From a virus, in IMG/VR virus record IMGVR_UViG_3300045988_053918, positions 1 to 54,149 of that record: a stretch of DNA of 54,149 nucleotides; one strand, written 5' to 3'. The notes under the pieces were generated by a model. That model was given only the letters and a program-made list of their open reading frames with translations. It did no database searches and had not been told where the DNA came from. A program made the translations under genes and the position numbers. Below, piece by piece: positions 1 to 54,149 of this stretch (positions are counted from its first letter, which is position 1; every line of letters starts with the position of its first letter).

Positions 1-119
1 AAAACTGTTAATCTACTGGGGGTAGGTTGACATGCAAGAACAAATGTTCTATAATAACACCATCGCTACCAGCGTTATATCGTGCAATAAGGGGGATATA
101 TGGAGAATGAGGAATATAA
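1..119. repeat. Terminal direct repeat, copy 1 (identical to 54031..54149)
   Basis: Bases 1-119 recur base-for-base as the last 119 bases of the window. Confidence 0.95.
27..55 (+). promoter_or_regulatory. Consensus sigma-A/sigma-70 promoter
   Basis: TTGACA at 27-32, exactly 17-nt spacer, TATAAT at 50-55. Confidence 0.7.
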
Positions 120-207
120 ACAGAAGATAATTGAACTAATCAATAATTGTAATAATAATCATTGGCTAAAAACAATATACAGCTACATTAAAACACTTTT
201 AAGGTAA
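100..207 (+). CDS. 35-aa micro-ORF (MENEEYKQKIIELINNCNNNHWLKTIYSYIKTLLR)
   Basis: GGGGGA RBS just upstream of the ATG at 100; lies between the consensus promoter and the hairpin terminator; below the ORF-track cutoff. Confidence 0.45.
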   Translation: MENEEYKQKIIELINNCNNNHWLKTIYSYIKTLLR

Positions 208-213
208 AAGAAA

Positions 214-238
214 AAGACCGAGATTTTTTCTCGGTCTT
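214..238. terminator. Bidirectional rho-independent terminator
   Basis: 10-bp stem AAGACCGAGA / TCTCGGTCTT with a TTTTT loop; A-run upstream gives a U-tract for the - strand repressor gene. Confidence 0.7.
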
Positions 239-264
239 TGCTTATTCTCGGCTTAACAAATTTA

Positions 265-627
265 CTATCTCTCATTTATCAAGTCAATCAGTTTTTCCAA
301 ACTTTCCCAATCTTCTTTATTTAGCTTAGACAACGCAGATACAAGCCTATGTCTGAAATTGTCTTCACCGCTTCTTTGAATATCTCCAAGCATTTCAGCA
401 ATCTGTTCATCTTTGGATTTCTCTATAAACATTTCGCCATCGCCTGTCCGTAACCAATCTTCATTAACGGAAAATTCCCTACATATCAGTTTTATAGTCT
501 GTTCTGACGGATAATTTTCTCCGCTTTCCATTTTACAAACAGCAGAACGGGATACAGATAGTTTTTGAGCAAAATCAGTTTGACTTATATTCAAGCTATT
601 TCTGATTTTTTTAATTCTCTCATTCAT
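265..627 (-). CDS. XRE/CI-like HTH repressor
   Basis: MNERIKKIRNSLNISQTDFAQKLSVSRSAVCKMESGENYPS is a typical Cro/C1 HTH; GGAGG RBS supports the start at 627 rather than 663. Confidence 0.85.
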   Translation of the reverse strand: MNERIKKIRNSLNISQTDFAQKLSVSRSAVCKMESGENYPSEQTIKLICREFSVNEDWLRTGDGEMFIEKSKDEQIAEMLGDIQRSGEDNFRHRLVSALSKLNKEDWESLEKLIDLINER

Positions 628-666
628 AAGTAGTTCCTCCTTTCTTGAAAAGTATAATAACATAAA

Positions 667-728
667 ATGTACATTAAGTCAACAAAAAGCATTGACAATG
701 TATATTTAATGTGCTAGTATGTGTACAT
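667..728. promoter_or_regulatory. Early promoter and candidate operators of the genetic switch
   Basis: TTGACA 692-697, 17-nt spacer, TAGTAT 715-720; related palindromic sites ATGTACAT (667-674), ATGTATAT (698-705), GTGTACAT (721-728). Confidence 0.55.
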
Positions 729-755
729 CAGATGAGCAGAAAGGAAGTGAATTGA

Positions 756-902
756 ATGAGCGAAAAGGAAAAAGAAGTAGTTGAGAAGTTAAAAGAAGCA
801 ATTCCTAAGATGTCAGATTTTGACAAGGGTTATATTCTTGGCAAGGTCGAGAATATGGCAGAAAAAAGTGATAAGGAATGTAACAATGACAGAAAGGAGT
901 AA
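756..902 (+). CDS. 48-aa hypothetical protein, first gene of the early operon
   Basis: ATG 756 preceded by AAGGAAG; open to TAA 900-902; not in the ORF track (<60 aa). Confidence 0.5.
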   Translation: MSEKEKEVVEKLKEAIPKMSDFDKGYILGKVENMAEKSDKECNNDRKE

Positions 903-904
903 GA

Positions 905-1132
905 ATGGCAGAAGTCACAAGAAAAGCTATCCAAAATGAAATGACAAAAACGATAGAGGGAAGTTGCTTCTATGAAAAGCTTCACTACAACGGACAAGAT
1001 ATAAGCGAATTGATTGCTGACACGAAAGCATTAATTGCCCAACATAACTTATCCGTTTTAGAAGCCAAAGGGTTTTTAGATTATATGAAGATTATTCTTG
1101 ACAATTCTTCATATCTTCAAATTCAGAAATAG
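905..1132 (+). CDS. Hypothetical protein
   Basis: 75-aa ORF; AAGGAG RBS upstream of the ATG at 905. Confidence 0.6.
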   Translation: MAEVTRKAIQNEMTKTIEGSCFYEKLHYNGQDISELIADTKALIAQHNLSVLEAKGFLDYMKIILDNSSYLQIQK

Positions 1133-1331
1133 CCTTAATACAACATTCTTCAAAAGATGTATTGTCAGGCATTTCTTTAGCAGTCTTGAGTATAGATAAT
1201 ACTTTGTCAGAGTAAGGATATTCAAGACCACAGTTAGGGCAAATAATCTTGTCGGCAGATACACTTTCATTAACAGTATATCTATTGTGGCAAGTACAAG
1301 TTATTTGGAATTTTAGAAACATATTTTTCAC
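1092..1331 (-). CDS. Hypothetical zinc-ribbon protein
   Basis: CTCH...CPNCG cysteine pairs; AGAGGTG RBS on the - strand. Confidence 0.55.
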   Translation of the reverse strand: MKNMFLKFQITCTCHNRYTVNESVSADKIICPNCGLEYPYSDKVLSILKTAKEMPDNTSFEECCIKAISEFEDMKNCQE

Positions 1332-1384
1332 CTCTTTTCTATTAGGATAAGAGGATTATAGCACAAACGGATTAGAATTTTTGA

Positions 1385-1543
1385 TATTGATGCAATAGAA
1401 AAGTGATGGTAGCGGTAAATAGTTACAAACTTTTATTCAAACATCATTAGTTCTTTTTGACAGGAATAGCGTCCTGTTCGTATCAAGTGTGAACTACCTA
1501 CCAATTGAAAAGTGTCTACCATCACCTTTCTATTGTATCAATA
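1385..1543. repeat. Long-range inverted repeat (28-nt arms, 103-nt spacer)
   Basis: The reverse complement of 1385-1412 matches 1516-1543 at 26 of 28 positions; internal hairpin ACAGGA/TCCTGT. Confidence 0.8.
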
Positions 1544-1646
1544 AATATAAAGTTCTACAAGTTACAGCAGATAGGAATGAGCAGAATTGCTCAAATGCAC
1601 CTTAAAAGGTCAAAATATATCACACATTATTTAGAAAGGAATGTTT

Positions 1647-2354
1647 ATGGAGCTACAGATTTTTAGCAATTCAGAGTTTGGAGAAATCCGAACCATTACT
1701 AAAGATGATGAACCTATGTTTTGATTGGCTGATGTATGCAAGGCATTGGAAATCACACATGTTACAGATGTGAAAAATAGGCTTAAACAAGATGGGGTCG
1801 GTATTGCCGAGGTCATAGACAGCTTAGGAAGAAAACAGAAAGCTACATTTATTAATGAGAGCAACCTTTACAAGACAATCTTTCAGAGCCGTAAAGAAAG
1901 TGCAGAGAGATTTACAGAATGGGTTACATCAGAAGTGCTTCCATCAATTAGAAAGACAGGAAGTTACAGTAAGCCTTTGACAACATCTGAACAGATTAGA
2001 TTATTGGCACAGGGCAACACAGAACTCACAGAGAGAGTTGATAAGGTTGAAGATAAGATAACCAGTATCGAAGAAGAAACTCCGCTTTACGGCTGTGAGA
2101 TTGAAGAAGTGCAGAAACATGTTAGAAAGAAAGGAATTGAAGTACTTGGCGGAAAGGACAGCAATGCGTACAAAGACGGTGGTATTCGCGGTTCAGTATA
2201 TTCAGATATATACAAGCAGTTAAAACGCGAATTCGGGTGCGTGGCGACATACAAGAGTATTAAAAGAAAATACTTGGCTGATGTACACGAATTCATCGAC
2301 ACCTATTTGTTACCAATAGCACTTGCTGAAGTGGTGCATGATACAAACATGTAG
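1647..2354 (+). pseudogene. Bro-N / antirepressor (ANT-type) gene interrupted by an in-frame TGA
   Basis: ELQIFSNSEFGEIRTITKDDEPMF-TGA(1722-1724)-LADVCKALEI...FTEWVTSEVLPSIRKTGSY reads as one continuous Bro-N domain across the stop. Confidence 0.8.
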
Positions 2355-2362
2355 GAGAAGAT

Positions 2363-2884
2363 ATGAAAGAAAAAATAATTAACATATCCGCAACACTGGC
2401 AGGAATCAGCCTTATAGCGTTGATTCTAAGACCGGTACAGCCGCAAGCTAAGATTAATCAGCAGAGTGCAGTGTTAAGTGAATGCTACAACTCACATGTT
2501 GATTATAAGGTTGAAACTGGAGAGATAAGTGTTGATGAATATGAGCTGTCACTTATGGCACATTTACTGATGGGCGAATGCGGAGCGACATGCAACGATG
2601 ATGAAATGCTATATCTTGCAGGAGCCGTTGTTTTGAACCGAGTACAAAGTGAGTATTTTCCTAACAGCATTGAAGAAGTTATCTATCAATCAGGACAATA
2701 TCAATGTACAGAACTTAAAAACAGTGGATTCTATAAAGAGCCAACAGAAAGGTGTTGGAGAATAGCAGAAGAATTATTAATAAGCGGATATGACATACCT
2801 AGCAATGTGTTGTATCAAGCTGAATTTAAGCAAGGTAGCGGTGTTTATAAGAATGTGCAGAACATGTACTTTTGCTACAAGTAA
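2363..2884 (+). CDS. SleB/CwlJ-type cell wall hydrolase (Hydrolase_2-like) with N-terminal TM/signal segment
   Basis: LMGECGATCNDDEMLYLAGAVVLNRVQSEYFPNSIEEVIYQSGQYQC matches the SleB-family core; hydrophobic N-terminus. Confidence 0.75.
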   Translation: MKEKIINISATLAGISLIALILRPVQPQAKINQQSAVLSECYNSHVDYKVETGEISVDEYELSLMAHLLMGECGATCNDDEMLYLAGAVVLNRVQSEYFPNSIEEVIYQSGQYQCTELKNSGFYKEPTERCWRIAEELLISGYDIPSNVLYQAEFKQGSGVYKNVQNMYFCYK

Positions 2885-2893
2885 GGAGTGTTT

Positions 2894-3190
2894 ATGGAAG
2901 CAAGGATAAGAGAAGAAATGTTCAACTTAGGTATTCTCTCCAATAAAAAAGGTTACATCTACATAATTGAAGCTGTTAAACGGTTCAATTCTTCTATAAC
3001 AATGGAAGAAATTTACAATAGCATTGCCAGTACAGTAGGCAAGTCAAGATGTGCTGTTGAAAGGTCAATTAGAACAGCAATTAAATCAGCTAACCATGAT
3101 TTATCAGCATGGAAGAATTATGACTGTCTCACAGCAAGAGGGGTTATAACAACGATGTATTACAGACGTAAGGAGAATGCCAATGAGTAG
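2894..3190 (+). CDS. Spo0A C-terminal-domain-like DNA-binding protein
   Basis: LGILSNKKGYIYIIEAV...IYNSIASTVGKSRCAVERSIRTAIKSA resembles the Spo0A_C motif (GYxYL..AI...VERAIRHAI). Confidence 0.7.
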   Translation: MEARIREEMFNLGILSNKKGYIYIIEAVKRFNSSITMEEIYNSIASTVGKSRCAVERSIRTAIKSANHDLSAWKNYDCLTARGVITTMYYRRKENANE

Positions 3191-3335
3191 CATAAAAAGA
3201 ATTATTAAGCTGAACAGAAACAGGCAGAGAGCTATAAGAGAAAAGGATTTTAGAAAATTCTATACTTTCAGCTGCAAAATCCATTTGATTGAAAGAATGG
3301 ATAAAGTACCAATAGGAAGTTACATATTAAAGTAA
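3183..3335 (+). CDS. 50-aa basic hypothetical protein
   Basis: ATG overlaps the end of the previous gene; open to TAA 3333-3335; below the track cutoff. Confidence 0.4.
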   Translation: MSSIKRIIKLNRNRQRAIREKDFRKFYTFSCKIHLIERMDKVPIGSYILK

Positions 3336-3346
3336 GGAGAGGAAAA

Positions 3347-4003
3347 ATGGAAAATGTAATTAATAACAACAATATCACATTAGCAGGAGTAGTTGAGAAA
3401 GAGCCAGAGTACTCGCATGAAGTACTTGGCGAGGGGTTTTATGTGTTCATGCTCAAGTGTTCAAGAACAAGTGGTAACAAAGATATATTACCGGTAATTA
3501 TATCGGAAAGACTTACTGATATCACAGAAATTAAGGCGGGACAGGTTGTCACAGTTTTAGGGCAGATAAGGAGCTTCAACCGGCATGTTGATGATGTGAA
3601 GAGCAAGCTGATTTTATCTGTATTCGCAAGAGAGCTTGAAATACTAACACAGGACGCAACCGAACTACCATTTGAGGAAAATATTAATACAGTTATGCTT
3701 GACGCGCATATCTGCAAACCACCTATATACAGATGTACTCCAAAGGGCAGAGAGATTGCGGATATCTTAGTAGCAGTAAACAGACCATATGGCAAATCAG
3801 ATTACATACCATGTATAGCATGGGGAAGAAATGCGAGATTTGCAGGTGGGCTTGAAGTTGGAGAACACATTCAGATCCAGGGAAGATTCCAGAGCAGAGA
3901 GTACGCTAAGAAGATAAGTGACAATGAGATTGAAACAAGGGTTGCTTATGAAGTATCAGTAAGCAGAATTGATTACGCAGAGGAGGGTGAAGCCAATGCA
4001 TAG
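3347..4003 (+). CDS. Tandem OB-fold ssDNA-binding-like protein
   Basis: Two SSB-like halves (ITLAGVVEKEPE...; ...IPCIAWGRNARFAGGLEVGEHIQIQGRFQSREY); GGAGAGG RBS. Confidence 0.55.
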   Translation: MENVINNNNITLAGVVEKEPEYSHEVLGEGFYVFMLKCSRTSGNKDILPVIISERLTDITEIKAGQVVTVLGQIRSFNRHVDDVKSKLILSVFARELEILTQDATELPFEENINTVMLDAHICKPPIYRCTPKGREIADILVAVNRPYGKSDYIPCIAWGRNARFAGGLEVGEHIQIQGRFQSREYAKKISDNEIETRVAYEVSVSRIDYAEEGEANA

Positions 4004-4187
4004 TGATATTACAGTTAGAGATTTAGCAAGTATGGCTATTGATGAAGATGTGGTATGCCAGATATGGACACCGCAATACGGAACAGTATTTAATGGTTCG
4101 TTTGAGGAAGCTAAGTATTCAGCCTATGCGGATAGGGAGATTGATAACTTCCAAGTTGAAGATGGTGTATTTGTTATGAATATATAA
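3996..4187 (+). CDS. Hypothetical protein
   Basis: GAGGAGGG RBS 8 nt upstream of the ATG at 3996. Confidence 0.55.
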   Translation: MHSDITVRDLASMAIDEDVVCQIWTPQYGTVFNGSFEEAKYSAYADREIDNFQVEDGVFVMNI

Positions 4188-4235
4188 ATAAGGAAAGGAT
4201 ATTGTTTATGAGAGCAACTTTAAAAAGGATAGCAC

Positions 4236-5383
4236 TTGAGTTCAGATGTCCTTGATTTGAAGTTTAAGCAGGGAGACTTATTACGCAAAGCTAATGAGGA
4301 AAATGTTAAGGCTAGGAGAGGTCTTGAATCACAGATTAGCAACCTTAGTTATGTGATTGAGGATAGCAGAAAATCAATCGGCAACGCAGAAAATGTAGTT
4401 GGTTTTGATAAGAATAAGGTAGCTGAATATCAGAAAATGCTTGATGATAGCAGAACCGAATGGAAAGCTGAAAAAGAGCGTACATTTGACGAAAGTAGCC
4501 TTATTTGCCCTTATTGTAAGCAGGAATACCCGGAGGATAAAAAAGAGGAATTAAGGGCAGATTTTAAGGCGCATAAAAAAATGAACTTAACAGAATTACT
4601 GATAAGGGCAACACAGCTAAGGAAATGCTTGATGAAGCTAAAAAGGCATTAGATGAAGCTGAACAGGAATTGACCGACAGAAAGCAGAGGTTAGAAAAGC
4701 ATTTAGTTGATTTAGCAGACATTAAAAAGCAGTTATCAGAGCTTCCACAGGAAATTGATGTGTCAACTACCGAGGAATACAAGGTGCTCGAACAGCAGAT
4801 TGCAGAAAAAGAACAGGCTATGCACAAGGCTAACGATATTTCAGCAGTTAAGGCAGAATTAAAGGCACAGGAAACAGCTTTAAGGCAGCAGTTAGCAGAA
4901 TGTGAAAGCCAGATTGTAAAGTCTGATACGGCAGCAGATGAACAGCGACTTGAAGAATTAAGGCAGATAAGGACTGATTCTGAACAGAATAAGACTAATG
5001 CCGAGAAAATTCTTGATTTACTTGATGAACTGGATAAGGCGAAGAATGAAGCCTTGACAGAAGCAGTAAACAGCCATTTTGGGTTAGTTAAGTGGCAGTT
5101 ATTTGAATATGCCAAGAATGGTAATTACAAGAGTTGTTGCATACCTACAGTTGATGGAAAGAGCATTTTAACAACTATGAGCAATAAGGGTAACAGAATA
5201 CTTGGCAGAATTGATATTTGTAATTCTATTCAGAAGATTAGTGGTATATCAGTACCTATTGTTTTAGATGATTCTGAAAGTCTTAGTACAGATAATCAGA
5301 AGAAAGTTGCTGAAATGGTGGATAGTCAGTTGATTATGCTGATTGTCAATGATAGCGAGAAATTAGAGATTGTGGAGGGATAA
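4236..5383 (+). pseudogene. Rad50/SbcC-like coiled-coil ATPase remnant (zinc hook and Walker B head; frameshifted; no Walker A head)
   Basis: CPYC hook inside long coiled coils; C-terminal VPIVLDDSESL; reading frame breaks at the A7 run 4574-4580 (FKAHKK / NELNRITDKGNTAKEMLDEAKK). Confidence 0.6.
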
Positions 5384-5384
5384 T

Positions 5385-5648
5385 ATGACGAAATTAAGAG
5401 TTTGGCATAATTGCCAAGTAGGAGCGGTTAAAAACTTTTATGTCGAAGTTGAAAGCATTGAACAGGCTTGGAAAATCCTTAATACATTATGGAATTATGA
5501 TTTATTTCAGTATGAAAACAACATAAAGCCAGATTACTGTAATGCTTCTGGACTTGAATATTTTGATGAAGAAGAACAGGAATGGTGCGAGTGGCACGAT
5601 GATGACGGATTGGATATAAAAGAACATTTTGAAGAAAGTGAGGAATAA
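5385..5648 (+). CDS. Hypothetical acidic protein
   Basis: GGAGGG RBS before the ATG at 5385. Confidence 0.6.
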   Translation: MTKLRVWHNCQVGAVKNFYVEVESIEQAWKILNTLWNYDLFQYENNIKPDYCNASGLEYFDEEEQEWCEWHDDDGLDIKEHFEESEE

Positions 5649-5650
5649 TT

Positions 5651-6394
5651 ATGGCAGAGAATACACAGATAGTTGAGTATGAATCAAATGGGGAAATGGT
5701 AAAAATTTCTCCAACAATGATAAAAAGATACCTTGTAAGTGGCGGTGGTAATGTATCTGACGGAGAACTAATGATGTTCATGTCATTATGCAGATACCAG
5801 CACTTAAATCCGTTTTTGAGAGAAGTATACCTTATTAAGTATGGAAGCAACGACCCAGCCACAATAGTTACTGGAAAAGATGTTTTTACAAAGAGAGCCA
5901 ATGCGGACCCACGATATAAAGGAAAGAAAGCAGGAATTATTGTAATTAAAAAGGACGGAGCTGTTGAAGAGCGAGAGGGAACAATGGTTTTACCTAACGA
6001 AACTATCGTAGGTGGCTGGGCGAAAATCTTTATTGACGGAAAAGAGGACGAGTATCAGTCAGTAGGCTTTGATGAGTACGCAGGAAGAAAAAAAGATGGT
6101 TCGCTTAACAGCCAATGGGCGAAAAAGCCAGCCACAATGATTAGAAAAGTAGCTGTTGTGCAGGCCTTAAGAGAAGCATTTCCAGATAGATTTCAAGGTT
6201 TATATGCACAAGAGGAATTTCGAAATGTATCAGATGTAAAACTTGATACAGAAAAGGTTGTTGCTGATGAAATCAAAGAAAATGCAAATAGTGTAGATTT
6301 TGATGAGGACAACATAATTGATGTAGAGCCGACCGGCACAGCCGACAAGCAGTCAGAGGAACTACCACCATTCATGCAGAGTGAGGAGAGCTGA
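5651..6394 (+). CDS. recT: RecT-family single-strand annealing recombinase
   Basis: LCRYQHLNPFLREVYLIKYG...QWAKKPATMIRKVAVVQALREAFP. Confidence 0.9.
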   Translation: MAENTQIVEYESNGEMVKISPTMIKRYLVSGGGNVSDGELMMFMSLCRYQHLNPFLREVYLIKYGSNDPATIVTGKDVFTKRANADPRYKGKKAGIIVIKKDGAVEEREGTMVLPNETIVGGWAKIFIDGKEDEYQSVGFDEYAGRKKDGSLNSQWAKKPATMIRKVAVVQALREAFPDRFQGLYAQEEFRNVSDVKLDTEKVVADEIKENANSVDFDEDNIIDVEPTGTADKQSEELPPFMQSEES

Positions 6395-6395
6395 T

Positions 6396-6704
6396 ATGAG
6401 AGTAATTTCACAGCATAGCAATGTTGATTTGCCTTATGAGCAGATAGTTGTGTGCCACGCAATGGAGAGCGTTATAGCACTATACAATGGAGAGAAATAC
6501 GTATTAGGCGTGTACTCTTCCAAAGAGAAATCGTATAAGGCTATGAAAATGCTTAAGGAGTATTATGGTTTGCTTTCGTTTATGAAGCTTATAGCAGGTG
6601 CGACAAAATATGAAAGCTTTATTAGAAGCTTTACCGAAGATGGTTTTATCAAAGCTACAACAGAGTACTTTCAGTTCCCACAGGATGATGAAATCGAGGT
6701 GTGA
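6396..6704 (+). CDS. Hypothetical protein
   Basis: GAGGAG RBS before the ATG at 6396. Confidence 0.6.
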   Translation: MRVISQHSNVDLPYEQIVVCHAMESVIALYNGEKYVLGVYSSKEKSYKAMKMLKEYYGLLSFMKLIAGATKYESFIRSFTEDGFIKATTEYFQFPQDDEIEV

Positions 6705-6706
6705 GT

Positions 6707-6883
6707 ATGAAACAAAATCCAATAATATGTGCGTGCGAATTGTGCGGAAAACCACAACCAAAAGACGAATCACTTTCTAATGAGAATTGGAATGTTTATG
6801 ACACAAAAGCTGTTTGTGAGTGTGGTGGAAAATTCAAAATAATGTTAAGAGAAGATGCGGAGAAATTAAGGAATGAAACTTAA
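6707..6883 (+). CDS. Small Cys-rich protein
   Basis: CACELCG...CECGG; GAGGTG RBS. Confidence 0.55.
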   Translation: MKQNPIICACELCGKPQPKDESLSNENWNVYDTKAVCECGGKFKIMLREDAEKLRNET

Positions 6884-7624
6884 ATGTATCGCCACAGGAA
6901 GTACAGGAAATTGCTACACCTTAACTTCCAACAGCGGAGAAACACTTATCCTTGATTGTGGAATACCGATTAAGGAGATTAAAAAAGGCTTGAATTGGAA
7001 CATAAGGGGGATAAGGGGCATGATAATAAGTCATGCCCACCTCTAGACCATAGCAAGTCATTAAACGATTTTAAGTCAATGGGAATACCAATTTATGCAC
7101 CATATATACAATACGCACAACATGAGGGCATACATCGTTACCACACGATACCATTTAGCGGTTTTAAAGTTAAGGCATTTGACCTAACAACAATAGACGG
7201 AAATTGGACACATACAGACGCAGACGGAACACCTTGCCCGATATATGGCTTTCTGATTACTCACAAGGAAATGGGAAGAATGCTTTACATAACCGATTGT
7301 GAGGTTGTCAAGTGGAAGTTTAAAGACATAAACCACATTCTCTTAGGTGTGAATTATGACAAGGATTTAATTGACAGGGATAACACAGGCAAAGCTAATC
7401 ACGTTTTCAGAGGCCACTTATCCATTGACACGGCTTGCGATTTTGTTAAAGCAAATTATTCAGATAGCTTGCAGAATGTCATAATGTGCCATCTATCAAG
7501 TGAAAATTCTGATAGAGATAGTTTTATCGAGAAGATGAAAAAAGTTGCTTACGGGGCGAATGTGGATGTTGCAGAGTGCAACAAGGAATGGCTACTTGCT
7601 AATCCTAATGAGTGTCCGTTTTAG
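6873..7624 (+). pseudogene. MBL-fold metallo-hydrolase, frameshifted inside the HxHxDH motif
   Basis: MKLKCIATGSTGNCYTLTS...MIISHAH then CTCT at 7041-7044; removing one CT restores SHAHLDHSKS and joins to ORF 6995..7624. Confidence 0.8.
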
Positions 7625-7636
7625 AAAGGAGATCAT

Positions 7637-7789
7637 ATGGCTAAATACAGAGATATTTTAGGAAATATAACAGAATGTGAGGATAAAACAATAACAATCA
7701 GCCTTGAAAGATACAATACTTTGATTATTAAAGAAGCTATTGCCGATTGTCTTGTAGAAATTAAGAAGAAAGAGAAAGAAGATAATTAA
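7637..7789 (+). CDS. 50-aa hypothetical protein
   Basis: AAAGGAG RBS; ATG 7637; TAA 7787-7789; fills the gap otherwise occupied only by an antisense ORF. Confidence 0.55.
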   Translation: MAKYRDILGNITECEDKTITISLERYNTLIIKEAIADCLVEIKKKEKEDN

Positions 7790-7806
7790 GAGGGAAAGGA
7801 GCAGTA

Positions 7807-8265
7807 ATGGAGAGATTAACAGATAAAAATGCTGTTGGAAATTACTTCTATCCGAAATGCTTTGAAAAGTGTGACGGATTGGGAGCAAGTAGCAAATGTG
7901 ATAACTGTGAGATTATGACAAGCATTTGTGAGAAGTTAGGTAAATATGAGGACTTAGAAGAACAGGGCAGACTTGTAAAATTGCCTTGCAAAGTAGGAGA
8001 TACAGTTTGGCAGATAATGGTTGTAGGAGTACAGGGCAAAAATATTAAATATGGTATTTTTAAGGCGGTAGTCACAAAAATATCTGCTGATTATCAGATG
8101 AATTTTCTGCTTTCCACAATTACAGAAGATAAGGAAAGATATAGAAACGAAGTAACATCTACAGCAATTGGAGATACTATGTTTTTTACAAAATCCGAAG
8201 CTGAAGCAAAACTGAAAGAATTGAGAGGTGGAGAAAATGACAGAGAAACAGAAATATGCAATTAA
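7807..8265 (+). CDS. Hypothetical protein (Cys-rich N-terminus)
   Basis: AAGGAG RBS; 152-aa ORF. Confidence 0.6.
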   Translation: MERLTDKNAVGNYFYPKCFEKCDGLGASSKCDNCEIMTSICEKLGKYEDLEEQGRLVKLPCKVGDTVWQIMVVGVQGKNIKYGIFKAVVTKISADYQMNFLLSTITEDKERYRNEVTSTAIGDTMFFTKSEAEAKLKELRGGENDRETEICN

Positions 8266-8608
8266 ATTAGCCATAGACACTATGGATAAGTATGTCAGTA
8301 GATATTGGAACACGAGTTACGGAAGCCGTAAAACAGGCGTAAGTGTTGGATATGGTGAAGCAATAAACATTTTGTCAGATATGCTTTCAAATGTCGATAG
8401 TCACACTTGTAACTGCCAGCACAACAGCAATTCAAAAGATAATGAGCCTTGTTGCAGATGTGATAGCAGACAGACCAATGCCGACAGGATAAGGAATATG
8501 TCAGATGAAGAGTTAGCAGAGTTTCTTATAGCTTTTAAGAACACATTTGGCGAAGAATGCGAGGGAGAAGCTAGTTGTATGGAATGGCTTCGGTCAGAAG
8601 CAGAATAG
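8237..8608 (+). CDS. Hypothetical protein
   Basis: GAGGTGGAG RBS before the ATG at 8237. Confidence 0.6.
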   Translation: MTEKQKYAIKLAIDTMDKYVSRYWNTSYGSRKTGVSVGYGEAINILSDMLSNVDSHTCNCQHNSNSKDNEPCCRCDSRQTNADRIRNMSDEELAEFLIAFKNTFGEECEGEASCMEWLRSEAE

Positions 8609-8616
8609 GAGAGAAC

Positions 8617-9066
8617 ATGGATAGATATTTGTACAAGGCAAAAAGGATTAATAACGGAGAATGGGTTACAGGCTCTCTGCTCACTTGTGAAGATGGAACA
8701 TGTAAGATTGCAACAAGTTTGTTAGAGGTCAAAACCAATGGACCAATACTTGTATGTGCTTATGATGTGGATAGAGATACTATCTGCCAATGTATTGGCT
8801 TGAAAGATAAGAACGGCAAGCTGATTTGGAAGAATGATATTGTAAAAGATATCTTCAGTGACACATGCGCACCAATTAAATATGGCAGTTATCAAAACTG
8901 TTTTGATAACACAAAAGCAGAGCATATCGGATTTTATGTAGACTGGTCAGACAAGTATACTAAAAGATACAGAAAAGATTTAGGTTATTGGATAAATATG
9001 GTTAATGCAAAGATTATCGGCAACATTTTTGACAATCCCGAGTTATTAGAAAGTGAGGAAAAGTAA
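8617..9066 (+). CDS. YopX-family protein
   Basis: C-terminal IIGNIFDNPELLE signature; AGGAGA RBS. Confidence 0.75.
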   Translation: MDRYLYKAKRINNGEWVTGSLLTCEDGTCKIATSLLEVKTNGPILVCAYDVDRDTICQCIGLKDKNGKLIWKNDIVKDIFSDTCAPIKYGSYQNCFDNTKAEHIGFYVDWSDKYTKRYRKDLGYWINMVNAKIIGNIFDNPELLESEEK

Positions 9067-9497
9067 TGAACAGAGTAATTTTATGTGGGAGAGCTGTTAG
9101 AGAGCCAGAGATTAGATATTCACAGACAGTAAACGGAAGTATGGCAGTAGCAAGGTACACATTAGCTGTTGACAGAGCTTTTAAGAAAGAGGGCGAACAG
9201 GCAGCAGACTTTATTAACTGTATCGCATTTGGCAAGAATGGAGAGTTTGCAGAGAAGTATTTACATCAGGGAACAAAGATAATTGTTGAGGGTAGATGGC
9301 AGACAGGCAACTACACTAACAGGGACGGACAGAAAGTCTACACTAATGATTGTGTTGTTGAAAGACACGAATTTTGTGAAAGCAGAGCTACGCAGCAGCA
9401 GAATAACAATAATGGACTATTACCTAACAATCCAAGCACTAATGACGAATTTATGAACATTCCTGATGATGTAGAAGATAAGCTTCCGTTTAATTAG
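9066..9497 (+). CDS. ssb: Single-stranded DNA-binding protein
   Basis: MNRVILCGRAVREPEIRY...FINCIAFGKNGEFAEKYL..GRWQTGNYTNRDGQKVY; acidic tail DDVEDKLPFN. Confidence 0.9.
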   Translation: MNRVILCGRAVREPEIRYSQTVNGSMAVARYTLAVDRAFKKEGEQAADFINCIAFGKNGEFAEKYLHQGTKIIVEGRWQTGNYTNRDGQKVYTNDCVVERHEFCESRATQQQNNNNGLLPNNPSTNDEFMNIPDDVEDKLPFN

Positions 9498-9540
9498 ATT
9501 GGAGGGGCAGTCGCTTATGTAACTGCCAGAAAGGAGAGCA

Positions 9541-9735
9541 ATGATGACAAGAAACGATATTATCGCAGAATATATAAAGCAGAACTATCCAGAAATTCTT
9601 GCAACTACAGATTTTGCAGTTTTCCAATTTAGAATAGCTTGCATATCATTTTCTGATGCGGTTCGTAAATCCATAAGAAGCGTAGATTTTAGCAAATTAA
9701 AAGAAACGCTCAAGTCTTTAAACAAGAAGGAGTGA
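9541..9735 (+). CDS. Hypothetical protein
   Basis: AAAGGAG RBS; 64 aa. Confidence 0.55.
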   Translation: MMTRNDIIAEYIKQNYPEILATTDFAVFQFRIACISFSDAVRKSIRSVDFSKLKETLKSLNKKE

Positions 9736-9741
9736 TGAAGT

Positions 9742-10059
9742 ATGGGATTGATAGATGCAGAAGCATTTGAAAAATCGGTTATGTTTGGTGATGCGGAAGA
9801 TATGCAAGATGTAATTTATGCATTGCGCAATTATCCAATCACCTATGATATTGATAAGGTTGTAGAGCGGTTGAAAACAGACTCTTCTGTAAGATTGTAT
9901 GGAAGTAGCAACAGCAATAATTATCTTATCCCCCTTGAAAAGGCGATAGAGATAGTAAAGTCCGGTGCTGCATCTGTAGATAGAGAACATATCCGGTCAG
10001 ATGCGGGAGAATCAGCGATTAAGAATCATATAATGCAAAGGTTTATGCGGAAGGAGTAG
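9742..10059 (+). CDS. Hypothetical protein
   Basis: AAGGAG upstream; 105 aa. Confidence 0.55.
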   Translation: MGLIDAEAFEKSVMFGDAEDMQDVIYALRNYPITYDIDKVVERLKTDSSVRLYGSSNSNNYLIPLEKAIEIVKSGAASVDREHIRSDAGESAIKNHIMQRFMRKE

Positions 10060-10062
10060 AAA

Positions 10063-10296
10063 ATGAGCAAGAATACAGTCGTTGTAAGAGAATGTGATAA
10101 TTGCGGCGCTGAGTTCAATGATAGAACTGTTTCCAAAAGATTGCACGCTAAATATTGCCCCAGATGTCAAAGAGCTTACAACAAGGCTATTGACGATACA
10201 GTTAAGGCTGTTAAAGAAAAACACGCTTTTACTATCCAGGAAGAACATGAACTTGATTCCATTGCAAAGATTTTAAAGGCAGGTGGCAATTCTTGA
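10063..10296 (+). CDS. Zinc-ribbon protein
   Basis: CDNCG...CPRCQ; AAGGAG RBS. Confidence 0.55.
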   Translation: MSKNTVVVRECDNCGAEFNDRTVSKRLHAKYCPRCQRAYNKAIDDTVKAVKEKHAFTIQEEHELDSIAKILKAGGNS

Positions 10297-10847
10297 GTTA
10301 TCAGAACATAGCGAGAGCCAAGGCAATAGAGCAGGAAAATAAAAAGCGACTATTGAAGCTGAATCCAAAACTGAATGACAAAAGTGGAATATATTTTCTA
10401 CTCCGAGAAGATGAAAACGGATTTAAGTATGCGTATGTCGGACAGGCGGTACATACACTTAGCAGATTGGCGAGCCACCTTGTAGGTTATGAACAGCACA
10501 TAGACCTTAGTCTACGCAAACATAAGCTATATGACAAAGAGAAAAATCCTTATGGTTGGCGAGTTGAATTTCTGAATTTTCCCGAAAGCCAGCTTGACGA
10601 GAAAGAGAAGTATTACATCAAACTATATGCCGATAAAGGCTATCAGCTTAGAAATGTCAGTTTAGGTGGACAAGGAGAAAATCGTGCTAGTGGCTCAATA
10701 GGCGAGAGAAAAGCACCTAAAGGCTATATGCAGGGCATACAGCAAGGCAAAAAGGTGTTAGCGAGAGAATTATCTTCTATCGCAGAAAAGCACCTTAAAA
10801 TCGAAATTAGAGACGATAAGGCTAATAATAAGGTGTCGCAGAAATAG
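10293..10847 (+). CDS. GIY-YIG nuclease-domain protein
   Basis: SGIYFLLREDENGFKYAYVGQAVHTLSRLASH...EKEKYYIKLY..YQLRN; TTG start. Confidence 0.65.
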   Translation: MSYQNIARAKAIEQENKKRLLKLNPKLNDKSGIYFLLREDENGFKYAYVGQAVHTLSRLASHLVGYEQHIDLSLRKHKLYDKEKNPYGWRVEFLNFPESQLDEKEKYYIKLYADKGYQLRNVSLGGQGENRASGSIGERKAPKGYMQGIQQGKKVLARELSSIAEKHLKIEIRDDKANNKVSQK

Positions 10848-10888
10848 TATGAGAAATTTATGGATTTATTGAAAGTGGGTGGTTCAGA

Positions 10889-11165
10889 ATGAAGATTTTA
10901 AGCAAGAAGAAATACAACAAACTCATTGAAGATTTTTGAGAAATCACAGAAAAAGGTCGAGGAACTCAAAAGGATAAATGACAGTCTTGGGAAAAAGTTA
11001 GAGCATAAAAAGACAAGTTGCAAGCTGAATAATGGCAAGGATTTCTGCTTTAAATGCGAAAACTCTTACAGGTACAAGGCATATTGGGGAACAACAGAAA
11101 TTGAGCGGCGCGGTTGCTTGCTTGATGTTCCTTGCGAGAATTTTAGAAGAAAAGAAAGCGAGTGA
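10889..11165 (+). pseudogene. Hypothetical protein split by a +1 frameshift in a T5 run
   Basis: MKILSKKKYNKLIEDF stops at TGA 10937; dropping one T from 10933-10937 gives ...IEDFEKSQKKVEELKR, continuous with ORF 10926..11165. Confidence 0.6.
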
Positions 11166-11171
11166 TTCAGA

Positions 11172-11402
11172 ATGAGTAAAGCATACAGATGTGATGTTTG
11201 TGGCAAATTTTGTAGTGATTGTTATGAAATAAATGGCTTTGATATTTACACTGATGATTACGCAAAAAGAGGCTATTCAAATGTTGATAAAAAGACAGTG
11301 ATAAATGAAATATGTGATGATTGCTATAACGATATTAAGACCTACATTCACGATAAGGTATTTGAAGCAGCTAAAAAGCGTATAAAAAATTCAATTAACT
11401 AA
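11172..11402 (+). CDS. Zinc-ribbon protein
   Basis: CDVCGKFC...CDDC. Confidence 0.5.
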   Translation: MSKAYRCDVCGKFCSDCYEINGFDIYTDDYAKRGYSNVDKKTVINEICDDCYNDIKTYIHDKVFEAAKKRIKNSIN

Positions 11403-11465
11403 AAATCAAAGAAAGGAATAGGTTGTCGCGACATAAAACTGAGGTTTCCTTTTGGTAGATTTAGA

Positions 11466-12377
11466 ATGTATAAAAAGAAGATTAAATGTGAGATATATCG
11501 TGATTCAATGCAGAATTACAAGAAATATGCAATACCGCCAGCACAGCTTATTATTGCTGATGTTCCTTACAATGTAGGAACTAACTTTTATGGAAGTAAC
11601 CCTATGTGGTACAACGGTGGCGATAACAAAAACGGAGAAAGCAAACTTGCGAAAAAGGCGGCTTTCAATTCTGATTTTAACTTTAATTTGTATGAATACT
11701 TCCATTTTTGTTCAAAAATGTTGAAAAAAGAGGACACAAAGCCTATCGCAAGGGGTAGGAGTAGTAACAGTCCTTGTATGATTGTATTTTGTTCATTTGA
11801 ACAGTTGTCAACATTGATTGCCGCCGCAAAGAAACACGGATTTGTTAATTACATACCGCTTGTATTCTGTAAAAATTACAGTCCACAGGTGCTTAAAGCT
11901 AATATGCGTATCGTAGGTGCTACGGAATATGCACTTGTACTGTACCGAAATAAGTTACCGAAATTCAGAAATGGCTTGCAGATTGATGAAAACGGAAAGA
12001 ATATCAGAGGTACAGGACATATGGTATTTAATTGGTTTGACGGCGGTAATGAAGCGGAATGGGGCAGAACTTACTATAACAATGGTTCATATATGATGTG
12101 GGAGAAAGACGGAAAAGATGTACCGAAAATTCATCCGGCACAAAAGCCTGTAGCAGTCCTTAAAAAGCTGATTGAGATTTTTACAGACGAGGGAGATGTT
12201 GTTATTGACCCTTGTTGCGGTAGCGGTAGCACGCTAAGAGCCGCCGCAGAACTTGACAGAAGTGCATACGGATTCGAGATTGACAGAAACTTTTACGAAC
12301 GTGCAAAGAATGAAATGCTTGTATTTGAAAAGGACAGTCAAATGAATATAAGCGATTTTATAGGAGATACAGTATGA
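11466..12377 (+). CDS. DNA methyltransferase (N6A/N4C, beta-class motif order)
   Basis: IIADVPYNVG (motif IV-like) precedes VIDPCCGSGSTLRAAAELDRSAYGFEID (motif I). Confidence 0.8.
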   Translation: MYKKKIKCEIYRDSMQNYKKYAIPPAQLIIADVPYNVGTNFYGSNPMWYNGGDNKNGESKLAKKAAFNSDFNFNLYEYFHFCSKMLKKEDTKPIARGRSSNSPCMIVFCSFEQLSTLIAAAKKHGFVNYIPLVFCKNYSPQVLKANMRIVGATEYALVLYRNKLPKFRNGLQIDENGKNIRGTGHMVFNWFDGGNEAEWGRTYYNNGSYMMWEKDGKDVPKIHPAQKPVAVLKKLIEIFTDEGDVVIDPCCGSGSTLRAAAELDRSAYGFEIDRNFYERAKNEMLVFEKDSQMNISDFIGDTV

Positions 12378-12631
12378 CACAGGACGGACAGTTTGAATTA
12401 ACTGACTTTTTGAGTAAAAAGATTGAGAGTAAATCTGTTATGGACTTGACAGCTTGGATAAACAGTCAAGGCAAAGCACAATATACGCAGATTGGTGAAG
12501 TTGTAAGGAATGCTTACAGTTTGAATAAAGATAGCGGAGAACTTATTGAAAGGCTTACAAATGCTGTATCGGTGTATGTTCTTAATCAGTCTATGGGATA
12601 TATGGATTATTTACGAAAGGAAAGTGAGTGA
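12374..12631 (+). CDS. Hypothetical protein
   Basis: AGGAGA RBS; start overlaps the upstream stop. Confidence 0.55.
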   Translation: MTQDGQFELTDFLSKKIESKSVMDLTAWINSQGKAQYTQIGEVVRNAYSLNKDSGELIERLTNAVSVYVLNQSMGYMDYLRKESE

Positions 12632-12822
12632 TGAAAGACGAAGCAAAGCAGGAAATACAGATTTTACTTGACCTACTCAAAGGCAGTCTTACAAGAAACG
12701 GTGTAAGTATGGCAACCGACAATAGCGGCAACTTGATGTTTTTTGATACAACAGCTTACATCAAGAGCAAAGGCAAGGAATTTGACGGATTCAGAGTTAA
12801 TATCAACGATTTAGTAAGGTAA
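12628..12822 (+). CDS. Hypothetical protein
   Basis: Translationally coupled 64-aa ORF. Confidence 0.5.
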   Translation: MMKDEAKQEIQILLDLLKGSLTRNGVSMATDNSGNLMFFDTTAYIKSKGKEFDGFRVNINDLVR

Positions 12823-12850
12823 CAATGTGACAGAACTTGAAGAGGTAATT

Positions 12851-13615
12851 ATGGCAGGCAATTTTATTAAAATTGACAGAAAGATTTTAAAGTGGGAATG
12901 GTGGAGTGATATTAATACATTCAGGCTTTTTATGTATATGTTGATAAGCGCCTATTGGAAAGACGGAAATTATAAAGGCAAGATAATTGAAAGAGGGTCT
13001 TTCCCCTCTTCAATATCTGAATTATCAAAAGAAACTAATTTGTCTGTAATGGAAATTCGTACCTCGCTAAAACACTTACAATTAACAGGCGAAATAACAA
13101 GCAAAGCAACAAACAAATTCACGATATTTACTGTGGTTAACTACAATTTGTATCAAACGGATAACAAGCAAGATAACAAACAAATAACAAGCAACTTAAC
13201 AAACAACCAACAAACAGATAACATTCTATTAACAAACTCTATATTAAAAGAAAGTAAGAATGAAAGAACAGAAGAAATTAAAGAAGATAAGAATATAAAA
13301 GAAAAAGATATTACTAACGTAATATCCAAAAAGAAAAGTTATTATCCCAATGATGAATTGCTTGATGAAGCATTTAACGAGTATGTGACAATGCGCAAGA
13401 AAATCAAAAAACCTATATGCACCGACAAGGCATTGCATAGGGCTATGAATACCCTTGAAAAGCTGTCAGGTGGAGATAATGACTTAGCTGTTAAAATTCT
13501 TAATCAATCAGTAGACCATTGCTGGCAAGGATTGTTTGAGCTGAAAGAAGATAATTCTAATAAGCAACAAGGCAAGAAAAATGTATTTGATGAATGGAAA
13601 GAGGCGATAGAATGA
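12851..13615 (+). CDS. Phage replisome organizer / DnaD-like replication protein
   Basis: MAGNFIKIDRKILKWEWWSD.NTFRLFMYML N-terminus and C-terminal ...KILNQSVDHCWQGLFEL. Confidence 0.65.
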   Translation: MAGNFIKIDRKILKWEWWSDINTFRLFMYMLISAYWKDGNYKGKIIERGSFPSSISELSKETNLSVMEIRTSLKHLQLTGEITSKATNKFTIFTVVNYNLYQTDNKQDNKQITSNLTNNQQTDNILLTNSILKESKNERTEEIKEDKNIKEKDITNVISKKKSYYPNDELLDEAFNEYVTMRKKIKKPICTDKALHRAMNTLEKLSGGDNDLAVKILNQSVDHCWQGLFELKEDNSNKQQGKKNVFDEWKEAIE

Positions 13616-14271
13616 CAAAAGAACAGGTTGGCAAACTTTTAATGACAATACAGGCTTATTATCCCAACTACAATCCGCCAGATAAAAAAATTGCTATTAA
13701 AGCTTGGTATGTAATGCTTGCTGAATATCCAGAAAATTTAGTTTTGCAAGCATTAAGAGCTTGTATTGCAACTAACACTAGCGGTTTTGCACCAGATGTA
13801 GGGCAGATAATGAGTAAGATACAAACTATATCACAACCGCAGGAACTTGACGGAATGACAGCTTGGGGGTTGGTTAGTAAGGCGTTACGGAATGGCACAT
13901 ATGGGGCGGTTGAAGAATTTAACAAGCTACCGCCACTTGTCAGGCAAGCGGTTGGTATGCCAGATAACCTTAAAAACTGGGCGACATCAGATTATCAGAC
14001 GATTGAAACAGTAATACAATCAAATTTTCTAAGAACTTACGAAACAGTTGTTAAGCGTGCGAATGAAATTAATCGTATGCCAGACAATATCAAATCACTT
14101 ATCGAAAAGACGAATGCAAATTCGTATAAGGCTCAAATCGAGCAAAAATTCCAAAGAGATATAAATACATTACAAATTAAAGAAAATGCCCTTATCGGTC
14201 AAAATACAAGCGCAGAAGAATATATTGAAGCACCTCAAGATATTCAAGAAAGAATAAACGCCATGAGGTAA
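13612..14271 (+). CDS. Replicative helicase loader/inhibitor-like protein (G39P-like N-terminus)
   Basis: MTKEQVGKLLMTIQAYYPNYNPPD...AWYVMLAEYPENLVLQALRAC; ATGA overlap with the upstream gene. Confidence 0.55.
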   Translation: MTKEQVGKLLMTIQAYYPNYNPPDKKIAIKAWYVMLAEYPENLVLQALRACIATNTSGFAPDVGQIMSKIQTISQPQELDGMTAWGLVSKALRNGTYGAVEEFNKLPPLVRQAVGMPDNLKNWATSDYQTIETVIQSNFLRTYETVVKRANEINRMPDNIKSLIEKTNANSYKAQIEQKFQRDINTLQIKENALIGQNTSAEEYIEAPQDIQERINAMR

Positions 14272-14275
14272 CAGT

Positions 14276-14758
14276 ATGAAACCTAAAAACTGTATTTATC
14301 CTGATTGCTTTAATTGTGCTTTAGATGATTGTTTATACAATACGCTTGAACAGCCGGATATAGTTCAGCAGAATAAACTAGATAAAGAAATTGCTTTTAG
14401 AAATAAATTAGAGCAATTAGAACCTAAGCAAAGAGCAAAGGCTATATATGACAGAATGTATGAACAGAGCGAAAAAGGCAAAGCTAGACGCAGACGATAT
14501 AATCAGTCGGAAGAACATAAAATTAGTCAAAAGAAATATTTTCAGACTGAAAAAGGCAAGGCTGCACAAAAAAGGTATAAGCAATCAGAAAAAGGCAAAG
14601 CTGCACAAAAAAGAATAGAAGCTAAAAGGATTGAAACCGGTAAAAATGCCATATACTGCAAAAGATATCGGGAGAAAAAGAAAAGAGAGGCTATGTTAAA
14701 TGAGCAAGTCGGAACAACGAAGATTTCAAGAACAAATGATGAGAGTTCAATTAAATAG
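14276..14758 (+). CDS. Basic protein with N-terminal Cys cluster and (S/T)EKGKA repeats
   Basis: CIYPDCFNCALDDC followed by QSEKGKARRRRY / QTEKGKAAQKRY / QSEKGKAAQKRI. Confidence 0.55.
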   Translation: MKPKNCIYPDCFNCALDDCLYNTLEQPDIVQQNKLDKEIAFRNKLEQLEPKQRAKAIYDRMYEQSEKGKARRRRYNQSEEHKISQKKYFQTEKGKAAQKRYKQSEKGKAAQKRIEAKRIETGKNAIYCKRYREKKKREAMLNEQVGTTKISRTNDESSIK

Positions 14759-14972
14759 GCAGAAGAATAAAGAAAATAAAGAAATGTTTGGCAATGCCTT
14801 AACAATTCTATTATGGGTCCTACATGATAAATTCGGATTTGGAAATAAGCGACTAGAACGGCTTATTGATGAGATTGATAAATTCAACGAGGGTTTCAAT
14901 GCAGGGCTTATAGATCCGAAAGAACTTATTGAACAGTTAGAAGAAGAGACAAAAATAAAAATTAAATATTAA
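14700..14972 (+). CDS. Hypothetical protein (start uncertain)
   Basis: 90-aa ORF overlapping the end of the upstream gene; internal ATGs at 14736 and 14785 are alternative starts. Confidence 0.45.
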   Translation: MSKSEQRRFQEQMMRVQLNRQKNKENKEMFGNALTILLWVLHDKFGFGNKRLERLIDEIDKFNEGFNAGLIDPKELIEQLEEETKIKIKY

Positions 14973-14984
14973 GGAGTATGGCTT

Positions 14985-15197
14985 ATGAAGTTTTCGGAAC
15001 TTACTAAGCCGGAACTTGAAAAGATATTGGAAAATGCCAATTTTACCGAGGAAGAAGAGAGAATATTCAGACTTCTTTCTCGGAATTTTACACAAAAAGA
15101 GATAGTTGCACGATTATGCGTATCGCAAAGAACTCTTGAAAGGAGAATAAGAAACATTAAAAATAAAATTGAAAGGGTGTGCTGTGATTGGAATTAA
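14985..15197 (+). CDS. Small sigma-70 region-4 / LuxR-type HTH regulator
   Basis: FTEEEERIFRLLSRNFTQKEIVARLCVSQRTLERRIRNIKNKI. Confidence 0.55.
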   Translation: MKFSELTKPELEKILENANFTEEEERIFRLLSRNFTQKEIVARLCVSQRTLERRIRNIKNKIERVCCDWN

Positions 15198-16435
15198 CAG
15201 ACAAAGAGTTGTTGAATTATGTACTGGAGAATGGTATTATCTCTCGTGACGATGTTCAAAAACAAATTGAAATGAACGAAAGGAAAAAATATTTAAAAGC
15301 ACACAATAATGAAATCTGGCAAGGAAAGGATAAGAAGTGGTATACATACTTGCCAGACGAAAGCACATCAAGCGGCAGAAAGCTGCTAAAGCGTTCAACG
15401 CAAGAGTCTCTTGAAGATGGAATTGTGGAACACTACAAGAAACTCGCTAATGAACCTTTAGTTAAGACTGTATTCAAGGAATGGGTAGACCAAAAACTTG
15501 AATATCACGAAATCAAGAAGCAATCATATGATAAGTATAATGATAACTTCGCCAGATTTTTCACTAATGAAGCATATCACATGGCAGATAAGAAAATCAA
15601 GTACATTACAGAAGATGGCTTAGAATGCTTTATTAAGACTGTTATTGTCGAATGTAAACTTACGCAAAAAGCATATTCTGATATGCGAATCCTTATTAAT
15701 GGCATTTTTAAATATGCCAAGAAAAAGGGGTATACCAATCTAAGTATCACACAATTTATGGGAGACTTGGATTTATCACGCAGAGCTTTTACTAAAAATG
15801 TGAAAAAGAAAGAGGAACAAGTGTATTTCGAGGATGAAATTCCAAGAATCACAGAATATCTATGGCAACGATATGATATAAGGAGCTTGGGATTATTGCT
15901 TATGTTTGAGTGCGGAATGAGAGCTGGCGAGTTATCATCACTTAAGTTTTCTGATATTCACAACACTGTACTGAAAGATGGAACTATTAAACATTATATT
16001 TCTATACAAAGAACAGAAATTAAGGTCAGAGATGAAAATGGGAAATGGGCTAAGATAGTAAGCGACTATCCTAAATCTGACGCAGGATTAAGAGATATAA
16101 TTATTCCAGACAAAGCTGTAAATACTGTTAAGGCAATTCGTAGATTAAATCCTTTTGGAACTTATATGTTTGAAGAAAAGGGAGAGCGTATAAAGGAACA
16201 AGCATTTAACAGAAAGTTGCATAAGATATGTAAGGCACTGGATATTAATTATCGTTCCACGCACAAAGTCCGCCGGGCATACAGTGTTGCGTTGTATGAT
16301 AATTGCGTGAGTGACACTGTTATAACAGAAATGATGGGGCATACAAGCATTGAGACAACAAGAAAATATTACATTTACAGTAATAAGACTGATAGGACTA
16401 AGATTGAGCAAGTTAATAATGCTATCAATTATTAG
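15188..16435 (+). CDS. int: Tyrosine recombinase / phage integrase
   Basis: C-terminal catalytic region ...RAGELSSLKF...HKVRRAYSVALYD...MGHTSIETTRKYY; TTG start. Confidence 0.9.
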   Translation: MELTDKELLNYVLENGIISRDDVQKQIEMNERKKYLKAHNNEIWQGKDKKWYTYLPDESTSSGRKLLKRSTQESLEDGIVEHYKKLANEPLVKTVFKEWVDQKLEYHEIKKQSYDKYNDNFARFFTNEAYHMADKKIKYITEDGLECFIKTVIVECKLTQKAYSDMRILINGIFKYAKKKGYTNLSITQFMGDLDLSRRAFTKNVKKKEEQVYFEDEIPRITEYLWQRYDIRSLGLLLMFECGMRAGELSSLKFSDIHNTVLKDGTIKHYISIQRTEIKVRDENGKWAKIVSDYPKSDAGLRDIIIPDKAVNTVKAIRRLNPFGTYMFEEKGERIKEQAFNRKLHKICKALDINYRSTHKVRRAYSVALYDNCVSDTVITEMMGHTSIETTRKYYIYSNKTDRTKIEQVNNAINY

Positions 16436-16440
16436 GATTT

Positions 16441-16655
16441 TGATTACAAAGTAATCAAAGTAATCAAGGCACAAAGCCAGAAGCCCTGTAATAGAGCGAA
16501 ATAAGGGAGTAGTCAATGCAGTTCGATTCTCTCATCCCCTGCTATTTTTTCAAGGAGAAGAAACACTGCAAACCCGCATAAACACTGAATGAAAGGAGAT
16601 TTTTTGAACATCGTCTTTTTGTAAGGAAATAAAGAGGTAATCAAGAAAGTAATCA
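16441..16655. other. Putative attP region (arm-type repeats flanking a tRNA-3'-end-like core)
   Basis: GTAATCA at 16451, 16460, 16637 and 16649, plus an inverted copy at 16441; GTTCGATTCTCTCATCCCCTGCTA (16521-16544) resembles a tRNA T-loop to 3' end. Confidence 0.45.
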
Positions 16656-16668
16656 TAGAAGTTTAGCA

Positions 16669-16694
16669 AACGCCGTAATGGCGTTATTTTTTTT
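16669..16694 (+). terminator. Rho-independent terminator
   Basis: AACGCC-GTAAT-GGCGTT followed by a T8 run. Confidence 0.75.
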
Positions 16695-16783
16695 GCTTAT
16701 TTTTGGCGGATAACTGGCTTTTATATGGCGGTTAGTCCGTCTTTTTTTATGTCAAAATATAATCAGAAAGAGAGGTAGTGCGA

Positions 16784-16942
16784 ATGTTTTCTGATGAAGT
16801 TAGAGAAAAAATCTTAAGTAAAGAAGAACTGCAAAAACTTGACTTAGTGACATTATCTCTCGCTATCCACGCAATTGAAGAAGTCTTGGAGGAGGTAAAA
16901 GATGATAAACAATCCTTATCAGACAACACCTATGATGAATAA
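16784..16942 (+). CDS. 52-aa hypothetical protein
   Basis: AGAGAGG RBS; ATG 16784; TAA 16940-16942; below the track cutoff. Confidence 0.45.
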   Translation: MFSDEVREKILSKEELQKLDLVTLSLAIHAIEEVLEEVKDDKQSLSDNTYDE

Positions 16943-17450
16943 TTCTTATATGCAATCTCAAAATCCATATATGGATAGAATGAACTTTTTGCAAAATTAT
17001 CAGCAGAGCTTGCAACAGCCAGTGGCAGGGACACAAATGTCCTTAGCAAATCAACAGGCTATGCCCCAGCAGATAGCAGGCATTAACGGAAGAATAGTAC
17101 AGACAGTTGAAAATATTAATGCAAATGAAGTGCCTATGGATGGCTCAATGGCATTTTTCCCAAAACAGGATATGTCGGAGATTTATGTCAAGGGTTGGAA
17201 TGCTAACGGAACTATTAATACGATTGTATATAAGCCTTATACAGAACCAGGCGGAAGCAATGCTGGCAATCCGACAGCTGACATAGAAAACGCTAAATTT
17301 ACCCTATCAGACGAAAGCACACAGCTATTTCTGAATAAGTTTGAAGAACTATCAGAGAAAATAGGACAGTTGGAAGATAGATTTGATAAATCTTTAGGAA
17401 CACAAAGAAAAACTTCAAGAACTCAAAGCAAGGGCGGTGATGAAGAATGA
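16902..17450 (+). CDS. Gln/Asn/Met/Pro-rich protein with a folded central segment and C-terminal coiled coil
   Basis: GGAGGAGG RBS; MINNPYQTTPMMNNSYMQSQNPYMDRMNFLQNYQQSLQQP... Confidence 0.65.
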   Translation: MINNPYQTTPMMNNSYMQSQNPYMDRMNFLQNYQQSLQQPVAGTQMSLANQQAMPQQIAGINGRIVQTVENINANEVPMDGSMAFFPKQDMSEIYVKGWNANGTINTIVYKPYTEPGGSNAGNPTADIENAKFTLSDESTQLFLNKFEELSEKIGQLEDRFDKSLGTQRKTSRTQSKGGDEE

Positions 17451-17677
17451 ACCCAATTAACATTTTTCAGATGATGAAAGCTGGTCCGCAACAGTTCATA
17501 CAGCGGATGATGGGAAATAATCAGATTATGAGCAATCCTATGATGAAAAACACTATGCAGATGGCACAGCAGGGCAATATGCAAGGCATAGAGCAGATGG
17601 CTAGAAATTTATGCAAAGAAAAGGGGTTAAATGCAGATGATGTATTTAATCAGATAAAAAGCAGATTTGGTAATTAG
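17447..17677 (+). CDS. Small Met/Gln/Asn-rich protein
   Basis: ATGA-coupled to the upstream gene; MNPINIFQMMKAGPQQFIQRMMGNNQIMSNPMMKNTMQMAQQGNMQG. Confidence 0.6.
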   Translation: MNPINIFQMMKAGPQQFIQRMMGNNQIMSNPMMKNTMQMAQQGNMQGIEQMARNLCKEKGLNADDVFNQIKSRFGN

Positions 17678-17747
17678 TAGCATATTAGATGTCTTTGCAA
17701 ACTACCTAGGTGACATCTTTATGAATATATTTTTAGGAGGTAACAAT

Positions 17748-18536
17748 ATGTTTTCAAACTCAAATTGTGCCAGCATACCATTAGTCGCTAATATTGACGG
17801 CAACGGCAATAACGGCGGATGGGCTGATGGTGGATGGCTTTGGATAATCGTTGTATTTGCATTACTCTTTGGATGGGGCAATGGTGGATTTGGCGGTTTT
17901 GGTGGCAACAATGGCGGTGGCTATGTTGCGACAGCAGCTACACAGGCTGATATTCAGAGAGGATTTGATAATTCAGCAGTTATCAGCAAGTTAGATGGCA
18001 TTTCTAACGGCTTATGTGACGGCTTTTATGCCATGAACAACAGTATGCTCACAGGTTTCAATGGTATTAACACAAATGTCATGCAGACCGGTTATGGCAT
18101 CCAGCAGGCTATTAACGCTGATACAGTCGCTAATATGCAGAATACAAACGCTTTACAGGCACAGCTTGCTAACTGCTGCTGCGAGACGAGAGAAGCCATC
18201 CAGGGCATAAACTACAACATGGCAACTAACACTTGTGCTTTGCAGAACACCATGAATAGCAACACAAGAGACATTATTGATAGCCAGAATGCAGGTACTA
18301 GAGCAATTCTTGACTACTTATGCCAGGATAAGATAGCAACACTTACAGCAGAGAACAACGATTTACGCAGAGCTGCTTCACAGGATCGTCAGAGCGCACT
18401 ACTTACAACTCAGATGGCAGCTCAGACACAGCAGATTATCAATGCAGTAAATCCGTCCGCTATCCCGGCATATGTCGTACCTAACCCAAATGCTTATGCA
18501 TATGGTTGCGGTTGCAATACAGGTTGCGGATGCTAA
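17748..18536 (+). CDS. Gly-rich membrane-anchored, Asn/Gln/Thr-rich protein with a Cys-rich C-terminus
   Basis: GGAGG RBS; GGWADGGWLWIIVVFALLFGWGNGGFGGFGGNNGGGY; CCC motif; ends YGCGCNTGCGC. Confidence 0.65.
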   Translation: MFSNSNCASIPLVANIDGNGNNGGWADGGWLWIIVVFALLFGWGNGGFGGFGGNNGGGYVATAATQADIQRGFDNSAVISKLDGISNGLCDGFYAMNNSMLTGFNGINTNVMQTGYGIQQAINADTVANMQNTNALQAQLANCCCETREAIQGINYNMATNTCALQNTMNSNTRDIIDSQNAGTRAILDYLCQDKIATLTAENNDLRRAASQDRQSALLTTQMAAQTQQIINAVNPSAIPAYVVPNPNAYAYGCGCNTGCGC

Positions 18537-18629
18537 AACTTAATAATTGAGTATCTTAATTGAGTTTAACTCGATTATGTCTGCTAAGCAGTATTACTTG
18601 ATGTTACCGGCATAAATGTCGGAAAGATA

Positions 18630-18662
18630 AAGGGCAGGCTATAATGTTTGCCCTTATTTTAT
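18630..18662 (+). terminator. Rho-independent terminator
   Basis: AAGGGCA...TGCCCTT stem followed by ATTTTATT. Confidence 0.6.
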
Positions 18663-18678
18663 TGAAAGAGAGGTAAAA

Positions 18679-19101
18679 ATGATGGAAATAACAGGAATTG
18701 CATTACAAACAGTTGCCGCCGGAGAAGATGTGGCATTTACAGAAACACCGGTATGTGGTAGCAAATGTATAGTCCACAGACAGGGAAGCGGAATTATCAA
18801 GTTAAGAGGTATCACTAATCAGTGCAAGGCTAGATTTTTAGTATCTTATAGCGGCAATATTCAGATACCGACAGGCGGTACAGTTGAAGCTATCTCACTT
18901 GCTATTGCAGTAGACGGAGAGCCTTTACAGTCAACACGAATGATTGTAACACCGGCAGCAGTTGAGAATTTCTTTAATGTATCAGCACAGGCATATATTG
19001 ATGTACCTTGTGGCTGTTGCAGTACTGTAGCGGTGCAGAATACATCAGCACAGGCTATTGAAGTTCAGAATAGTAATTTGATTGCAGTAAGGGAGGCTTG
19101 A
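18679..19101 (+). CDS. Beta-rich 140-aa protein with a CGCC motif
   Basis: AGAGAGGT RBS; alternating hydrophobic pattern; ...AYIDVPCGCCSTVAVQN. Confidence 0.6.
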   Translation: MMEITGIALQTVAAGEDVAFTETPVCGSKCIVHRQGSGIIKLRGITNQCKARFLVSYSGNIQIPTGGTVEAISLAIAVDGEPLQSTRMIVTPAAVENFFNVSAQAYIDVPCGCCSTVAVQNTSAQAIEVQNSNLIAVREA

Positions 19102-19105
19102 TATT

Positions 19106-19720
19106 ATGCATAAATGGGCTAAACAGATTATGGAATGTGTCAAGGCTAAGGTTGAAGCAATCGGATTAGATAGCTTTGAAGGACAGAACCTTGATGATTT
19201 AAAGGATTTTACAGAAATAGCGAAGAACATAGCTTGCTTTGACAAAGATTACAGAATTGTTGAAGCTATGGAAAAGTCAGAAGATAACGAGGATATTATG
19301 CGTATGCTTGAACAGTACGAAGATTATCCGGACAGAAGATACTATGACCATTACCGCTATGCAAATGGCAGATTCGCCCCAAAAGGCAAAGGAACATACC
19401 GCAGAGGATATGAAGAACCGCCTTATATGCACATGTACCCAGAATCAGAGCATATGAGAGATATGGATAGAGATTATGGCAAGATGTATTATACAGAGCC
19501 AATGTCTGAAAGTAATTACGACAGAGCAAAGAGAAACTACACAGAAACTAAGGAAATACACAAGAATAACACACCAGAGGACAAGGAACATAAGATGAAA
19601 GCGCTTGACGGATATATTAAGGAGCTTGGCGGCGATATTACACAGCTTATCGGCGATATGACGGCAGAGGAACGCAATCTTATGCGTACCAAACTTAGTA
19701 CACTTGTTTCTAAGCTGTAA
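19106..19720 (+). CDS. Charged Tyr/Arg/Asp/Met-rich protein
   Basis: GGGAGG RBS; ...YPDRRYYDHYRYANGRFAPKGKGTYRRGYEEPPYMHMYPESEHMRDMDRDYGKMYY. Confidence 0.6.
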   Translation: MHKWAKQIMECVKAKVEAIGLDSFEGQNLDDLKDFTEIAKNIACFDKDYRIVEAMEKSEDNEDIMRMLEQYEDYPDRRYYDHYRYANGRFAPKGKGTYRRGYEEPPYMHMYPESEHMRDMDRDYGKMYYTEPMSESNYDRAKRNYTETKEIHKNNTPEDKEHKMKALDGYIKELGGDITQLIGDMTAEERNLMRTKLSTLVSKL

Positions 19721-19727
19721 ATTTAAG

Positions 19728-19762
19728 GGCTATGAGTAGCAATATTCATAGCCTGTTTTATT
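19728..19762 (+). terminator. Rho-independent terminator
   Basis: GGCTATGA...TCATAGCC followed by TGTTTTATT. Confidence 0.65.
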
Positions 19763-19779
19763 CAGAAAGGAGCGTACAG

Positions 19780-20100
19780 ATGATTTTTAGCATTAATGGC
19801 ACAATGTGGCAAGTACAATATAAAAATTCAAATTCGGGCGAATTAAAGCGGTCAGACAACGTTTCTGTGCTGGGTGTAACCGATAGAAATACACATACAA
19901 TTTATCTGTCAAATGCCTTGCGCGGATTTATGCAACGCAAAGTGATTATACACGAAGTATGCCACGCAATCTGTATGTCCTATGATGTGTATTTGCCAAT
20001 AGAGCAGGAAGAAATATTATGTGATTTTGTAGCGACTTATGGAGATGAAGTATTCGGCATTGTTGACATGATACTTGGAGCAGTTAGGAGAGTAGGATAA
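19780..20100 (+). CDS. Putative HExxH zinc metallopeptidase
   Basis: AAGGAG RBS before the ATG at 19780; VIIHEVCHAI motif. Confidence 0.55.
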   Translation: MIFSINGTMWQVQYKNSNSGELKRSDNVSVLGVTDRNTHTIYLSNALRGFMQRKVIIHEVCHAICMSYDVYLPIEQEEILCDFVATYGDEVFGIVDMILGAVRRVG

Positions 20101-20243
20101 TGAGTATTGATGAGCTGTTAAAGATAATTCAAAGAACTAATCCGACTATGACTAAGGAAATGTTGATATATGAGCTTAGTCAATGTCGGTATGCAAGCAA
20201 GGCATTGATTTATACAGAAAAATGTTGTAAGCTGGCAAAATAA
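20100..20243 (+). CDS. 47-aa hypothetical protein
   Basis: ATG overlaps the upstream TAA (ATAATG); open to TAA 20241-20243. Confidence 0.4.
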   Translation: MSIDELLKIIQRTNPTMTKEMLIYELSQCRYASKALIYTEKCCKLAK

Positions 20244-20423
20244 TTATTCACCAGCTTTTTCTACGCAGTCAATAATATATCCACTTAATCCTTTGAATCC
20301 TTTTTCTTTAGCAATCTTAGACCAGACTTCCTTTTTGCCCTTGGGTGCCATTACTGTAATTCTATCATAGTTTTTCTCATTCCAACGATTTTTTACTTCT
20401 GATGACGTTTTTGATTTTGCCAT
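20244..20423 (-). CDS. 59-aa ribbon-helix-helix-like (CopG/Arc-type) protein
   Basis: AAGGAG RBS on the - strand; MAKSKTSSEVKNRWNEKNYDRITVMAPKGKKEVWSKIAKEKGFKGLSGYIIDCVEKAGE; below the track cutoff. Confidence 0.5.
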   Translation of the reverse strand: MAKSKTSSEVKNRWNEKNYDRITVMAPKGKKEVWSKIAKEKGFKGLSGYIIDCVEKAGE

Positions 20424-20473
20424 GTAAATATAAACTCCTTTTTGCTTTTGATTATACTACTTGCAAAAGTATG

Positions 20474-20502
20474 TTGCAATACTTTATAAAGTATGATATA
20501 AT
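20474..20502 (+). promoter_or_regulatory. Promoter with an embedded 16-bp perfect palindrome
   Basis: TTGCAA 20474-20479, 17-nt spacer, TGaTATAAT to 20502; palindrome ATACTTTATAAAGTAT at 20479-20494; extra AAAGTAT at 20466. Confidence 0.55.
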
Positions 20503-20534
20503 ATATCTATAATCATTAGAAAGGTGGTGCTTAT

Positions 20535-21290
20535 ATGGCTGACTTAAACAGTATAGGTGGACTGCATTACGAAATGATGAGAAGATGTTATAACCCCCAA
20601 AGTATAGCATTTAAAAGTTACGGAGCTAAGGGGATAAAAGTATGTGAAGAATGGCATGATAGAGATAATTTTAGAAAGTGGTGTAATGAAAATGGATATA
20701 CAAAAGGTCTAAGACTTAACAGAATTGATAGTACAAAGGATTATTGCCCAGAGAATTGTGTATTGGGAAATAAAAATTGCAAAGACCAAAACAGCGCACA
20801 CCAAAAACTATATAGAAACATAAGACAAAACAAAGCAATCAAAAAAGAGCTTGGAATTGAAAGATATACTGATAGTCCATTATACAGAAAACACAAGAAT
20901 ATGATGGAAAGATGTTATGATGAAAAAAATATAAGTTATCCTTATTACGGAGCAAGAGGAATAGATGTTTGCTTTGAATGGAGAGGAAAGGATGGTGTTA
21001 AAAATTTTATCGCTTGGTCTATGAGAAACGGATATAAGCATGGTCTTTCATTAGACAGAATAGATAACGATAAAGGTTATTGTCCTGAAAATTGCAGATG
21101 GGTTACTATTCAAGAACAAGCAATAAATAAGCGAAGAAATAAAAAATATGAATGGAAAGGGCAAACACTTATATTGGCTCAAATTTCAAGAATGGAAAAT
21201 ATTTCATATGGTAAATTATATGGAAGAATAAATAATAATCATATGAGTATAAAAGATGCAATCGAAGATATAAAGAAAAGCACCGAATAA
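20535..21290 (+). CDS. Tandem AP2/ERF-like DNA-binding repeat protein
   Basis: Two copies of RCYNP/RCYDE...YGA(K/R)GI.VCEEW...GY.KGL.L(N/D)RID..K(D/G)YCPENC. Confidence 0.5.
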   Translation: MADLNSIGGLHYEMMRRCYNPQSIAFKSYGAKGIKVCEEWHDRDNFRKWCNENGYTKGLRLNRIDSTKDYCPENCVLGNKNCKDQNSAHQKLYRNIRQNKAIKKELGIERYTDSPLYRKHKNMMERCYDEKNISYPYYGARGIDVCFEWRGKDGVKNFIAWSMRNGYKHGLSLDRIDNDKGYCPENCRWVTIQEQAINKRRNKKYEWKGQTLILAQISRMENISYGKLYGRINNNHMSIKDAIEDIKKSTE

Positions 21291-21306
21291 TCGGTGCTAT
21301 TTTTAT
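21279..21306 (+). terminator. Rho-independent terminator
   Basis: AGCACCGA-ATAA-TCGGTGCT followed by ATTTTTA. Confidence 0.7.
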
Positions 21307-21746
21307 GCTAACCTTAAAAGTACCCGCCACCCATGCAAAATAAACTTGAGATTTTGGAAATAAAAAATTTGAAAATTTCTGTCAGATTTGCAGTCAATTT
21401 TTTCAGTACGCCCCTATATACCTATGACTATATGAAAAATAAAGAAACGTCCCTATGTAAAAATTCGAGTTAAAAATTTTGATACCGGGGTGGGTATGTA
21501 ATTCCCACACGAAAAACCGAAATAGGATTTTCTCCAAATTTGACCTCAATTTTGTTCAGATTTGCCTTGAAAAATTGATAAAAAACTTTATAGCTTTAAC
21601 ACACTAAAGTGTATGGCTGATTCTTTGCGGTTATAGGTGCGGCTTACAATTTTGGCTTTGTGGCTTTGTGATTTGCCTTGTACGGCGGTTTTATTACGCT
21701 TGTGTAGATTTATAAGCCTACAAAATAAAACAGCCTTAAAACGTCT

Positions 21747-21775
21747 TTAACAGCGTTGTATAAAATGGGTATAAT
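21747..21775 (+). promoter_or_regulatory. Orphan promoter facing the reverse-strand cassette
   Basis: TTAACA 21747-21752, 17-nt spacer, TATAAT 21770-21775; no credible + strand ORF downstream. Confidence 0.45.
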
Positions 21776-21945
21776 ATGCCCTTACAAGTTGTGGAAGCTG
21801 TCGCCAGTTTTGGCGGATTTTCCAGAACGCACGCCGCCCCAATTGGGTACACTTGTACACCTAAAAGCCTTATATATAAGCATAGCATTGTTGTATTAAT
21901 TTTTCAAGGTACGCAAAGAAAAGCATATAAAAATATATGCTTAAT

Positions 21946-21983
21946 GCTTGCGGCTGGAATCGAACCAGTCAAACCACAGCAAG
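21946..21983 (-). ncRNA. tRNA-like minihelix 1 (T-arm plus closing helix)
   Basis: - strand CUUGC-UGUGGUUUG-ACUGG-UUCGAUU-CCAGC-C-GCAAG; canonical T-loop, no D or anticodon arms. Confidence 0.4.
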
Positions 21984-22011
21984 ACAAAAAGGGCGCAGAT
22001 TGTACGCCCTT
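21984..22011 (-). terminator. Rho-independent terminator of the reverse cassette
   Basis: - strand AAGGGCG-UACAAUCU-CGCCCUU followed by UUUUGUCUU. Confidence 0.7.
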
Positions 22012-22021
22012 AATCAAGTTA

Positions 22022-22291
22022 TTAATTGTTAAATTCATAAAATAGACCGCTTTTATTATAACAAGTTGTAAGCCTTTTTAAGCCATAAAAAATATCATAG
22101 TTACAATCAAAAACAGCCTGCGAACCTGTGTATATAATTACGCTTTGTCCATTATCCCAGAAAGAAAAATCTTCTATTTTTTCGAGTTCTAAGATTTTAA
22201 CTGCATTTTCCCCATAGATAAATATGAATTTTTCTAAATTTCCGCGGATTTCTCCGGCTGTTAAAGTGTCTAATTTTTCGCATATTGTCAT
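22022..22291 (-). CDS. Hypothetical protein (reverse-strand cassette, distal gene)
   Basis: GGAGGT RBS 7 nt before the second ATG (22291). Confidence 0.55.
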   Translation of the reverse strand: MTICEKLDTLTAGEIRGNLEKFIFIYGENAVKILELEKIEDFSFWDNGQSVIIYTGSQAVFDCNYDIFYGLKRLTTCYNKSGLFYEFNN

Positions 22292-22335
22292 ATTGCAGAC
22301 CTCCATATTTTAAAATTTCCCGGTCATTCCGGTAA

Positions 22336-22376
22336 AGCAAGCCGGGGAATCGAACCCCGGAAGCGCCAACCTTGCT
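22336..22376 (-). ncRNA. tRNA-like minihelix 2 (T-arm plus closing helix)
   Basis: - strand AGCAAG-GUUGGCGCUU-CCGGGG-UUCGAUU-CCCCGG-CUUGCU, between the two reverse-strand genes. Confidence 0.4.
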
Positions 22377-22381
22377 AATTA

Positions 22382-22798
22382 TTAATTATTTGCTTTTTCT
22401 GCGTGCTTTGTAAGCTCTCTATAAAGTAGATTACATGCTGTTGCTTCTGCTTTATCATCTGTATATCTTACCTTTTCCTCTTCTGTCTCGTCTAAAATAT
22501 CGGCGAGCCAATCAACGGCAGAGCCAAGGAAAATATCATCAGAAACAGGAAAAGCTGTTGGAAGTCCTGCCATCCAATCGCAAAATAAAGAATATTTGCT
22601 AATCCTTCCGGCTTTATATTGGCAATCGTGCTTAACCTTTTCATTTTCAAAAGCTGTCAAAATGTCCTTGCAAATATCGTTATAATCTGTCTTTGCTTCC
22701 TTGCCGTCATATGTGTAATACTCTTCAGCTGCTTCGTAACTCTCAATAATTGCTTTCTTAATTGCTTCCATTGCTTCCTTGCTGTTTGTTCTTCTCAT
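22382..22798 (-). CDS. Acidic hypothetical protein (reverse-strand cassette, proximal gene)
   Basis: 138-aa ORF with clean coding periodicity; no recognisable catalytic motif. Confidence 0.6.
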   Translation of the reverse strand: MRRTNSKEAMEAIKKAIIESYEAAEEYYTYDGKEAKTDYNDICKDILTAFENEKVKHDCQYKAGRISKYSLFCDWMAGLPTAFPVSDDIFLGSAVDWLADILDETEEEKVRYTDDKAEATACNLLYRELTKHAEKANN

Positions 22799-22846
22799 TT
22801 CTTTTTACCTGTGCTATAATATAGCTACCTTTCTTTTTTGATTGGT

Positions 22847-22887
22847 GGCGGTTGTAAACTTTGGTAGAGTGGCAACCGCCTTTTTTA
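22847..22887 (+). terminator. + strand terminator upstream of the reverse cassette
   Basis: GGCGGTTG...CAACCGCC followed by TTTTTTATTT; the U-tract exists only on the + strand. Confidence 0.6.
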
Positions 22888-22960
22888 TTTGCAAGATTAT
22901 AATAACACTAATATTAGTGCTTGTCAACACCAAAATTAGAGATTTTATACGATATTTTGA

Positions 22961-22989
22961 TTGACTTTTAAACATAAAAAATATACAAT
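22961..22989 (+). promoter_or_regulatory. Promoter of the HTH operon
   Basis: TTGACT 22961-22966, 17-nt spacer, TACAAT 22984-22989. Confidence 0.55.
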
Positions 22990-23021
22990 GTTTGTAACCT
23001 TATGAGAAAGGAGCAAAACAG

Positions 23022-23249
23022 ATGTGGAGATATAAAATAGATGTGCTTAAGGAATTATCTAACAGAGGATATACAAGTACAAAAATGCGCAAAGACAAGA
23101 TAATTAGTCAAGCGACACTACAGAATATAAGACAGGGAAAAGGCATAACAACGGACACAATTAATACATTATGTATTATATTAAAGTGCCAGCCGTCGGA
23201 TATTATAGAGGTAACACCAACGGACGAGGAAAAAATAAAATATTTTTAA
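23022..23249 (+). CDS. XRE/Cro-type HTH protein
   Basis: ISQATLQNIRQGKGITTDTINTLCIILKCQPSDII; AAAGGAG RBS. Confidence 0.7.
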   Translation: MWRYKIDVLKELSNRGYTSTKMRKDKIISQATLQNIRQGKGITTDTINTLCIILKCQPSDIIEVTPTDEEKIKYF

Positions 23250-23338
23250 ATAAGCCTATTGGCAGACACTAATATCAGTGCTATTATAATGACAGAAATT
23301 AAGAAAGGGCAGCCACAAAGGCTGGAAAGGTGGAAAGG

Positions 23339-23533
23339 ATGAGAACAATCGAATTATTAAGCAAGGCTGTTGAGCTTGGATTTAGCAGAGAAAAGGCATT
23401 TGCTGATATAGACGCAAGTCTTGATGAAATAATTGGAGCAAAGAACAGAAAGCCAATCACAGAGGAAGAAGTCAGCGAAGAGCTGGCAAATGATATTTTA
23501 TTTGGGTTTGAATGTGAAAAGGAAAACAATTAA
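23339..23533 (+). CDS. Small acidic hypothetical protein
   Basis: AAAGGTGG RBS before the ATG at 23339. Confidence 0.5.
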   Translation: MRTIELLSKAVELGFSREKAFADIDASLDEIIGAKNRKPITEEEVSEELANDILFGFECEKENN

Positions 23534-23555
23534 GAAAGGTTAAAAGGTGGGCGAT

Positions 23556-23819
23556 ATGAAAGCATATTACACGAGCATATACAACGAGGGAATGATTGGT
23601 GAAGTATTAAGACATAACACAGCAGAAGAAGCCAAAAAATATCTTGATAAAGAGTGGGACAGGCTCACAGAAAGAGAACAGAAAGGATTTAAATCAGGCA
23701 CGGCGGACAGTTTCAAGGCGTTTGAAATTGAAGCAACAGATGAACAGCTTGAACAGATAGAATCTGGAGACATTGCCCCAGAAGAGCTTGAAATAAGAGT
23801 TATTAAAAACATGTTATAA
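23556..23819 (+). CDS. Small acidic hypothetical protein
   Basis: AAGGTGG RBS 5 nt before the ATG at 23556. Confidence 0.5.
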   Translation: MKAYYTSIYNEGMIGEVLRHNTAEEAKKYLDKEWDRLTEREQKGFKSGTADSFKAFEIEATDEQLEQIESGDIAPEELEIRVIKNML

Positions 23820-23824
23820 TATTA

Positions 23825-23857
23825 AAGCGATGTATATCTGTTATACATCGCTTTTTT
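23825..23857 (+). terminator. Rho-independent terminator
   Basis: 12-bp stem AAGCGATGTATA / TATACATCGCTT followed by a T-run. Confidence 0.8.
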
Positions 23858-24017
23858 AATGCCTATTGATTAATTATATTTATTGTGTTATTATATTGCT
23901 AATAATTAAATATAAGATTTACACCCGATAATGTTAATATTGTTATCGGGTTATTTTTATGTTATTAATATATATAATATCAGTTAGCTGGATAAGCTCC
24001 AGCAGAAAGGGGAATAT

Positions 24018-24704
24018 ATGGAGAAAGTACAAGAAGCACCAGACACGCCGGAGATATTCCAGAATGACATAGAATTATATCTGACAAAATTTTGTGAAGA
24101 GCATAACATCGAAGATATGACCAAAGAACCACAGAGCAGATGGAACGCCGCTCTTATGTATATAAATAAATATGTTTTTAGTGATAAAAGTATATTAAAA
24201 TTAAATAAGAATATTAATAAAAATAATACAAATTGTATTATGGATAATAATTTTAATATGTATGATTATGATAAAGTAGAGTATATATTATATATATATT
24301 ATTATTTATGTGCTGTATATGATAAAGAATGTAGTATTATAGGTTTTAGTTTATTAACTGGAATTAATAGAGATACTATATACGACTGGGGAACGAAAGA
24401 GAAAAAGCTAAGTACAAAAAGTTGTGACATCGCGCAAAAACTGCGGGTTTTTCGTGAAGAAAGTTTATCTAATAAGCTTGCAACTGGCAACAAAAATCCG
24501 GTCGGAATTCTTGCAATACTTAACAGACATTTTGCTTGGAACTTGCCCGGTGTTAGCAGAGAAAGCGCCACAAAGGTCATTAAAACAGCCGCAGACCTTC
24601 CGCAGCTCGGACCATCTGGAAACGCTCAAGGCTCTAATATTCGTCAAATTGCACAACAAGATTTCATTGTGCAAGATGTACAAGAAATCCCACAAAGCCA
24701 GTAA
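24018..24704 (+). CDS. terS: Terminase small subunit (SPP1 G1P-like)
   Basis: IGFSLLTGINRDTIYDWGTKEKKLS...KLRVFREESLSNKLATGNKNPVGILAILNRHFAWN. Confidence 0.6.
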   Translation: MEKVQEAPDTPEIFQNDIELYLTKFCEEHNIEDMTKEPQSRWNAALMYINKYVFSDKSILKLNKNINKNNTNCIMDNNFNMYDYDKVEYILYIYYYLCAVYDKECSIIGFSLLTGINRDTIYDWGTKEKKLSTKSCDIAQKLRVFREESLSNKLATGNKNPVGILAILNRHFAWNLPGVSRESATKVIKTAADLPQLGPSGNAQGSNIRQIAQQDFIVQDVQEIPQSQ

Positions 24705-24897
24705 ACAAGCGGGTTCTAGCTGTTTGACTCACGATAACAGCATTTCGCTAAATTAGACTTTAGCGAAGTGATAAAACAGAACATTTGAACGATAAAAGTA
24801 CGATAAAGCCAGTAAACAAGCGGATTGACAGCGATTGCGTGATAATTATTTATTGCGCAATGACTCCGCTCTGGCTGATTTCATTGTGCAAGATATA
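24660..24897. repeat. Duplicated terS 3'-end segments in swapped order
   Basis: GATTTCATTGTGCAAGAT at 24660 and 24875; AAGCCAGTAAACAAGCGG at 24696 and 24806. Confidence 0.8.
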
Positions 24898-25243
24898 CAA
24901 ACGCAGGGCGTGGGGGTTATATATACACGCATTGCACACCTAACTAAGTCGCTCAAATATTCTCAAAAATAAAAAGGCTTATTATATATATTTATATATA
25001 CATAACCAACCAATAATAATTTATTAAACTATATACAATAACCATTATATTTATTAATATATAGCTTTGATAATAACCCATATAATATAATCAATAAATC
25101 TACTGTACAAATCTGATAGATAGGTGTATAATAGACACATCTTAATTATTCACAAGATATTCAATAAACACATCAGAAAACGGCTAATTCAGCCGAGTAA
25201 ATTCCAAAAAATTTTAAAAAATAAAAAAGGTTAGGAGTTAGAA

Positions 25244-25645
25244 ATGCAGGGAGCAGAGTATCAGGCTTTGGCTATGCGTACTAACGATAAAAAGTCTACA
25301 GATAGGCTTCTGAACAAGATTAACGATTTAAAGATTGGCAATCATTGTGGAGATACGCCAGAGATTGAATTAGGTGGTGCCCTTAATGCTGCATTAGGTT
25401 TATCCGGCGAAGTTGGAGAACTTAACGATATGCTCAAGAAATGGATTTTCCACGAGAAACAGCTTGATATTGACCACGCAAAGAAAGAAGCTGGCGATAT
25501 TTGTTGGTATCTTGCAATGCTTTGTGAATCCTTCGGTTGGAACCTTGATGAAATCATGCAGATTAACATTGATAAGCTGAAAGTAAGATATCCAGAGGGA
25601 TTTGATACTTACAAAGCTAATCACAGACAGGCAGGTGATGTTTAA
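25244..25645 (+). CDS. MazG-like nucleotide pyrophosphohydrolase
   Basis: GLSGEVGELNDMLKKWIFH...AKKEAGDICWYLAMLCESFGWNLDEIMQINIDKLKVRYP. Confidence 0.8.
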   Translation: MQGAEYQALAMRTNDKKSTDRLLNKINDLKIGNHCGDTPEIELGGALNAALGLSGEVGELNDMLKKWIFHEKQLDIDHAKKEAGDICWYLAMLCESFGWNLDEIMQINIDKLKVRYPEGFDTYKANHRQAGDV

Positions 25646-26013
25646 TGAATAACATTCAAATTAGTGGATATTGTGTTGATTGCACAAACAAATCATTGCT
25701 ATTTAGCACAGAGCCATGTAAAAGCTGCGTTAATAATGGTGGCGAGGAAGATAATTTTACTCCACTCAAAGACGTTGCACCTAGCATCAATGAAAAGCCG
25801 GTAAATGACAATGTTAACCATCCAAGTCACTACGCAACCGGTAAATATGAGTGCATAGATGTTATGCTTGAGATATTCGGTGTTGAAGCTGTTAAAACAT
25901 TCTGCTTGCTTAATGCTTTTAAGTATAACTACCGCACTGGCAACAAGAATGGCTTAGAGGATATTAAAAAAGCCAAGTGGTACATTGACAAGTACATAGA
26001 ATTGTCAGAATAA
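25645..26013 (+). CDS. DUF3310-family protein with an N-terminal Cys cluster
   Basis: NHPSHYATGKYECIDVMLEIFG...FCLLNAFKYNYRTGNKNG..DIKKAKWYIDKYIE. Confidence 0.75.
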   Translation: MNNIQISGYCVDCTNKSLLFSTEPCKSCVNNGGEEDNFTPLKDVAPSINEKPVNDNVNHPSHYATGKYECIDVMLEIFGVEAVKTFCLLNAFKYNYRTGNKNGLEDIKKAKWYIDKYIELSE

Positions 26014-26022
26014 TCACATCAA

Positions 26023-26094
26023 TGCACCATAGCCAAGCGGTAAGGCACAGAGCTTTGACCTCTGTATGCGTCGGTTCGAATCCGACTGGTGTAG
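26023..26094 (+). tRNA. tRNA-Gln (anticodon TTG)
   Basis: Cloverleaf folds by hand: acceptor TGCACCA/TGGTGTA (U1-A72), anticodon arm CAGAG-CTTTGAC-CTCTG, T-arm GTCGG-TTCGAAT-CCGAC. Confidence 0.85.
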
Positions 26095-26307
26095 TTTGTC
26101 TTACTTTTATCGTAGACTACCATGTTTTGCATTTTAAGGTAATCCTCCTTTCATGTACTTTCTTGGAGATCCAGTTAAGGGTGGTGCAAGACCACTCGGA
26201 AAGGCTTACCTCATACAGAGGTGCGAAAATCAACTTATCAAGGTTCTTCTCAATATCCCCCCAAATATTATTGCATTTTCCCTTGATAGCCGTTACAGGC
26301 GGTATTT

Positions 26308-26390
26308 GCCGATATGGGATAAAGGTATTCCAGTAGCTTGCTAAGCTATCCAACAGAAATGTTGTTCGTGTTCGATTCACGATGTCGGCG
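26308..26390 (+). tRNA. tRNA-Ser (anticodon GCT), class II
   Basis: Acceptor GCCGATA/TGTCGGC, anticodon arm GTAGC-TTGCTAA-GCTAT, long variable arm CAACA-GAAA-TGTTG, T-arm TCGTG-TTCGATT-CACGA. Confidence 0.8.
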
Positions 26391-26392
26391 CT

Positions 26393-26463
26393 CTCACATA
26401 CAAGTGAAATGGAAATATAGTTGTTGGTTACCTGTATTATCCTAAAACCAACCCGTATGTGAG
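26393..26463 (+). other. Nested-hairpin spacer filling the gap between two RNA genes
   Basis: CTCACATAC (26393-26401) pairs with GTATGTGAG (26455-26463); inner GTTGGTT (26423-26429) pairs with AACCAAC (26446-26452). Confidence 0.7.
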
Positions 26464-26464
26464 T

Positions 26465-26665
26465 TGATGTGTGGCGGAATGGGTAAACGCTAACTGGTGG
26501 TTAAGAGAAAGGTGTGCGACAAGGATTGCTAGAACAAGTCTGGTAAATAGCTGTAAGCAATCACACCTATAAATCCGTTAGAAAATAAAAATCCATCTAT
26601 CCCTATTTGTAGGTGCAGACTAACTGACGGAATCTCATGTGTGGTTCAAATCCACACCACATCAA
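26465..26665 (+). ncRNA. 201-nt tRNA-like RNA (tRNA ends bracketing a structured insert)
   Basis: 7-bp acceptor TGATGTG/CACATCA; Leu-type D-arm TG-GCG-GAATGGGTAAA-CGC; T hairpin GTGTGG-TTCAAAT-CCACAC; internal 13-bp interrupted helix 26510-26568. Confidence 0.5.
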
Positions 26666-26810
26666 GTGGTTGGGTCATTCCCGAATAAGCAGGCGTTGCA
26701 GTAGTCCCTGCTGAAATAATTAAAATGTTTGCGTTGGTTGATTTGCGAACAGGACGGCAAATAGCGTAATGAAGTGCCATAAATACTTTCCAACACAAGA
26801 AACTGTACAA

Positions 26811-26882
26811 CGGATAGTAGTTCAGTTGGGAGTAACGCTTGATTTATTCAAGTAGTCACAGGTTCAAGTCCTGTCTATCCGA
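26811..26882 (+). tRNA. tRNA with a UUA (ochre-reading) anticodon; non-canonical anticodon loop, possibly a pseudo-tRNA
   Basis: Acceptor CGGATAG/CTATCCG, T-arm ACAGG-TTCAAGT-CCTGT, anticodon arm GCTTG-ATTTATT-CAAGT (U33, TTA, but T at position 37); weak D-stem. Confidence 0.5.
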
Positions 26883-27004
26883 TTACAACAAACTAGGTTA
26901 GCTACCGAAAAGCACTTCCGCTGTGCCTGTTTGTTGTTTTTATCAATTAAGCGGAGTATGTATCACAGGCATGCATAAATAATATCAAGCGGAGGTATTC
27001 GATT

Positions 27005-27961
27005 ATGGCAACAATTAGAGTGCATAAAACAAAAAATTACACAGTTATGAGTAATACTCATTTAAGAGATAAGAACTTAAGCTTGAAAGCAAAAGGATTA
27101 TTGTCTGTAATGCTTTCATTGCCCGATAATTGGGATTATTCAATAGTTGGGTTAGTTACAATAAGCAAAGAGAATGAAACAGCCGTTAAATCGGCTTTAA
27201 ACGAGTTAAAGGATAATAATTATGTTGTGGTTACCAAAGAAAACCCAACAAAAAACAATGGTGGAAGAATAAAGTACACTTACGAGGTTTACGAAGAACC
27301 ATATAAACAGAAAATAGAAAAACAAGATACAGAAAATCTAGGGGTTGAACACCAACAGGTAGAAAACCACGGACAATTAAATACTAATGAATTAAGTACT
27401 GATGAATTAAATATTAATATACAAAATACTAATGAATTAAATACTAAAAGTAATTCTCTTAACAGAGAACAATGCAATTCTTTTTTACCCAAAGATAAAA
27501 AAGCAAAAGAGTTTAAGCCGATAAGCGAATACTCTCAAAGTGATTGGGAAGTTGCCGAAGAAAGAATGATAAGTAGAGCTGGCAAGATAGCTTATGATTG
27601 GACTAATGATAAAACACTTAAAGAAAATGTAGAAGCATTCTTTAAATACTTTTTAGATAAACACGGAGAATGTACTGGAGAATATCACTACCCATTAACA
27701 GATAAGGTTTTATCAAGAGTAGTAGATAATTTAACAAAAGAAACTGACATAGAGCGTGACGGATATACAGATACCTATTATGCGGCTATAAGTGATATGG
27801 ACGATAATACAGACTACAAGATGTTGGTTGATGAATATTTCAACACAAAGTTTTCAGCACAATGTGATTACAGCTTAGTTCACTTTTCTTCTGAAAAGGT
27901 TTTAATTAACATTATGAACCACGCTTGTAAAAGTAGCTGGTGTGAAAGCAAAGAATTGTAA
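27005..27961 (+). CDS. Winged-HTH replication-initiator-like protein
   Basis: MATIRVHKTKNYTVMSNTHLRDKNLSLKAKGLLSVMLSLPDNWDYSIVGL...ALNELKDNNYV; GGAGGT RBS. Confidence 0.5.
   Translation: MATIRVHKTKNYTVMSNTHLRDKNLSLKAKGLLSVMLSLPDNWDYSIVGLVTISKENETAVKSALNELKDNNYVVVTKENPTKNNGGRIKYTYEVYEEPYKQKIEKQDTENLGVEHQQVENHGQLNTNELSTDELNINIQNTNELNTKSNSLNREQCNSFLPKDKKAKEFKPISEYSQSDWEVAEERMISRAGKIAYDWTNDKTLKENVEAFFKYFLDKHGECTGEYHYPLTDKVLSRVVDNLTKETDIERDGYTDTYYAAISDMDDNTDYKMLVDEYFNTKFSAQCDYSLVHFSSEKVLINIMNHACKSSWCESKEL
27382..27440. repeat. Iteron-like direct repeats inside the Rep-like gene
   Basis: TACTAATGAATTAA (27382), TACTGATGAATTAA (27397), TACTAATGAATTAA (27427). Confidence 0.75.
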
Positions 27962-27973
27962 GGAGTGATTATT

Positions 27974-28168
27974 ATGGCAGCAGGCGTACACCCACTAAAC
28001 AAAGATAAGTTTTATGAAGCAATTAACCTATACATATCGGGGCAGACTTCACAGATAAAGGCGGCAAAAGTAGCAGGTTGTAGCGTACCGACATTTAAGA
28101 AATACGCTAACAAGATTTATGGCGGCGAGGAATTACCAGATAATTTATGGGGAAAGAATGATGATTAA
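27974..28168 (+). CDS. Small HTH-like protein
   Basis: AGGAG RBS; ...IKAAKVAGCSVPTFKKYANKI. Confidence 0.5.
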   Translation: MAAGVHPLNKDKFYEAINLYISGQTSQIKAAKVAGCSVPTFKKYANKIYGGEELPDNLWGKNDD

Positions 28169-28397
28169 GAGAATTGCTAATCACTGGATAAGACACAAGA
28201 CAAAGAATTTAACAAGAATACCATTGTTTATGATGACATTTAACTATCGTAAATATAAAGTAGACGGCAAGAAAGACAGTTGTATGTTTTACGCACACCC
28301 AGATATTGCCAATGATGAATTTGTGAAAAGCAAATTACAGGAAGTTGTTGACTATATCAGAGATAACTATGATTTGGATATATTTACGAAAATTTGA
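28158..28397 (+). CDS. Hypothetical protein
   Basis: ORF 28119..28397 trimmed to the ATG at 28158. Confidence 0.45.
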   Translation: MMIKRIANHWIRHKTKNLTRIPLFMMTFNYRKYKVDGKKDSCMFYAHPDIANDEFVKSKLQEVVDYIRDNYDLDIFTKI

Positions 28398-28405
28398 GGT
28401 GCGAT

Positions 28406-28768
28406 ATGAAAGATTGCTCAATTTGCAAATATTGTGATGAAGATTTTGATTTTGATGAAGAAACAGGAGAAGAATATCCGGTTTATGAATGCCAAAAAGG
28501 GAATAATACATCACTTGACTGCGAGTGTAAGGATTTTAAAAAATACAGGCCTCGAAAATATAAAGAGAAAAATACCGAATGCGATATATGCGAATACAGA
28601 GAAGAATGTGCAAAATATAGTTCTGGGATAGACTGTACAACTTGTGGAGATACAAAAACACATATTATTTATCCACAAGACAAATGCATTAAAAGGGCAA
28701 AAGAACTAGGTGTTGAGATACCAAAAGATATTGGAAACTATTTCAAAGAATATGGGATTGAGGTGTAA
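28406..28768 (+). CDS. Multi-CxxC Cys-rich protein
   Basis: GAGGTG RBS; CSICKYC, CECKD, CDICEYREEC, CTTCG. Confidence 0.55.
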   Translation: MKDCSICKYCDEDFDFDEETGEEYPVYECQKGNNTSLDCECKDFKKYRPRKYKEKNTECDICEYREECAKYSSGIDCTTCGDTKTHIIYPQDKCIKRAKELGVEIPKDIGNYFKEYGIEV

Positions 28769-28976
28769 TATGTGTAAATTTTGCGAGGAAAAATTTCCTG
28801 TCATAACACATTATGGCAAATTTAAGATTGATAAGTTGTCAAATAAACCTGTAATTACATGCGACTTGAATAAATGTCCGTCCTTTGCGGTGTGTAGCAG
28901 TAAAGATATGAATGTTGAAATGGTGATGAAAATATCTTATTGCCCTATCTGCGGCAGAAAGCTGGTGGAAGAATGA
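28769..28976 (+). CDS. Zinc-ribbon protein
   Basis: GAGGTG RBS; MCKFCEE...CPICGRK. Confidence 0.55.
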
Positions 28977-29332
28977 CTAAACCAATATATACATATACTT
29001 CAATTCATATAAAAGAAGCATATTATTTTGAACAGTTGCTTGAAAACATTCTTAAAGGCATAGGGATTCCATATAAGCGCAAAGACAAGTATATGGAATT
29101 TGAAACCGATAAATTTACTTTGATATGTGCACCTTTGTTTTCAAATAATTGCTTGCCATACAAGCGGTGCTCATGCCTTATCCTTGACCTTGACTATTCA
29201 AGGATTCCGTTTGCAGCATATGACAAGGCAGATTATGCGACAGAGAACATTTTGCATGAAATACATCCAGACACAGAAGTTATTGACAAAAACGATTTTA
29301 TGAAAATTATCAAGAAAATGTACGAGGTATAA
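28973..29332 (+). CDS. Hypothetical protein
   Basis: ATGA-coupled start at 28973. Confidence 0.5.
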   Translation: MTKPIYTYTSIHIKEAYYFEQLLENILKGIGIPYKRKDKYMEFETDKFTLICAPLFSNNCLPYKRCSCLILDLDYSRIPFAAYDKADYATENILHEIHPDTEVIDKNDFMKIIKKMYEV

Positions 29333-29334
29333 CA

Positions 29335-29748
29335 GTGAAACCATTAGAAGAAATATTTTTTAGGGCTTGCGTGAATGAGCAGAAAAGAAAATTGCGTTCG
29401 AGCGACCGCGAATTGAGCATAAGAACTATTGGAAATATTTTTGAAAGGCTTGGATTTTCGTACAAGCAATTAATGTACTATGTCAGAAAGTGGTCTGACA
29501 GGGGATTTTATGATTACGGAGTAACATTTGACTTGGGATGGTTTGAATTTGGCAAGCTGACCGGAGAATATAAACAGGTTTATGATTCTATGACAAGTAC
29601 GGACAGATGGAAAGATGGGGAGTTAGCAAATTATATTGTTAGCAATTCTTTTAATCGAGATAGAATAACTAATTTTGCATTGAGAGAACATCTTGGAATC
29701 GGACAGGACAAAGAATTTTTTAATCCGTACAGAAAGGTGGAAGAATGA
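29335..29748 (+). CDS. Hypothetical protein
   Basis: GTG start after GAGGT; 137 aa. Confidence 0.5.
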   Translation: MKPLEEIFFRACVNEQKRKLRSSDRELSIRTIGNIFERLGFSYKQLMYYVRKWSDRGFYDYGVTFDLGWFEFGKLTGEYKQVYDSMTSTDRWKDGELANYIVSNSFNRDRITNFALREHLGIGQDKEFFNPYRKVEE

Positions 29749-29921
29749 AACATCAAAAAGAATGGCACACTTGTGACAGGTGCGGTGTGGAAATTAAAAA
29801 AGGAATACTGTGTGGAAATTCGGTTACAAAGAACGGCATTTTTAATACCACATACGACTTGTGCTATAAATGCATGGAAGAATTTGAGAGGTTTATGAGC
29901 AATGAAGAAATCAAGAAGTAA
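29745..29921 (+). CDS. 58-aa zinc-ribbon protein
   Basis: AAAGGTGG RBS; CDRCG...CYKC; below the track cutoff; the antisense ORF 29631..29930 is rejected in its favour. Confidence 0.5.
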   Translation: MKHQKEWHTCDRCGVEIKKGILCGNSVTKNGIFNTTYDLCYKCMEEFERFMSNEEIKK

Positions 29922-30144
29922 AATAATCATTAAAACAAGAGCTGGCGGTTACACAAAGATTTATGTCAATGGGAAATGGCAGAAGAAAGTATGTGTCATT
30001 AATTATCATGCAGAATGCAGTAACAAGGATGGTATAAAAGTTTCTTGCGAATTTGATAAGAATAAGACTGATAAAAACGGCTCGGTTATTTACGACCCGG
30101 AAAAAGAAGAAATTGTAAAAGAACACGTAGTTGCAAGGATTTAA
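29902..30144 (+). CDS. Hypothetical protein
   Basis: 80-aa ORF overlapping the upstream gene by 20 nt. Confidence 0.5.
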   Translation: MKKSRSKIIIKTRAGGYTKIYVNGKWQKKVCVINYHAECSNKDGIKVSCEFDKNKTDKNGSVIYDPEKEEIVKEHVVARI

Positions 30145-30155
30145 GGAGCAAAGTT

Positions 30156-30371
30156 ATGAAAATATCAGAGATGAATAACTGCATTGAGAAAATGCGGGAG
30201 TGCTACAAGTTTGATGATGATAAAACGGAAATACGGATTGGGGATATGATGAGTGGAAGTAACAGATATGTATCTGTCAGCACAATGAATGAAAACGGAA
30301 CACAGATTGAAATGACAAAATATGCAAATAAACTGAACAAGGAGCGAGATTATGGAGCACCAAGTAATTGA
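30156..30371 (+). CDS. Hypothetical protein
   Basis: AAGGAG RBS. Confidence 0.55.
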   Translation: MKISEMNNCIEKMRECYKFDDDKTEIRIGDMMSGSNRYVSVSTMNENGTQIEMTKYANKLNKERDYGAPSN

Positions 30372-30816
30372 GGGAACCGAAAAAGAAATAATAAGGCTTC
30401 AAGAGGAATTAGACGAAGCCAAGTTAGGAATAAAAACATCACAGAACGAGTTTCTCATTTGTGGTAATACGATGAAAATAGATATTCTTGGAGCAGAATA
30501 TAAAGTAGTACAAGGCTCTCAAGCAACGTTTCCGGAGCTTGCGGATGTCGATGGCTATACAGATACATCAACTAAGACAATAGTTGTTGATGATATGAAA
30601 AGCATAATTAACGAAAAAGGAATGAAGAAAAACCTTGAAGAGTATAAAAAAGCTATTATGCGACACGAAGTAATCCATGCATTTTTATTTGAAAGCGGAC
30701 TTGCGGAAAATTCAAACACTTCGGACGCGTGGGCAGTGAATGAGGAAATGGTTGACTGGCTTGCAATTCAAGCCCCGAAAATATTTTCTACGTTCAAGAA
30801 AATGAATATTTTGTAA
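30352..30816 (+). CDS. Putative HExxH metallopeptidase
   Basis: AIMRHEVIHAFLFESGL; AAGGAG RBS. Confidence 0.5.
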   Translation: MEHQVIEGTEKEIIRLQEELDEAKLGIKTSQNEFLICGNTMKIDILGAEYKVVQGSQATFPELADVDGYTDTSTKTIVVDDMKSIINEKGMKKNLEEYKKAIMRHEVIHAFLFESGLAENSNTSDAWAVNEEMVDWLAIQAPKIFSTFKKMNIL

Positions 30817-30902
30817 ACATGTATTACCGACTACGGACTAATTGTAGTTGCTGACCTTTGAAAGATAAAGGTTGATAAAACATAGAAAAGGAGACATAGA
30901 AC

Positions 30903-31319
30903 ATGAAAAAATTATTTGTAAGTGTGCCAATGAAAGGCAGAACAGAGGAAGAAATCAAAGCAAGTATTCAGAAGATGAAAAAGATTGCGGAGATATGCGA
31001 GGGCGAAGAATTAGAGCTTATTGACAGCTATATTGAGGATAACCCACCTAAAGACAGCAAAGAAGCTGTATGGTATCTTGGAGAAAGTCTTAAGAAGCTG
31101 GCACAGGCTGATGTGTTTATTGGAATATGTGAAAGCTATGATTGGAATGGCTGCTATATCGAAAGAAAAACAGCAGAAAGATATGGCGTTAAAATGCACA
31201 TGATTTTTGCAGAAGGTATAATAAATAATTATGATAAATATGTCGAGGAAACATTAGGAATCACAAGTTCTTCTCTTGAATTAAAGTCTTGTAGCTGTAG
31301 TATAGAAAGCTATTTATAA
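30903..31319 (+). CDS. DUF4406 / nucleoside 2-deoxyribosyltransferase-like protein
   Basis: KLFVSVPMKGRTEEEI...LAQADVFIGICESYDWNGCYIERKTAERYG. Confidence 0.4.
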   Translation: MKKLFVSVPMKGRTEEEIKASIQKMKKIAEICEGEELELIDSYIEDNPPKDSKEAVWYLGESLKKLAQADVFIGICESYDWNGCYIERKTAERYGVKMHMIFAEGIINNYDKYVEETLGITSSSLELKSCSCSIESYL

Positions 31320-31422
31320 TTACTTGATTACCGGCTAACAAATAGAGTTAGTCGCTACCCTAAAACAGTTATAGGCAGAGGTCTATAAGCGCCTTTGCTT
31401 TTAAGTGGAGGTGCTTTTCTTT

Positions 31423-33189
31423 ATGGCTAGTCAGAGCCTTATTTCCACAGTTAATGGATATGAAAATTACATAGAGAAAAATGGAATAGATGAAAGCGTT
31501 ATGGACGCATACATAGAAGCGTCAGAAGTGGCAATTAAAACTGAAAAGGATATTCAGTATGGATTACAACTAACAAAACGCTGTAAAGAGATTATAGAAC
31601 AGTTTTGCGTGGAGCATAGCGGCGTTGGAATATGGGACTTAGAAAAATATGCTCAAGACAACGATGAAGAATATCCTTTAATTGACAAATGGTATAAAAC
31701 TCTTAAAACTGAAAGTTATTATGATTTTGAGAGCTTTATGTTTTATATGGAACGGAAAAGACATTATAGCAAAAGGTTTTATTTTCCAAGACGACACACC
31801 CTTAAAATAGTTGTCAATGATTTGCAAGACCTTGAAAACAGAATAATTAAATTTTATGGATTATCAATGCCGTCAAGAGTTGGAAAGTCCACAATTTGTA
31901 TATTCTTTCTTGCGTGGGTATCATTACGCAGACCTAATAGCCATTCAGCTATGGGAGGTCACTCTGGAATACTTGCAAAAGGCTTTTATAAAGAACTTAT
32001 GAACTTATTTACTACGGAAGAATATACATTTTCTGAATTATTTTATTTTTGGAATCCAGAATACGCAAATAAACCGCTTGTAACAGATAAAAGTGCTGAT
32101 GAATTTACAATAACCCTTGGAAATCCAGACAGATTTGCAACAGTTACTTGCCGTGGTATTGATGGAACTTGGATTGGTGCAGTTGATGTATCAAAAGATG
32201 GATATTTGTATGTAGATGACTTGGTAAGAGATAGAGAACATTCATTGTCACCTATGCGAATGGAAAATACCCATCAAGAGTATCTAAACAAGATGGTTGA
32301 CCGAAAAAACGATGGTGCAAGAGAATTGATGGTAGGTACATTATGGAATGTCCTTGATCCATTGGAACGAATGAGAAAGCAATATGAAAATGACTCTCAA
32401 TACAGATTTAGAAGAATACCGGCACTTGATGAAAACGATGAAAGTAACTTTGATTATGAAATAAACGGCTTTTCAACAGCATATTACAGGGATATGAGAG
32501 AAAAACTTGACAAGGCTGAATGGATGGCTAAGTTTATGCAAAAACCTTATGTTCGTGAGGGATTACTATTCCCAGACAATGAATTGAGATTTTTCAATGG
32601 AGACTTTAACCAGGAGCTGGAAAACAAAGAACGGAAAGTAATTGCATTGTGTGACCCGGCTTTTGGCGGAGCTGATAATTTATCAATGCCGGTATGTGCT
32701 GATTTTGGCGGAAAGCAGAAATATATTATTGATTGGGTATATAAAAAAGGCACACAGGCGGTTACAGTTCCATTGGTTGTAGCAGCTATCAAGAAACATT
32801 ACATAACAGAATTGCACATTGAACAAAATGCTGGTGGGAAGCTAATAACGGACAGTATAAAAGCTGAAATGAAAAAGCAGAATGTATATTTTTGCAGAAT
32901 TATTCCATATTACGCAAATACCAAACTACCTAAAGAGGAAAAAATCAAAGGATATTCTGACAGAGTAAAAGAAACTTTTATTTTCCTTATGAGTAGGCAG
33001 TATCTTGCAATAGATGATAGACCAACTTACATAAGAACACAGATGTATCAAGATGCTATGGATGAATTTACAATGTATACATCAGAGGGTAAAAATCCAC
33101 ACGATGATGCAAGCGATTCGATAACACAGCTTGCAATAGTAATAGATAAAAAGGCAACACAAACAGTAATAATGTCAAGTCCGATATAA
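31423..33189 (+). CDS. terL: Terminase large subunit
   Basis: Walker A SRVGKST, Walker B YLYVDDLV, nuclease-domain motifs CDPAFGGADN and NPHDDASDSIT. Confidence 0.85.
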   Translation: MASQSLISTVNGYENYIEKNGIDESVMDAYIEASEVAIKTEKDIQYGLQLTKRCKEIIEQFCVEHSGVGIWDLEKYAQDNDEEYPLIDKWYKTLKTESYYDFESFMFYMERKRHYSKRFYFPRRHTLKIVVNDLQDLENRIIKFYGLSMPSRVGKSTICIFFLAWVSLRRPNSHSAMGGHSGILAKGFYKELMNLFTTEEYTFSELFYFWNPEYANKPLVTDKSADEFTITLGNPDRFATVTCRGIDGTWIGAVDVSKDGYLYVDDLVRDREHSLSPMRMENTHQEYLNKMVDRKNDGARELMVGTLWNVLDPLERMRKQYENDSQYRFRRIPALDENDESNFDYEINGFSTAYYRDMREKLDKAEWMAKFMQKPYVREGLLFPDNELRFFNGDFNQELENKERKVIALCDPAFGGADNLSMPVCADFGGKQKYIIDWVYKKGTQAVTVPLVVAAIKKHYITELHIEQNAGGKLITDSIKAEMKKQNVYFCRIIPYYANTKLPKEEKIKGYSDRVKETFIFLMSRQYLAIDDRPTYIRTQMYQDAMDEFTMYTSEGKNPHDDASDSITQLAIVIDKKATQTVIMSSPI

Positions 33190-33202
33190 GAGGAGGGTTT
33201 AT

Positions 33203-33634
33203 ATGACAACTAAGGACCATTTGAATCAAATAAGCAGACTTAACAGAATGATAAACAATAAGCTAACAGAAATAACACAGCTTAGAGAACTTTCTTGCAG
33301 CATATCGGCGATTGGAAACGAAGAAAAGGTAATATCATCATCCGACCCAGATAAAATAGGCTCTACATACGCTAAAATTGACGAAATGGAGCGCAATCTT
33401 GATAATATGATAGATGAATATATTGAAAAGAAAAACTTGATTATAGGGCAAATAGACAGCATAGAGAATGAAGATTATTATAATATTCTGTTTTCAAGAT
33501 ATATTGAAAAGAAAACTTTCGAGGTTATCGCTACAGAAATGAAATATTCATGGAGACAAATTATTAGACTTCATGGAAAAGCTCTTAAGGCATTTGAAGA
33601 AAAATATGGCAACACATATTTAAAGATGTCATAG
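33203..33634 (+). CDS. Sigma-70 region-4-like regulator (DUF1492-like)
   Basis: C-terminal YYNILFSRYIEKKTFEVIATEMKYSWRQIIRLHGKALKAFEE. Confidence 0.45.
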   Translation: MTTKDHLNQISRLNRMINNKLTEITQLRELSCSISAIGNEEKVISSSDPDKIGSTYAKIDEMERNLDNMIDEYIEKKNLIIGQIDSIENEDYYNILFSRYIEKKTFEVIATEMKYSWRQIIRLHGKALKAFEEKYGNTYLKMS

Positions 33635-33715
33635 AATGTCATATTGCGCTAATGATATACTGTATCTGTAAGAAATTACAGAGCTGTTTTTCATAAATAT
33701 ATTTCTTATCAGAGG

Positions 33716-33746
33716 CACCGTTACTTAATTGTAGCGGTGTTTTTTG
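33716..33746 (+). terminator. Rho-independent terminator
   Basis: CACCG...CGGTG followed by a T6 run. Confidence 0.55.
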
Positions 33747-33766
33747 TTATGCAATGAGGTGGAAAT

Positions 33767-33976
33767 ATGAATTTTTATATGAATAAAGATAAATCAATTA
33801 TGTGTCCAAACTGCCATAAGTTTTTGACTAAGGCAGACAGCAAAGACACAAGAACACATAAATTAGCGTGCAAGCATTGCCACAAATGGATATGGTATGT
33901 GCCTAACGATGATGATAATTTTCAAATTAAAGAAATACCGGACAACAGAAGTTCAAGCGGTATGACATTTTATTAG
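33767..33976 (+). CDS. Mu Com-like zinc-finger protein
   Basis: CPNCHKFLTKADSKDTRTHKLACKHCHKWIW parallels the Com CxxC...CxxC layout. Confidence 0.35.
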   Translation: MNFYMNKDKSIMCPNCHKFLTKADSKDTRTHKLACKHCHKWIWYVPNDDDNFQIKEIPDNRSSSGMTFY

Positions 33977-33987
33977 AGGTATAGACA

Positions 33988-35580
33988 ATGCAGACAGGAA
34001 GAATTGCTATTTATACAGGCGCAAAAGAAATAACACCTGACAATATAATACCAATTTTGCGTGAAGCAATTTTGGAACATGATATTAATTCCAACAGAAT
34101 ACAGTTTCTTCTTGATTATGACGCAGGAATACAGCCAATAGTTAGGAAGAGCCCAAAGACTTACAGACCAGACATTGATTGTGAATGCTGTGATAATGTG
34201 GCTAACGAGGTCACAGAGTTTAATTTAGGATTTAAGTGGGGAAATCCTATAACGCTAGTTCAAAACGGCGACAATGAGGATTCTAACCTCACAGAAGCTA
34301 TAGCAGAATTAAACAGTTGCTACGAATCACAGAATGCAAGGCAGAAGCAACAGGAACTTGCAAGATATGTTGAAATCGGCGGTGTTGGATATGTCCTTAT
34401 TGATGTGAATACAGAATATGAGGATGGGGAAAGCTATTTCACATATGATGTATTAGATCCAAGAACAACATTTGTTGTAAGGTCAACAGCTTATAACGAT
34501 AAGAGGGTTATTCTTGCAGGTACTTATATCAAAGACAAACATAACGGTACAAGATATTACACCTGTTTTACAAAAGATATTCGCTATGAAATTACCGACG
34601 GAATAAAAATCACTAACGGACCAGAAAAAGGAAAAACAAAATGGGGATTTTTAGAGAGAAGTGGGGAAGAGAACCCATTACATAAAATCCCTATTATTGA
34701 ATATACAAGGTCATTTGATAGAATGGGCTGTTTTGAACGGCAAATATCTGAAATGGATAACTTAAACCTACTCATTTCAGATTTCACGAATGATGTCGAA
34801 CAGAATACACAGGCAGTATGGCATACAAATGATGTTGATTTCCCGGTTGAACAGGAAACAACAGTTGATAAAGATGGAACGCAACGCATTACTGAAAAAG
34901 TAAGAAAGCCAAAATCTGGAGAATGGATGCAGACCTACACATCAGCAGATGGCAAAACTCCAATAGTTGAGCCACTTGCAATCAATTACGATTACACAGG
35001 TATGCTTAATAATATCCAATCAAGGCGACAGATAATCTTGCAGAAATGCAATGTGCCACAACGAAATGATAATAGCGGTGGAAGTACAGGAGTTGCAATG
35101 TCGGACGCAACAGGCTGGTCACAAGCAGAAACAGCGGCGGCAAAGCAACAACTGATTACAGATGGCTGCAAAATGGAAGAGATAAAAGTTGTTCTTGCGG
35201 CTATTAAGCTGTCAAACAATGTTAATAGCAGTAATCCATTACTTAAATTAAGGGCAAGAGATGTAAAGCCTAACATTAAGCGACAAAAAACTTATGAAAT
35301 GTCAACTAAGGTTAACGCTATGGCGACATTGATAAGCCACGGATTTAGTCTTAAAGATACAGTTGATGCAATTCCATTTTTTGATGACCCTAACGATGTT
35401 GTAGCAAGAAGCGGAGAAATGGTTAAGGCATATCAAGACAGCATAATTAACAAAGACACACAGAACCAAGCAGAGGGCGGAGATGGCGAACAATCGCCTA
35501 ACAAAGACCGCACAATGCAAGACTTATCAGACCAGACAGAAAATAGTCCAGTTATAGATAAGAGCAGAACTGATAAATAA
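33988..35580 (+). CDS. Portal protein (SPP1 gp6-like)
   Basis: 530 aa, just downstream of terL; N-terminal ...ILREAILEHDINSNRIQFLLDYDAGIQPI. Confidence 0.8.
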   Translation: MQTGRIAIYTGAKEITPDNIIPILREAILEHDINSNRIQFLLDYDAGIQPIVRKSPKTYRPDIDCECCDNVANEVTEFNLGFKWGNPITLVQNGDNEDSNLTEAIAELNSCYESQNARQKQQELARYVEIGGVGYVLIDVNTEYEDGESYFTYDVLDPRTTFVVRSTAYNDKRVILAGTYIKDKHNGTRYYTCFTKDIRYEITDGIKITNGPEKGKTKWGFLERSGEENPLHKIPIIEYTRSFDRMGCFERQISEMDNLNLLISDFTNDVEQNTQAVWHTNDVDFPVEQETTVDKDGTQRITEKVRKPKSGEWMQTYTSADGKTPIVEPLAINYDYTGMLNNIQSRRQIILQKCNVPQRNDNSGGSTGVAMSDATGWSQAETAAAKQQLITDGCKMEEIKVVLAAIKLSNNVNSSNPLLKLRARDVKPNIKRQKTYEMSTKVNAMATLISHGFSLKDTVDAIPFFDDPNDVVARSGEMVKAYQDSIINKDTQNQAEGGDGEQSPNKDRTMQDLSDQTENSPVIDKSRTDK

Positions 35581-35706
35581 ATTGATATTGAGCCACAGGG
35601 TAGAAATGCCTTGTGGCTTTTTATATGTCCTAGAGAAAGGGCAATACAAATATCGCAAGAAGTTGAGAGAACAACAAAAAACGCAGAAAGCAGAGGTAAA
35701 GAAATT

Positions 35707-36285
35707 ATGGCAGATGTAATTAACACAACAACAGAACCAACAACTAACAATGAGTCACAGAACGAAGAGCAGACACCTAGCGTAGAAGAACTTATGGCGC
35801 AGCTTGCTAGTGAAAGAGCTGAAAAAGAGAAGTATAAGAATGCTTCCGATAAAGCCAGTTCAGAAGCAGCTAAGTACAAGAAAGAACTTCGCTCGAAGCA
35901 GACAGCAGAAGAACAGGAAGCGGAAGCAAAGGCGGAAGCTGAAAAGTTGCAGGCTGAAAAGTTCGAGAACATGAGCAAAGAACTTAATCATATGAAAGCT
36001 GTCAATGCTTATCAGAAAGTTATAGGCGATGGAAAGGATATTGATTCTTTGATTGAGGCGGTTGCAGATGCAGACCATAGCCTTATAGCAACTGTAATTG
36101 CCAATGAAGTGCAAAGACAGGTTAAAGAAGCTAAGGCAGAGTGGCTTAAATCAAGACCGGCTATTAATGCAGGCGGTGGAGAAGAAAGCACGATAACACA
36201 GGAACAGTTCAACAAGATGAATTACCACGAAAGAGTGGAGTTCAAAAATAAGAACCCAGAGCTTTATAAGAAGTTCACAGAGTAG
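35707..36285 (+). CDS. Scaffolding protein
   Basis: Coiled-coil Glu/Lys/Ala-rich protein between the portal and capsid genes. Confidence 0.7.
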   Translation: MADVINTTTEPTTNNESQNEEQTPSVEELMAQLASERAEKEKYKNASDKASSEAAKYKKELRSKQTAEEQEAEAKAEAEKLQAEKFENMSKELNHMKAVNAYQKVIGDGKDIDSLIEAVADADHSLIATVIANEVQRQVKEAKAEWLKSRPAINAGGGEESTITQEQFNKMNYHERVEFKNKNPELYKKFTE

Positions 36286-36305
36286 AAAACGGAGGTAAAT
36301 AAACT

Positions 36306-37337
36306 ATGCCACAGACTAAGTTAGCAAATTTAGTAGACCCACAGGTAATGGCTGATATGGTATCAGCTAAGTTGCCAAAGAAGATTAAGTTCTCACCTAT
36401 TGCAAGAGTTGATACAACACTTGTAGGCAGACCAGGAAGCACAATCGTTGTGCCAAAGTATGCTTATATTGGTGACGCAGAAGATGTAGCAGAAGGTGTT
36501 GCTATGGGTACAACAGTACTTACAACATCTACAACAGAAGCAAAGGTTAAGAAAGCAGGTAAGGCAGTAGAACTTACAGACGAATCAGTGTTATCTGGTT
36601 ATGGCGACCCACTTGGTACAGCTATCAATCAGATTGCTATGTCGATCGCTGCAAAGGTTGATAATGACAGCTATGACGCACTTTGCACAGCACCTATTGA
36701 TTACGATGGAACAGCAGCACCTATCAGCTATTCAGCAGTTGTAGCGGCTAATAGCAAGTTTGATGATGAATCAGATTCATCACTTACAAAGATATTATTC
36801 ATTAATCCAGCGCAGGAAGCCACATTGCTTAATGACGATGATTTCAAGAGCAATGACAAGTACCCACTTAATGTAATTATGAATGGAACTATCGGTTCTA
36901 TTGCGGGAGCGCAGGTTGTTAAGTCAAAGAAAGTTAAGTTAGTTAAGTATGAGCTTGATGATTCAACAGGAACAATCAATGTTGTAGCTGATACAACAAG
37001 CGAGGATGCAACGAATGTTCATCTTGACACAGCACTTGCACATACGCTTAAGCCAAAGGGTAAGGAAATCAAGGTAGGTAGCAAGTTAAAGGCTGTTACA
37101 ACAGAGTTCTACGCTTGTCCTATTGTTATCGTATCAGCAGAAGACCCTAACGAGGACACAGGTGCAGATGGCGTATCAGAGGAAGAGAACGCACTTACAA
37201 TCTATATGAAGAGAAGCGTTGAGATTGAATCAGACAGAGATATTCTTGCAAAGACAACTGTTATCTCTGGCGATGAACACTATACAGCAGTCTTAAGCAA
37301 TGATTCAAAGGTTGTTCTTGCTAAGTTCGGAAAGTAA
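36306..37337 (+). CDS. Major capsid protein (resembles the N4-gp56-type family)
   Basis: MPQTKLANLVDPQVMADMVSAKLPKKIKFSPIARVDTTLVGRPGSTIVVPKYAYIGDAEDVAEG; position and size. Confidence 0.8.
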   Translation: MPQTKLANLVDPQVMADMVSAKLPKKIKFSPIARVDTTLVGRPGSTIVVPKYAYIGDAEDVAEGVAMGTTVLTTSTTEAKVKKAGKAVELTDESVLSGYGDPLGTAINQIAMSIAAKVDNDSYDALCTAPIDYDGTAAPISYSAVVAANSKFDDESDSSLTKILFINPAQEATLLNDDDFKSNDKYPLNVIMNGTIGSIAGAQVVKSKKVKLVKYELDDSTGTINVVADTTSEDATNVHLDTALAHTLKPKGKEIKVGSKLKAVTTEFYACPIVIVSAEDPNEDTGADGVSEEENALTIYMKRSVEIESDRDILAKTTVISGDEHYTAVLSNDSKVVLAKFGK

Positions 37338-37348
37338 GAGGTGTTTAT

Positions 37349-37627
37349 ATGTTATTAAGACGACATAAAATCAACGCCGCAAAGCAGAGCGAAGAAGTAA
37401 CAGCAGATAATGTAAGACAAGAAGCTGTTTATGGAGATGAGCTTAAATATGAGGAAGAGCAGGACAAATTCCCTGCTCAACCTACAAGCGATTACACAAA
37501 GACAGCTATTAAGCGTATGCCAACAGCGGACTTGCAGACACTTGCCTTAGAACAAGGTATTGAGAACGCAATGGAGCTTACAGGAGCAGAGCTTAAAGAA
37601 CTGTTAATTGAGAAATTAGGATTATAG
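37349..37627 (+). CDS. Hypothetical head protein with a Rho_N/SAP-like C-terminus
   Basis: ...MPTADLQTLALEQGIENAMELTGAELKELLIEKLG. Confidence 0.45.
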   Translation: MLLRRHKINAAKQSEEVTADNVRQEAVYGDELKYEEEQDKFPAQPTSDYTKTAIKRMPTADLQTLALEQGIENAMELTGAELKELLIEKLGL

Positions 37628-37637
37628 GAGCTAAATT

Positions 37638-38018
37638 ATGGAATACACCACATTAGAACAGGCTAAAATCAGACTTAAACAATTTCATATAGAAACTGTC
37701 AAAGATGAAGAAAACGAAACAACATCTGATGTGGTAGTGTTCGATAACAAAGAAGATAATCCAGTAATCGAACAGCTCATTAAACAGGCTACAGAAGATG
37801 TAAAGGCAAGAAGAAATTACCCCGACAGCTACACAGACGAAATGATAACCGAGGACTTGAAGAAATTTGAGAGTGTTATTGTTAATCTGGCTGTCTACGA
37901 CCATTCACAAGCTGGGGAGAACTACATGGCGAGTATGAATGAGGGCGGTGTCAACAGAACTTGGAGAGATAGAGATAGCTTATTTGTCGGGGTATTTCCT
38001 TTTGCTAAGGTTTTATAG
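37638..38018 (+). CDS. Head-tail connector (gp6-like)
   Basis: TLEQAKIRLKQ...DNPVIEQLIKQATEDVKARRNY. Confidence 0.6.
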   Translation: MEYTTLEQAKIRLKQFHIETVKDEENETTSDVVVFDNKEDNPVIEQLIKQATEDVKARRNYPDSYTDEMITEDLKKFESVIVNLAVYDHSQAGENYMASMNEGGVNRTWRDRDSLFVGVFPFAKVL

Positions 38019-38108
38019 AAGATTGTGCGTTACCAATACGGTAGCAGGCGGCACACATTAAGGGTGGTGGGCGGTGTGCCATTATTAATTATGAAAGGCG
38101 GTATATCA

Positions 38109-38432
38109 ATGCCAATAGCAGTAATTATAAGCATTATTTCAGTTGCTTTTTCCGTCTTTTTCGGACTGTTTACGTTGGGATTTAATCTTAAGAACAACAA
38201 AAAGTCTGACAATGCAGAACTTACAGAGCGTGTAAAGGAAAATACACGCATAAATATGAAACTTGACACAATATCAGGCAACACAACAGAGATAAAGAAT
38301 GAAGTTATAGAAATGAGAAAAGAGCTTAATTCTCATGATAACAGGATTATTAAAGTTGAGGAAAGTGTAAAGTCGGCACATCACCGAATAGACGGATTGG
38401 AAGCACGACTTAATGAAGATAAGGAGGTATAG
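38109..38432 (+). CDS. N-terminally membrane-anchored coiled-coil protein (XhlA-like)
   Basis: MPIAVIISIISVAFSVFFGLFTLGF TM segment, then a coiled coil ending HHRIDGLEARL. Confidence 0.4.
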   Translation: MPIAVIISIISVAFSVFFGLFTLGFNLKNNKKSDNAELTERVKENTRINMKLDTISGNTTEIKNEVIEMRKELNSHDNRIIKVEESVKSAHHRIDGLEARLNEDKEV

Positions 38433-38436
38433 CAGA

Positions 38437-38763
38437 ATGGAGATTATGCAGACATTGATTGCAAATATGACAATCATATTAGCAATTGTCGGGGCATTAG
38501 CCTTTATAGTATCTGTAATTACACAGGTAATCAAGGGTATTGGAGTATTCAATAAGGTGCCTACAGATATTGTAGTATTTGTCCTGTCAATCGGTATTAC
38601 TGTAGCGGCATTTGTTGCTTATATGCAGTATATTCAGATAACAATACTGTGGTACATGATTCTTGCGGCGATTATGGCAGGATTTGTTGTTGCTTTTGTA
38701 GCGATGTACGGTTGGGAGAAGCTGTCTGAATTATGGAAGCGATTTGGCAAGGATGTGAAGTAA
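38437..38763 (+). CDS. Putative holin (multi-TM)
   Basis: AAGGAGG RBS; three or four hydrophobic helices and a charged tail EKLSELWKRFGKDVK. Confidence 0.5.
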   Translation: MEIMQTLIANMTIILAIVGALAFIVSVITQVIKGIGVFNKVPTDIVVFVLSIGITVAAFVAYMQYIQITILWYMILAAIMAGFVVAFVAMYGWEKLSELWKRFGKDVK

Positions 38764-38764
38764 T

Positions 38765-39223
38765 ATGCTTGACATTAATAAGCAGGCTATGAAGTATTCG
38801 CTTCAAGGACAGACAGTAACTATTTACGAAAGAGACGATGACGGCAATATTCTTTATGAGGGATATACCGACACAGAGGGCAACTTCATTCCTTATCTTG
38901 ATGATGAGGGAAATAAGATACCTAAAGTCCTTGAAGAAAAAACAGGCTTTTCAGAGCCTGTGGATTTTAAAGCAAACATAGCTTTCAGCGGTGGAGAAGC
39001 ACAGAGCAAGGAATACGGCTTTGATACGGCTGATTTTGACGCTATTTTGCTGACAGATAGGAATGTGTTGCCTATTCAAAAAGGCGACCTTATTTGGCTT
39101 GATAGCAAGCCTGCATACACATCTGACAGCCTTGTTGATGAAACATCAGCGGATTTCATGATTGTAGGCATTAAGCCGGCACTATATTCAACTAAGTATA
39201 TGCTTAAAGCAGTTGTAAAGTAG
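38765..39223 (+). CDS. Head/neck morphogenesis protein (hypothetical)
   Basis: Position in the structural module; 152 aa. Confidence 0.45.
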   Translation: MLDINKQAMKYSLQGQTVTIYERDDDGNILYEGYTDTEGNFIPYLDDEGNKIPKVLEEKTGFSEPVDFKANIAFSGGEAQSKEYGFDTADFDAILLTDRNVLPIQKGDLIWLDSKPAYTSDSLVDETSADFMIVGIKPALYSTKYMLKAVVK

Positions 39224-39421
39224 GTGGTAAATACGAAGTATCAGACAGACGGCTTTCCCGAAAATGGTTCTTTATTTATACAAACAGGCAATGAACAGCT
39301 AGTTGGTTCTATCTTTAAAGGAAAGACAATCCCATCTACGCAAGAGCCAATAAATGAAAGCATAAGAAAAGCTATTTTGCAAGCAGTTAAGGAGCGTGTT
39401 TATGGCAAGACATACAATTAA
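39224..39421 (+). CDS. Hypothetical protein (GTG start)
   Basis: 65-aa ORF contiguous with its neighbours. Confidence 0.4.
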   Translation: MVNTKYQTDGFPENGSLFIQTGNEQLVGSIFKGKTIPSTQEPINESIRKAILQAVKERVYGKTYN

Positions 39422-39938
39422 TATATCATTGTCTGAAAAGTCCGTAAATGAAGCTATCAGACAGCTACAACAGTATAAGCAGAGTTTGCAGTATAAATGT
39501 GAATTACTTATTGAACGATTAGCAGAATTAGGCGACAAAGCGGCGATTATGAGTGTTAATGAAAGCCCATTAGGTAGGACAGTAACATTGAGAGTTGACA
39601 AAAAACCTATTCAAGATGGCTACCAAGCTATTTTAATTGCTACCGGTAAAACTGTTGAGGTAGAAGATAGAGAGCCATTTTACACGCTGTTAGCGATTGA
39701 ATTTGGTGCTGGTATTTATTACAACGGCGGCAACGAGAACCCAAAGGCTAATGATTTCGGTTTGGGTGTAGGAACATACCCGGGACAAGTCCACGCATTC
39801 AGCGACGGTTGGTACTACTTAGGTAATGATAATCAATGGCACTACACGCACGGCGTTAAAGCTACAATGCCTATGTACAACGCCACAATGGAGATTGTTA
39901 ATCAGTATAAGCAGATAGCAAGAGAGGTGTTTAGTTAA
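39402..39938 (+). CDS. Neck/tail-joining protein (HK97 gp10-like)
   Basis: AAGGAG RBS before the ATG at 39402; position. Confidence 0.4.
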   Translation: MARHTINISLSEKSVNEAIRQLQQYKQSLQYKCELLIERLAELGDKAAIMSVNESPLGRTVTLRVDKKPIQDGYQAILIATGKTVEVEDREPFYTLLAIEFGAGIYYNGGNENPKANDFGLGVGTYPGQVHAFSDGWYYLGNDNQWHYTHGVKATMPMYNATMEIVNQYKQIAREVFS

Positions 39939-40354
39939 TGGCAAATGCAAACGATTGGGCGACAGACCTTGAGAATACAGTCACAGCACTTGTCAAGGCT
40001 AAAACCCTAACACAGCTTAAAAAAACATACCCAAAGATAGTCATAACCAATGAGGGGGAAAACAGCGGTCAAGCAGTATTCCCGACAGTATACATTCATT
40101 TACTGCCAGCAGTTGAACAAGGACAAACACTTGATGGACAGACAGTTAACGCATTGTTAGCGACATTTCAAGTAGATGTCACCACTAACACAAGCAAATC
40201 TGATTGTCGCAAGGTTATGGCAGTAATTACAGATACATTCAAGACAATGAGATTTCAAGGTAACGCAATGCCGGAATTTTCAATCAGCAATAAAGTACAT
40301 AAGAGTACCGCTAGATTCAGAAGAATGATAGCGGCAAATGACAGATTAATGTAA
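39938..40354 (+). CDS. Tail completion/terminator-like protein (hypothetical)
   Basis: ATG overlaps the upstream stop; lies just before the major tail gene. Confidence 0.4.
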   Translation: MANANDWATDLENTVTALVKAKTLTQLKKTYPKIVITNEGENSGQAVFPTVYIHLLPAVEQGQTLDGQTVNALLATFQVDVTTNTSKSDCRKVMAVITDTFKTMRFQGNAMPEFSISNKVHKSTARFRRMIAANDRLM

Positions 40355-40409
40355 CAAAGAGCAGAAATGCTCTTATTTTTTTGCAAATTTTTAGGAGGTA
40401 GACAAGGCA

Positions 40410-40892
40410 ATGGCAAGTACAAGTTATAAAGCTAGGGTTATCTACAAGGAGCATAGCGAAGATGGCTTTGCAGGTTCATACAAGTTAATGGTTGCGGCTA
40501 AGTCAATTTCAGCACCAGTATCAGCACCTAACACAGTTGAAAGTACAACATTTGAAGATGATTCACAGACATTCTTAATGGGTATCAAAACATCTGACGC
40601 TAAGACTTACACAGGAAATCTTGAAAAGGCTTATTTACAGGACTTAATCAAGGCGGAGGGCAAGCAGTTAGATATTATTCAGTTATATGGCTCTGATGGA
40701 TTAGGTGCGGTTGCTAAGTACGCATTTGTCGGACAGGTAACAGCAACACCTAATGATGTTTCTGGTACTGATTCAGTACTTGAAATGACAGTAACAGCAG
40801 TTCCTAACACTTCACCTATCGAATGCACAGACAAGCTTCAAGTTGTCGAAGGCACTGGTGGCACGTTCACAGTAACAAAGGTGGGGGAATGA
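40410..40892 (+). CDS. Major tail protein
   Basis: GGAGGT RBS; 160 aa, directly upstream of the chaperone pair and tape measure. Confidence 0.65.
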   Translation: MASTSYKARVIYKEHSEDGFAGSYKLMVAAKSISAPVSAPNTVESTTFEDDSQTFLMGIKTSDAKTYTGNLEKAYLQDLIKAEGKQLDIIQLYGSDGLGAVAKYAFVGQVTATPNDVSGTDSVLEMTVTAVPNTSPIECTDKLQVVEGTGGTFTVTKVGE

Positions 40893-41064
40893 TAAGCCAA
40901 TCGACTAAATCAAAGGCTGTGTCGATTGGTGGCACAAACACCAAAACAGCCGACTACACATCATATCTTGATGATGTAACAGAATAATTATTTTAAAAGG
41001 TAGGTGCGGTGTAAAATCCGCACCTTTCCCTATATGGACGATAGGGCGGGAAAGGGTAAAAATT

Positions 41065-41553
41065 ATGATGAATATTAATGTAAACGGAAAAGAATACAAA
41101 GTTGAGTTCTCTTTTGGTGCGGCAGAGCACAAAGAAATAGTGCAGAAAATGTTTTCTGTCGTTAATGGTTCTTACTTACTTGCACAGACAGATAAAAGCG
41201 TTGCACAGGCTTCCTTTGATGGATTAGCAAATATGACAGCAGATGTGCCAGAGATTTGCATTACCGCCATTTATGCAGGCTGTATTGACAATAACCCAGT
41301 AACTATGGATGAAGCAAAGGAACTCACTAGGGCATATATTACAGAGAAAAGAAAGACAGATAAGAGTTACGGATATAGAACGTTGTTTGAAGAAATCAAG
41401 AAAGCGATGGAAGATGATGGTTTTTTCGAGCTGTCGGGGATAACAACGATGTTAGAGGAAATGGCGAACAATGTGGAAGAAGCGGCACAGGAGCAGAAGA
41501 AGCCGACAGTAGTTCCACAGGACCACAAGAAAAAGCAGACTTCCACAAAATAA
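41065..41553 (+). CDS. Tail assembly chaperone (gpG-like)
   Basis: Position; acidic C-terminus; the -1 frame stays open across its 3' end. Confidence 0.7.
   Translation: MMNINVNGKEYKVEFSFGAAEHKEIVQKMFSVVNGSYLLAQTDKSVAQASFDGLANMTADVPEICITAIYAGCIDNNPVTMDEAKELTRAYITEKRKTDKSYGYRTLFEEIKKAMEDDGFFELSGITTMLEEMANNVEEAAQEQKKPTVVPQDHKKKQTSTK
41421..41427 (+). promoter_or_regulatory. Candidate -1 slippery heptamer T_TTT_TTC
   Basis: 0-frame reads GGT TTT TTC; the -1 frame is open from at least 41418 through 41912. Confidence 0.45.
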
Positions 41554-41615
41554 TATGGGAAGAATACTTTGTTTTAGCCAGTTCACTAGGCGTTAGTTAT
41601 TCAGACTTTCTAAAA

Positions 41616-41912
41616 ATGACACCTAAAAAATTATTACTATACGCAAAAGGCAAAAAGATTGATAGACAAAATCGAGATGCAGAAATGTATAACTGGTTTT
41701 TTGTCTATGCAATACCGGCTATTTCTTGCGGCATTGGTGCGGCATTTAGCAAAGATACACACATTGAATATCCGAAGCAGGCTATTTTATCAGAAAAAAC
41801 GGAAGAAAGCGAAGAAGATACCTACGATAAAGAGTTACAGCGAATGTTACTCAATGAACAGAAATGGGCGGCACGAGCTGAAAAGAGAGGACTACCGCCA
41901 ACAATCCTATAA
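41616..41912 (+). CDS. Tail assembly chaperone -1 frame extension (gpT-like)
   Basis: Frame is -1 relative to 41065..41553 and open upstream of the annotated ATG; ends just before the tape measure. Confidence 0.6.
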   Translation: MTPKKLLLYAKGKKIDRQNRDAEMYNWFFVYAIPAISCGIGAAFSKDTHIEYPKQAILSEKTEESEEDTYDKELQRMLLNEQKWAARAEKRGLPPTIL

Positions 41913-41925
41913 AGGGGGTTAAAGC

Positions 41926-43197
41926 GTGGAATTAGATTCATTAGAAGTCAAAATTACCGGTGCTGCCACGAAAGCTATCAATTCCGTCGATAAACTGATA
42001 AATCAGCTTACAAGGCTGTCAACATCACTTGCAACTGTGAATGGCTCTTCACTAAGTAGCCTTGCAAATGGTGTTAGCCAGTTAGGTTCTGCTATGCAGA
42101 ATATGAACGCAGGAACAGCAGATTTTACAAGGCTTGCTAAGAACATCACAAAGATAGGTTCTGTTGATTCAGTTGCACTAACTAACACAGCTACATCACT
42201 TCAGGCTGTCACAAAGGCAGTTGCAAGCATATCAGCTATTCCGCAAAATGCAACGCAGGTCACAGAATTTGCAAAGTCACTTGGTAAGCTAGGCAGTAAG
42301 AGCATAGAAAACGCCGTTGTAAACATTCCAAAGCTAGGCAATGCTTTAAATGGCTTAATGACAACGCTATCAAGAGCACCAACAGTAAGTCAAAATGTTA
42401 TTCAAATGACTAACGCATTGGCTAATCTTGCTAGTCAAGGTAGCAAGGTGGGTACTTCTTCAAACTCACTTCAAAAAACGCTGTATGGCGTTTCTACAAG
42501 TGCTAGAACAGCAACTAGAAGTAGTTGGAACTTAGCAAGTGCAATAGGTAAGTTTTATGCCACTTATTTTATGGTAATTCGTGGCAGCAAAAAACTTATA
42601 GAAGCCATCAAATCAACAACAGATTACATCGAAGCGTTCAACTATCAAGCGGTTGCGTTTGGTAAGATTGGTTCAGAGTGGGATAAGGATTACGAAAAGT
42701 ACGGATATGATAACGCAACAGCATATGCAGAAAGTTTTAAAAGTAGAGTAAATGATACTCTTGGAAAACTATCTGGCTTAAAAGTCAATGTTCAAGGCGG
42801 ATTGCTTGAAGAAAGTGGAACAAAGAACTTAGGACTTAATATACAAGAGATAACGCAGTACGCTTCACAGTTAGCTTCTGTCACTAACTCATTAGGGCAG
42901 ACAGGCGAAGCGACAACAGCAATAACAAAGTCAATGACAATGCTTGCAGGCGATATAAGCTCACTTTTTAATGTGGACTATTCAACGGTTGCACAGAACT
43001 TACAAAGTGGCTTAATCGGTCAATCGAGAGCATTGTATAAGTATGGTATTGATATTACTAACGCTACATTAGCGACATATGCTTATAACTTGGGAATTTC
43101 CAAGTCTGTATCAGAAATGACACAGATGGAAAAACAGCAGTTAAGAGTGTTAGCAATATTAGACCAAAGTAAAGTATCTTGGGGTGATTTAGCTAAT
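41926..43197 (+). CDS. Tape measure protein, exon 1
   Basis: GTG start after AGGGGG; ends ...SWGDLAN; the 16 codons read beyond 43197 look like intron read-through. Confidence 0.7.
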
Positions 43198-43537
43198 AAA
43201 CGGAAGAAAGTTAATGATATAGCTTATCTTCCAAGTGTTGCATAAGAATAGAAATATCTTATGACAATCGGGCAAAATCGGTAAAGGCTAAAGTTTTCAA
43301 CTATGCTAATACCGAGATAACTCAATAGATTACGAACAGGCTATTGAGTATCGTAACGAGTAGGAATTGAATAAATATAATATTCCCAAGAGTGTCCGAC
43401 ACTACTGTATATAGGACAGTATGAGGTGGAAGTGGCTACCACCAAACCAAACATAATGATGTGGGTGATAATGTACTCTGAACTTATAGGAAACTATAAG
43501 AAGTATAGGATAAAGAGCCTATACGATAACAAATTTG
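43198..43537 (+). ncRNA. Candidate ORF-less self-splicing (group I-like) intron in the tape measure gene
   Basis: 340 nt (1 mod 3) restores the frame; exon 1 ends in U (43197) and the insert ends in G (43537); several stable hairpins; stops in all frames. Confidence 0.5.
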
Positions 43538-46003
43538 ACAATCAACTCCCCAAGTAATATGTTACGCCAGTTCAGTAACAATATGAAAGAGGTAGGAATG
43601 GTAGCAGGACAGCTATTTATCCCAATTCTTTCAAAGGTTATGCCAGTTGTAAACGGCGTTACTATTGCAATCAAAAGATTATTAGTCAACCTTGCTTCTT
43701 TAATGGGCGTAAAGATTGACTTTGAAAGCTTCGGACAAAGTGGCTATAAAGACACATCAGACGGCTTAGAAGATATTTCAGATGGCTACAAAGATGTAGC
43801 TGATTCGGCAAAGAAAGCTACATTATCCCTTATGGGATTTGATGAAATAAATAAATTACAGGACGATACAAGCTCAAGCAAAGGCTCAAGCGGTGGCGGT
43901 GGTAGCACTATTGATTTGACAGATGATATTACTAAGGCGGCGGCTGATTATGAAGCGGCGTGGAATAAAGCATTTGCCAATATGGAAAATTCAGCGGTTG
44001 CTTGGGCTGATAGAATTGAGAAAATTCTTGACCCAATCACAAAACCCCTTAAGAAGTTTGCTATGGACGTAAAATTAGGAGACTGGTTTGAGGCAGGGCA
44101 AGATATTAATGAATTTGTTACGGCTGTTTTTAATACAATCGAAAAAATTATTGATAAGGTTGACTGGGAGAAATTAGGCGAAAATATTGGAGATTTTCTT
44201 GCAGGACTTGATTGGGTAGATATCTTATTTAAAGCGCTTAAGCTAAAATTTAAGATATGGGAAGCTATAGCAAAGGTTATTAAGGAAAGTTTCAAAAAAG
44301 CACCGCTTGAAACAGCTATAATAGCAGGTTTTGCACTTCTTAATTATACAAGAATCGGTAAATTTATCGGCGGTCAAATTGCGAAGAAAATCACTATAGA
44401 TACAGCTAAGACAGTTATAACAACAGGCGGATTAAAGAGTGCATGGGAAACAATAGTAATCAAATCTATGTACGCACTTGACACATTATCAGCTTCAACA
44501 GTCATTCCTGTTGGCATTGTTGCTAGTATCTATATCGCTTCAACAATTTTTGCTGCAAAGGGAATAAAAAAATACTTAGGAAACGATAGCAAGCTACATA
44601 AATGGTTCGAAACGGAAGTACTTGGAATTGACGAAAAAGGTTATGTAACAACAGTTACAGCGGATTGCACAAGGGCAGAAGAAGGAGTATCTAAGCTGAA
44701 ATCGCAGATTGACGGGCTTAAGGATACTGTAATCAATATTGATGTAAACGATAAAAGCAGTATTGATAAGGCAAACGAAACACTTGTAGATACTATCAAT
44801 CAGAAAAACATTGCTAATAAGCAATTCCAACAGGTCTCTAAAGATTATAAGAAGATACAGAGTACGCTTGAGAAGTACATTACCAAATTGTACAAAGGTA
44901 GCGTAGATGAATTTTATGATTTTTACGGACAGACAAATGATCTGTCTGACATGTCGCAGCTATATGAAGTGCTTACAACAATTGGTTCAGGAAACAGCAA
45001 AGTACTTAATCAGATGTATGACGAACTTGGAACGCATAATGTTAGCGACATTAAAAAGGTTCAAAGTTCTTATAATTCACTTAAAGAAGAAATTGACGAT
45101 TGCAATAAAACCATTGCACAGTTAAGTCCTACAATAGACGAAAGCATATCAGCCTATGAAGAGCTTAACGATACAACTTACGAATACACCACATCTGCTA
45201 CACAGCATTATCATGATATGGTAGTTAGTTCAAAGGCTGCAATAAGTGAATTGACAATGGCAGCAAGTGACGGAGCAAATGCGTTTTCTAACAGCTACAG
45301 AGAAGCATTTGACAAGACAAAACTTGATGGAACTAATACTTTTACATCAGTAGAGGAAACTGTCAAGGCGCTTTCACAGTCAGCCGGTATAAATGGCGGT
45401 AATCAATTATACACAATGTTTGATGATAGAATTGCGAACATACCAGAAGCAACAAGACGTGCATTTTCCAACATTGTAGGGCAAATAAACGCCGGCAATA
45501 TCGGATATGACGAAGGAGAATCTCTTGCAGAGAATATTATGTCTGGCTTTAACGCTAGTGCATGGCGCTTTACTGATTCAGTTCAAGCAACTTTAAGGGA
45601 AGCATTTTCGATTGATGTTGATATCAATGCAGATATTGACCCTAGTAAAATGACACCAAGTGAAATAAATAGAGGTGGAGCAATTAATTTCGGTAAGATA
45701 AAGATTGCACCTAAATATGCAGTGGGCGGATTCCCAGAAGATGGATTCTTTTTTGCTAATCATAATGAAATGGTTGGCAAGTTTAGTAATGGCAAAACAG
45801 CAGTTGCAAACAATGAACAGATAACAGATGGCATTAAGCAAGCTGTTATTGAGGGCATGTCAGAAGTATTTGCTAATGCAAATATAGGTCAGCAAAACGG
45901 AAACATTGTTGTACAGATTGACGGACAGGAAGTGTTCAGAACAACACAGAGATATGCCAATCAGTATACAGCTATGACAGGACAGCCGGCATTTAATATT
46001 TAA
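43538..46003 (+). CDS. Tape measure protein, exon 2
   Basis: Begins TINSPSNMLRQFSNN..., giving GDLAN|TINSPSN at the junction; no RBS before the TTG the track uses as a start. Confidence 0.7.
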   Translation, partial: TINSPSNMLRQFSNNMKEVGMVAGQLFIPILSKVMPVVNGVTIAIKRLLVNLASLMGVKIDFESFGQSGYKDTSDGLEDISDGYKDVADSAKKATLSLMGFDEINKLQDDTSSSKGSSGGGGSTIDLTDDITKAAADYEAAWNKAFANMENSAVAWADRIEKILDPITKPLKKFAMDVKLGDWFEAGQDINEFVTAVFNTIEKIIDKVDWEKLGENIGDFLAGLDWVDILFKALKLKFKIWEAIAKVIKESFKKAPLETAIIAGFALLNYTRIGKFIGGQIAKKITIDTAKTVITTGGLKSAWETIVIKSMYALDTLSASTVIPVGIVASIYIASTIFAAKGIKKYLGNDSKLHKWFETEVLGIDEKGYVTTVTADCTRAEEGVSKLKSQIDGLKDTVINIDVNDKSSIDKANETLVDTINQKNIANKQFQQVSKDYKKIQSTLEKYITKLYKGSVDEFYDFYGQTNDLSDMSQLYEVLTTIGSGNSKVLNQMYDELGTHNVSDIKKVQSSYNSLKEEIDDCNKTIAQLSPTIDESISAYEELNDTTYEYTTSATQHYHDMVVSSKAAISELTMAASDGANAFSNSYREAFDKTKLDGTNTFTSVEETVKALSQSAGINGGNQLYTMFDDRIANIPEATRRAFSNIVGQINAGNIGYDEGESLAENIMSGFNASAWRFTDSVQATLREAFSIDVDINADIDPSKMTPSEINRGGAINFGKIKIAPKYAVGGFPEDGFFFANHNEMVGKFSNGKTAVANNEQITDGIKQAVIEGMSEVFANANIGQQNGNIVVQIDGQEVFRTTQRYANQYTAMTGQPAFNI

Positions 46004-46116
46004 CAAATAAAAAGGGGCTGTCAGCCCGACAACTGACAGCCAAAAGTTACAATACCGCTTAAACAAGCAGTACAGATATTATATAACACTAATTGAATTA
46101 ATGCAATAGAAATATT

Positions 46117-46150
46117 AAGGAATGTATCAGAAATGGTGCATTCCTTTTTT
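46117..46150 (+). terminator. Rho-independent terminator
   Basis: AAGGAATG...CATTCCTT followed by TTTT. Confidence 0.7.
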
Positions 46151-46174
46151 AATGCCTTGAAAGGGGTGATTTGA

Positions 46175-46546
46175 TTGATTGACGCAGTTGTGATTGAGGG
46201 GGTTAGATTCCCAGTAGCATATAACGGCTACACATACAGTAGGAATAAGATATGGTCTAAGAATACAGGAAGAAACGATTATGGGGAGATGGTAGGAACT
46301 ATTGTAGCACTCAAAGACAAGATTGAGCTTCAATTACCGCCATTAACAGGTGAACAGGCACTATTGCTTGATAATGTAGTAAGCGACGTAGATAACCCAT
46401 TCCCAACAGCACAAGTCCTATTTTTAGGAGGTATGCAAAAAGAAATGACAATATACACAGGAGATGTGACATATCCGTATCTCACAAGGGCGAAGAATGA
46501 GGACGGACTAATAGTCGGAGCAAAATTAAGTCTAATACAGAAATAA
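46175..46546 (+). CDS. Tail protein (hypothetical; TTG start)
   Basis: AAAGGGG RBS 8 nt upstream; position after the tape measure. Confidence 0.5.
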   Translation: MIDAVVIEGVRFPVAYNGYTYSRNKIWSKNTGRNDYGEMVGTIVALKDKIELQLPPLTGEQALLLDNVVSDVDNPFPTAQVLFLGGMQKEMTIYTGDVTYPYLTRAKNEDGLIVGAKLSLIQK

Positions 46547-46559
46547 AGGAGAGTTCCAC

Positions 46560-46943
46560 ATGAAACTTAAAACAAGTGAGCTAATAGACAGATTTCAAAG
46601 TTTAAGTAACATATCGCACGACAAGACTACAGGCAGAATTGCTATGGCTGTCATGTGCAATATTAAGGCATTGGAAGAACTGTACAAAACAACGCTACAG
46701 ACCATAGAAGATACCAAGGTTAAGTATGCAGATAAGGACGACAGCGGCAATCCAGTTATCAACGATAATCAGTATCAGGTTACATCAGAGAACTTAAAGA
46801 AGTTGCAGGAAGAATTGCAGGAAATCAATGAACAAGAGATTGAAGCGCCTGACATGACAATGCTTCCTATGGACGCATTCGATAAATGCGAAGAAATTAC
46901 ACCAGCTAAATTATACTCAATCGAGTTTATGATAAGTCATTAA
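46560..46943 (+). CDS. Hypothetical tail-module protein
   Basis: AAAGGAG RBS. Confidence 0.55.
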   Translation: MKLKTSELIDRFQSLSNISHDKTTGRIAMAVMCNIKALEELYKTTLQTIEDTKVKYADKDDSGNPVINDNQYQVTSENLKKLQEELQEINEQEIEAPDMTMLPMDAFDKCEEITPAKLYSIEFMISH

Positions 46944-46966
46944 TTAATCAATAAAGGCGGTGTAGA

Positions 46967-49900
46967 ATGAAGATATTAGACACAGCTATGACGGAAATTG
47001 TTAGGGGAAATAGTGCAAGATACTATTCCAAGTATGTTGTTGATGGAAAAGAACATACCGAAACACTTAACAATTTCAAGTTCCAAAACATAATAAATCC
47101 CAATAACGAAATTACGATAGGTAACACTTGTGCAAGCAGTGTTACCTTTTCTATTTATATGCCAACAGTAAGCCTTGAAAATAAGGAAATTACCATATTC
47201 GAGGGCGTTAAGGTTGGTACAGAAATTAAGTATATTAAGTTGGGAATATTTACAGTTACTAAACAGACGAGTGACGGAGAATACACAAACTATGAAGCAT
47301 ACGACAGAATGTATAAGGCTGACATGCCTTACTTCTCTGACATGACATTTCCTAACACAGATAAAGCTATTCTTAATGAGATATGCGGCAAGTTAGGTAT
47401 ATCTTTAGCGACAAATATAGTCACAGCACATACTATCAACGACAAGCCACAAGGATATACCTACAGAGAAATTATCGGTTATATGGCTATGCTACAAGGC
47501 TGTAATGCGGTAATTAATTCTGACGGAAACCTTGAATTAAGGTGGTATAAAGATAGTGGATATGTACTTGACGGACATAAGTATTATCAGCAAGGCGTTA
47601 CATTCACAACGAGTAAAGATTTTATCATACAAAAACTGACATGTAATAATACCAAGAGTGGTTCTACAGAACAAAGCGAGATTACTTCTGGTGACGGAGC
47701 GACAGGATTAACATTTGCGAATCCATTTATGACGCAAGAAATCCTTGATGAGGTTTACAAGAAAATAGGCGGTTTTGCATTCAGACCGATTGAAGTTAAG
47801 TTTGTTGGTGACTACCGACTAGAGGTCGGCGACATTATTACTGTTAATAAAGCTGGCGTTGATTACAAAGTACCTATAATGCAGATTACGCACGAATGTG
47901 ACGGCGGACTTATGGATACTGTTACATCTATAGGTCAATCTGACACGGAGAATACAAGCGTTGCCTCTGGACCTATTACTAAGCAGATGGAACGGTACTA
48001 TGCCGACTTGATACTTGTAAATAAAGCGCTTATTAATAAATTATCTGTTGATGAAGCTGATATCAGATACGCAAGCATTGAAACCTTAAAGGCTGTTAAT
48101 GCTGATATTGATAACCTTAAAACAAATAAATTAGATGCAACATATGCAGATATCATTAATGCTAATGTGGAAAGCCTTAAGGCGGCTAATGCTGAAATTA
48201 CGCAATTGAAAGCCAATTCATTAACAGCGGACATAGCGGATTTAAAGTACGCACAAATTGATTTTGCGAATGTCAAAGGACAAGTTGTTACAACATCACT
48301 TATCAAAGATGGTGCAGTAACAAACGAAAAGGTACAAAGTCTTTCAGCAAACAAGCTGACAGCAGGTACTATTGACGCAAGCAAGATTACAGTTACTAAT
48401 CTTAATGCAGATAACATTACAGTAGGTACAATTAACGGAAAGCGTATCGGAACAGGTTCTTTATCTTTAGATAAATTAGCCGAGGAAGTGCCAACAAAAG
48501 AATATTTAGATAAGGTACAAGAAGATTTACAAGGGCAAATCGACGGAAACATTGAGACATTCACCAAGACAGAAATACCTACTCTTAATAATGAGCCAGC
48601 TGTTAATTGGACTGATAATGCTACGAGAAAAAAGCATATAGGCGATATCTGTTATGTAGTTAATCCAGCTTCGAGTGCAGACGGATATTCTTACAGATTT
48701 GCCAATACCGGCACAGAACAAGCACCTGTATATGAATGGGTATTAATTAAGGATAGTGATGTTACTAAAGCATTACAGGACATTATTAACATCAATGGTG
48801 AGATTACAGGAATTAAGAAGTTTAATGTTGAAATAAGTTCATGGAAAACTAATACAGACAGTGAATTATCAAGTCTTAAAACACGAACAGCCAGCCTTGA
48901 AACTGATATGGGTAATAAGGTTGATACTACTACATTTAATACTGTTAAGCAGACAGTAGATGAAAATAGTAGTAACATAACCAAAATGACCGAAACGCTT
49001 TCTAAAAAGGCTGATAGTAGCACTGTTACAACTTTGAGTAATACTGTCAATAGCATTAAACAGACAACGGACACTAACACATCGAGCATATCAAGTCTTA
49101 CAACTGTAGTTGAGAAGAAAGCTAACCAAGATGAAGTTACAAACATATCTAATAAGCTGACAACTGTTGAACAGAACTTAAATGGATTGACAGTTGATGT
49201 TACAAATCAATACCAGTATATTGATAATCAGCTTAATGGCAATCATAAGATATATGAGATTGCACATGCACCGACTAAGGATAACTACCCTGCTAATGAG
49301 TGGAGCATACAGATATATCCAAGCGATGATAGATATCCTAGTGATAGCACATGGGAGTATACAGAAGATGAGTATGAGAAGTATGTTGGGACTATTGCAT
49401 ATTGGAAAGACCAGCAAAGGGCATGGCGATTTATAAGAAAATCTGACGGAACGCATGATTGGGTGGAAATCAGTGCGACAGAAACAACATATCTTCTCAA
49501 TCAGAATGCTTCATTAAGAATTGATGTAAACAATATAAGTACAAACCTATCTACCCTTACAACGAATGTTCAGAACAATTATAGCACTACAACACAAATG
49601 AATAATGCTATTACACAGGCAGTTAGTGCAGAGAGCAATAGTATCAAGAGTGAAATTTCCACAACTTATGTAACAAAGAATGCTCTTACAGGCTATAGCA
49701 CTACAGAAGCTATGAACAACGCTATAACACAAGCGATAACCAAGGAAAGCAATAGTATCAAGTTGGAAGTCTCTAATAATTATGCTACTAAGAAGAGTCT
49801 TGAAAGTTATGCCACAACTGACAGCCTTAAAAGCTATGCTACAACAGCAAGTCTTGACCTTTATATCAAGAAAGACCCGACAAGCGGAGAACTCAAATCT

Positions 49901-50437
49901 GCCATAGAAGCTATTGCAGACGATATAACACTTAAAGCTAAAGGCACAATTAATATTAGTGGTAATAAGTCTGTTAATATCAATGGTAATCTGTTCACGC
50001 TTACATCTACTAATACTACTATTTCAGCAGATGGTTCGATAGACTGTAAGAAGCTAAAAGCTGTTGATGCTGATTTAGAAGGCACATTTAAAAATGTAAA
50101 TGTAACTGACGGAGGTATTACAATGACCACTACTATTATTGGTGGTGAATACCTTATGAAAAGCAGTACAGGTGCATTTTTACAGATACAAGGACACTAC
50201 ATTGAAATGTCAAATGATGATGGTTCAGGAACGAACTGGATATTAAGTAGAAGCGAATGTGTTTTTAATGACTATTTAAATGTTAAGCTATATCACCCTT
50301 CACTTAAAAACTATATGCGACCTGCTTTGTCTATGAGCAATCCAGTAACATTTGATTGGAGCGGAAGCGTTTTAACTATATATGTTGACGATGTAGCTGT
50401 CGCTACATGGGATTGGGCACAAAAAAATTGGTATTAA
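46967..50437 (+). CDS. Tail tip / fibre protein (1156 aa)
   Basis: Tail-tip-like N-terminal domain, long coiled-coil/repeat shaft, C-terminal globular domain. Confidence 0.7.
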   Translation: MKILDTAMTEIVRGNSARYYSKYVVDGKEHTETLNNFKFQNIINPNNEITIGNTCASSVTFSIYMPTVSLENKEITIFEGVKVGTEIKYIKLGIFTVTKQTSDGEYTNYEAYDRMYKADMPYFSDMTFPNTDKAILNEICGKLGISLATNIVTAHTINDKPQGYTYREIIGYMAMLQGCNAVINSDGNLELRWYKDSGYVLDGHKYYQQGVTFTTSKDFIIQKLTCNNTKSGSTEQSEITSGDGATGLTFANPFMTQEILDEVYKKIGGFAFRPIEVKFVGDYRLEVGDIITVNKAGVDYKVPIMQITHECDGGLMDTVTSIGQSDTENTSVASGPITKQMERYYADLILVNKALINKLSVDEADIRYASIETLKAVNADIDNLKTNKLDATYADIINANVESLKAANAEITQLKANSLTADIADLKYAQIDFANVKGQVVTTSLIKDGAVTNEKVQSLSANKLTAGTIDASKITVTNLNADNITVGTINGKRIGTGSLSLDKLAEEVPTKEYLDKVQEDLQGQIDGNIETFTKTEIPTLNNEPAVNWTDNATRKKHIGDICYVVNPASSADGYSYRFANTGTEQAPVYEWVLIKDSDVTKALQDIININGEITGIKKFNVEISSWKTNTDSELSSLKTRTASLETDMGNKVDTTTFNTVKQTVDENSSNITKMTETLSKKADSSTVTTLSNTVNSIKQTTDTNTSSISSLTTVVEKKANQDEVTNISNKLTTVEQNLNGLTVDVTNQYQYIDNQLNGNHKIYEIAHAPTKDNYPANEWSIQIYPSDDRYPSDSTWEYTEDEYEKYVGTIAYWKDQQRAWRFIRKSDGTHDWVEISATETTYLLNQNASLRIDVNNISTNLSTLTTNVQNNYSTTTQMNNAITQAVSAESNSIKSEISTTYVTKNALTGYSTTEAMNNAITQAITKESNSIKLEVSNNYATKKSLESYATTDSLKSYATTASLDLYIKKDPTSGELKSAIEAIADDITLKAKGTINISGNKSVNINGNLFTLTSTNTTISADGSIDCKKLKAVDADLEGTFKNVNVTDGGITMTTTIIGGEYLMKSSTGAFLQIQGHYIEMSNDDGSGTNWILSRSECVFNDYLNVKLYHPSLKNYMRPALSMSNPVTFDWSGSVLTIYVDDVAVATWDWAQKNWY

Positions 50438-50466
50438 ATCTGCACAGCGGTAGAAAGGAAAACAAT

Positions 50467-50733
50467 ATGTTAAGTATAACAAAGACAACAAACTTAAGCG
50501 GAACATCAGTGATTAATGGTCAATCAGCCATGACAATGTATGCGGCTGTGCCGGAAACTGGTTCACTGACAATTAGTCAGACAATTACTAACAAGGAATT
50601 ATACCTTGCAAATCAGACACAATGTGATAATGATTATGAGAATTTTAAATCAGAAGTCAATAAGCTGCTAAAGAGTGAACAGCAGACAATTGATTCAGAT
50701 ACGATAAACGCAGTAGGAACAGTAACAGAGTAA
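50467..50733 (+). CDS. Hypothetical protein
   Basis: GAAAGGAA RBS before the ATG at 50467. Confidence 0.5.
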   Translation: MLSITKTTNLSGTSVINGQSAMTMYAAVPETGSLTISQTITNKELYLANQTQCDNDYENFKSEVNKLLKSEQQTIDSDTINAVGTVTE

Positions 50734-50741
50734 ATCATCAG

Positions 50742-50775
50742 AGAGTGTGGGTTTAAGCCTGCACTCTTATTTTTT
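50742..50775 (+). terminator. Rho-independent terminator
   Basis: AGAGTG...CACTCT followed by TATTTTTT. Confidence 0.65.
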
Positions 50776-50787
50776 AGGAGGCAAATT

Positions 50788-51381
50788 ATGAGCTTAACTG
50801 GATTTCTTTCGTACAGCCGTGTAAACTGGCAACAATCGCCAAGCAAAAGTACTCCCTGGAATGCAACAAACTTAAATATAATGGACGCAGGTATTAAGAA
50901 TAACAATGATATGATTAGTAATCTTCGTGATGAAGTTACACAACTAAACAGTAATATTGACGTTAAAAACTCTTTTTGCAAAAATATTGCAAGTGTAGAT
51001 GGTACTCTTGAAGGTTATGGCTATAATTATTGCTATTATAATAAATCTACCAAAACAGGGATTTTATACTATGCCTCCAAAATTGAAACACAAGATTCTA
51101 CACAGAATAATTTTACAGGATATTATGACATAGAAACAGTTCTTGAAAATATGGGTATTACTAACTTTAATAAAATATTGGAAAGCAATTATATTCCTTA
51201 TGATGCCACAGGTGTAGTTCGAGCAAAGTTGATAGGCTATGGAACAACATTGTTATATAGATCTGCAAGTCAGCATTATGCTTTTGCTCGATATTATACA
51301 AAAGATGGTAATAAAGGAGCATGGGCTACAAGCGAATTCCAAAAGGGTGATTATATTACAGGCTCACTTATATTTAGTTAA
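50788..51381 (+). CDS. Putative tail fibre / receptor-binding protein
   Basis: GGAGG RBS; N-terminus VNWQQSPSKSTPWNATNLNIMDAGIKNNND is typical of fibre N-termini. Confidence 0.5.
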   Translation: MSLTGFLSYSRVNWQQSPSKSTPWNATNLNIMDAGIKNNNDMISNLRDEVTQLNSNIDVKNSFCKNIASVDGTLEGYGYNYCYYNKSTKTGILYYASKIETQDSTQNNFTGYYDIETVLENMGITNFNKILESNYIPYDATGVVRAKLIGYGTTLLYRSASQHYAFARYYTKDGNKGAWATSEFQKGDYITGSLIFS

Positions 51382-51502
51382 GTTTCAGATACTGCCTTAG
51401 TAATTGCACCGGTGCATTTAATATTATTGCAGTTTAGTCGCGGAATGAGCAATTAGTAAGGTTGGCAGTGCCGCATAACATTAACAATATAATATTTACA
51501 AT

Positions 51503-51536
51503 CAAGCACCCCAGTGTTTCCACTAAGGTGCTTTTT
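51503..51536 (+). terminator. Rho-independent terminator
   Basis: AAGCACC...GGTGCTT followed by TTTT. Confidence 0.7.
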
Positions 51537-51570
51537 TGATACACATTTTTCTAAATTTAGGAGGTAATTT

Positions 51571-52851
51571 ATGAGTAAGTTATTCGGAATTGACACATCA
51601 AGATGGCAGGGAGACTTTGATTTCAAAGGCGCAAAGGATAATGAGGGTGTAGATTTTGCCATTATCAAGGCAGGTGGTGCTGATGATGGCTTATACGAAG
51701 ATAGAGAGTTTGAGAGCAGCTATAACAAGTTGGAAAGTGCAGGAATCCACAAAGGAGCCTATTTCTTTGGTAACGCATTAAGTGCTGATGAAGCTGTAAA
51801 TGAAGCTAGATATTTTGCACAGCTTTTAGCAGGTAAATCATTCTGCTATCCAGTATTCTATGATGTTGAAGCAGACATGGTTACTGGTAACGACCTTACA
51901 GATGTTATTATGGCATTCCTTGATGAAATGAGAAATGCAGGATATAAGAATGTCGGCTTATACTCATACGAGAACTGCATTAACAATTATGTAGACATTT
52001 CAAGAGTAAAAGAAGCTGGTTATGCCGTTTGGGTAGCAAAGTATTCAGATGCAGAACCTAGAATTGCTGTTGGTTATGATATGTGGCAATTCGGTGGAAG
52101 TGTTAATTATCTTAGAGACACACAGATTAACGGACAGACAGTAGACCAGAACTATTGTTACACTGATTATTGCACAGACCATGTCGTTGAAGAAATCACA
52201 GTGCCAGACTATGAGCCAGTACCAGACACTAAATACCATAAGGGTGATACAGTTAAGGTTATTAACGCTATTCAGTACGATAATGGCGAGCCATTCAGCA
52301 CTTACTATGATGAGTACAGTGTCTTATCAGCCAGTGGCAGAAGAGTTGTTATCGGTGTTGACGGCGTAACTACTGCTGCTATTGACGAGGATAACATCAG
52401 CCTTGTTAAGTGCATTTATGACAATGACAATGATATCAACACAGATACAGTAAATCGCGGCGACGGTAAGAAAGTCAGAGTGCTTGATAACATTGATTAT
52501 GACGGTGTTAGATTTGCGACATATTATGATGAATATGATGTAATTGAAGAGGACGGAGACAGAATTGTTATAGGTATTGGCACAACAATCACAGCCGCTG
52601 TCAATATTGCTAATCTTGAATTTGTCGGCGGTGCAAGTTCTGATGATACACCTACAGATATTCCGTTTAGCGGAGATATTGAAGAGGGTAGCACAGTGAG
52701 ATTTGTCGGCAATACTGATTATGACGGCACACCTATTAAGGCTTGGTTTGATGAATACACAGTATCAGAAAGAAGTGGAGACAGGGTTGTGCTTGCACAT
52801 GGCGGAGAATTATTCGCAGCGGTCAATGTAGCTGATTGTGAATTAGTCTAA
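51571..52851 (+). CDS. Endolysin: GH25 muramidase plus three C-terminal SH3-like wall-binding repeats
   Basis: MSKLFGIDTSRWQGDFDF...DFAIIKAG...GAYFF; three repeats of about 60 aa (...YDG..F..YYDEY.V...GDR.VIG...). Confidence 0.85.
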   Translation: MSKLFGIDTSRWQGDFDFKGAKDNEGVDFAIIKAGGADDGLYEDREFESSYNKLESAGIHKGAYFFGNALSADEAVNEARYFAQLLAGKSFCYPVFYDVEADMVTGNDLTDVIMAFLDEMRNAGYKNVGLYSYENCINNYVDISRVKEAGYAVWVAKYSDAEPRIAVGYDMWQFGGSVNYLRDTQINGQTVDQNYCYTDYCTDHVVEEITVPDYEPVPDTKYHKGDTVKVINAIQYDNGEPFSTYYDEYSVLSASGRRVVIGVDGVTTAAIDEDNISLVKCIYDNDNDINTDTVNRGDGKKVRVLDNIDYDGVRFATYYDEYDVIEEDGDRIVIGIGTTITAAVNIANLEFVGGASSDDTPTDIPFSGDIEEGSTVRFVGNTDYDGTPIKAWFDEYTVSERSGDRVVLAHGGELFAAVNVADCELV

Positions 52852-52863
52852 CCTTAATAAAAA

Positions 52864-52888
52864 TACCGGGAGTGCAATGCTCCCGGTA
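52864..52888. terminator. Bidirectional terminator
   Basis: 9-bp stem TACCGGGAG / CTCCCGGTA between convergent genes. Confidence 0.7.
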
Positions 52889-52893
52889 ATATT

Positions 52894-53415
52894 TTAATTA
52901 TTCAAATCTATCATAACAGCTATAACAGCAGGAATGGTTGTTATTGTTCCGTTTGTTTTCTTAAATTCCATACCACCCTCAAGAAGTGTTCCGTACATTG
53001 TCACATTATCACCAACAAGCAAATTATAATCAAAATCATCTCTATAATATGTCAAAACAACAGTATCATCATTATTGCCATCAACAGCTAAATAATAGCA
53101 AGCAATATATTCACTGGATTCTTCACCGGTATGCGTATTTCCGTCTTTATCTTCGACCTCCCCATCATACTTTAATTCTGCTACAATATTACCTGTCAAC
53201 TTGAATTCTTTATCAATATACTTATTAGGTGTACGCTTGAGCATTTCAACAGTTATATCATCAGGATATACACTCTTGTCTCTTGACAATAATGTTTCTT
53301 GCTCTGTCTGGACTTCACTGGTACTTTCAACGTTATTATCAGAAGCACCATTCTGACACGCTACAAGGCTCAACAAGCACATAACAAGCATAATGCTTAC
53401 AATTCTCTTTATCAT
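52894..53415 (-). CDS. Lipoprotein
   Basis: Signal peptide plus lipobox MIKRIVSIMLVMCLLSLVAC. Confidence 0.75.
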   Translation of the reverse strand: MIKRIVSIMLVMCLLSLVACQNGASDNNVESTSEVQTEQETLLSRDKSVYPDDITVEMLKRTPNKYIDKEFKLTGNIVAELKYDGEVEDKDGNTHTGEESSEYIACYYLAVDGNNDDTVVLTYYRDDFDYNLLVGDNVTMYGTLLEGGMEFKKTNGTITTIPAVIAVMIDLNN

Positions 53416-53427
53416 AGGTAAACTCCT

Positions 53428-53827
53428 TTATTTTCTTTCTTTTAACATTTTTTTAAACGATTCTCGGTATTCTTTTATTTTTTTAAGCCATTCAGATTGA
53501 GAATCTGACGATACTAGCTTATTATCTGAAAGTGAAAGTGATATTTCAACGCTTGAAAAAGCAGCAGAAAGTGTTTTATCATCAGCTTGTTTTTCTACCA
53601 AATTTGTTAAATTCTCCATTTTAGTGCTTGCTTCTTTTGCACTTAAAGTTCCATTTTCAAAATTATCAATAATTTTAATTGCACTACTTATCATTTCTCT
53701 ATCGTTCTTAGAGTATTTATATCCATTAAACACTCCTAGATGAGCAAGCAGCGTTGCAACAATGATAACAAGAAAAAATCATTGCAATAACTATACTTGA
53801 CTTACTTATTTTTTGTTTCTCTTTCAT
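53428..53827 (-). pseudogene. Membrane-anchored protein split by a +1 frameshift in a homopolymer
   Basis: MKEKQKISKSSIVIAMIF...; dropping one base from the A6 run 53773-53778 gives the TM helix IFLVIIVATLLAHLGVF, continuous with ORF 53428..53733. Confidence 0.6.
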
Positions 53828-53858
53828 AGGCAAATCCCCCTTAAATTTAATTTTGCTA

Positions 53859-53887
53859 ATCATATCACAATATGCATAATTTGTCGA
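53859..53887 (-). promoter_or_regulatory. Promoter for the reverse-strand membrane protein/lipoprotein operon
   Basis: - strand TCGACA, 17-nt spacer, TGaTATGAT (extended -10). Confidence 0.45.
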
Positions 53888-54030
53888 ATGTTGTCGAAAC
53901 TTGCGATATCTTTAAGTTGATTTTTACATTATCAGTATTTATAATAATAATTGTCCGAGAGAGTTCGGGCAGAATCTTCAAGTTTCGGCTAGGTGGCACT
54001 GTTTGATTGGCGTTGGCAGTGTCACCGCTG

Positions 54031-54149
54031 AAAACTGTTAATCTACTGGGGGTAGGTTGACATGCAAGAACAAATGTTCTATAATAACACCATCGCTACC
54101 AGCGTTATATCGTGCAATAAGGGGGATATATGGAGAATGAGGAATATAA
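54031..54149. repeat. Terminal direct repeat, copy 2 (identical to 1..119)
   Basis: Exact copy of 1-119; circular-assembly overlap or terminal redundancy. Confidence 0.95.

Follow-up and report, generated by a model that had tools for sequence, protein, structure and literature searches.

Gene content of the locus

The window analysed here is the whole stretch of 54,149 nucleotides, corresponding to positions 1 to 54,149 of the IMG/VR virus record IMGVR_UViG_3300045988_053918. A sequence-only reading of this DNA had drawn attention to eight consecutive plus-strand ORFs at 16784-20243; the coordinates were reproduced, and an independent gene caller run on the source contig agreed. The ORFs and the associated elements are listed below.

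14985..15197, +, sig, 70-aa sigma-70 region-4-like HTH protein (TIGR02937, 3e-5, under the curated cut-off)
15188..16435, +, tyrosine integrase (Pfam Phage_integrase, 1.2e-19); begins within the 3' end of sig
16520..16544, +, attP core, identical to the 3' end of host tRNA-Trp(cca)
16669..16685, +, terminator-like hairpin, predicted to insulate the cassette from upstream transcription
16704-16709 and 16726-16731, +, two TGGCGG direct repeats, 22 bp apart, proposed activator sites
16744..16762, +, cassette-specific cis element TTTTTATGTCAAAATATAA, with a −10-like TATAAT at 16758-16763 and no −35
16784..16942, +, g0, 52-aa acidic micro-protein, lineage-specific (homologs in 34/109 loci)
16902..17450, +, gA, core component (alignment and locus survey)
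17447..17677, +, gB, 76-aa M/Q/N-rich mini-protein (composition and HMM)
17748..18536, +, gC, signature protein (phrog_16490, 5e-59; alignments)
18630..18655, +, conserved internal hairpin in the gap between gC and the D slot, candidate attenuator or RNA stabiliser
18679..19101, +, gD, standalone TNF/C1q-like jelly-roll (AF2 pLDDT 91.2; phrog_20016, 3e-69)
19106..19720, +, gE (alignment and motif statistics)
19727..19754, +, second internal hairpin, ahead of gF
19780..20100, +, gF, small HExxH (HEVCH) zincin-type peptidase-like protein (Pfam Peptidase_M78, 9.4e-5; phrog_1233, 3e-17)
20100..20243, +, gG, 47-aa micro-protein, lineage-specific (homologs in 30/109 loci)

The amino acid composition of the products, which had been described as very unusual, was compared with that of the 83 other ORFs of the window. 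The description was upheld for gA (Q 10.4%, z 3.5), gB (M 15.8%, z 7.7; Q 14.5%, z 5.6; N 14.5%), and gC (N 13.4%, G 11.8%, A 12.6%), whose values were unmatched by every background ORF; the minimum 30-aa entropy of gC, 2.60, was also below the 5th percentile of the background (2.86). For gE and gD the description has to be narrowed: the composition of gD is ordinary, and that of gE is biased in one region only (Y 8.3%, z 1.9).

Proteins of the cassette

gA consists of a Q/N/M/P/Y-rich N-terminus, a conserved beta domain of ~60 aa, a coiled coil, and a basic/acidic tail. It was present in 29/29 diverse loci (and in 108/109 loci of the main set), and its family comprises 1,585 clusters at 50% identity, with no match in Pfam or the PDB. 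The gB HMM was positive in 52/109 loci, and a gB-like ORF was found in 17 of the 20 HMM-negative diverse loci. In gC, a hydrophobic helix with Gly/aromatic flanks is followed by long helices and a C-terminal GCGC motif (the protein ends in YGCGCNTGCGC), the secondary structure being taken from an unreliable model of low confidence (pLDDT 48.6). The motifs CCC, NYNMA, and ASQ are invariant, and the gC family contains at least 8,000 clusters at 90% identity. Homologs of gC in crAss and Bacteroides phages have been labelled "spike" or "viral fibre" by others.

When the gD model, which contains the sequence VPCGCCS, was compared with the PDB by Foldseek, as the sequence-only reading had proposed, the closest folds were the TNF/C1q-like exosporium proteins BclA-CTD, ExsFA, and BxpB (E 1.5e-8, TM 0.65-0.76). 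Pfam BclA_C matched 6/23 gD relatives, and the window's own gD scored under every Pfam threshold. In fold, the spore-coat or exosporium likeness suggested for the block holds for one protein. In gE, a stretch rich in R/Y/D/M is flanked on both sides, towards the N- and C-termini, by helical domains; it carries a GR[YF] motif (here NGRFAPKGKG), identified as a shared motif by motif statistics. The assignment of gF to Peptidase_M78 is borderline (22.7 against a 22-bit cut-off). Most relatives have a papain-like protein at the position of gF, and in 6/29 diverse loci no peptidase was found nearby. A second gF paralog is encoded elsewhere in the window. No N-terminal hydrophobic signal-like segment was seen in gA, gB, gD, or gE, judging the sequences by eye rather than with a predictor.

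Attachment of BclA is known to include a proteolytic step, and a short peptide at the N-terminus docks onto a TNF-like trimer. The cassette resembles the Bacillus set for anchoring exosporium hairs (ExsFA/BxpB, BclA CTD, F-BclA/ExsF of F-ENA, and the Cys-rich ExsY/CotY) in the best fold match of gD, in the standalone character of this ~140-aa domain, as in ExsFA/BxpB, and in having Cys-rich partners without signal peptides (by eye) together with a peptidase. Unlike that set, it lacks collagen-like repeats, is encoded by phages, including phages of non-sporulating hosts, and lies behind a predicted phage activator-type promoter; searches detected no homologs of ExsY/CotY, CotE, or other exosporium proteins. 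Apart from gD, the components have no known relatives, and, in agreement with the sequence-only reading, the set fits no described system in Pfam, PHROG, TIGRFAM-type, and PADLOC-level comparisons.

Predicted regulation of the cassette

The TTTTTATGTCAAAATATAA element occurs once in the window and in 55/172 loci, one copy per locus, always directly 5' of gA/g0, and its columns are invariant in the alignment. The second TGGCGG repeat overlaps a terminator-like hairpin (16727-16741), and diverged loci carry lineage-specific repeats at the same position. The sig gene lies upstream of the cassette in 76/109 loci; in the window, the integrase gene and attP intervene. The class of the Sig recognition helix tracks the class of promoter repeat, a co-variation that is confounded by phylogeny. 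Judged by sequence, sig is a candidate dedicated activator of the cassette, and the −35-less promoter appears to depend on an activator supplied by the lytic operons.

This arrangement resembles that of activator-dependent late promoters in Gram-positive phages, those of TP901-1 Alt and of the RinA/ArpU/LtrC super-family (PMC3753634). The cassette promoter likewise has a −10 element without a −35 and upstream direct repeats spaced by helical turns, and a small phage protein predicted to bind DNA (here Sig) is encoded just upstream. A candidate point of difference from the four activator families of PMC3753634 is that Sig is a 70-aa sigma-70 region-4-like HTH protein. Unlike the sites of activator-dependent late promoters, the cassette element is found once per genome region and is predicted to control the cassette only, not the packaging or lysis operons.

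Terminators at 18630 and 19728 had been taken to split the block into sub-operons. Both hairpins exist (18630-18655 and 19727-19754), but since the next RBS and start codon follow within ~25 nt, they look like intra-operon attenuators, not operon boundaries. The hairpin after gC (dG <= -12) was found in 33/36 diverse loci, compared with 20% of shuffles, and the gap that holds it measures 116 nt, compared with 6 nt for the D-E gap.

Conservation, spread, and genome position

The block is one copy of a mobile, conserved multi-gene module, not a lineage oddity. When co-occurrence was checked, gE was present in 100/109 and gD in 83/109 of the loci in which gA is nearly universal (108/109), always in the same order; the cassette as a whole consists of gA, gB-like mini-protein, gC, conserved hairpin, D slot, E slot, and small peptidase. 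The slots take non-homologous alternatives (gD or D', gE or E', papain-like protein or gF), and both D types or both E types were never found together. Gene set, order, slots, and cis elements are conserved over thousands of phages and at several genome positions.

All carriers found come from animal guts. Cultured carriers are phages of Butyrivibrio, C. perfringens, and Bacteroides; crAss-like phages carry the cassette too, and the labels of source records include sipho-, myo-, podo-, and crAss-type viruses. Butyrivibrio virus Ceridwen, which has been seen growing only lytically and is considered probably virulent by its authors, has a complete cassette and no integrase. Its host is non-sporulating, and so are those of the Bacteroides and crAss-like phages in which the core of the cassette is found again. 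Holin, endolysin, and amidase genes are the commonest upstream neighbours, and integrase and repressor genes often lie downstream. In abundant phages of ~45 kb, the cassette sits between portal/MuF-like minor capsid genes and scaffold/MCP genes, and is translationally coupled to MuF, whose stop is overlapped by the start of the first cassette gene. Some cassettes are found among early genes, and homing HNH genes have been inserted inside the cassette repeatedly. The endolysin gene of the window lies over 30 kb away from the cassette.

The head-operon copies raise the question of whether the proteins are virion-associated, either as head or tail decorations or fibres, with gC as a trimeric coiled-coil stalk and gD as a C1q-like knob, or as head-packaged proteins that are ejected, the low-complexity chains threading the tail, the Gly-rich hydrophobic segment entering the host membrane, and the peptidase processing the proteins. 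C1q/TNF-like knobs are known on phage fibres and spikes, a hairpin after the gene of a major subunit is typical of structural operons, a "PolyVal" metallopeptidase lies within the cassette of Bacteroides phage C3_41T2LP, and the "spike" and "viral fibre" labels on gC homologs point the same way. The knobs of phage and giant-virus fibres, although of the same fold class as gD, form the C-terminal domains in long proteins of collagen-like or fibre type, whereas gD is free-standing and encoded beside low-complexity and membrane proteins. The range of virion types and genome positions would be unexpected for a part that fits a particular capsid or tail; the cassette has its own predicted transcription factor and promoter, and a folded TNF-like trimer would not get through a tail tube, which counts against ejection. 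We regard a virion role as unlikely.

The upstream neighbours suggest instead an accessory function in lysis or egress, in which gC, its cysteines being functional, would be i-spanin- or fusogen-like and the other proteins would help to disrupt or remodel the envelope at release. A cassette pair of crAss phage cr52_1 follows a LysB/Rz-like gene, and gC resembles the i-spanins (lambda Rz, P2 LysB) in its predicted N-terminal membrane helix, its long helices of coiled-coil type, its conserved Cys, and its frequent location beside holin and endolysin genes; its hydrophobic Gly/aromatic segment resembles, in our reading and as a lead only, viral fusion peptides. At roughly double the length of i-spanins, gC differs from them also in its Gly-rich flank and C-terminal GCGC motif, and it always occurs with gA and usually with D-slot and E-slot proteins. 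Most hosts are monoderm Firmicutes and so lack an outer membrane that could be fused, an o-spanin-like lipoprotein partner is absent, the endolysin gene of the window is remote, and known lysis systems contain nothing comparable to the four or five cytoplasmic proteins, among which are a TNF-like trimer and low-complexity ones. Such a role is rather improbable.

Superinfection exclusion, defence, or anti-defence by the membrane protein and its partners would agree with a mobile accessory module that occupies variable positions, often near lysogeny genes, has repeatedly received HNH homing insertions, and encodes both a membrane protein and a peptidase. This explanation is very improbable: PADLOC gave no credible match for the cassette, profile searches detected no nuclease, ATPase, or NTPase domains among its proteins, low-complexity and TNF-like structural proteins are atypical of conflict systems, and such systems usually turn over fast, whereas the cassette order is conserved in hosts of two phyla.

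Attachment site and position in the prophage

The putative attP noted ahead of the block is real, and its identity is proven. Alignment showed that the relatives L086 (141-212) and L142 (65-136) contain a complete tRNA-Trp(cca) ending in the 25 nt found at 16520-16544 of the window, and similarity to the window breaks at 16520 in L085, L086, L142, and L148. These breakpoints and tRNA genes confirm that the block adjoins attL in the integrated state. The integrase gene and attP form an exchangeable module (about 15070-16739), which in many relatives is replaced by a different ~1.9-kb module with both flanks kept; its insertion between sig and the promoter would have brought the cassette beside attL in lysogens of this phage. 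The position next to att, taken earlier as the classic moron position, is limited to this lineage, and other genomes place the cassette elsewhere.

Many Lachnospiraceae and Clostridia sporulate, and according to the earlier interpretation the block is a lysogenic-conversion moron that is expressed from the end of the prophage and adds coat- or exosporium-like proteins to the spore or cell surface of the host. The location by attL between terminators, the lysis-to-integrase slot (typical of morons) occupied in many phages, and the fold of gD agree with this, as do the Cys-, Tyr-, and Gln-rich composition and the lack of signal peptides, which we take to match coat proteins. Of the two sporulation-type genes reported for the phage, the SleB-like one was located (2363-2884, Hydrolase_2, 7.6e-13) and also counts in favour, while the Spo0A-C-like one was not located. 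Genes of the SleB type are common in phages, and Ceridwen has one in the same context. This gene type is catalogued among gut-phage sporulation genes, and that catalogue contains no coat or exosporium genes (PMC10294663).

Like phage morons, the cassette is a portable extra block found at different positions, in the window at the prophage end between terminators. It differs from them in size, six to nine genes as against one or two, and in being found in nearly all members of its phage groups, where morons are sporadic. In addition, it is carried by a probably virulent phage, is coupled to head genes in one group, the commonest, and has a −35-less promoter with an apparent dedicated activator. 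Because of Ceridwen, the Bacteroides and crAss-like carriers, the head-operon sites, and the activator-type promoter, a spore-coat moron expressed in lysogens is improbable as the general function, and we favour a lytic module over it.

Proposed function

Our favoured explanation, to which we assign a probability of about 0.4, is that this mobile cassette is expressed in the lytic cycle in an activator-dependent manner and that its products form an assembly of several proteins, anchored to the membrane, in the infected cell. Sig, produced from the end of a lytic operon, would bind the lineage-specific repeats and activate the −35-less promoter 5' of gA/g0. gA, gB, and gC may be made in excess, as major subunits, with the post-gC hairpin lowering expression of the D-slot and E-slot proteins, the minor ones. 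gC would serve as the anchor, held by its hydrophobic helix and its extended coiled-coil region, while gA, gB, and gE, of low complexity, would be matrix or adaptor parts. gD, a standalone TNF/C1q-like trimer reminiscent of ExsFA/BxpB, would be the distal unit or take part in anchoring, and a short motif, for instance GR[YF] in gE, may dock onto it. One of the components could be matured by the small peptidase, which is gF here and a papain-like protein in most phages. The logic would be like that of exosporium hair anchoring, where proteins that lack signal peptides assemble by themselves in the cytoplasm, a Cys-rich protein and a TNF-like trimer take part, and one step is proteolytic, but it would not be bound to the spore. 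Because expression of the cassette would usually coincide with or follow that of lysis genes, and because its carriers are confined to gut phages of Firmicutes and Bacteroidota, we speculate that the time at which the assembly probably acts is lysis or later, conceivably on envelope remnants or released particles.

Several observations weigh against this explanation. A terminator-insulated cassette at the prophage end, as in the window, is an arrangement also typical of morons expressed in lysogens, and integrase and repressor genes are frequent downstream neighbours. The co-variation of sig and repeats is confounded by phylogeny, the gC model has a pLDDT of 48.6, the peptidase call for gF is borderline, and, besides the gF paralog elsewhere in the window, 6/29 diverse loci have no nearby peptidase.

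Gut phages, thousands of carriers including cultured ones, share a widespread, apparently self-regulated module that matches no described system.

Gene content and composition of the cassette

The block, the window's copy of the cassette, consists of eight plus-strand ORFs. They are present at the coordinates given in a sequence-only reading, and were also called by an independent gene caller on an ENA contig of identical sequence.

14985-15197, + strand, sig, a gene for a 70-aa HTH protein
15188-16435, tyrosine integrase gene, followed by attP
16784-16942, + strand, g0
16902-17450, + strand, gA
17447-17677, + strand, gB
17748-18536, + strand, gC
18679-19101, + strand, gD
19106-19720, + strand, gE
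19780-20100, + strand, gF
20100-20243, + strand, gG

Residue details reported in that reading (the gC C-terminus YGCGCNTGCGC, VPCGCCS in gD, and HEVCH in gF) were all correct. Its description of the products as unusual in composition was compared with the 83 other ORFs of the window. The gB product is enriched in M (15.8%, z 7.7), Q (14.5%, z 5.6), and N (14.5%, z 3.6), that of gA contains 10.4% Q, and that of gC 13.4% N, 11.8% G, and 12.6% A; none of the 83 background ORFs attained these percentages, and the least complex stretch of gC falls below the background 5th percentile. The composition of gD is ordinary, and the bias of gE is regional only. Thus, the description holds for gA, gB, and gC, applies to part of gE, and does not extend to gD.

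Four T-tailed hairpins were detected, at 16669, 16727, 18630, and 19727. The last two had been taken for terminators (at 18630 and 19728) that split the block into sub-operons. Both are real, but because the next ribosome-binding site lies at most ~25 nt downstream of each, they are better viewed as attenuators than as operon boundaries. No RNA family was detected in the block by an Rfam search, and a scan for σ70 consensus promoters was discarded, since it returned 32 sites vs. 32.4 in shuffled sequence. Beyond gG, a convergent minus-strand gene for a 59-aa basic protein (20244-20423) has its stop abutting the gG stop, with promoter-like sites at 20451-20502 directed divergently towards this gene and an HNH gene.

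Distribution and slot structure

Iterative profiles were built, and the set of compared loci comprised 77 from GTDB genomes and 80 from IMG/VR. The gC and gD families contain at least 8,000 and at least 6,000 clusters at 90% identity, respectively, and the gA family 1,585 clusters at 50% identity; all source names in the three families are “hypothetical protein”. Co-occurrence of the genes in other phages, on which the idea of a block depended, was borne out: in the 109 loci whose flanking sequence was long enough, gA was present in 108, gE in 100, gD in 83, and sig in 76, in invariant order.

Slot statistics were obtained for a de-replicated set of 29 diverse loci. Both gA and gC occurred in all 29, nearly always with a gB-like Q/N/M-rich mini-protein between them. 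The position after gC (the D slot) was occupied by gD in 14 loci and by D', a Cys-rich beta protein, in 13, never by both together; D' has no detectable homology to gD (hhalign probability 0.5%). The following position (the E slot) held gE in 21 loci and, in 6, E', a DUF7841 protein with an R/Y/D-rich stretch like that of gE. A papain-like protein of ~121 aa with an invariant D-C...H...D pattern (pap) abuts the cassette in 21 of the 29. The window lineage has no papain-like gene; the HExxH gene gF stands in its place, the rarer variant (3/29). The split between papain-like and HExxH genes (55 vs. 28) at first suggested strong mutual exclusivity; in the de-replicated set HExxH is simply rare, which weakens the idea that one type substitutes for the other. 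The gene tm107, for a TM protein, was rejected as a cassette member, as it lies directly after the endolysin in Butyrivibrio virus Ceridwen and more likely belongs to the adjacent lysis module.

All carriers found are of animal-gut origin. The set is complete in Ceridwen (tm107, sig, pap, gA, gB, gC, gD, an HNH insert, gE, and gH), gC was found in six C. perfringens phages, and Lachnospira intestinalis CLA-AA-H89B (locus L006) has a prophage of the window type. Bacteroides phage C3_41T2LP encodes gC, a beta-rich Cys protein, a protein of gA-like architecture, a 77-aa R/Y/D-rich protein, a weak DUF7841 match, and an HExxH metallopeptidase; in several crAss-like phages, gC adjoins an E' homolog (E = 1e-44). 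These relatives are detectable by protein-level search only, and megablast of the block against GenBank phages gave no match.

HNH homing-endonuclease genes have repeatedly entered the cassette or its flanks: in Ceridwen one separates gD from gE (8097-8960 of that locus), in phage CPD1 one separates gB from gC (6095-6745), and in the window one lies downstream of gG (20535-21290); several other loci also carry such insertions. The cassette seems to be a favoured homing target. A C. perfringens gC homolog also gave a borderline tblastn match (E 1e-3) to Caudoviricetes sp. vir335 (BK063680.1 / NC_134205.1, ~24577-24990), a virus assigned to gut methanogenic archaea (Methanomassiliicoccales). If real, this match would mean that the gC family spans domains of life.

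Genome position and integration site

ORFs flanking the cassette in 49 diverse loci were scanned against PHROGs. On the upstream side the neighbours mostly encode holin, endolysin, or amidase, or else the portal and MuF-like minor head proteins; on the downstream side lie either integrase and repressor genes or genes for scaffold and major head proteins. In the abundant group of ~45-kb phages, the order is terS, TerL, portal, MuF, cassette, scaffold, MCP, with the cassette itself arranged as pap, TM, sig, gA, gB, gC, hairpin, gD, gE. In these phages the MuF stop is overlapped by the pap start, and no plus-strand terminator was found ahead of gC. Such a layout could be read as that of a virion component, an explanation we consider unlikely. 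Proximity to holin and endolysin genes could similarly suggest a lysis accessory, which we rate lower still: in the window, the cassette lies among early/middle genes, >30 kb from the endolysin. Spanins pair an i-spanin (TM plus coiled coil) with an outer-membrane lipoprotein, the o-spanin, in a diderm host; gC does have a TM helix and long helices, but the block contains no gene for a lipobox protein, and the hosts of the lineage are Lachnospiraceae.

The integration site was defined by comparison with related contigs. In four of them similarity to the window stops exactly at 16520, and two of the four carry a complete host tRNA-Trp(cca) gene whose final 25 nt are identical to window positions 16520-16544. 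The attP is thereby proven. The integrase adjoins an attP identical to a tRNA gene 3' end, as in tRNA-targeting tyrosine-integrase modules, and therefore the cassette of a lysogen begins ~230 bp inside attL, reading inward. The segment ~15070-16739, which contains the integrase and attP, is exchangeable: many relatives have a different ~1.9-kb integration module between conserved flanks, which are the 5' part of sig on one side and the sequence from 16740 onward on the other. The integrase start overlaps the sig end.

A moron position next to attL had been proposed, and in the window it is correct. As in a moron, a promoter-like element and terminators flank the block, attL adjoins it, and its position varies between phages. 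Since the cassette elsewhere lies beside lysis, integrase/repressor, or head genes, att adjacency is a feature of the window's lineage only and does not hold generally.

Several RNA features lie elsewhere in the window. A suppressor tRNA gene (26811-26882, + strand; ARAGORN anticodon tta, reading UAA; Rfam tRNA 51.6 bits) is accompanied by tRNA-Gln (26023-26094) and tRNA-Ser (26308-26391) genes, and the whole trio is also present in one related locus (L086), so stop-codon suppression or recoding may occur among these phages. Directly after the suppressor tRNA lies an Rfam match to int-alpA sRNA (26886-26952, + strand; 45.3 bits vs. a gathering score of 35.8). A T-arm-like hairpin, CCGGGGTTCGATTCCCCGG (22342-22360, − strand), is not called a tRNA by ARAGORN, and may be a tRNA fragment or what is left of another att site.

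Regulatory elements

A conserved cis element precedes the cassette, and direct repeats lie upstream of it.

16744-16762, coding strand, cis element TTTTTATGYNAAAATWTAA, 19 nt, single copy in the window
Upstream direct repeats, TGGCGG x2 in the window; TGTCGC x3, GTGCGT x3, or GATAC x2-3 elsewhere

Of 172 loci, 55 contain a single copy of the element TTTTTATGYNAAAATWTAA, in every case on the coding strand and a short distance 5' of gA/g0; loci with the head-embedded type of cassette are among the 55. Within the element is a −10-like box, TATAAT in the window copy; there is no −35 box, and a ribosome-binding site follows immediately. The repeats are lineage-specific, with a spacing of 10-11 or 21-22 bp, and the recognition-helix classes of sig follow the repeat classes (sig identity 0.95 within a class, 0.34 between classes). 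A fairly divergent locus (L012) retains both S-x-R-T-V-E-R and GGCGG. This tracking is as expected for an activator and its cognate promoter, though it is confounded by shared ancestry. Members of the sigma-70 family have regions 2 and 4 and score above the family cut-off; sig matches TIGR02937 in region 4 only (residues 10-63), at 23.6 bits against a cut-off of 42.9, and would be better described as a sigma-r4/LuxR-type HTH protein.

Of 36 diverse loci, 33 have a stable hairpin in the interval that separates gC from the D slot. Its median dG is −17.8 kcal/mol, vs. −9.5 in shuffles, and values of −12 or lower were reached in 94% of the observed gaps and 20% of the shuffles. The median gap is 116 nt between gC and the D slot and 6 nt between the D and E slots. 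A stable hairpin and a long gap are the usual pattern following a major-subunit gene.

Predicted structures and similarity searches

The gD product was modelled as a jelly roll (AF2 monomer, pLDDT 91.2, pTM 0.84). A Foldseek search with this model returned 9h38, 9h3d, 8d02, 7r1m, 1wck, and 1rj7 (TM 0.65-0.76, probability 1.00); among PDB entries it is closest to the F-BclA C-terminal domain, ExsF, BxpB, ExsFA, and BclA-CTD, followed by TNF ligands and C1q. The predicted fold is thus a ten-strand jelly roll superposable on BclA-CTD, ExsFA, or TNF ligands. Window gD has no match to Pfam BclA_C (PF18573) at E <= 1, and 6 of 23 diverse gD relatives do match (best E 5e-7). BclA proper has a collagen-like GXX region and an exosporium targeting motif; gD, at 140 aa, is a globular domain only. 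Uncultured gut phages of the sipho, myo, and podo types also encode gD-like proteins as free-standing domains. The suggested likeness to exosporium proteins therefore survives for the gD fold. The cassette is not confined to phages of spore-forming hosts: Butyrivibrio fibrisolvens and Bacteroides uniformis are among the hosts of its carriers, and crAss-like phages have it as well.

The gC model is unreliable (AF2 pLDDT 48.6), but the secondary structure in it is clear: one Gly/Trp/Phe-flanked hydrophobic helix followed by long helices, one of ~90 residues. The motifs CCC, NYNMA, and ASQ are invariant in gC, which also bears GCGC at its C-terminal end. The gA product combines a low-complexity N-terminal region with a beta domain of ~60 aa, a coiled-coil segment, and a charged tail. 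In gE, helical ends flank an R/Y/D-rich stretch; 88% of gE proteins contain GR[YF], vs. 5.5% of background ORFs, and its extended form in 60% of gE, 3 of 11 E', and none of 1,715 background ORFs. On reading the sequences, no hydrophobic signal-like N-terminal segment was seen in gA, gB, gD, or gE. The gF product has the HEVCH motif, a borderline M78 match (PF06114, 22.7 bits vs. a cut-off of 22, E 9.4e-5), and a match to phrog_1233, a family with no assigned function. A gF paralog (30352-30816, + strand; phrog_1233 HExxH, 3.7e-23) is found a short way ahead of the terminase region of the window, and gF-type genes occur off the cassette in several related loci.

The earlier statement that these proteins fit no described system was upheld. 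Searches of the window proteins against Pfam, NCBIfam, and PHROGs yielded only unknown-function PHROGs, the borderline M78 match, and the integrase; profiles of gA, gC, gD, gE, D', and pap gave no credible match among all PDB sequences. PADLOC found no known defence system, only an HTH-level match of sig and a coiled-coil-type match of gC to ZorA (0.0023), and a conflict system is very improbable. No account of the module was found in the literature on the DUF7841 family, on BclA in connection with prophages, on proteomics of the carrier phages, or on sporulation genes of gut phages. These sporulation genes have been catalogued (PMC10294663): cwlJ/sleB and a truncated spo0A are included, and no coat or exosporium genes.

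SleB-like and Spo0A-C-like genes had been cited as a further spore link. The former is present; the latter could not be located in a scan of ten further ORFs.

2363-2884, + strand, SleB/CwlJ-type hydrolase domain (Hydrolase_2, 7.6e-13), in the early region beside an anti-repressor gene (1725-2354)
51571-52851, true endolysin, separate from the SleB-type gene

Ceridwen has the same pair of anti-repressor and Hydrolase_2 genes, and because of this shared pairing the SleB-like gene is no marker of a spore link.

Interpretation

We favour, at a probability of about 40%, a lytic-cycle module that builds a multi-protein assembly, the biological role of which is not established. The principal alternative raised by the sequence-only reading, a moron acting on the spore or the lysogen, agrees with the attL-proximal position in the window, but is improbable as a function. 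The cassette is complete in Ceridwen, which has no integrase, has been seen to grow only lytically, and was judged probably virulent by its authors (PMC7372960). Its core is found in phages of non-sporulating Bacteroidota, it stands in line with the head genes in the commonest phage group, and its −35-less promoter seems dependent on an activator from lytic operons. The promoter, the in-line layout, and the probably virulent carrier also count, indirectly, against expression from the repressed prophage.

That the products form one assembly is suggested by conserved slots that take non-homologous alternatives, by the conserved internal attenuator, and by the linked peptidase. In such an assembly, gA, gB, and gC would supply the major parts and the D and E slot proteins the minor parts, and the cassette-linked peptidase might carry out a maturation step. 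The nearest mechanistic analogy is exosporium hair anchoring, in the sense of “works like” and not “member of”: the cassette, when tested for each, showed no collagen repeats, no ExsY/CotY-type partners, and no restriction to spore-formers.

A bolder version of this assembly is a long shot. Phages of strict gut anaerobes might build their own coat/exosporium-like matrix, released at lysis, which would protect or retain progeny virions. The layer would be late, assembled in the cytoplasm, and rich in Cys, Tyr, and Gln, with gC as membrane anchor and a TNF/C1q-like trimer as cap. It might act between animal hosts, through oxygen-triggered cross-linking or through binding of host or mucosal ligands by the C1q-like domain, and would be a viral analogue of the spore surface moved horizontally between Firmicutes and Bacteroidota phages through their common habitat.

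The favoured reading, a lytic-cycle assembly module, is directly testable in cultured pairs (Ceridwen/B. fibrisolvens, the six C. perfringens phages, and C3_41T2LP/B. uniformis), and sig with its repeat promoter would be a compact orthogonal regulatory part usable in gut Firmicutes. If this reading holds, an accessory module that ranks among the commonest in gut phages, being common to phages of Lachnospiraceae, Oscillospiraceae, Clostridium, and Bacteroides and to crAss-like phages, is a wholly uncharacterised multi-protein machine with its own genetic switch. It would be a new kind of phage-encoded assembly and the first phage counterpart of the TNF-like anchoring proteins of the exosporium, and could bear on the release, persistence, and animal-host interaction of the phages of anaerobes.

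What the first reader, a model, noticed from the sequence alone, without database searches (positions are those of the whole stretch)
21946..22376. Two tRNA-like minihelices (T-arm plus closing stem) embedded in the reverse-strand cassette
On the - strand, each of the two genes is followed by an element with a canonical T-loop. One is AGCAAG-GUUGGCGCUU-[CCGGGG UUCGAUU CCCCGG]-CUUGCU (22336-22376). The other is CUUGC-UGUGGUUUG-[ACUGG UUCGAUU CCAGC]-C-GCAAG (21946-21983). In both, a 5-6-bp helix closes directly onto the T-arm, like an acceptor stem stacked on a T-stem. A 9-10-nt linker replaces the D-arm, anticodon arm and variable region. Acceptor/T-arm minihelices are known minimal substrates for RNase P and CCA-adding enzymes, so these could be mRNA processing or stabilising signals. 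They could also be scars of tRNA-targeted integration events that brought the cassette in. Copy 1 sits between two - strand terminators (21984-22011 and the AAGCATATA/TATATGCTT hairpin at 21919-21940).
Basis: partly seen in the sequence, partly recalled or inferred. Interest (0 to 1): 0.65.

Follow-up and report, generated by a model that had tools for sequence, protein, structure and literature searches.

The report
tRNA top-half mimics punctuating phage genes
Two roughly 40-base RNA elements that copy only the acceptor stem and T-arm of a tRNA sit between the genes of a small reverse-strand operon in this gut phage; they belong to a large, previously undescribed family found at the junctions of a highly shuffled accessory-gene array, and most likely make the host's tRNA-trimming enzymes cut the messenger RNA into separate modules.

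Summary

They belong to a conserved family. In 254 related human-gut phage and prophage loci I found 410 such minihelices on the cassette-sense strand. Only 27 non-tRNA hits lie on the other strand. The family falls into about 16 sequence classes whose closing helices differ but always pair: 97% of cells are paired, against 56% in shuffles, and 10 of 12 pairs show changes on both sides.

All classes keep these features:
- the T-loop TTCRANN;
- a pair equivalent to G53:C61;
- a 12-13 bp coaxial stack;
- a short linker, usually with GG;
- U after the discriminator, and no encoded CCA;
- a small covarying hairpin 3-4 nt downstream.

They are not tRNA genes and not att scars. The 3' halves match no tRNA gene in 185,579 species genomes or in 241 million metagenome records. 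They match no Rfam family.

The class A element joins 7 kinds of upstream sequence to 17 kinds of downstream sequence, and 30 unrelated small ORFan families follow it.

Best reading, inferred and not shown: the elements are RNase P/RNase Z processing signals, like the "t-elements" of plant mitochondria. They insulate interchangeable expression cassettes and also supply homology for shuffling. No transcript data could be obtained.

The parts
22899..22927 (-). Promoter-like site of the reverse-strand operon (TTGACA, 17 nt, TATTAT with an upstream TG), divergent from the Cro/C1-type HTH gene at 23022-23249 (+)
   Evidence: 11 of 12 consensus positions; HTH_26 hit. Consensus match only; transcription is not shown.
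22382..22798 (-). First cassette gene, 138 aa, an ORFan. It ends in tandem TAA TAA, 5 nt before minihelix 1.
   Evidence: no Pfam or PHROG hit; 52 related loci
22336..22376 (-). Minihelix 1 (class A): acceptor-like helix 22376-22371 with 22341-22336; 10-nt GG-containing linker 22370-22361; T-stem 22360-22355 with 22347-22342; T-loop TTCGATT 22354-22348
   Evidence: the MFE of the isolated element is the minihelix, -16.5 kcal/mol; CM R1 score 76.5 bits; covariation
22320..22332 (-). Small trailing hairpin CCGG-AATGA-CCGG, 3 nt after minihelix 1. It is followed by an A/T-rich spacer and the Shine-Dalgarno sequence GGAGG at 22304-22300.
   Evidence: the stem covaries among loci: CCCG/CGGG, CTCA/TGAG, AGCCGAT/ATCGGCT and others; mean z -2.67; the hairpin starts 3-4 nt after the acceptor end in 102 of 148 trailers
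22022..22291 (-). Second cassette gene. It is most likely 89 aa, starting at the ATG at 22291, 8 nt after GGAGG. The listed 94-aa ORF starts at 22306, inside the Shine-Dalgarno sequence.
   Evidence: homologues in other loci begin MTICEKL
21984..22011 (-). Intrinsic-terminator-like GC hairpin plus T-run, abutting the 5' end of minihelix 2
   Evidence: the same hairpin and T-run precede all terminal-class minihelices
21946..21984 (-). Minihelix 2 (class B, a slightly degenerate copy): acceptor-like helix 21984-21979 with 21951-21946; linker TGTGGTTT 21978-21971; T-stem 21970-21965 with 21957-21952 (one A.C mismatch); T-loop TTCGATT 21964-21958
   Evidence: 36 further copies with the same architecture in gut metagenome contigs
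21921..21942 (-). Trailing AT-rich hairpin AAGCATATA-TTTT-TATATGCTT, 3 nt after minihelix 2, followed by TTTTC. It looks like a second terminator.
   Evidence: the stem covaries: AAGCGTATA, AAGTGTATA, CCATATTA and others

Best explanation
The two elements are members of a phage-borne family of RNA mimics of the tRNA 'top half'. Each has an acceptor-like stem stacked coaxially on a canonical T-arm, 12-13 bp in all. A short GG-containing linker probably stands in for the D-loop at the tRNA elbow.

They are transcribed as part of the polycistronic mRNA of a small reverse-strand accessory-gene operon. The host's tRNA-maturation enzymes treat them as pre-tRNAs.
- RNase P cuts at the 5' end of the acceptor helix, a few nucleotides after the upstream stop codon.
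- RNase Z cuts after the discriminator base. The elements encode no CCA and nearly always have U at position 74.

This would cut the operon transcript into independent cistrons. It would also release a mini-RNA of about 40 nt, which could then receive CCA. Each downstream cistron would begin 2-3 nt before a small hairpin. In Firmicutes a hairpin in that position should protect a monophosphorylated 5' end from 5'-to-3' decay.

At the end of the array the element follows a terminator hairpin, so cleaved read-through transcripts would end like terminated ones. Each unit (hairpin, ribosome-binding site, gene, minihelix) would then be a self-contained, context-independent expression cassette. The conserved minihelix plus hairpin also gives the phage's RecT recombinase homology for swapping cassettes.

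Shown: the structure, its conservation and covariation, its strand and position, the absence of a tRNA origin, and the mosaicism. Inferred: transcription, cleavage by RNase P and RNase Z, the stabilising role of the hairpin, and recombination at the element.
For: (1) Structure. In 45 distinct elements 97.0% of cells pair, against 56.4% in shuffles (0 of 500 shuffles reach this) and 30-52% when the partner is slid. Ten of 12 pairs change on both sides. The pair equivalent to G53:C61 is essentially invariant. About 12% of cells are G.U pairs, which are acceptable only on the sense strand, so the structure is RNA.

(2) Strand and census. There are 410 non-tRNA elements on the cassette-sense strand and 27 on the other, in 254 loci totalling 2.2 Mb. 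All 231 real tRNA genes lie on the opposite, main strand. There are about 16 helix-sequence clusters.

(3) Geometry and flanks expected of RNase P and RNase Z substrates:
- the stack is 12 bp in 85, 13 bp in 43 and 14 bp in 7 of 135 unique elements;
- N-1 is U in 75 of 135;
- N74 is U in 115 of 135;
- CCA at positions 74-76 occurs in 1 of 135;
- GG occurs in the linker in 106 of 135.
Variants with longer linkers form a mini D-arm with GG in its loop.

(4) Position. Class A starts 1-5 nt after a stop codon. It is followed by a covarying hairpin, an A-rich spacer, GGAGG and ATG. The hairpin is significant (mean z -2.67) and starts 3-4 nt after the acceptor end in 102 of 148 trailers.

(5) Not a tRNA or a scar.

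(6) Mosaic junction. Seven upstream and 17 downstream sequence clusters occur in 27 combinations. Thirty unrelated ORFan families lie downstream. RecT and SSB genes are in the window.

(7) Precedent. Plant mitochondrial t-elements carry the same GGTTCRANYCC motif. Their mapped ends, with non-templated C/CC/CCA, coincide with mRNA termini made by RNase P and RNase Z (PMC1920247).
Against: No transcript or cleavage data exist.

The terminal elements lie downstream of a decent intrinsic terminator, so only read-through RNA would contain them. That is an odd place for a processing signal.

Cleavage by RNase P directly after the stop codon would leave the upstream mRNA with an unprotected 3' end.

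The linker position in the pair counts was chosen to maximise pairing. A shuffle test run on each class separately gives only p of about 0.03-0.3.

Class A is so conserved in sequence that part of its persistence could reflect recent spread by recombination rather than selection on RNA function.

The RNase Z preference for U74 and the protective effect of a 5'-proximal hairpin are recalled from the Bacillus subtilis literature. They were not checked here and have not been tested in Lachnospiraceae.
Confidence: 0.5

Rival explanations
1. The released mini-RNA is itself the functional product. It could be a decoy or sponge for host factors that recognise the tRNA acceptor/T-arm or elbow. Candidates are defence toxins that modify or cleave tRNA 3' ends, or tRNA-modifying, CCA-adding or RNase P machinery. 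It could also be a regulator. On this view mRNA cleavage is only a side effect.
For: The elements lie in a hypervariable array of small ORFans, which is typical of counter-defence islands. Several distinct acceptor-helix classes coexist within one array. The T-loop and the linker GG, which are the elbow features, are strictly conserved. MH-like elements also sit at the end of the main-strand tRNA cluster in related phages. There they would be made together with tRNAs.
Against: There is no anticodon arm, so the elements cannot decoy anticodon nucleases. No particular target is indicated. The linker-less variant (L028/L053) keeps its place in the array. The tight coupling to stop codons, trailing hairpins and ribosome-binding sites is better explained by a role in cis.
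Confidence: 0.2
2. The elements act as tRNA-like 3' end structures of the upstream mRNA. Transcripts end at or near the trailing hairpin, are trimmed to the discriminator and receive CCA. The result is a nuclease-resistant, tRNA-like 3' terminus, comparable to the tRNA-like structures of plant RNA viruses. No RNase P cut would be involved.
For: Every element is followed after 3-4 nt by a hairpin. For class B the hairpin carries a U-run like a terminator. This arrangement is the same as a tRNA gene followed by its terminator. CCA is not encoded.
Against: Class A hairpins are short and lack a U-run, and genes continue downstream with their own Shine-Dalgarno sequence. An accessible 12-bp acceptor/T minihelix is a classic RNase P substrate (own knowledge), so the 5' cut is hard to avoid. 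Terminal elements are already preceded by a terminator.
Confidence: 0.12
3. The elements act at the DNA level. They would be recombination sites or linker sequences for cassette exchange, working like integron attC sites or the PeSL motifs of T4-type phages, with no RNA function. The tRNA likeness would be a relic of their origin.
For: Class A joins 7 upstream to 17 downstream sequence clusters. The array is built of gene-plus-element units. RecT, SSB and a tyrosine integrase are encoded in the window. PeSLs set a precedent for conserved intergenic motifs at shuffling junctions (PMC2839356, PMC4122927).
Against: Homology-driven exchange needs sequence identity, not base pairing. Yet pairing is kept through compensatory and G.U changes that work on one strand only. 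T-loop positions 54-58 and the G53:C61 equivalent are invariant across classes whose stems are unrelated. No attC-type R/L core motifs are present. The integrase lies 6 kb away.
Confidence: 0.1
4. The elements are scars or pseudogenes. They would be 3' fragments of tRNA genes left by integration at tRNA att sites, or decayed phage tRNA genes, and have no function.
For: The T-arm is canonical. Related phages carry variable tRNA clusters. Long-linker variants look like tRNAs that have lost only the anticodon arm, so an origin from tRNA genes is plausible.
Against: The 23-nt 3' halves of both copies are found in no tRNA gene. Of 7 genome hits and 37 metagenome hits, all but two are the same minihelix architecture. 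The 5' closing strand is present and covaries. The elements are kept in more than 250 loci, on one strand, in a fixed position relative to genes.
Confidence: 0.03

Closest known systems
t-elements of plant mitochondria (tRNA-like elements that define mRNA ends; Forner et al. 2007, PMC1920247)
   Same: They carry the GGTTCRANYCC T-arm motif and an acceptor-like stem, but are not functional tRNAs. They are embedded in mRNA precursors next to coding regions. There, RNase P and RNase Z cleavage at their ends makes the mRNA 3' and 5' termini, and the excised element carries non-templated C/CC/CCA.
   Different: The plant elements are non-canonical cloverleaves in an organelle genome. They are few and not arranged as an array. 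The phage elements are stripped to about 31-50 nt (acceptor, linker and T-arm). They come with a fixed trailing hairpin, occur in a bacteriophage, and mark the junctions of a shuffled gene array. Cleavage has not been shown here.
mascRNA / MEN-beta tRNA-like elements of MALAT1 and NEAT1 (Rfam RF01684)
   Same: A tRNA-like element inside a longer transcript, whose cleavage by RNase P forms the 3' end of the upstream RNA. A small CCA-tailed RNA is released (own knowledge).
   Different: These are eukaryotic and form a full cloverleaf. The Rfam model scores copy 1 at only 18.2 bits against a gathering threshold of 42.5 (E = 1.1), so the phage element is not a member.
TMERs of murine gammaherpesvirus 68 (viral tRNA-like element followed by pre-miRNA hairpins)
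   Same: A viral tRNA-like element is followed directly by a hairpin. tRNase Z cuts between the two (own knowledge).
   Different: These are Pol III transcripts of an animal herpesvirus with cloverleaf-like tRNAs, and the hairpins are miRNA precursors. There is no relation to mRNA cistrons.
tRNA-like domain of tmRNA, and bacterial Y RNA (YrlA) tRNA-like modules (PMC4201824)
   Same: Both have an acceptor stem plus T-arm with a reduced D region and no anticodon arm. Both are recognised by tRNA-processing and tRNA-modifying enzymes.
   Different: Both are parts of large dedicated non-coding RNAs with other domains: a tag reading frame and pseudoknots in tmRNA, a Ro-binding stem in YrlA. Rfam matches here cover only the 17-18 nt T-arm (15.4 bits against a threshold of 47).
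Synthetic acceptor-T-arm minihelix substrates of RNase P, CCA-adding enzyme and some aminoacyl-tRNA synthetases
   Same: The same 12-bp coaxial acceptor/T stack with a 7-nt T-loop. The linker-less variant in L028/L053 is exactly such a hairpin.
   Different: Those are laboratory constructs. These are natural, conserved and embedded in mRNA, and most carry a GG linker bulged from the 5' strand.
PeSL motifs of T4-type phages (PMC2839356, PMC4122927) and integron attC sites
   Same: Conserved short intergenic elements with a stem-loop that flank small, variable, mostly ORFan genes and coincide with the junctions of modular shuffling.
   Different: PeSLs are promoter-plus-terminator composites, and attC sites are recombinase substrates folded as single-stranded DNA. 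Neither has a T-loop or any tRNA likeness. Here the pairing pattern points to an RNA structure. No attC core motifs and no adjacent integron integrase are present.

Membership tests
Canonical tRNA gene (Rfam RF00005 / ARAGORN) | Cloverleaf with D-arm, anticodon arm and anticodon | tested here: not met
   ARAGORN calls only three tRNAs, all at 26023-26882 (+). There is no RF00005 match at either element, even at E up to 10. Only 8-10 nt lie between the acceptor strand and the T-stem.
Canonical tRNA gene (Rfam RF00005 / ARAGORN) | T-arm with T54-psi55-C56-R57-A58 loop and G53:C61 pair | tested here: met
   TTCGATT loops; the loop-closing G:C pair is present in 43 of 45 distinct family members.
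tRNA-like processing elements (t-elements; works-like class) | GGTTCRANYCC T-arm motif closed by an acceptor-like helix, in a sequence that is not a functional tRNA | tested here: met
tRNA-like processing elements (t-elements; works-like class) | Lies in sense orientation within an mRNA precursor, adjacent to coding regions | tested here: inconclusive
   Position and strand fit: 410 sense against 27 antisense hits, 1-5 nt after stop codons, and a promoter-like site upstream with no terminator before copy 1. Transcription itself was not observed.
tRNA-like processing elements (t-elements; works-like class) | Element ends coincide with mapped transcript ends; cleaved by RNase P and RNase Z; non-templated CCA added | not testable with these tools
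Indirect support only: 12-13 bp stack, U74 in 115 of 135, CCA encoded in 1 of 135.
mascRNA-menRNA (Rfam RF01684) | Score at or above the curated gathering threshold (42.5 bits) | tested here: not met
   18.2 bits, E = 1.1
tmRNA (Rfam RF00023) | Full tRNA-like domain plus tag reading frame; score at or above 47 bits | tested here: not met
   Only model positions 346-363 (the T-arm) match, at 15.4 and 7.1 bits. ARAGORN finds no tmRNA.
Phage att site / scar of a tRNA 3' end | Sequence identity with the 3' part of a host tRNA gene | tested here: not met
   The copy 1 3' half has 7 exact hits in 185,579 species genomes, none in a called tRNA; 6 are the same minihelix. The copy 2 3' half has 37 hits in metagenome contigs, none in a called tRNA; 36 are the same architecture. 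Only exact 23-mers were searched.
Phage att site / scar of a tRNA 3' end | No selective maintenance of a 5' closing strand | tested here: not met
   The closing helix is kept through changes on both sides, for example AGCAAG/CTTGCT to GGCAAG/CTTGCC and GCTTGC/GCAAGC to GCTTGT/ACAAGC.
Integron attC site | R''-L''/L'-R' inverted core sites (GTTRRRY), and an adjacent IntI integrase with attI and Pc | tested here: not met
   No such core is present at the element ends (read directly). The only integrase is a generic Phage_integrase protein 6 kb away on the other strand. The IntI-specific domain was not examined.
Intrinsic (Rho-independent) terminator | GC-rich hairpin followed immediately by a U-run | tested here: not met
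   The scan flags the T-arm of copy 1. However, its 'tail' CTTGCTTTAC is the 3' acceptor strand, which pairs with AGCAAG, and genes with their own Shine-Dalgarno sequence follow.

The most novel reading that the evidence does not exclude
A lineage of abundant human-gut Lachnospiraceae phages has evolved miniature tRNA-elbow mimics, each with a trailing hairpin, as natural RNA 'insulators'. By borrowing host RNase P and RNase Z, the elements turn every small accessory gene (probably a counter-defence gene) into a plug-and-play cassette. Expression of each cassette would not depend on its neighbours, and its conserved borders would drive rapid shuffling. This would be the first tRNA-punctuation system described for a bacterial virus. 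The excised CCA-tailed mini-RNAs may additionally act as decoys for defences that target the tRNA 3' end.
Probability: 0.35. Interest if true: 0.85.

Novelty: new variant of a known kind. Interest (0 to 1): 0.68.

Why it matters
If the elements are cleaved as proposed, four things follow.

- tRNA punctuation of mRNAs is known from mitochondria and from a few eukaryotic long non-coding RNAs. This would show that it is also used by bacteriophages.
- It would explain how hypervariable ORFan arrays keep each newly acquired gene expressed.
- It would offer a compact natural part of about 60 nt for separating cistrons in Firmicutes.
- It would add a new, easily recognisable RNA family for annotating gut viromes.

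The conserved borders also give a concrete handle on how accessory (probably anti-defence) genes are exchanged among gut phages.

Tried and rejected
- **MAFFT alignments of full elements (A1, A2, A7).** They were out of structural register because linker lengths and acceptor sequences differ, so I did not use them for pair counts. RNAalifold on A7 still recovered the acceptor helix.
- **Covariance model from class A only (R1).** It is too sequence-specific. It finds class A in about 90 of 97 loci, but the other classes score only 12-35 bits.
- **N-padded structural alignment (A5).** It aligned without gaps. I did not turn it into a model, because the padded columns would have become match states.
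- **Per-class shuffle test of the closing helix.** It was not significant for any single class (p about 0.03-0.3), because the search over linker positions is permissive. The argument rests on covariation, strand bias and fixed geometry instead.
- **BLAST of the region and of each element against 50,697 deposited phage genomes.** No match.
- **Pfam and PHROGs on the two cassette proteins, and Pfam on ten other cassette proteins.** No hits.
- **Search for a phage-encoded RNA-processing enzyme.** None found. The metallo-beta-lactamase-fold protein at 6995-7624 matches a generic 'metal-dependent hydrolase' PHROG next to RecT.
- **Literature searches for a prior description.** None found.
- **Considered and rejected:** att scars, terminators, integron attC sites, and fragments of tmRNA or mascRNA.
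Full report
**1. Setting**

The window is a siphovirus-like temperate phage or prophage with about 36% G+C. Nearly all its genes are on the + strand.
- Recombination genes: RecT at 5651-6394, and two SSB genes.
- Other DNA-metabolism genes: a DNA methylase, a DnaD/G39P-type loader, and a tyrosine integrase at 15188-16435.
- A terminase at 31405-33189.

The finding lies in the only sizeable - strand block. In order, this block contains:
- a promoter-like site at 22927-22899, divergent from a Cro/C1 HTH gene;
- a 138-aa ORFan;
- minihelix 1;
- an ORFan of 89 aa (listed as 94 aa);
- a terminator hairpin;
- minihelix 2;
- a second hairpin.

Neither protein has a Pfam or PHROG match.

**2.

Both elements read exactly as described. 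GGTTCGATTCC occurs exactly only at these two sites in 54 kb. With up to 1 mismatch allowed there are 4 hits, against 0.31 expected. A scan for any T-arm-like hairpin finds six in the window: four in the + strand tRNA cluster, and these two.

ARAGORN and Rfam do not call them tRNAs. The best Rfam matches are far below threshold: mascRNA at 18.2 bits against 42.5, and the tmRNA T-arm at 15.4 bits against 47.

Folded alone, copy 1 adopts the minihelix as its minimum-energy structure, and so does the class B consensus. In context the single-sequence z-scores are modest. The case therefore rests on comparison with related loci.

**3. A family, not two oddities**

Searching IMG/VR with the two cassette proteins gave 97 loci from phage contigs, most of about 55-60 kb. 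The two proteins mostly occur in different phages. Even so, almost every locus has a minihelix like copy 1 (class A) on the cassette strand. Many also have a terminal minihelix like copy 2 (class B).

Further classes appear with unrelated stems:
- TTCGCGT/GCGCGGA with TTCCGG/CCGGGA;
- CGGCAAG/CTTGCTG with GGGCGG/CCGCCC;
- GCCGTTC/GGGCGGC with GGCTGG/CCAGCC;
- ATCCGTT/GGCGGAT with GCAGGG/CCCTGC;
- AAGTGAC/GTCACTT with GGGCGG/CCGTCC;
- and others.

After DNA-pattern scans added more loci, I took a census of 254 oriented loci totalling 2.2 Mb.
- 410 non-tRNA elements lie on the cassette-sense strand: 150 unique sequences in about 16 helix-sequence clusters.
- 27 non-tRNA hits lie on the other strand.
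- All 231 real tRNA genes lie on the other, main strand.

**4. Structure**

I excised the linker from 45 distinct elements, so that the 12-bp stack is in one register, and counted pairs.
- 97.0% of cells form standard pairs, against 56.4% in column shuffles (0 of 500 reach this) and 30-52% when the 3' partner is slid.
- Ten of 12 pairs show changes on both sides.
- The two pairs next to the loop are almost invariant G:C, like G53:C61 and G52:C62 of tRNA.
- About 12% of cells are G.U. These would be A.C mismatches on the other strand, so the structure belongs to the sense-strand RNA.

Two caveats apply. The linker position was chosen to maximise pairing. A shuffle test for each class alone is weak (p about 0.03-0.3).

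Clear within-class compensations nevertheless exist:
- A1:U72 to G:C in Lachnospiraceae genome copies;
- C:G to U:A in class B;
- G.U to A:U in the 7-bp T-stems.

Across 135 unique elements with their flanks:
- the coaxial stack is 12 bp (85), 13 bp (43) or 14 bp (7), compared with 7+5 = 12 in tRNA;
- the linker is 0-19 nt and contains GG in 106;
- the base after the discriminator is U in 115;
- CCA is encoded in 1;
- the base before the helix is U in 75.

Long-linker variants fold their linker into a mini D-arm with GG in the loop: UGCA-GGCGG-UGCA, AAUU-AAAGG-AAUU and AAAG-AAAGG-CUUU. One variant has no linker at all and is a plain 14-bp T-loop hairpin (L028/L053).

The family therefore looks like tRNAs reduced to the acceptor/T-arm 'top half', with a remnant of the D-loop that could complete the elbow.

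**5. Fixed surroundings**

Class A begins 1-5 nt after a stop codon. Three to four nucleotides after the element's 3' end there is always a small hairpin whose stem covaries: CCGG/CCGG, CCCG/CGGG, CTCA/TGAG, AGCCGAT/ATCGGCT and others. After it come an A-rich spacer, GGAGG and the next start codon.

Over 148 unique trailers the hairpin is significant (mean z -2.67). It starts 3-4 nt after the acceptor end in 102.

Terminal classes (B, C, G, I, J) are directly preceded by a GC hairpin plus T-run. They are followed by their own hairpin and then, for class B, a conserved promoter-like sequence.

**6. Not scars of tRNA genes**

The 23-nt 3' half of copy 1 has 7 exact matches in one genome from each of 185,579 species. 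None lies in a called tRNA. Six are the same minihelix-plus-hairpin unit, in Lachnospiraceae, Roseburia, Eubacteriales and Clostridium sp. CAG:510 contigs and in one MAG labelled Treponema.

The 3' half of copy 2 has 37 matches in 241 million metagenome records. Thirty-six have the same terminator, minihelix and hairpin architecture, nearly all in human-gut assemblies and many on contigs of about 56-59 kb. One is a chance hit in a GC-rich contig. None lies in a called tRNA.

No deposited phage genome matches. The likely hosts are therefore gut Lachnospiraceae, and the phages are uncultivated.

**7. Mosaic junctions**

Class A joins 7 unrelated kinds of upstream sequence to 17 kinds of downstream sequence, in 27 combinations. 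The genes that follow it fall into 30 unrelated families of 45-128 aa. Ten of these were tested and none has a Pfam match.

So the minihelix-hairpin unit is the conserved border of exchangeable ORFan cassettes. This resembles PeSL motifs in T4-type hyperplastic regions.

**8. Mechanism**

An accessible 12-bp acceptor/T minihelix with a canonical T-loop is a minimal substrate for bacterial RNase P, RNase Z and CCA-adding enzyme (established knowledge). The closest natural precedent is the plant mitochondrial t-element. It has the same GGTTCRANYCC motif, and its mapped ends coincide with mRNA termini and carry non-templated C/CC/CCA (PMC1920247).

These features all fit elements that are cut out of a polycistronic mRNA by RNase P and RNase Z:
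- sense-strand restriction;
- the position between a stop codon and a ribosome-binding site;
- the measured stack length;
- U at position -1 and at position 74;
- the absence of encoded CCA.

After an RNase Z cut, the downstream cistron would start 2-3 nt before a hairpin. In Firmicutes this arrangement is expected to slow 5'-exonucleolytic decay (own knowledge, not tested here). The same conserved unit would serve as homology for RecT-mediated cassette exchange.

I put 0.5 on this reading. What is shown is the RNA structure, its conservation, its position, its non-tRNA nature and the mosaicism. Transcription, cleavage and stabilisation are inferred.

Weak points:
- The terminal elements sit behind a terminator.
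- An RNase P cut would leave the upstream mRNA without a 3' hairpin.
- No transcript data could be obtained.

**9. Rivals**

- The excised mini-RNA may be the product, for example a decoy for factors that bind the tRNA acceptor end or elbow (0.2).
- The element may serve as a tRNA-like 3' terminus without a 5' cut (0.12).
- It may be only a DNA-level recombination linker (0.1). One-strand-specific covariation and the invariant T-loop count against this.
- It may be a functionless scar (0.03). This is contradicted by sections 4 and 6.

**10. Novelty**

No Rfam 15 family matches, and no paper in the searchable library describes such elements in phages or bacteria. I class it as a new variant of a known kind: tRNA-like processing elements. 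It has a distinctive minimal architecture, a fixed trailing hairpin and a role at cassette borders.

Noticed in passing
window 26811-26882 (+) and 26886-26952 (+); also L111, L117, L118, L128, L130, L133, L141: The phage tRNA cluster contains a suppressor tRNA with anticodon TTA, which reads UAA. It is followed immediately by a match to Rfam int-alpA RNA (45.3 bits against a gathering threshold of 35.8). Related phages carry, in the equivalent cluster, either this ochre suppressor or a 72-nt 'tRNA-SeC(tca)' that looks like an opal suppressor. Both cassette genes in the window end in tandem in-frame TAA codons.
   Followed up: partly
window 26100-26800 (+), especially 26640-26665: The tRNAs are separated by long non-coding spacers. 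There is an extra T-arm (GTGTGG-TTCAAAT-CCACAC) that neither ARAGORN nor Rfam calls. The ARAGORN tRNA-Ser(gct) at 26308-26391 is not confirmed by Rfam at its gathering threshold. These may be intron-containing or degenerate tRNAs.
   Followed up: no
window about 21907 down to about 21545 (- strand): Directly after minihelix 2 and its hairpin lies a highly conserved promoter-like sequence (TTGAAA, 17 nt, TATGCT; 21907-21879). It is followed by about 330-400 nt that are 77-89% identical in more than 55 loci and contain no credible ORF. This is probably a non-coding RNA. RNAalifold finds hairpins but little covariation.
   Followed up: partly
window 21707-21742 (- strand: GTTTTAAGGCTGTTTTATTTTGTAGGCTTATAAATC): Inside that conserved non-coding region is a 36-nt stretch resembling a type II-A CRISPR repeat (Rfam CRISPR-DR22, 19.3 bits, E 0.3-0.4). 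In L037, L118 and L129 the same position holds a different sequence of 36-40 nt. This could be a solitary repeat or an RNA anti-CRISPR candidate.
   Followed up: no
L147 9957-10004; also L178, L179, L183, L194, L249: Minihelix-like elements also occur on the main strand, at the 3' end of the tRNA cluster of some related phages: AGCGGT, a 17-18-nt GG-rich linker, CAGGG-TTCGATT-CCCTG, TGCCGCT, with T-stem covariation. They are preceded by a conserved region of about 120 nt. This suggests that the family derives from phage tRNA genes.
   Followed up: partly
L028 3077-3107 (same contig as L053): A class A variant with the whole linker deleted. It is a perfect 12-bp (up to 14-bp) hairpin with the T-loop, and still sits between the 138-aa and 94-aa genes.
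   Followed up: no
L102 about 4450-4540 (Polyangiaceae MAG): An unrelated GC-rich genome carries an element with the identical T-arm and 3' acceptor strand. It has a 9-bp closing helix (ATCGCAAGC/GCTTGCGAT) and about 43 nt between, and ARAGORN does not call it. It may be a different tRNA-like RNA.
   Followed up: no
window 22291-22306 (-): The listed 94-aa ORF starts at an ATG that overlaps the Shine-Dalgarno sequence GGAGG. The real start is probably the ATG at 22291 (89 aa, beginning MTICEKL), as in the homologues.
   Followed up: yes
window 20535-21290 (+) and 21279-21298: An HNH endonuclease gene (PHROG 3377, E = 2e-74) ends at a perfect bidirectional hairpin (AGCACCGAATAATCGGTGCT). The hairpin also closes the - strand non-coding region. 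So the - strand block is bounded by convergent termination.
   Followed up: no
window 6995-7624 (+): A metallo-beta-lactamase-fold 'metal-dependent hydrolase' (PHROG 392) lies beside RecT and SSB. This is the same fold superfamily as RNase Z and RNase J, but nothing here indicates an RNA role.
   Followed up: partly

Follow-up and report, generated by a model that had tools for sequence, protein, structure and literature searches.

Evidence for an intact, endonuclease-less group I intron in a phage tape measure protein gene

In the stretch of viral DNA analysed here (54,149 nt, called the window throughout), the gene for the tape measure protein (TMP) is interrupted at positions 43198 to 43537 by an insert that is very probably a structurally intact group I intron without an endonuclease gene. 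Judged from the features of the predicted RNA, the intron is probably splicing competent. The initial annotation of this DNA had described group I-like boundaries and had left the class of the insert unproven; our data support both the exact boundaries and the assignment to group I.

Two open reading frames and one tape measure protein

The initial annotation regarded the ORFs 41926..43245 (439 aa) and 43535..46003 (822 aa, TTG start), both of which are present in the ORF list, as the halves of one TMP, and contiguous matches to a PHROG profile as well as homologues that are continuous across the site agree with this view. Removal of exactly 43198-43537 (340 nt, 1 mod 3), which had also been proposed, indeed unites the two frames and yields a single open frame of 1245 codons that reads ...SKVSWGDLAN^TINSPSNMLRQF (the caret marks the junction here and below). 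The predicted spliced-junction DNA is GATTTAGCTAAT^ACAATCAACTCC (...GCUAAU^ACAAUC... in the RNA), and the TMP peptide predicted across the junction is ...WGDLANTINSPSNMLR. The interrupted gene is composed as follows.

41926..43197, + strand: TMP exon 1; 424 codons, GTG start, ends ...SWGDLAN with AAT, last base U (ORF list, spliced translation, PHROG)
43198..43537, + strand: very probable group I intron; 340 nt, ORF-less (RF00028 match, covariation in 16 relatives, fold z, empty-site alleles)
43538..46003, + strand: TMP exon 2; 821 codons plus stop, starts TINSPSNM (spliced translation, PHROG)

Against the profile phrog_28918, exon 1 matched positions 2-192 and exon 2 positions 193-465, the two matches adjoining exactly. 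The TMP profile phrog_1535 was matched colinearly (exon 1 at 2-345, exon 2 at 360-619), and the match of the TMP to Pfam TMP_3 was weak. With a 238-aa query across the junction, 69 relatives were retrieved from 5.8 billion proteins, and the best 17 of them were aligned. Twelve of these 17 run continuously through DLAN^TINSPSN, and intron-less alleles are gap-free over the junction at the level of DNA, too (L001, 91-94% identical; L002, 77%; L160, 92% over 849 nt). In two of the 17 (P0009 and P0015), DLAN is followed by the terminal residues R(R)KK...LPSVA, encoded by the first 45 nt of the insert, and three start downstream of the site, among them P0012, whose start lies within the 3' part of the insert. 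The insertion site is located inside the most conserved block of the TMP, SKVxWGDLAxTIxxPxN. The "TTG start" at 43535 is an artefact of the ORF finder that arises from the last three intron bases. Taken together, the sequence comparisons argue that the insert junction is not coincidental and that the split ORFs are one TMP gene.

The neighbourhood of the TMP gene comprises genes for the large terminase, portal, major head and major tail proteins, two short ORFs, the TMP itself and tail proteins, with the major tail protein upstream of the TMP and a 1156-aa tail protein downstream; the locus is a complete head-tail module, and its genes are those of a normal late module of the siphovirus type. 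The two short ORFs upstream of the TMP matched no named chaperone family, and their label as chaperones is therefore positional.

Three observations concern the TMP gene and its relatives beyond the junction. First, the window is 90-95% identical to more than 10 related viral contigs from about 39400 onward, and this similarity ends at 44019-44024, ~485 nt into exon 2, a pattern that resembles a mosaic or recombination boundary common to these contigs within the TMP gene. Second, the intron-less TMP-like segment of the Logan contig L001 (3972-4462, ~490 nt) adjoins bacterial Mur ligase, TPR and STAS sequences and then unrelated sequence; a chimera of the assembly or the reuse of a TMP module may account for this. 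Third, in contig L004 (1631-1907; P0013), the site is empty and the similarity breaks off seven codons further on (TIESPSNQK, then unrelated sequence). A second intron just downstream in L004 was considered and detected neither by Rfam nor by the nhmmer family profile; hence, a frameshift or an assembly error is the likely cause of the break.

Similarity of the insert to known RNA families

A scan for Rfam families near the insert, which the initial annotation had named as a check, gave support with one reservation. In a local scan of 751 nt, the match to the group I model RF00028 at 43220-43500 spanned the entire model (positions 1-253) with an E value of 5e-9, and neither group II nor any other plausible Rfam family appeared even at E ≤ 10, but the score of 41.2 bits lies below the gathering score of 50. 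When the whole window was scanned with Rfam, at E ≤ 0.05 or at the gathering score, the intron was missed because of the speed filters. Related introns score higher: L102, a relative at the same site (93% identical), reached 49.1 bits, and the TMP intron of Lactobacillus phage JCL1032 reached 59.4 bits and, thus, exceeded the gathering score. In the Rfam alignment, P7 of the window intron is GAGUA/UACUC where the consensus has GACUA/UAGUC; both strands are altered and the pairing is kept.

The insert matched 154 phage records in a blastn search (63 of Streptococcus, 26 of Staphylococcus, 19 of Bacillus, 16 of Clostridium, and others), and among the matches listed, two lie under annotated TMP genes, those of Staphylococcus phage 6ec and Lactobacillus phage JCL1032. 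Its GC content is 34.7%, compared to 36.7% for the window. As the initial annotation had stated, it has no ORF and stops in every frame; stop codons are found in all six frames, and no reverse-transcriptase ORF is present. A second copy of the family was not found elsewhere in the 54,149-nt window with the nhmmer family profile. Some other contigs are richer in the family: L108 (279 kb), L138 and L110 (127 kb), all of them IMG/VR contigs, have at least 7 matches to the 3' part of the family (P7'-P9-P9.1) within a few kilobases, which suggests genes with many introns of this kind.

Splice sites

The last base before the insert (43197) is T (U in the RNA) and the last base of the insert (43537) is G, as the initial annotation had pointed out, and the same rule holds in the relatives. 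Since 43198 and 43538 are both A, the alignment of the junction is ambiguous by one base; the group I rule of a U before the intron and a G at its end fixes the boundaries at 43197^43198 and 43537^43538. U43197 stands opposite G43237 and forms a U.G wobble in the pairing of UAAU^A with UGUUG. Exon 1 ends with AAT in 22 of 22 intron-bearing alleles, as the required U.G wobble predicts, whereas empty sites have AAT, AAC, AAA or AAG. The terminal G of the intron is kept in all relatives, even where the length of the 3' tail shifts by 1 nt. The apparent conservation of the peptide RRKK...LPSVA, which results from read-through, can be put down to constraints on the RNA, as its codons lie in P1a and the IGS.

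Secondary structure of the intron

The helices of the predicted ribozyme are listed below, with intron nucleotide n corresponding to window position 43197+n.

43194..43240, + strand: P1; exon UAAU (43194-43197) and A43198 with the IGS UGUUG (43236-43240; nt 39-43)
43201-43207 with 43227-43232 and 43235, + strand: P1a, inner extension, CGGAAGA with UCUUCC..G; one double-sided compensated change
43241..43263 (nt 44-50/60-66), + strand: P2 hairpin, CAUAAGA/UCUUAUG; two compensated pairs
43268..43273 with 43394..43399 (nt 71-76/197-202), + strand: P3, UCGGGC with GUCCGA; Rfam alignment, MFE, invariant in relatives
43278-43282/43311-43315 (nt 81-85/114-118), + strand: P4, encloses P5; one compensated pair
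43286-43307 (nt 89-110), + strand: P5, loop 43296-43298; one compensated pair
43320..43349 (nt 123-131/144-152), + strand: P6 hairpin, ACUCAAUAG/CUAUUGAGU; C-G to U-A in 4 sequences, MFE
43358..43362 with 43474..43478 (nt 161-165/277-281), + strand: P7, GAGUA with UACUC; Rfam alignment, family-wide covariation
43363..43386 (nt 166-170/185-189), + strand: P7.1 hairpin, GGAAU/AUUCC, between P7 and P3'; three compensated pairs
43400..43467 (nt 203-270), + strand: P8 domain, stem CACU/GGUG around the hairpins 43404-43420, 43425-43443 and 43451-43462; MFE
43483..43500 (nt 286-303), + strand: P9 hairpin, GAAA tetraloop 43490-43493; Rfam, MFE, invariant
43503-43524 (nt 306-327), + strand: P9.1 hairpin; one compensated pair
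ending at 43537, + strand: 3' tail GAUAACAAAUUUG, terminal G43537 (G340) conserved

The MFE fold, obtained with no prior input, recovers P1a, P2, P3, P4, P5, P6, P7.1, the three P8 hairpins, P9 and P9.1, and its energy of -88.8 kcal/mol is far below that of shuffled sequences (-63.2 ± 4.5 kcal/mol; z = -5.68). P7, the guanosine-binding helix, forms a pseudoknot with P3. The in-frame UAA at 43243-43245, at which read-through from exon 1 ends, lies within P2. P10 is weak, with 2 bp between exon AC and GU 43235-43236 (G38-U39), and the 3' element made up of P9.1 and the tail was found in more than 120 viral contigs. Two further contacts were assigned by eye from the architecture of group I introns: UU 43535-43536 presumably pairs with AA 43481-43482 (nt 338-339/284-285) as P9.0, and CUAAAG...UAUG in P5 resembles a tetraloop receptor, which we take to face the GAAA loop of L9.

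The three strong hairpins that the initial annotation had listed all proved to be real; they correspond to P6 (43321-43328/43341-43348), to a hairpin of the P8 domain (43425-43429/43439-43443) and to P9.1 (43503-43509/43518-43524). The elements that had been missed by eye are the IGS UGUUG at 43236-43240 and P7 at 43358-43362/43474-43478.

The hallmark of group IA introns in the Michel-Westhof classification is an extra helix or helices (P7.1/P7.2) between the 5' strand of P7 and P3'. This feature is present in the form of a hairpin at 43363-43386, the only such helix that was found. By its predicted architecture, the intron thus appears to be of the phage IA type, either IA1 or IA2.

Covariation among relatives

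For the covariation analysis, 16 distinct copies of the intron at this site were drawn from metagenomic and viral contigs and stripped of any endonuclease ORF; they were aligned by hand and pairs were counted over 84 pairs, or 1344 pair cells. Standard pairs occupy 99.4% of the 1344 cells, and 13 of the 84 pairs are altered on both sides with the pairing kept. The latter are located in P1a, P2, P4, P5, P6, P7.1, two P8 hairpins and P9.1; within the P8 domain, it is the first and the third hairpin that covary. None of 500 shuffles gave a value as high, and sliding the 3' partners by 1 to 3 columns left 0 to 3 such pairs. Because the copies are closely related (mean column identity, 90%), the shuffles make the result look more significant than it is, and the slid alignments are the better yardstick; the 13 compensated pairs lie well above these, too.

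Among the 16 copies, no variation is seen in P3, P7, P9 or the middle P8 hairpin, and here the support comes from conservation and from the Rfam alignment. In the wider family, P7 occurs in three complementary forms within the same sequence context (GAGUA/UACUC, GACUA/UAGUC and GCAUA/UAUGC). The IGS is invariant in 16 of 16 relatives at the same site, and a U-to-C change in the exon at position -4 leaves the P1 pairing intact. A rival guide, GUUA at 43210-43213 (nt 13-16), which could pair with the exon over 4 bp, was discarded, since L003 and L033 have the same exon sequence but do not retain it.

Endonuclease-bearing, broken and empty states of the site

The window copy contains no ORF for an intron-encoded homing endonuclease, as is evident from the stops in its six frames. 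Several relatives do have such a gene, in every case in the P5 loop, at a position that falls between 43300 and 43301 of the window. Two more distant copies at the same site, L003 and, from a Ructibacterium MAG, L033, have TMPs ~50-80% identical to that of the window and carry a 233-aa ORF with GIY-YIG and NUMOD1 domains. L076, L131, L134 and L126, which are 90-97% identical over the intron RNA, carry a GIY-YIG and NUMOD1 ORF of 310/311 aa, and the two ORF types are 35% identical to each other. In L098, the intron is 96-98% identical and the GIY-YIG ORF (about 2676-3580) is broken into 103 and 158 aa, which likely represents a decaying endonuclease gene. At least 14 copies, 94-99% identical, are endonuclease-less. 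Since these relatives encode a GIY-YIG and NUMOD1 endonuclease and the window copy does not, the latter represents a mobile lineage in its endonuclease-less form.

Copies with an endonuclease gene have a P5 that is lengthened by AGUUUUCA/UGAAAACU. Compared to them, the window form looks like the product of a near-precise deletion between A-rich junctions (...UUUUCAA^CUAUG..., with the caret here at the deletion point); the opposite direction, insertion into an ORF-less form, is possible as well. The AUG of the 233-aa ORF lies within a perfect 8-bp stem, UUAUGUAU/AUACAUAA, that lengthens P5 (L003 1049-1065/1759-1772; L033 3480-3495/about 4190-4205), and the start codon of this endonuclease may be sequestered by the stem. 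A separate observation concerns the first 18 nt of exon 2 (43538-43555), which differ from L001 4226-4243 by 7 synonymous changes (ACAATCAACTCCCCAAGT versus ACGATTAACAGTCCATCA), although the intron-less L001 is otherwise 91-94% identical; intron-bearing alleles with far more divergent TMPs retain nearly the version of the window. A co-conversion tract, or a variation of the target site that affects the endonuclease, is a possible source of this difference.

An unbiased scan with one genome per species yielded 30 homologues of the TMP gene from Lachnospiraceae and other Clostridia, plus one MAG with the label Muribaculaceae, and among these the site is interrupted in L033 only. Empty, endonuclease-bearing, broken and endonuclease-less states thus coexist, which points to the standard invasion-and-decay cycle that Tourasse and Kolsto discuss (2008, PMC2504315). 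The setting of this cycle is phages of gut Clostridia (Lachnospiraceae-type).

Model of splicing and homing

In our model, whose splicing and homing steps follow from standard group I chemistry and from the domains of the endonucleases, the intron RNA in the late transcript would fold into the P1-P9.1 ribozyme, and the IGS UGUUG (43236-43240) would pair with exon UAAU^A and place U43197 in a G.U wobble. P7 would bind an exogenous guanosine, which would then attack the 5' splice site, after which the terminal G43537 would take the G site and the 3'-OH of exon 1 would attack the 3' splice site. The ligation of ...GCUAAU to ACAAUC... would result in one TMP of 1245 aa. The UAA at 43243-43245 may serve to halt ribosomes that enter the unspliced intron. 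In the relatives, the GIY-YIG enzyme would cut intron-less TMP alleles and thereby drive homing; the window copy would be immobile alone and may spread passively or with an endonuclease provided in trans by a co-infecting relative.

A decayed, splicing-dead remnant in a TMP pseudogene of a defective prophage could look similar at first sight, as the intron has lost its homing endonuclease gene, its Rfam score stays under the threshold and the phage itself may not be viable. We consider this improbable: the core helices are all intact, the compensated pairs are kept across at least 14 endonuclease-less copies with 94-99% identity, both exons are open over 1245 codons and the element sits in a complete head-tail module. 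We assign a negligible probability to the view that the locus holds two separate genes or a non-intron insertion without RNA splicing, with ribosomal bypassing, a group II intron or a small mobile element as candidates. Public gene callers do split loci of this kind into two ORFs (P0009, P0012), but the insert fits the group I model, has no match to group II families at E ≤ 10, is devoid of a reverse-transcriptase ORF, far exceeds with its 340 nt the gap of 50 nt stated for T4 bypassing (10.1101/2022.08.31.505936), and is absent from homologues that form one continuous protein. A structurally intact group I intron hence accounts best for the insert.

Comparison with known introns

The standard model of homing is the T4 td intron with its GIY-YIG endonuclease I-TevI, which has a modular DNA-binding region; it resides in a gene of nucleotide metabolism in a phage of Gram-negative bacteria, and its ORF is located in the P6 region rather than in P5. 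It resembles our case in that a group I intron of a phage is combined with a homing endonuclease of the GIY-YIG type, seen here in the relatives of the window copy; the td intron had no detectable match in the blastn search with the insert. In Streptococcus thermophilus phages, Foley et al. in 2000 (cited in PMC11878797) reportedly found, to go by their title, a group I intron in the lysin gene and "three deletion derivatives", so that ORF-bearing and ORF-less forms occur side by side in one phage population. The insert of the window matches 63 Streptococcus phage records (47 with S. thermophilus as host), counted as whole-record matches, but the host gene of the intron of Foley et al. is lysin and that of the window intron is the TMP gene.

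Closer parallels exist in the two phages with annotated TMP genes. The TMP of Lactobacillus delbrueckii phage JCL1032 (ORF17) is annotated as a two-piece join, and its intron is ORF-less like that of the window and shares the P9 / P9.1 / GAUAAC...G 3' element with 84% identity; it differs in the junction (GELANR^DGTRAG, read by eye), in P7 (GACUA/UAGUC) and in its single P8 hairpin. In Staphylococcus phage 6ec, the TMP is annotated as two CDSs that flank an endonuclease gene, which fits the reading as a group I intron. The endonuclease ORF starts just past a GAAGGCUAAG segment that resembles the 5' strand of P5 in the window, and the 3' third of the intron is 77.5% identical to the window intron. 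Differences are the HNH instead of a GIY-YIG endonuclease, the junction (QLG^NNMAT, read by eye), P7 (GCAUA/UAUGC) and, again, a single P8 hairpin. A tblastn comparison of the spliced window TMP with the JCL1032 and 6ec loci gave no significant similarity, and therefore, homology of the window site with the sites in these phages cannot be claimed.

The initial annotation held that self-splicing introns are not known as typical of tape measure genes. This has to be corrected, as precedents exist in the Bacillus cereus group (PMC2504315), in the JCL1032 join and in the 6ec split. In prophages of the B. cereus group, IA1/IA2 group I introns occupy three sites of the TMP gene (TMP-IVS1/2/3), several of them without a complete endonuclease gene, and the JCL1032 TMP intron is listed among their relatives (Tourasse and Kolsto 2008, PMC2504315). 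Like these, the window intron is of the IA type, lies in a TMP gene (theirs encode prophage proteins of >1200 aa) within a conserved stretch, and has an IGS and P1 fitted to the site. Unlike them, it belongs to gut Clostridia/Lachnospiraceae rather than Bacillus, and its lineage has a three-hairpin P8; homology of the sites is not claimed here either.

A tentative possibility, which we rate as rather less likely than its opposite, is that the window intron represents a sub-lineage of IA introns, hitherto undescribed and widespread in phages of gut Clostridia. Such a sub-lineage would have P8 as a three-hairpin domain and a P5 loop that was taken independently by two GIY-YIG endonucleases (35% identical), and by an HNH enzyme in 6ec, and its abundant endonuclease-less copies might persist by trans-homing, via co-circulating endonuclease-bearing variants that are aimed at the same invariant TMP motif.

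Other RNA features of the window

Outside the late module, the window contains three tRNA genes (26023-26094, 26308-26390 and 26811-26882). Four bases past the last of them, at 26886-26952, is a match to the int-alpA RNA of Rfam with 45.3 bits, which is above its gathering score, and a 318-aa ORF (27005-27961) follows this match.

Implications

As TMP group I introns are already documented, the case of the window is well supported but ordinary, and it changes nothing in what is known of group I introns or of tape measure genes in general. For annotation, the TMP of this phage should be given as one protein of 1245 aa, not as two genes, and in related contigs, too, the TMP is split in public gene calls (P0009, P0012, P0015). 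The default threshold and filters of Rfam miss the intron, and hence, the lineage is probably under-annotated in gut viromes. With empty, intact GIY-YIG-bearing, broken and ORF-less forms, one phage lineage offers a natural series that is useful for studies of the turnover of introns and their endonucleases.
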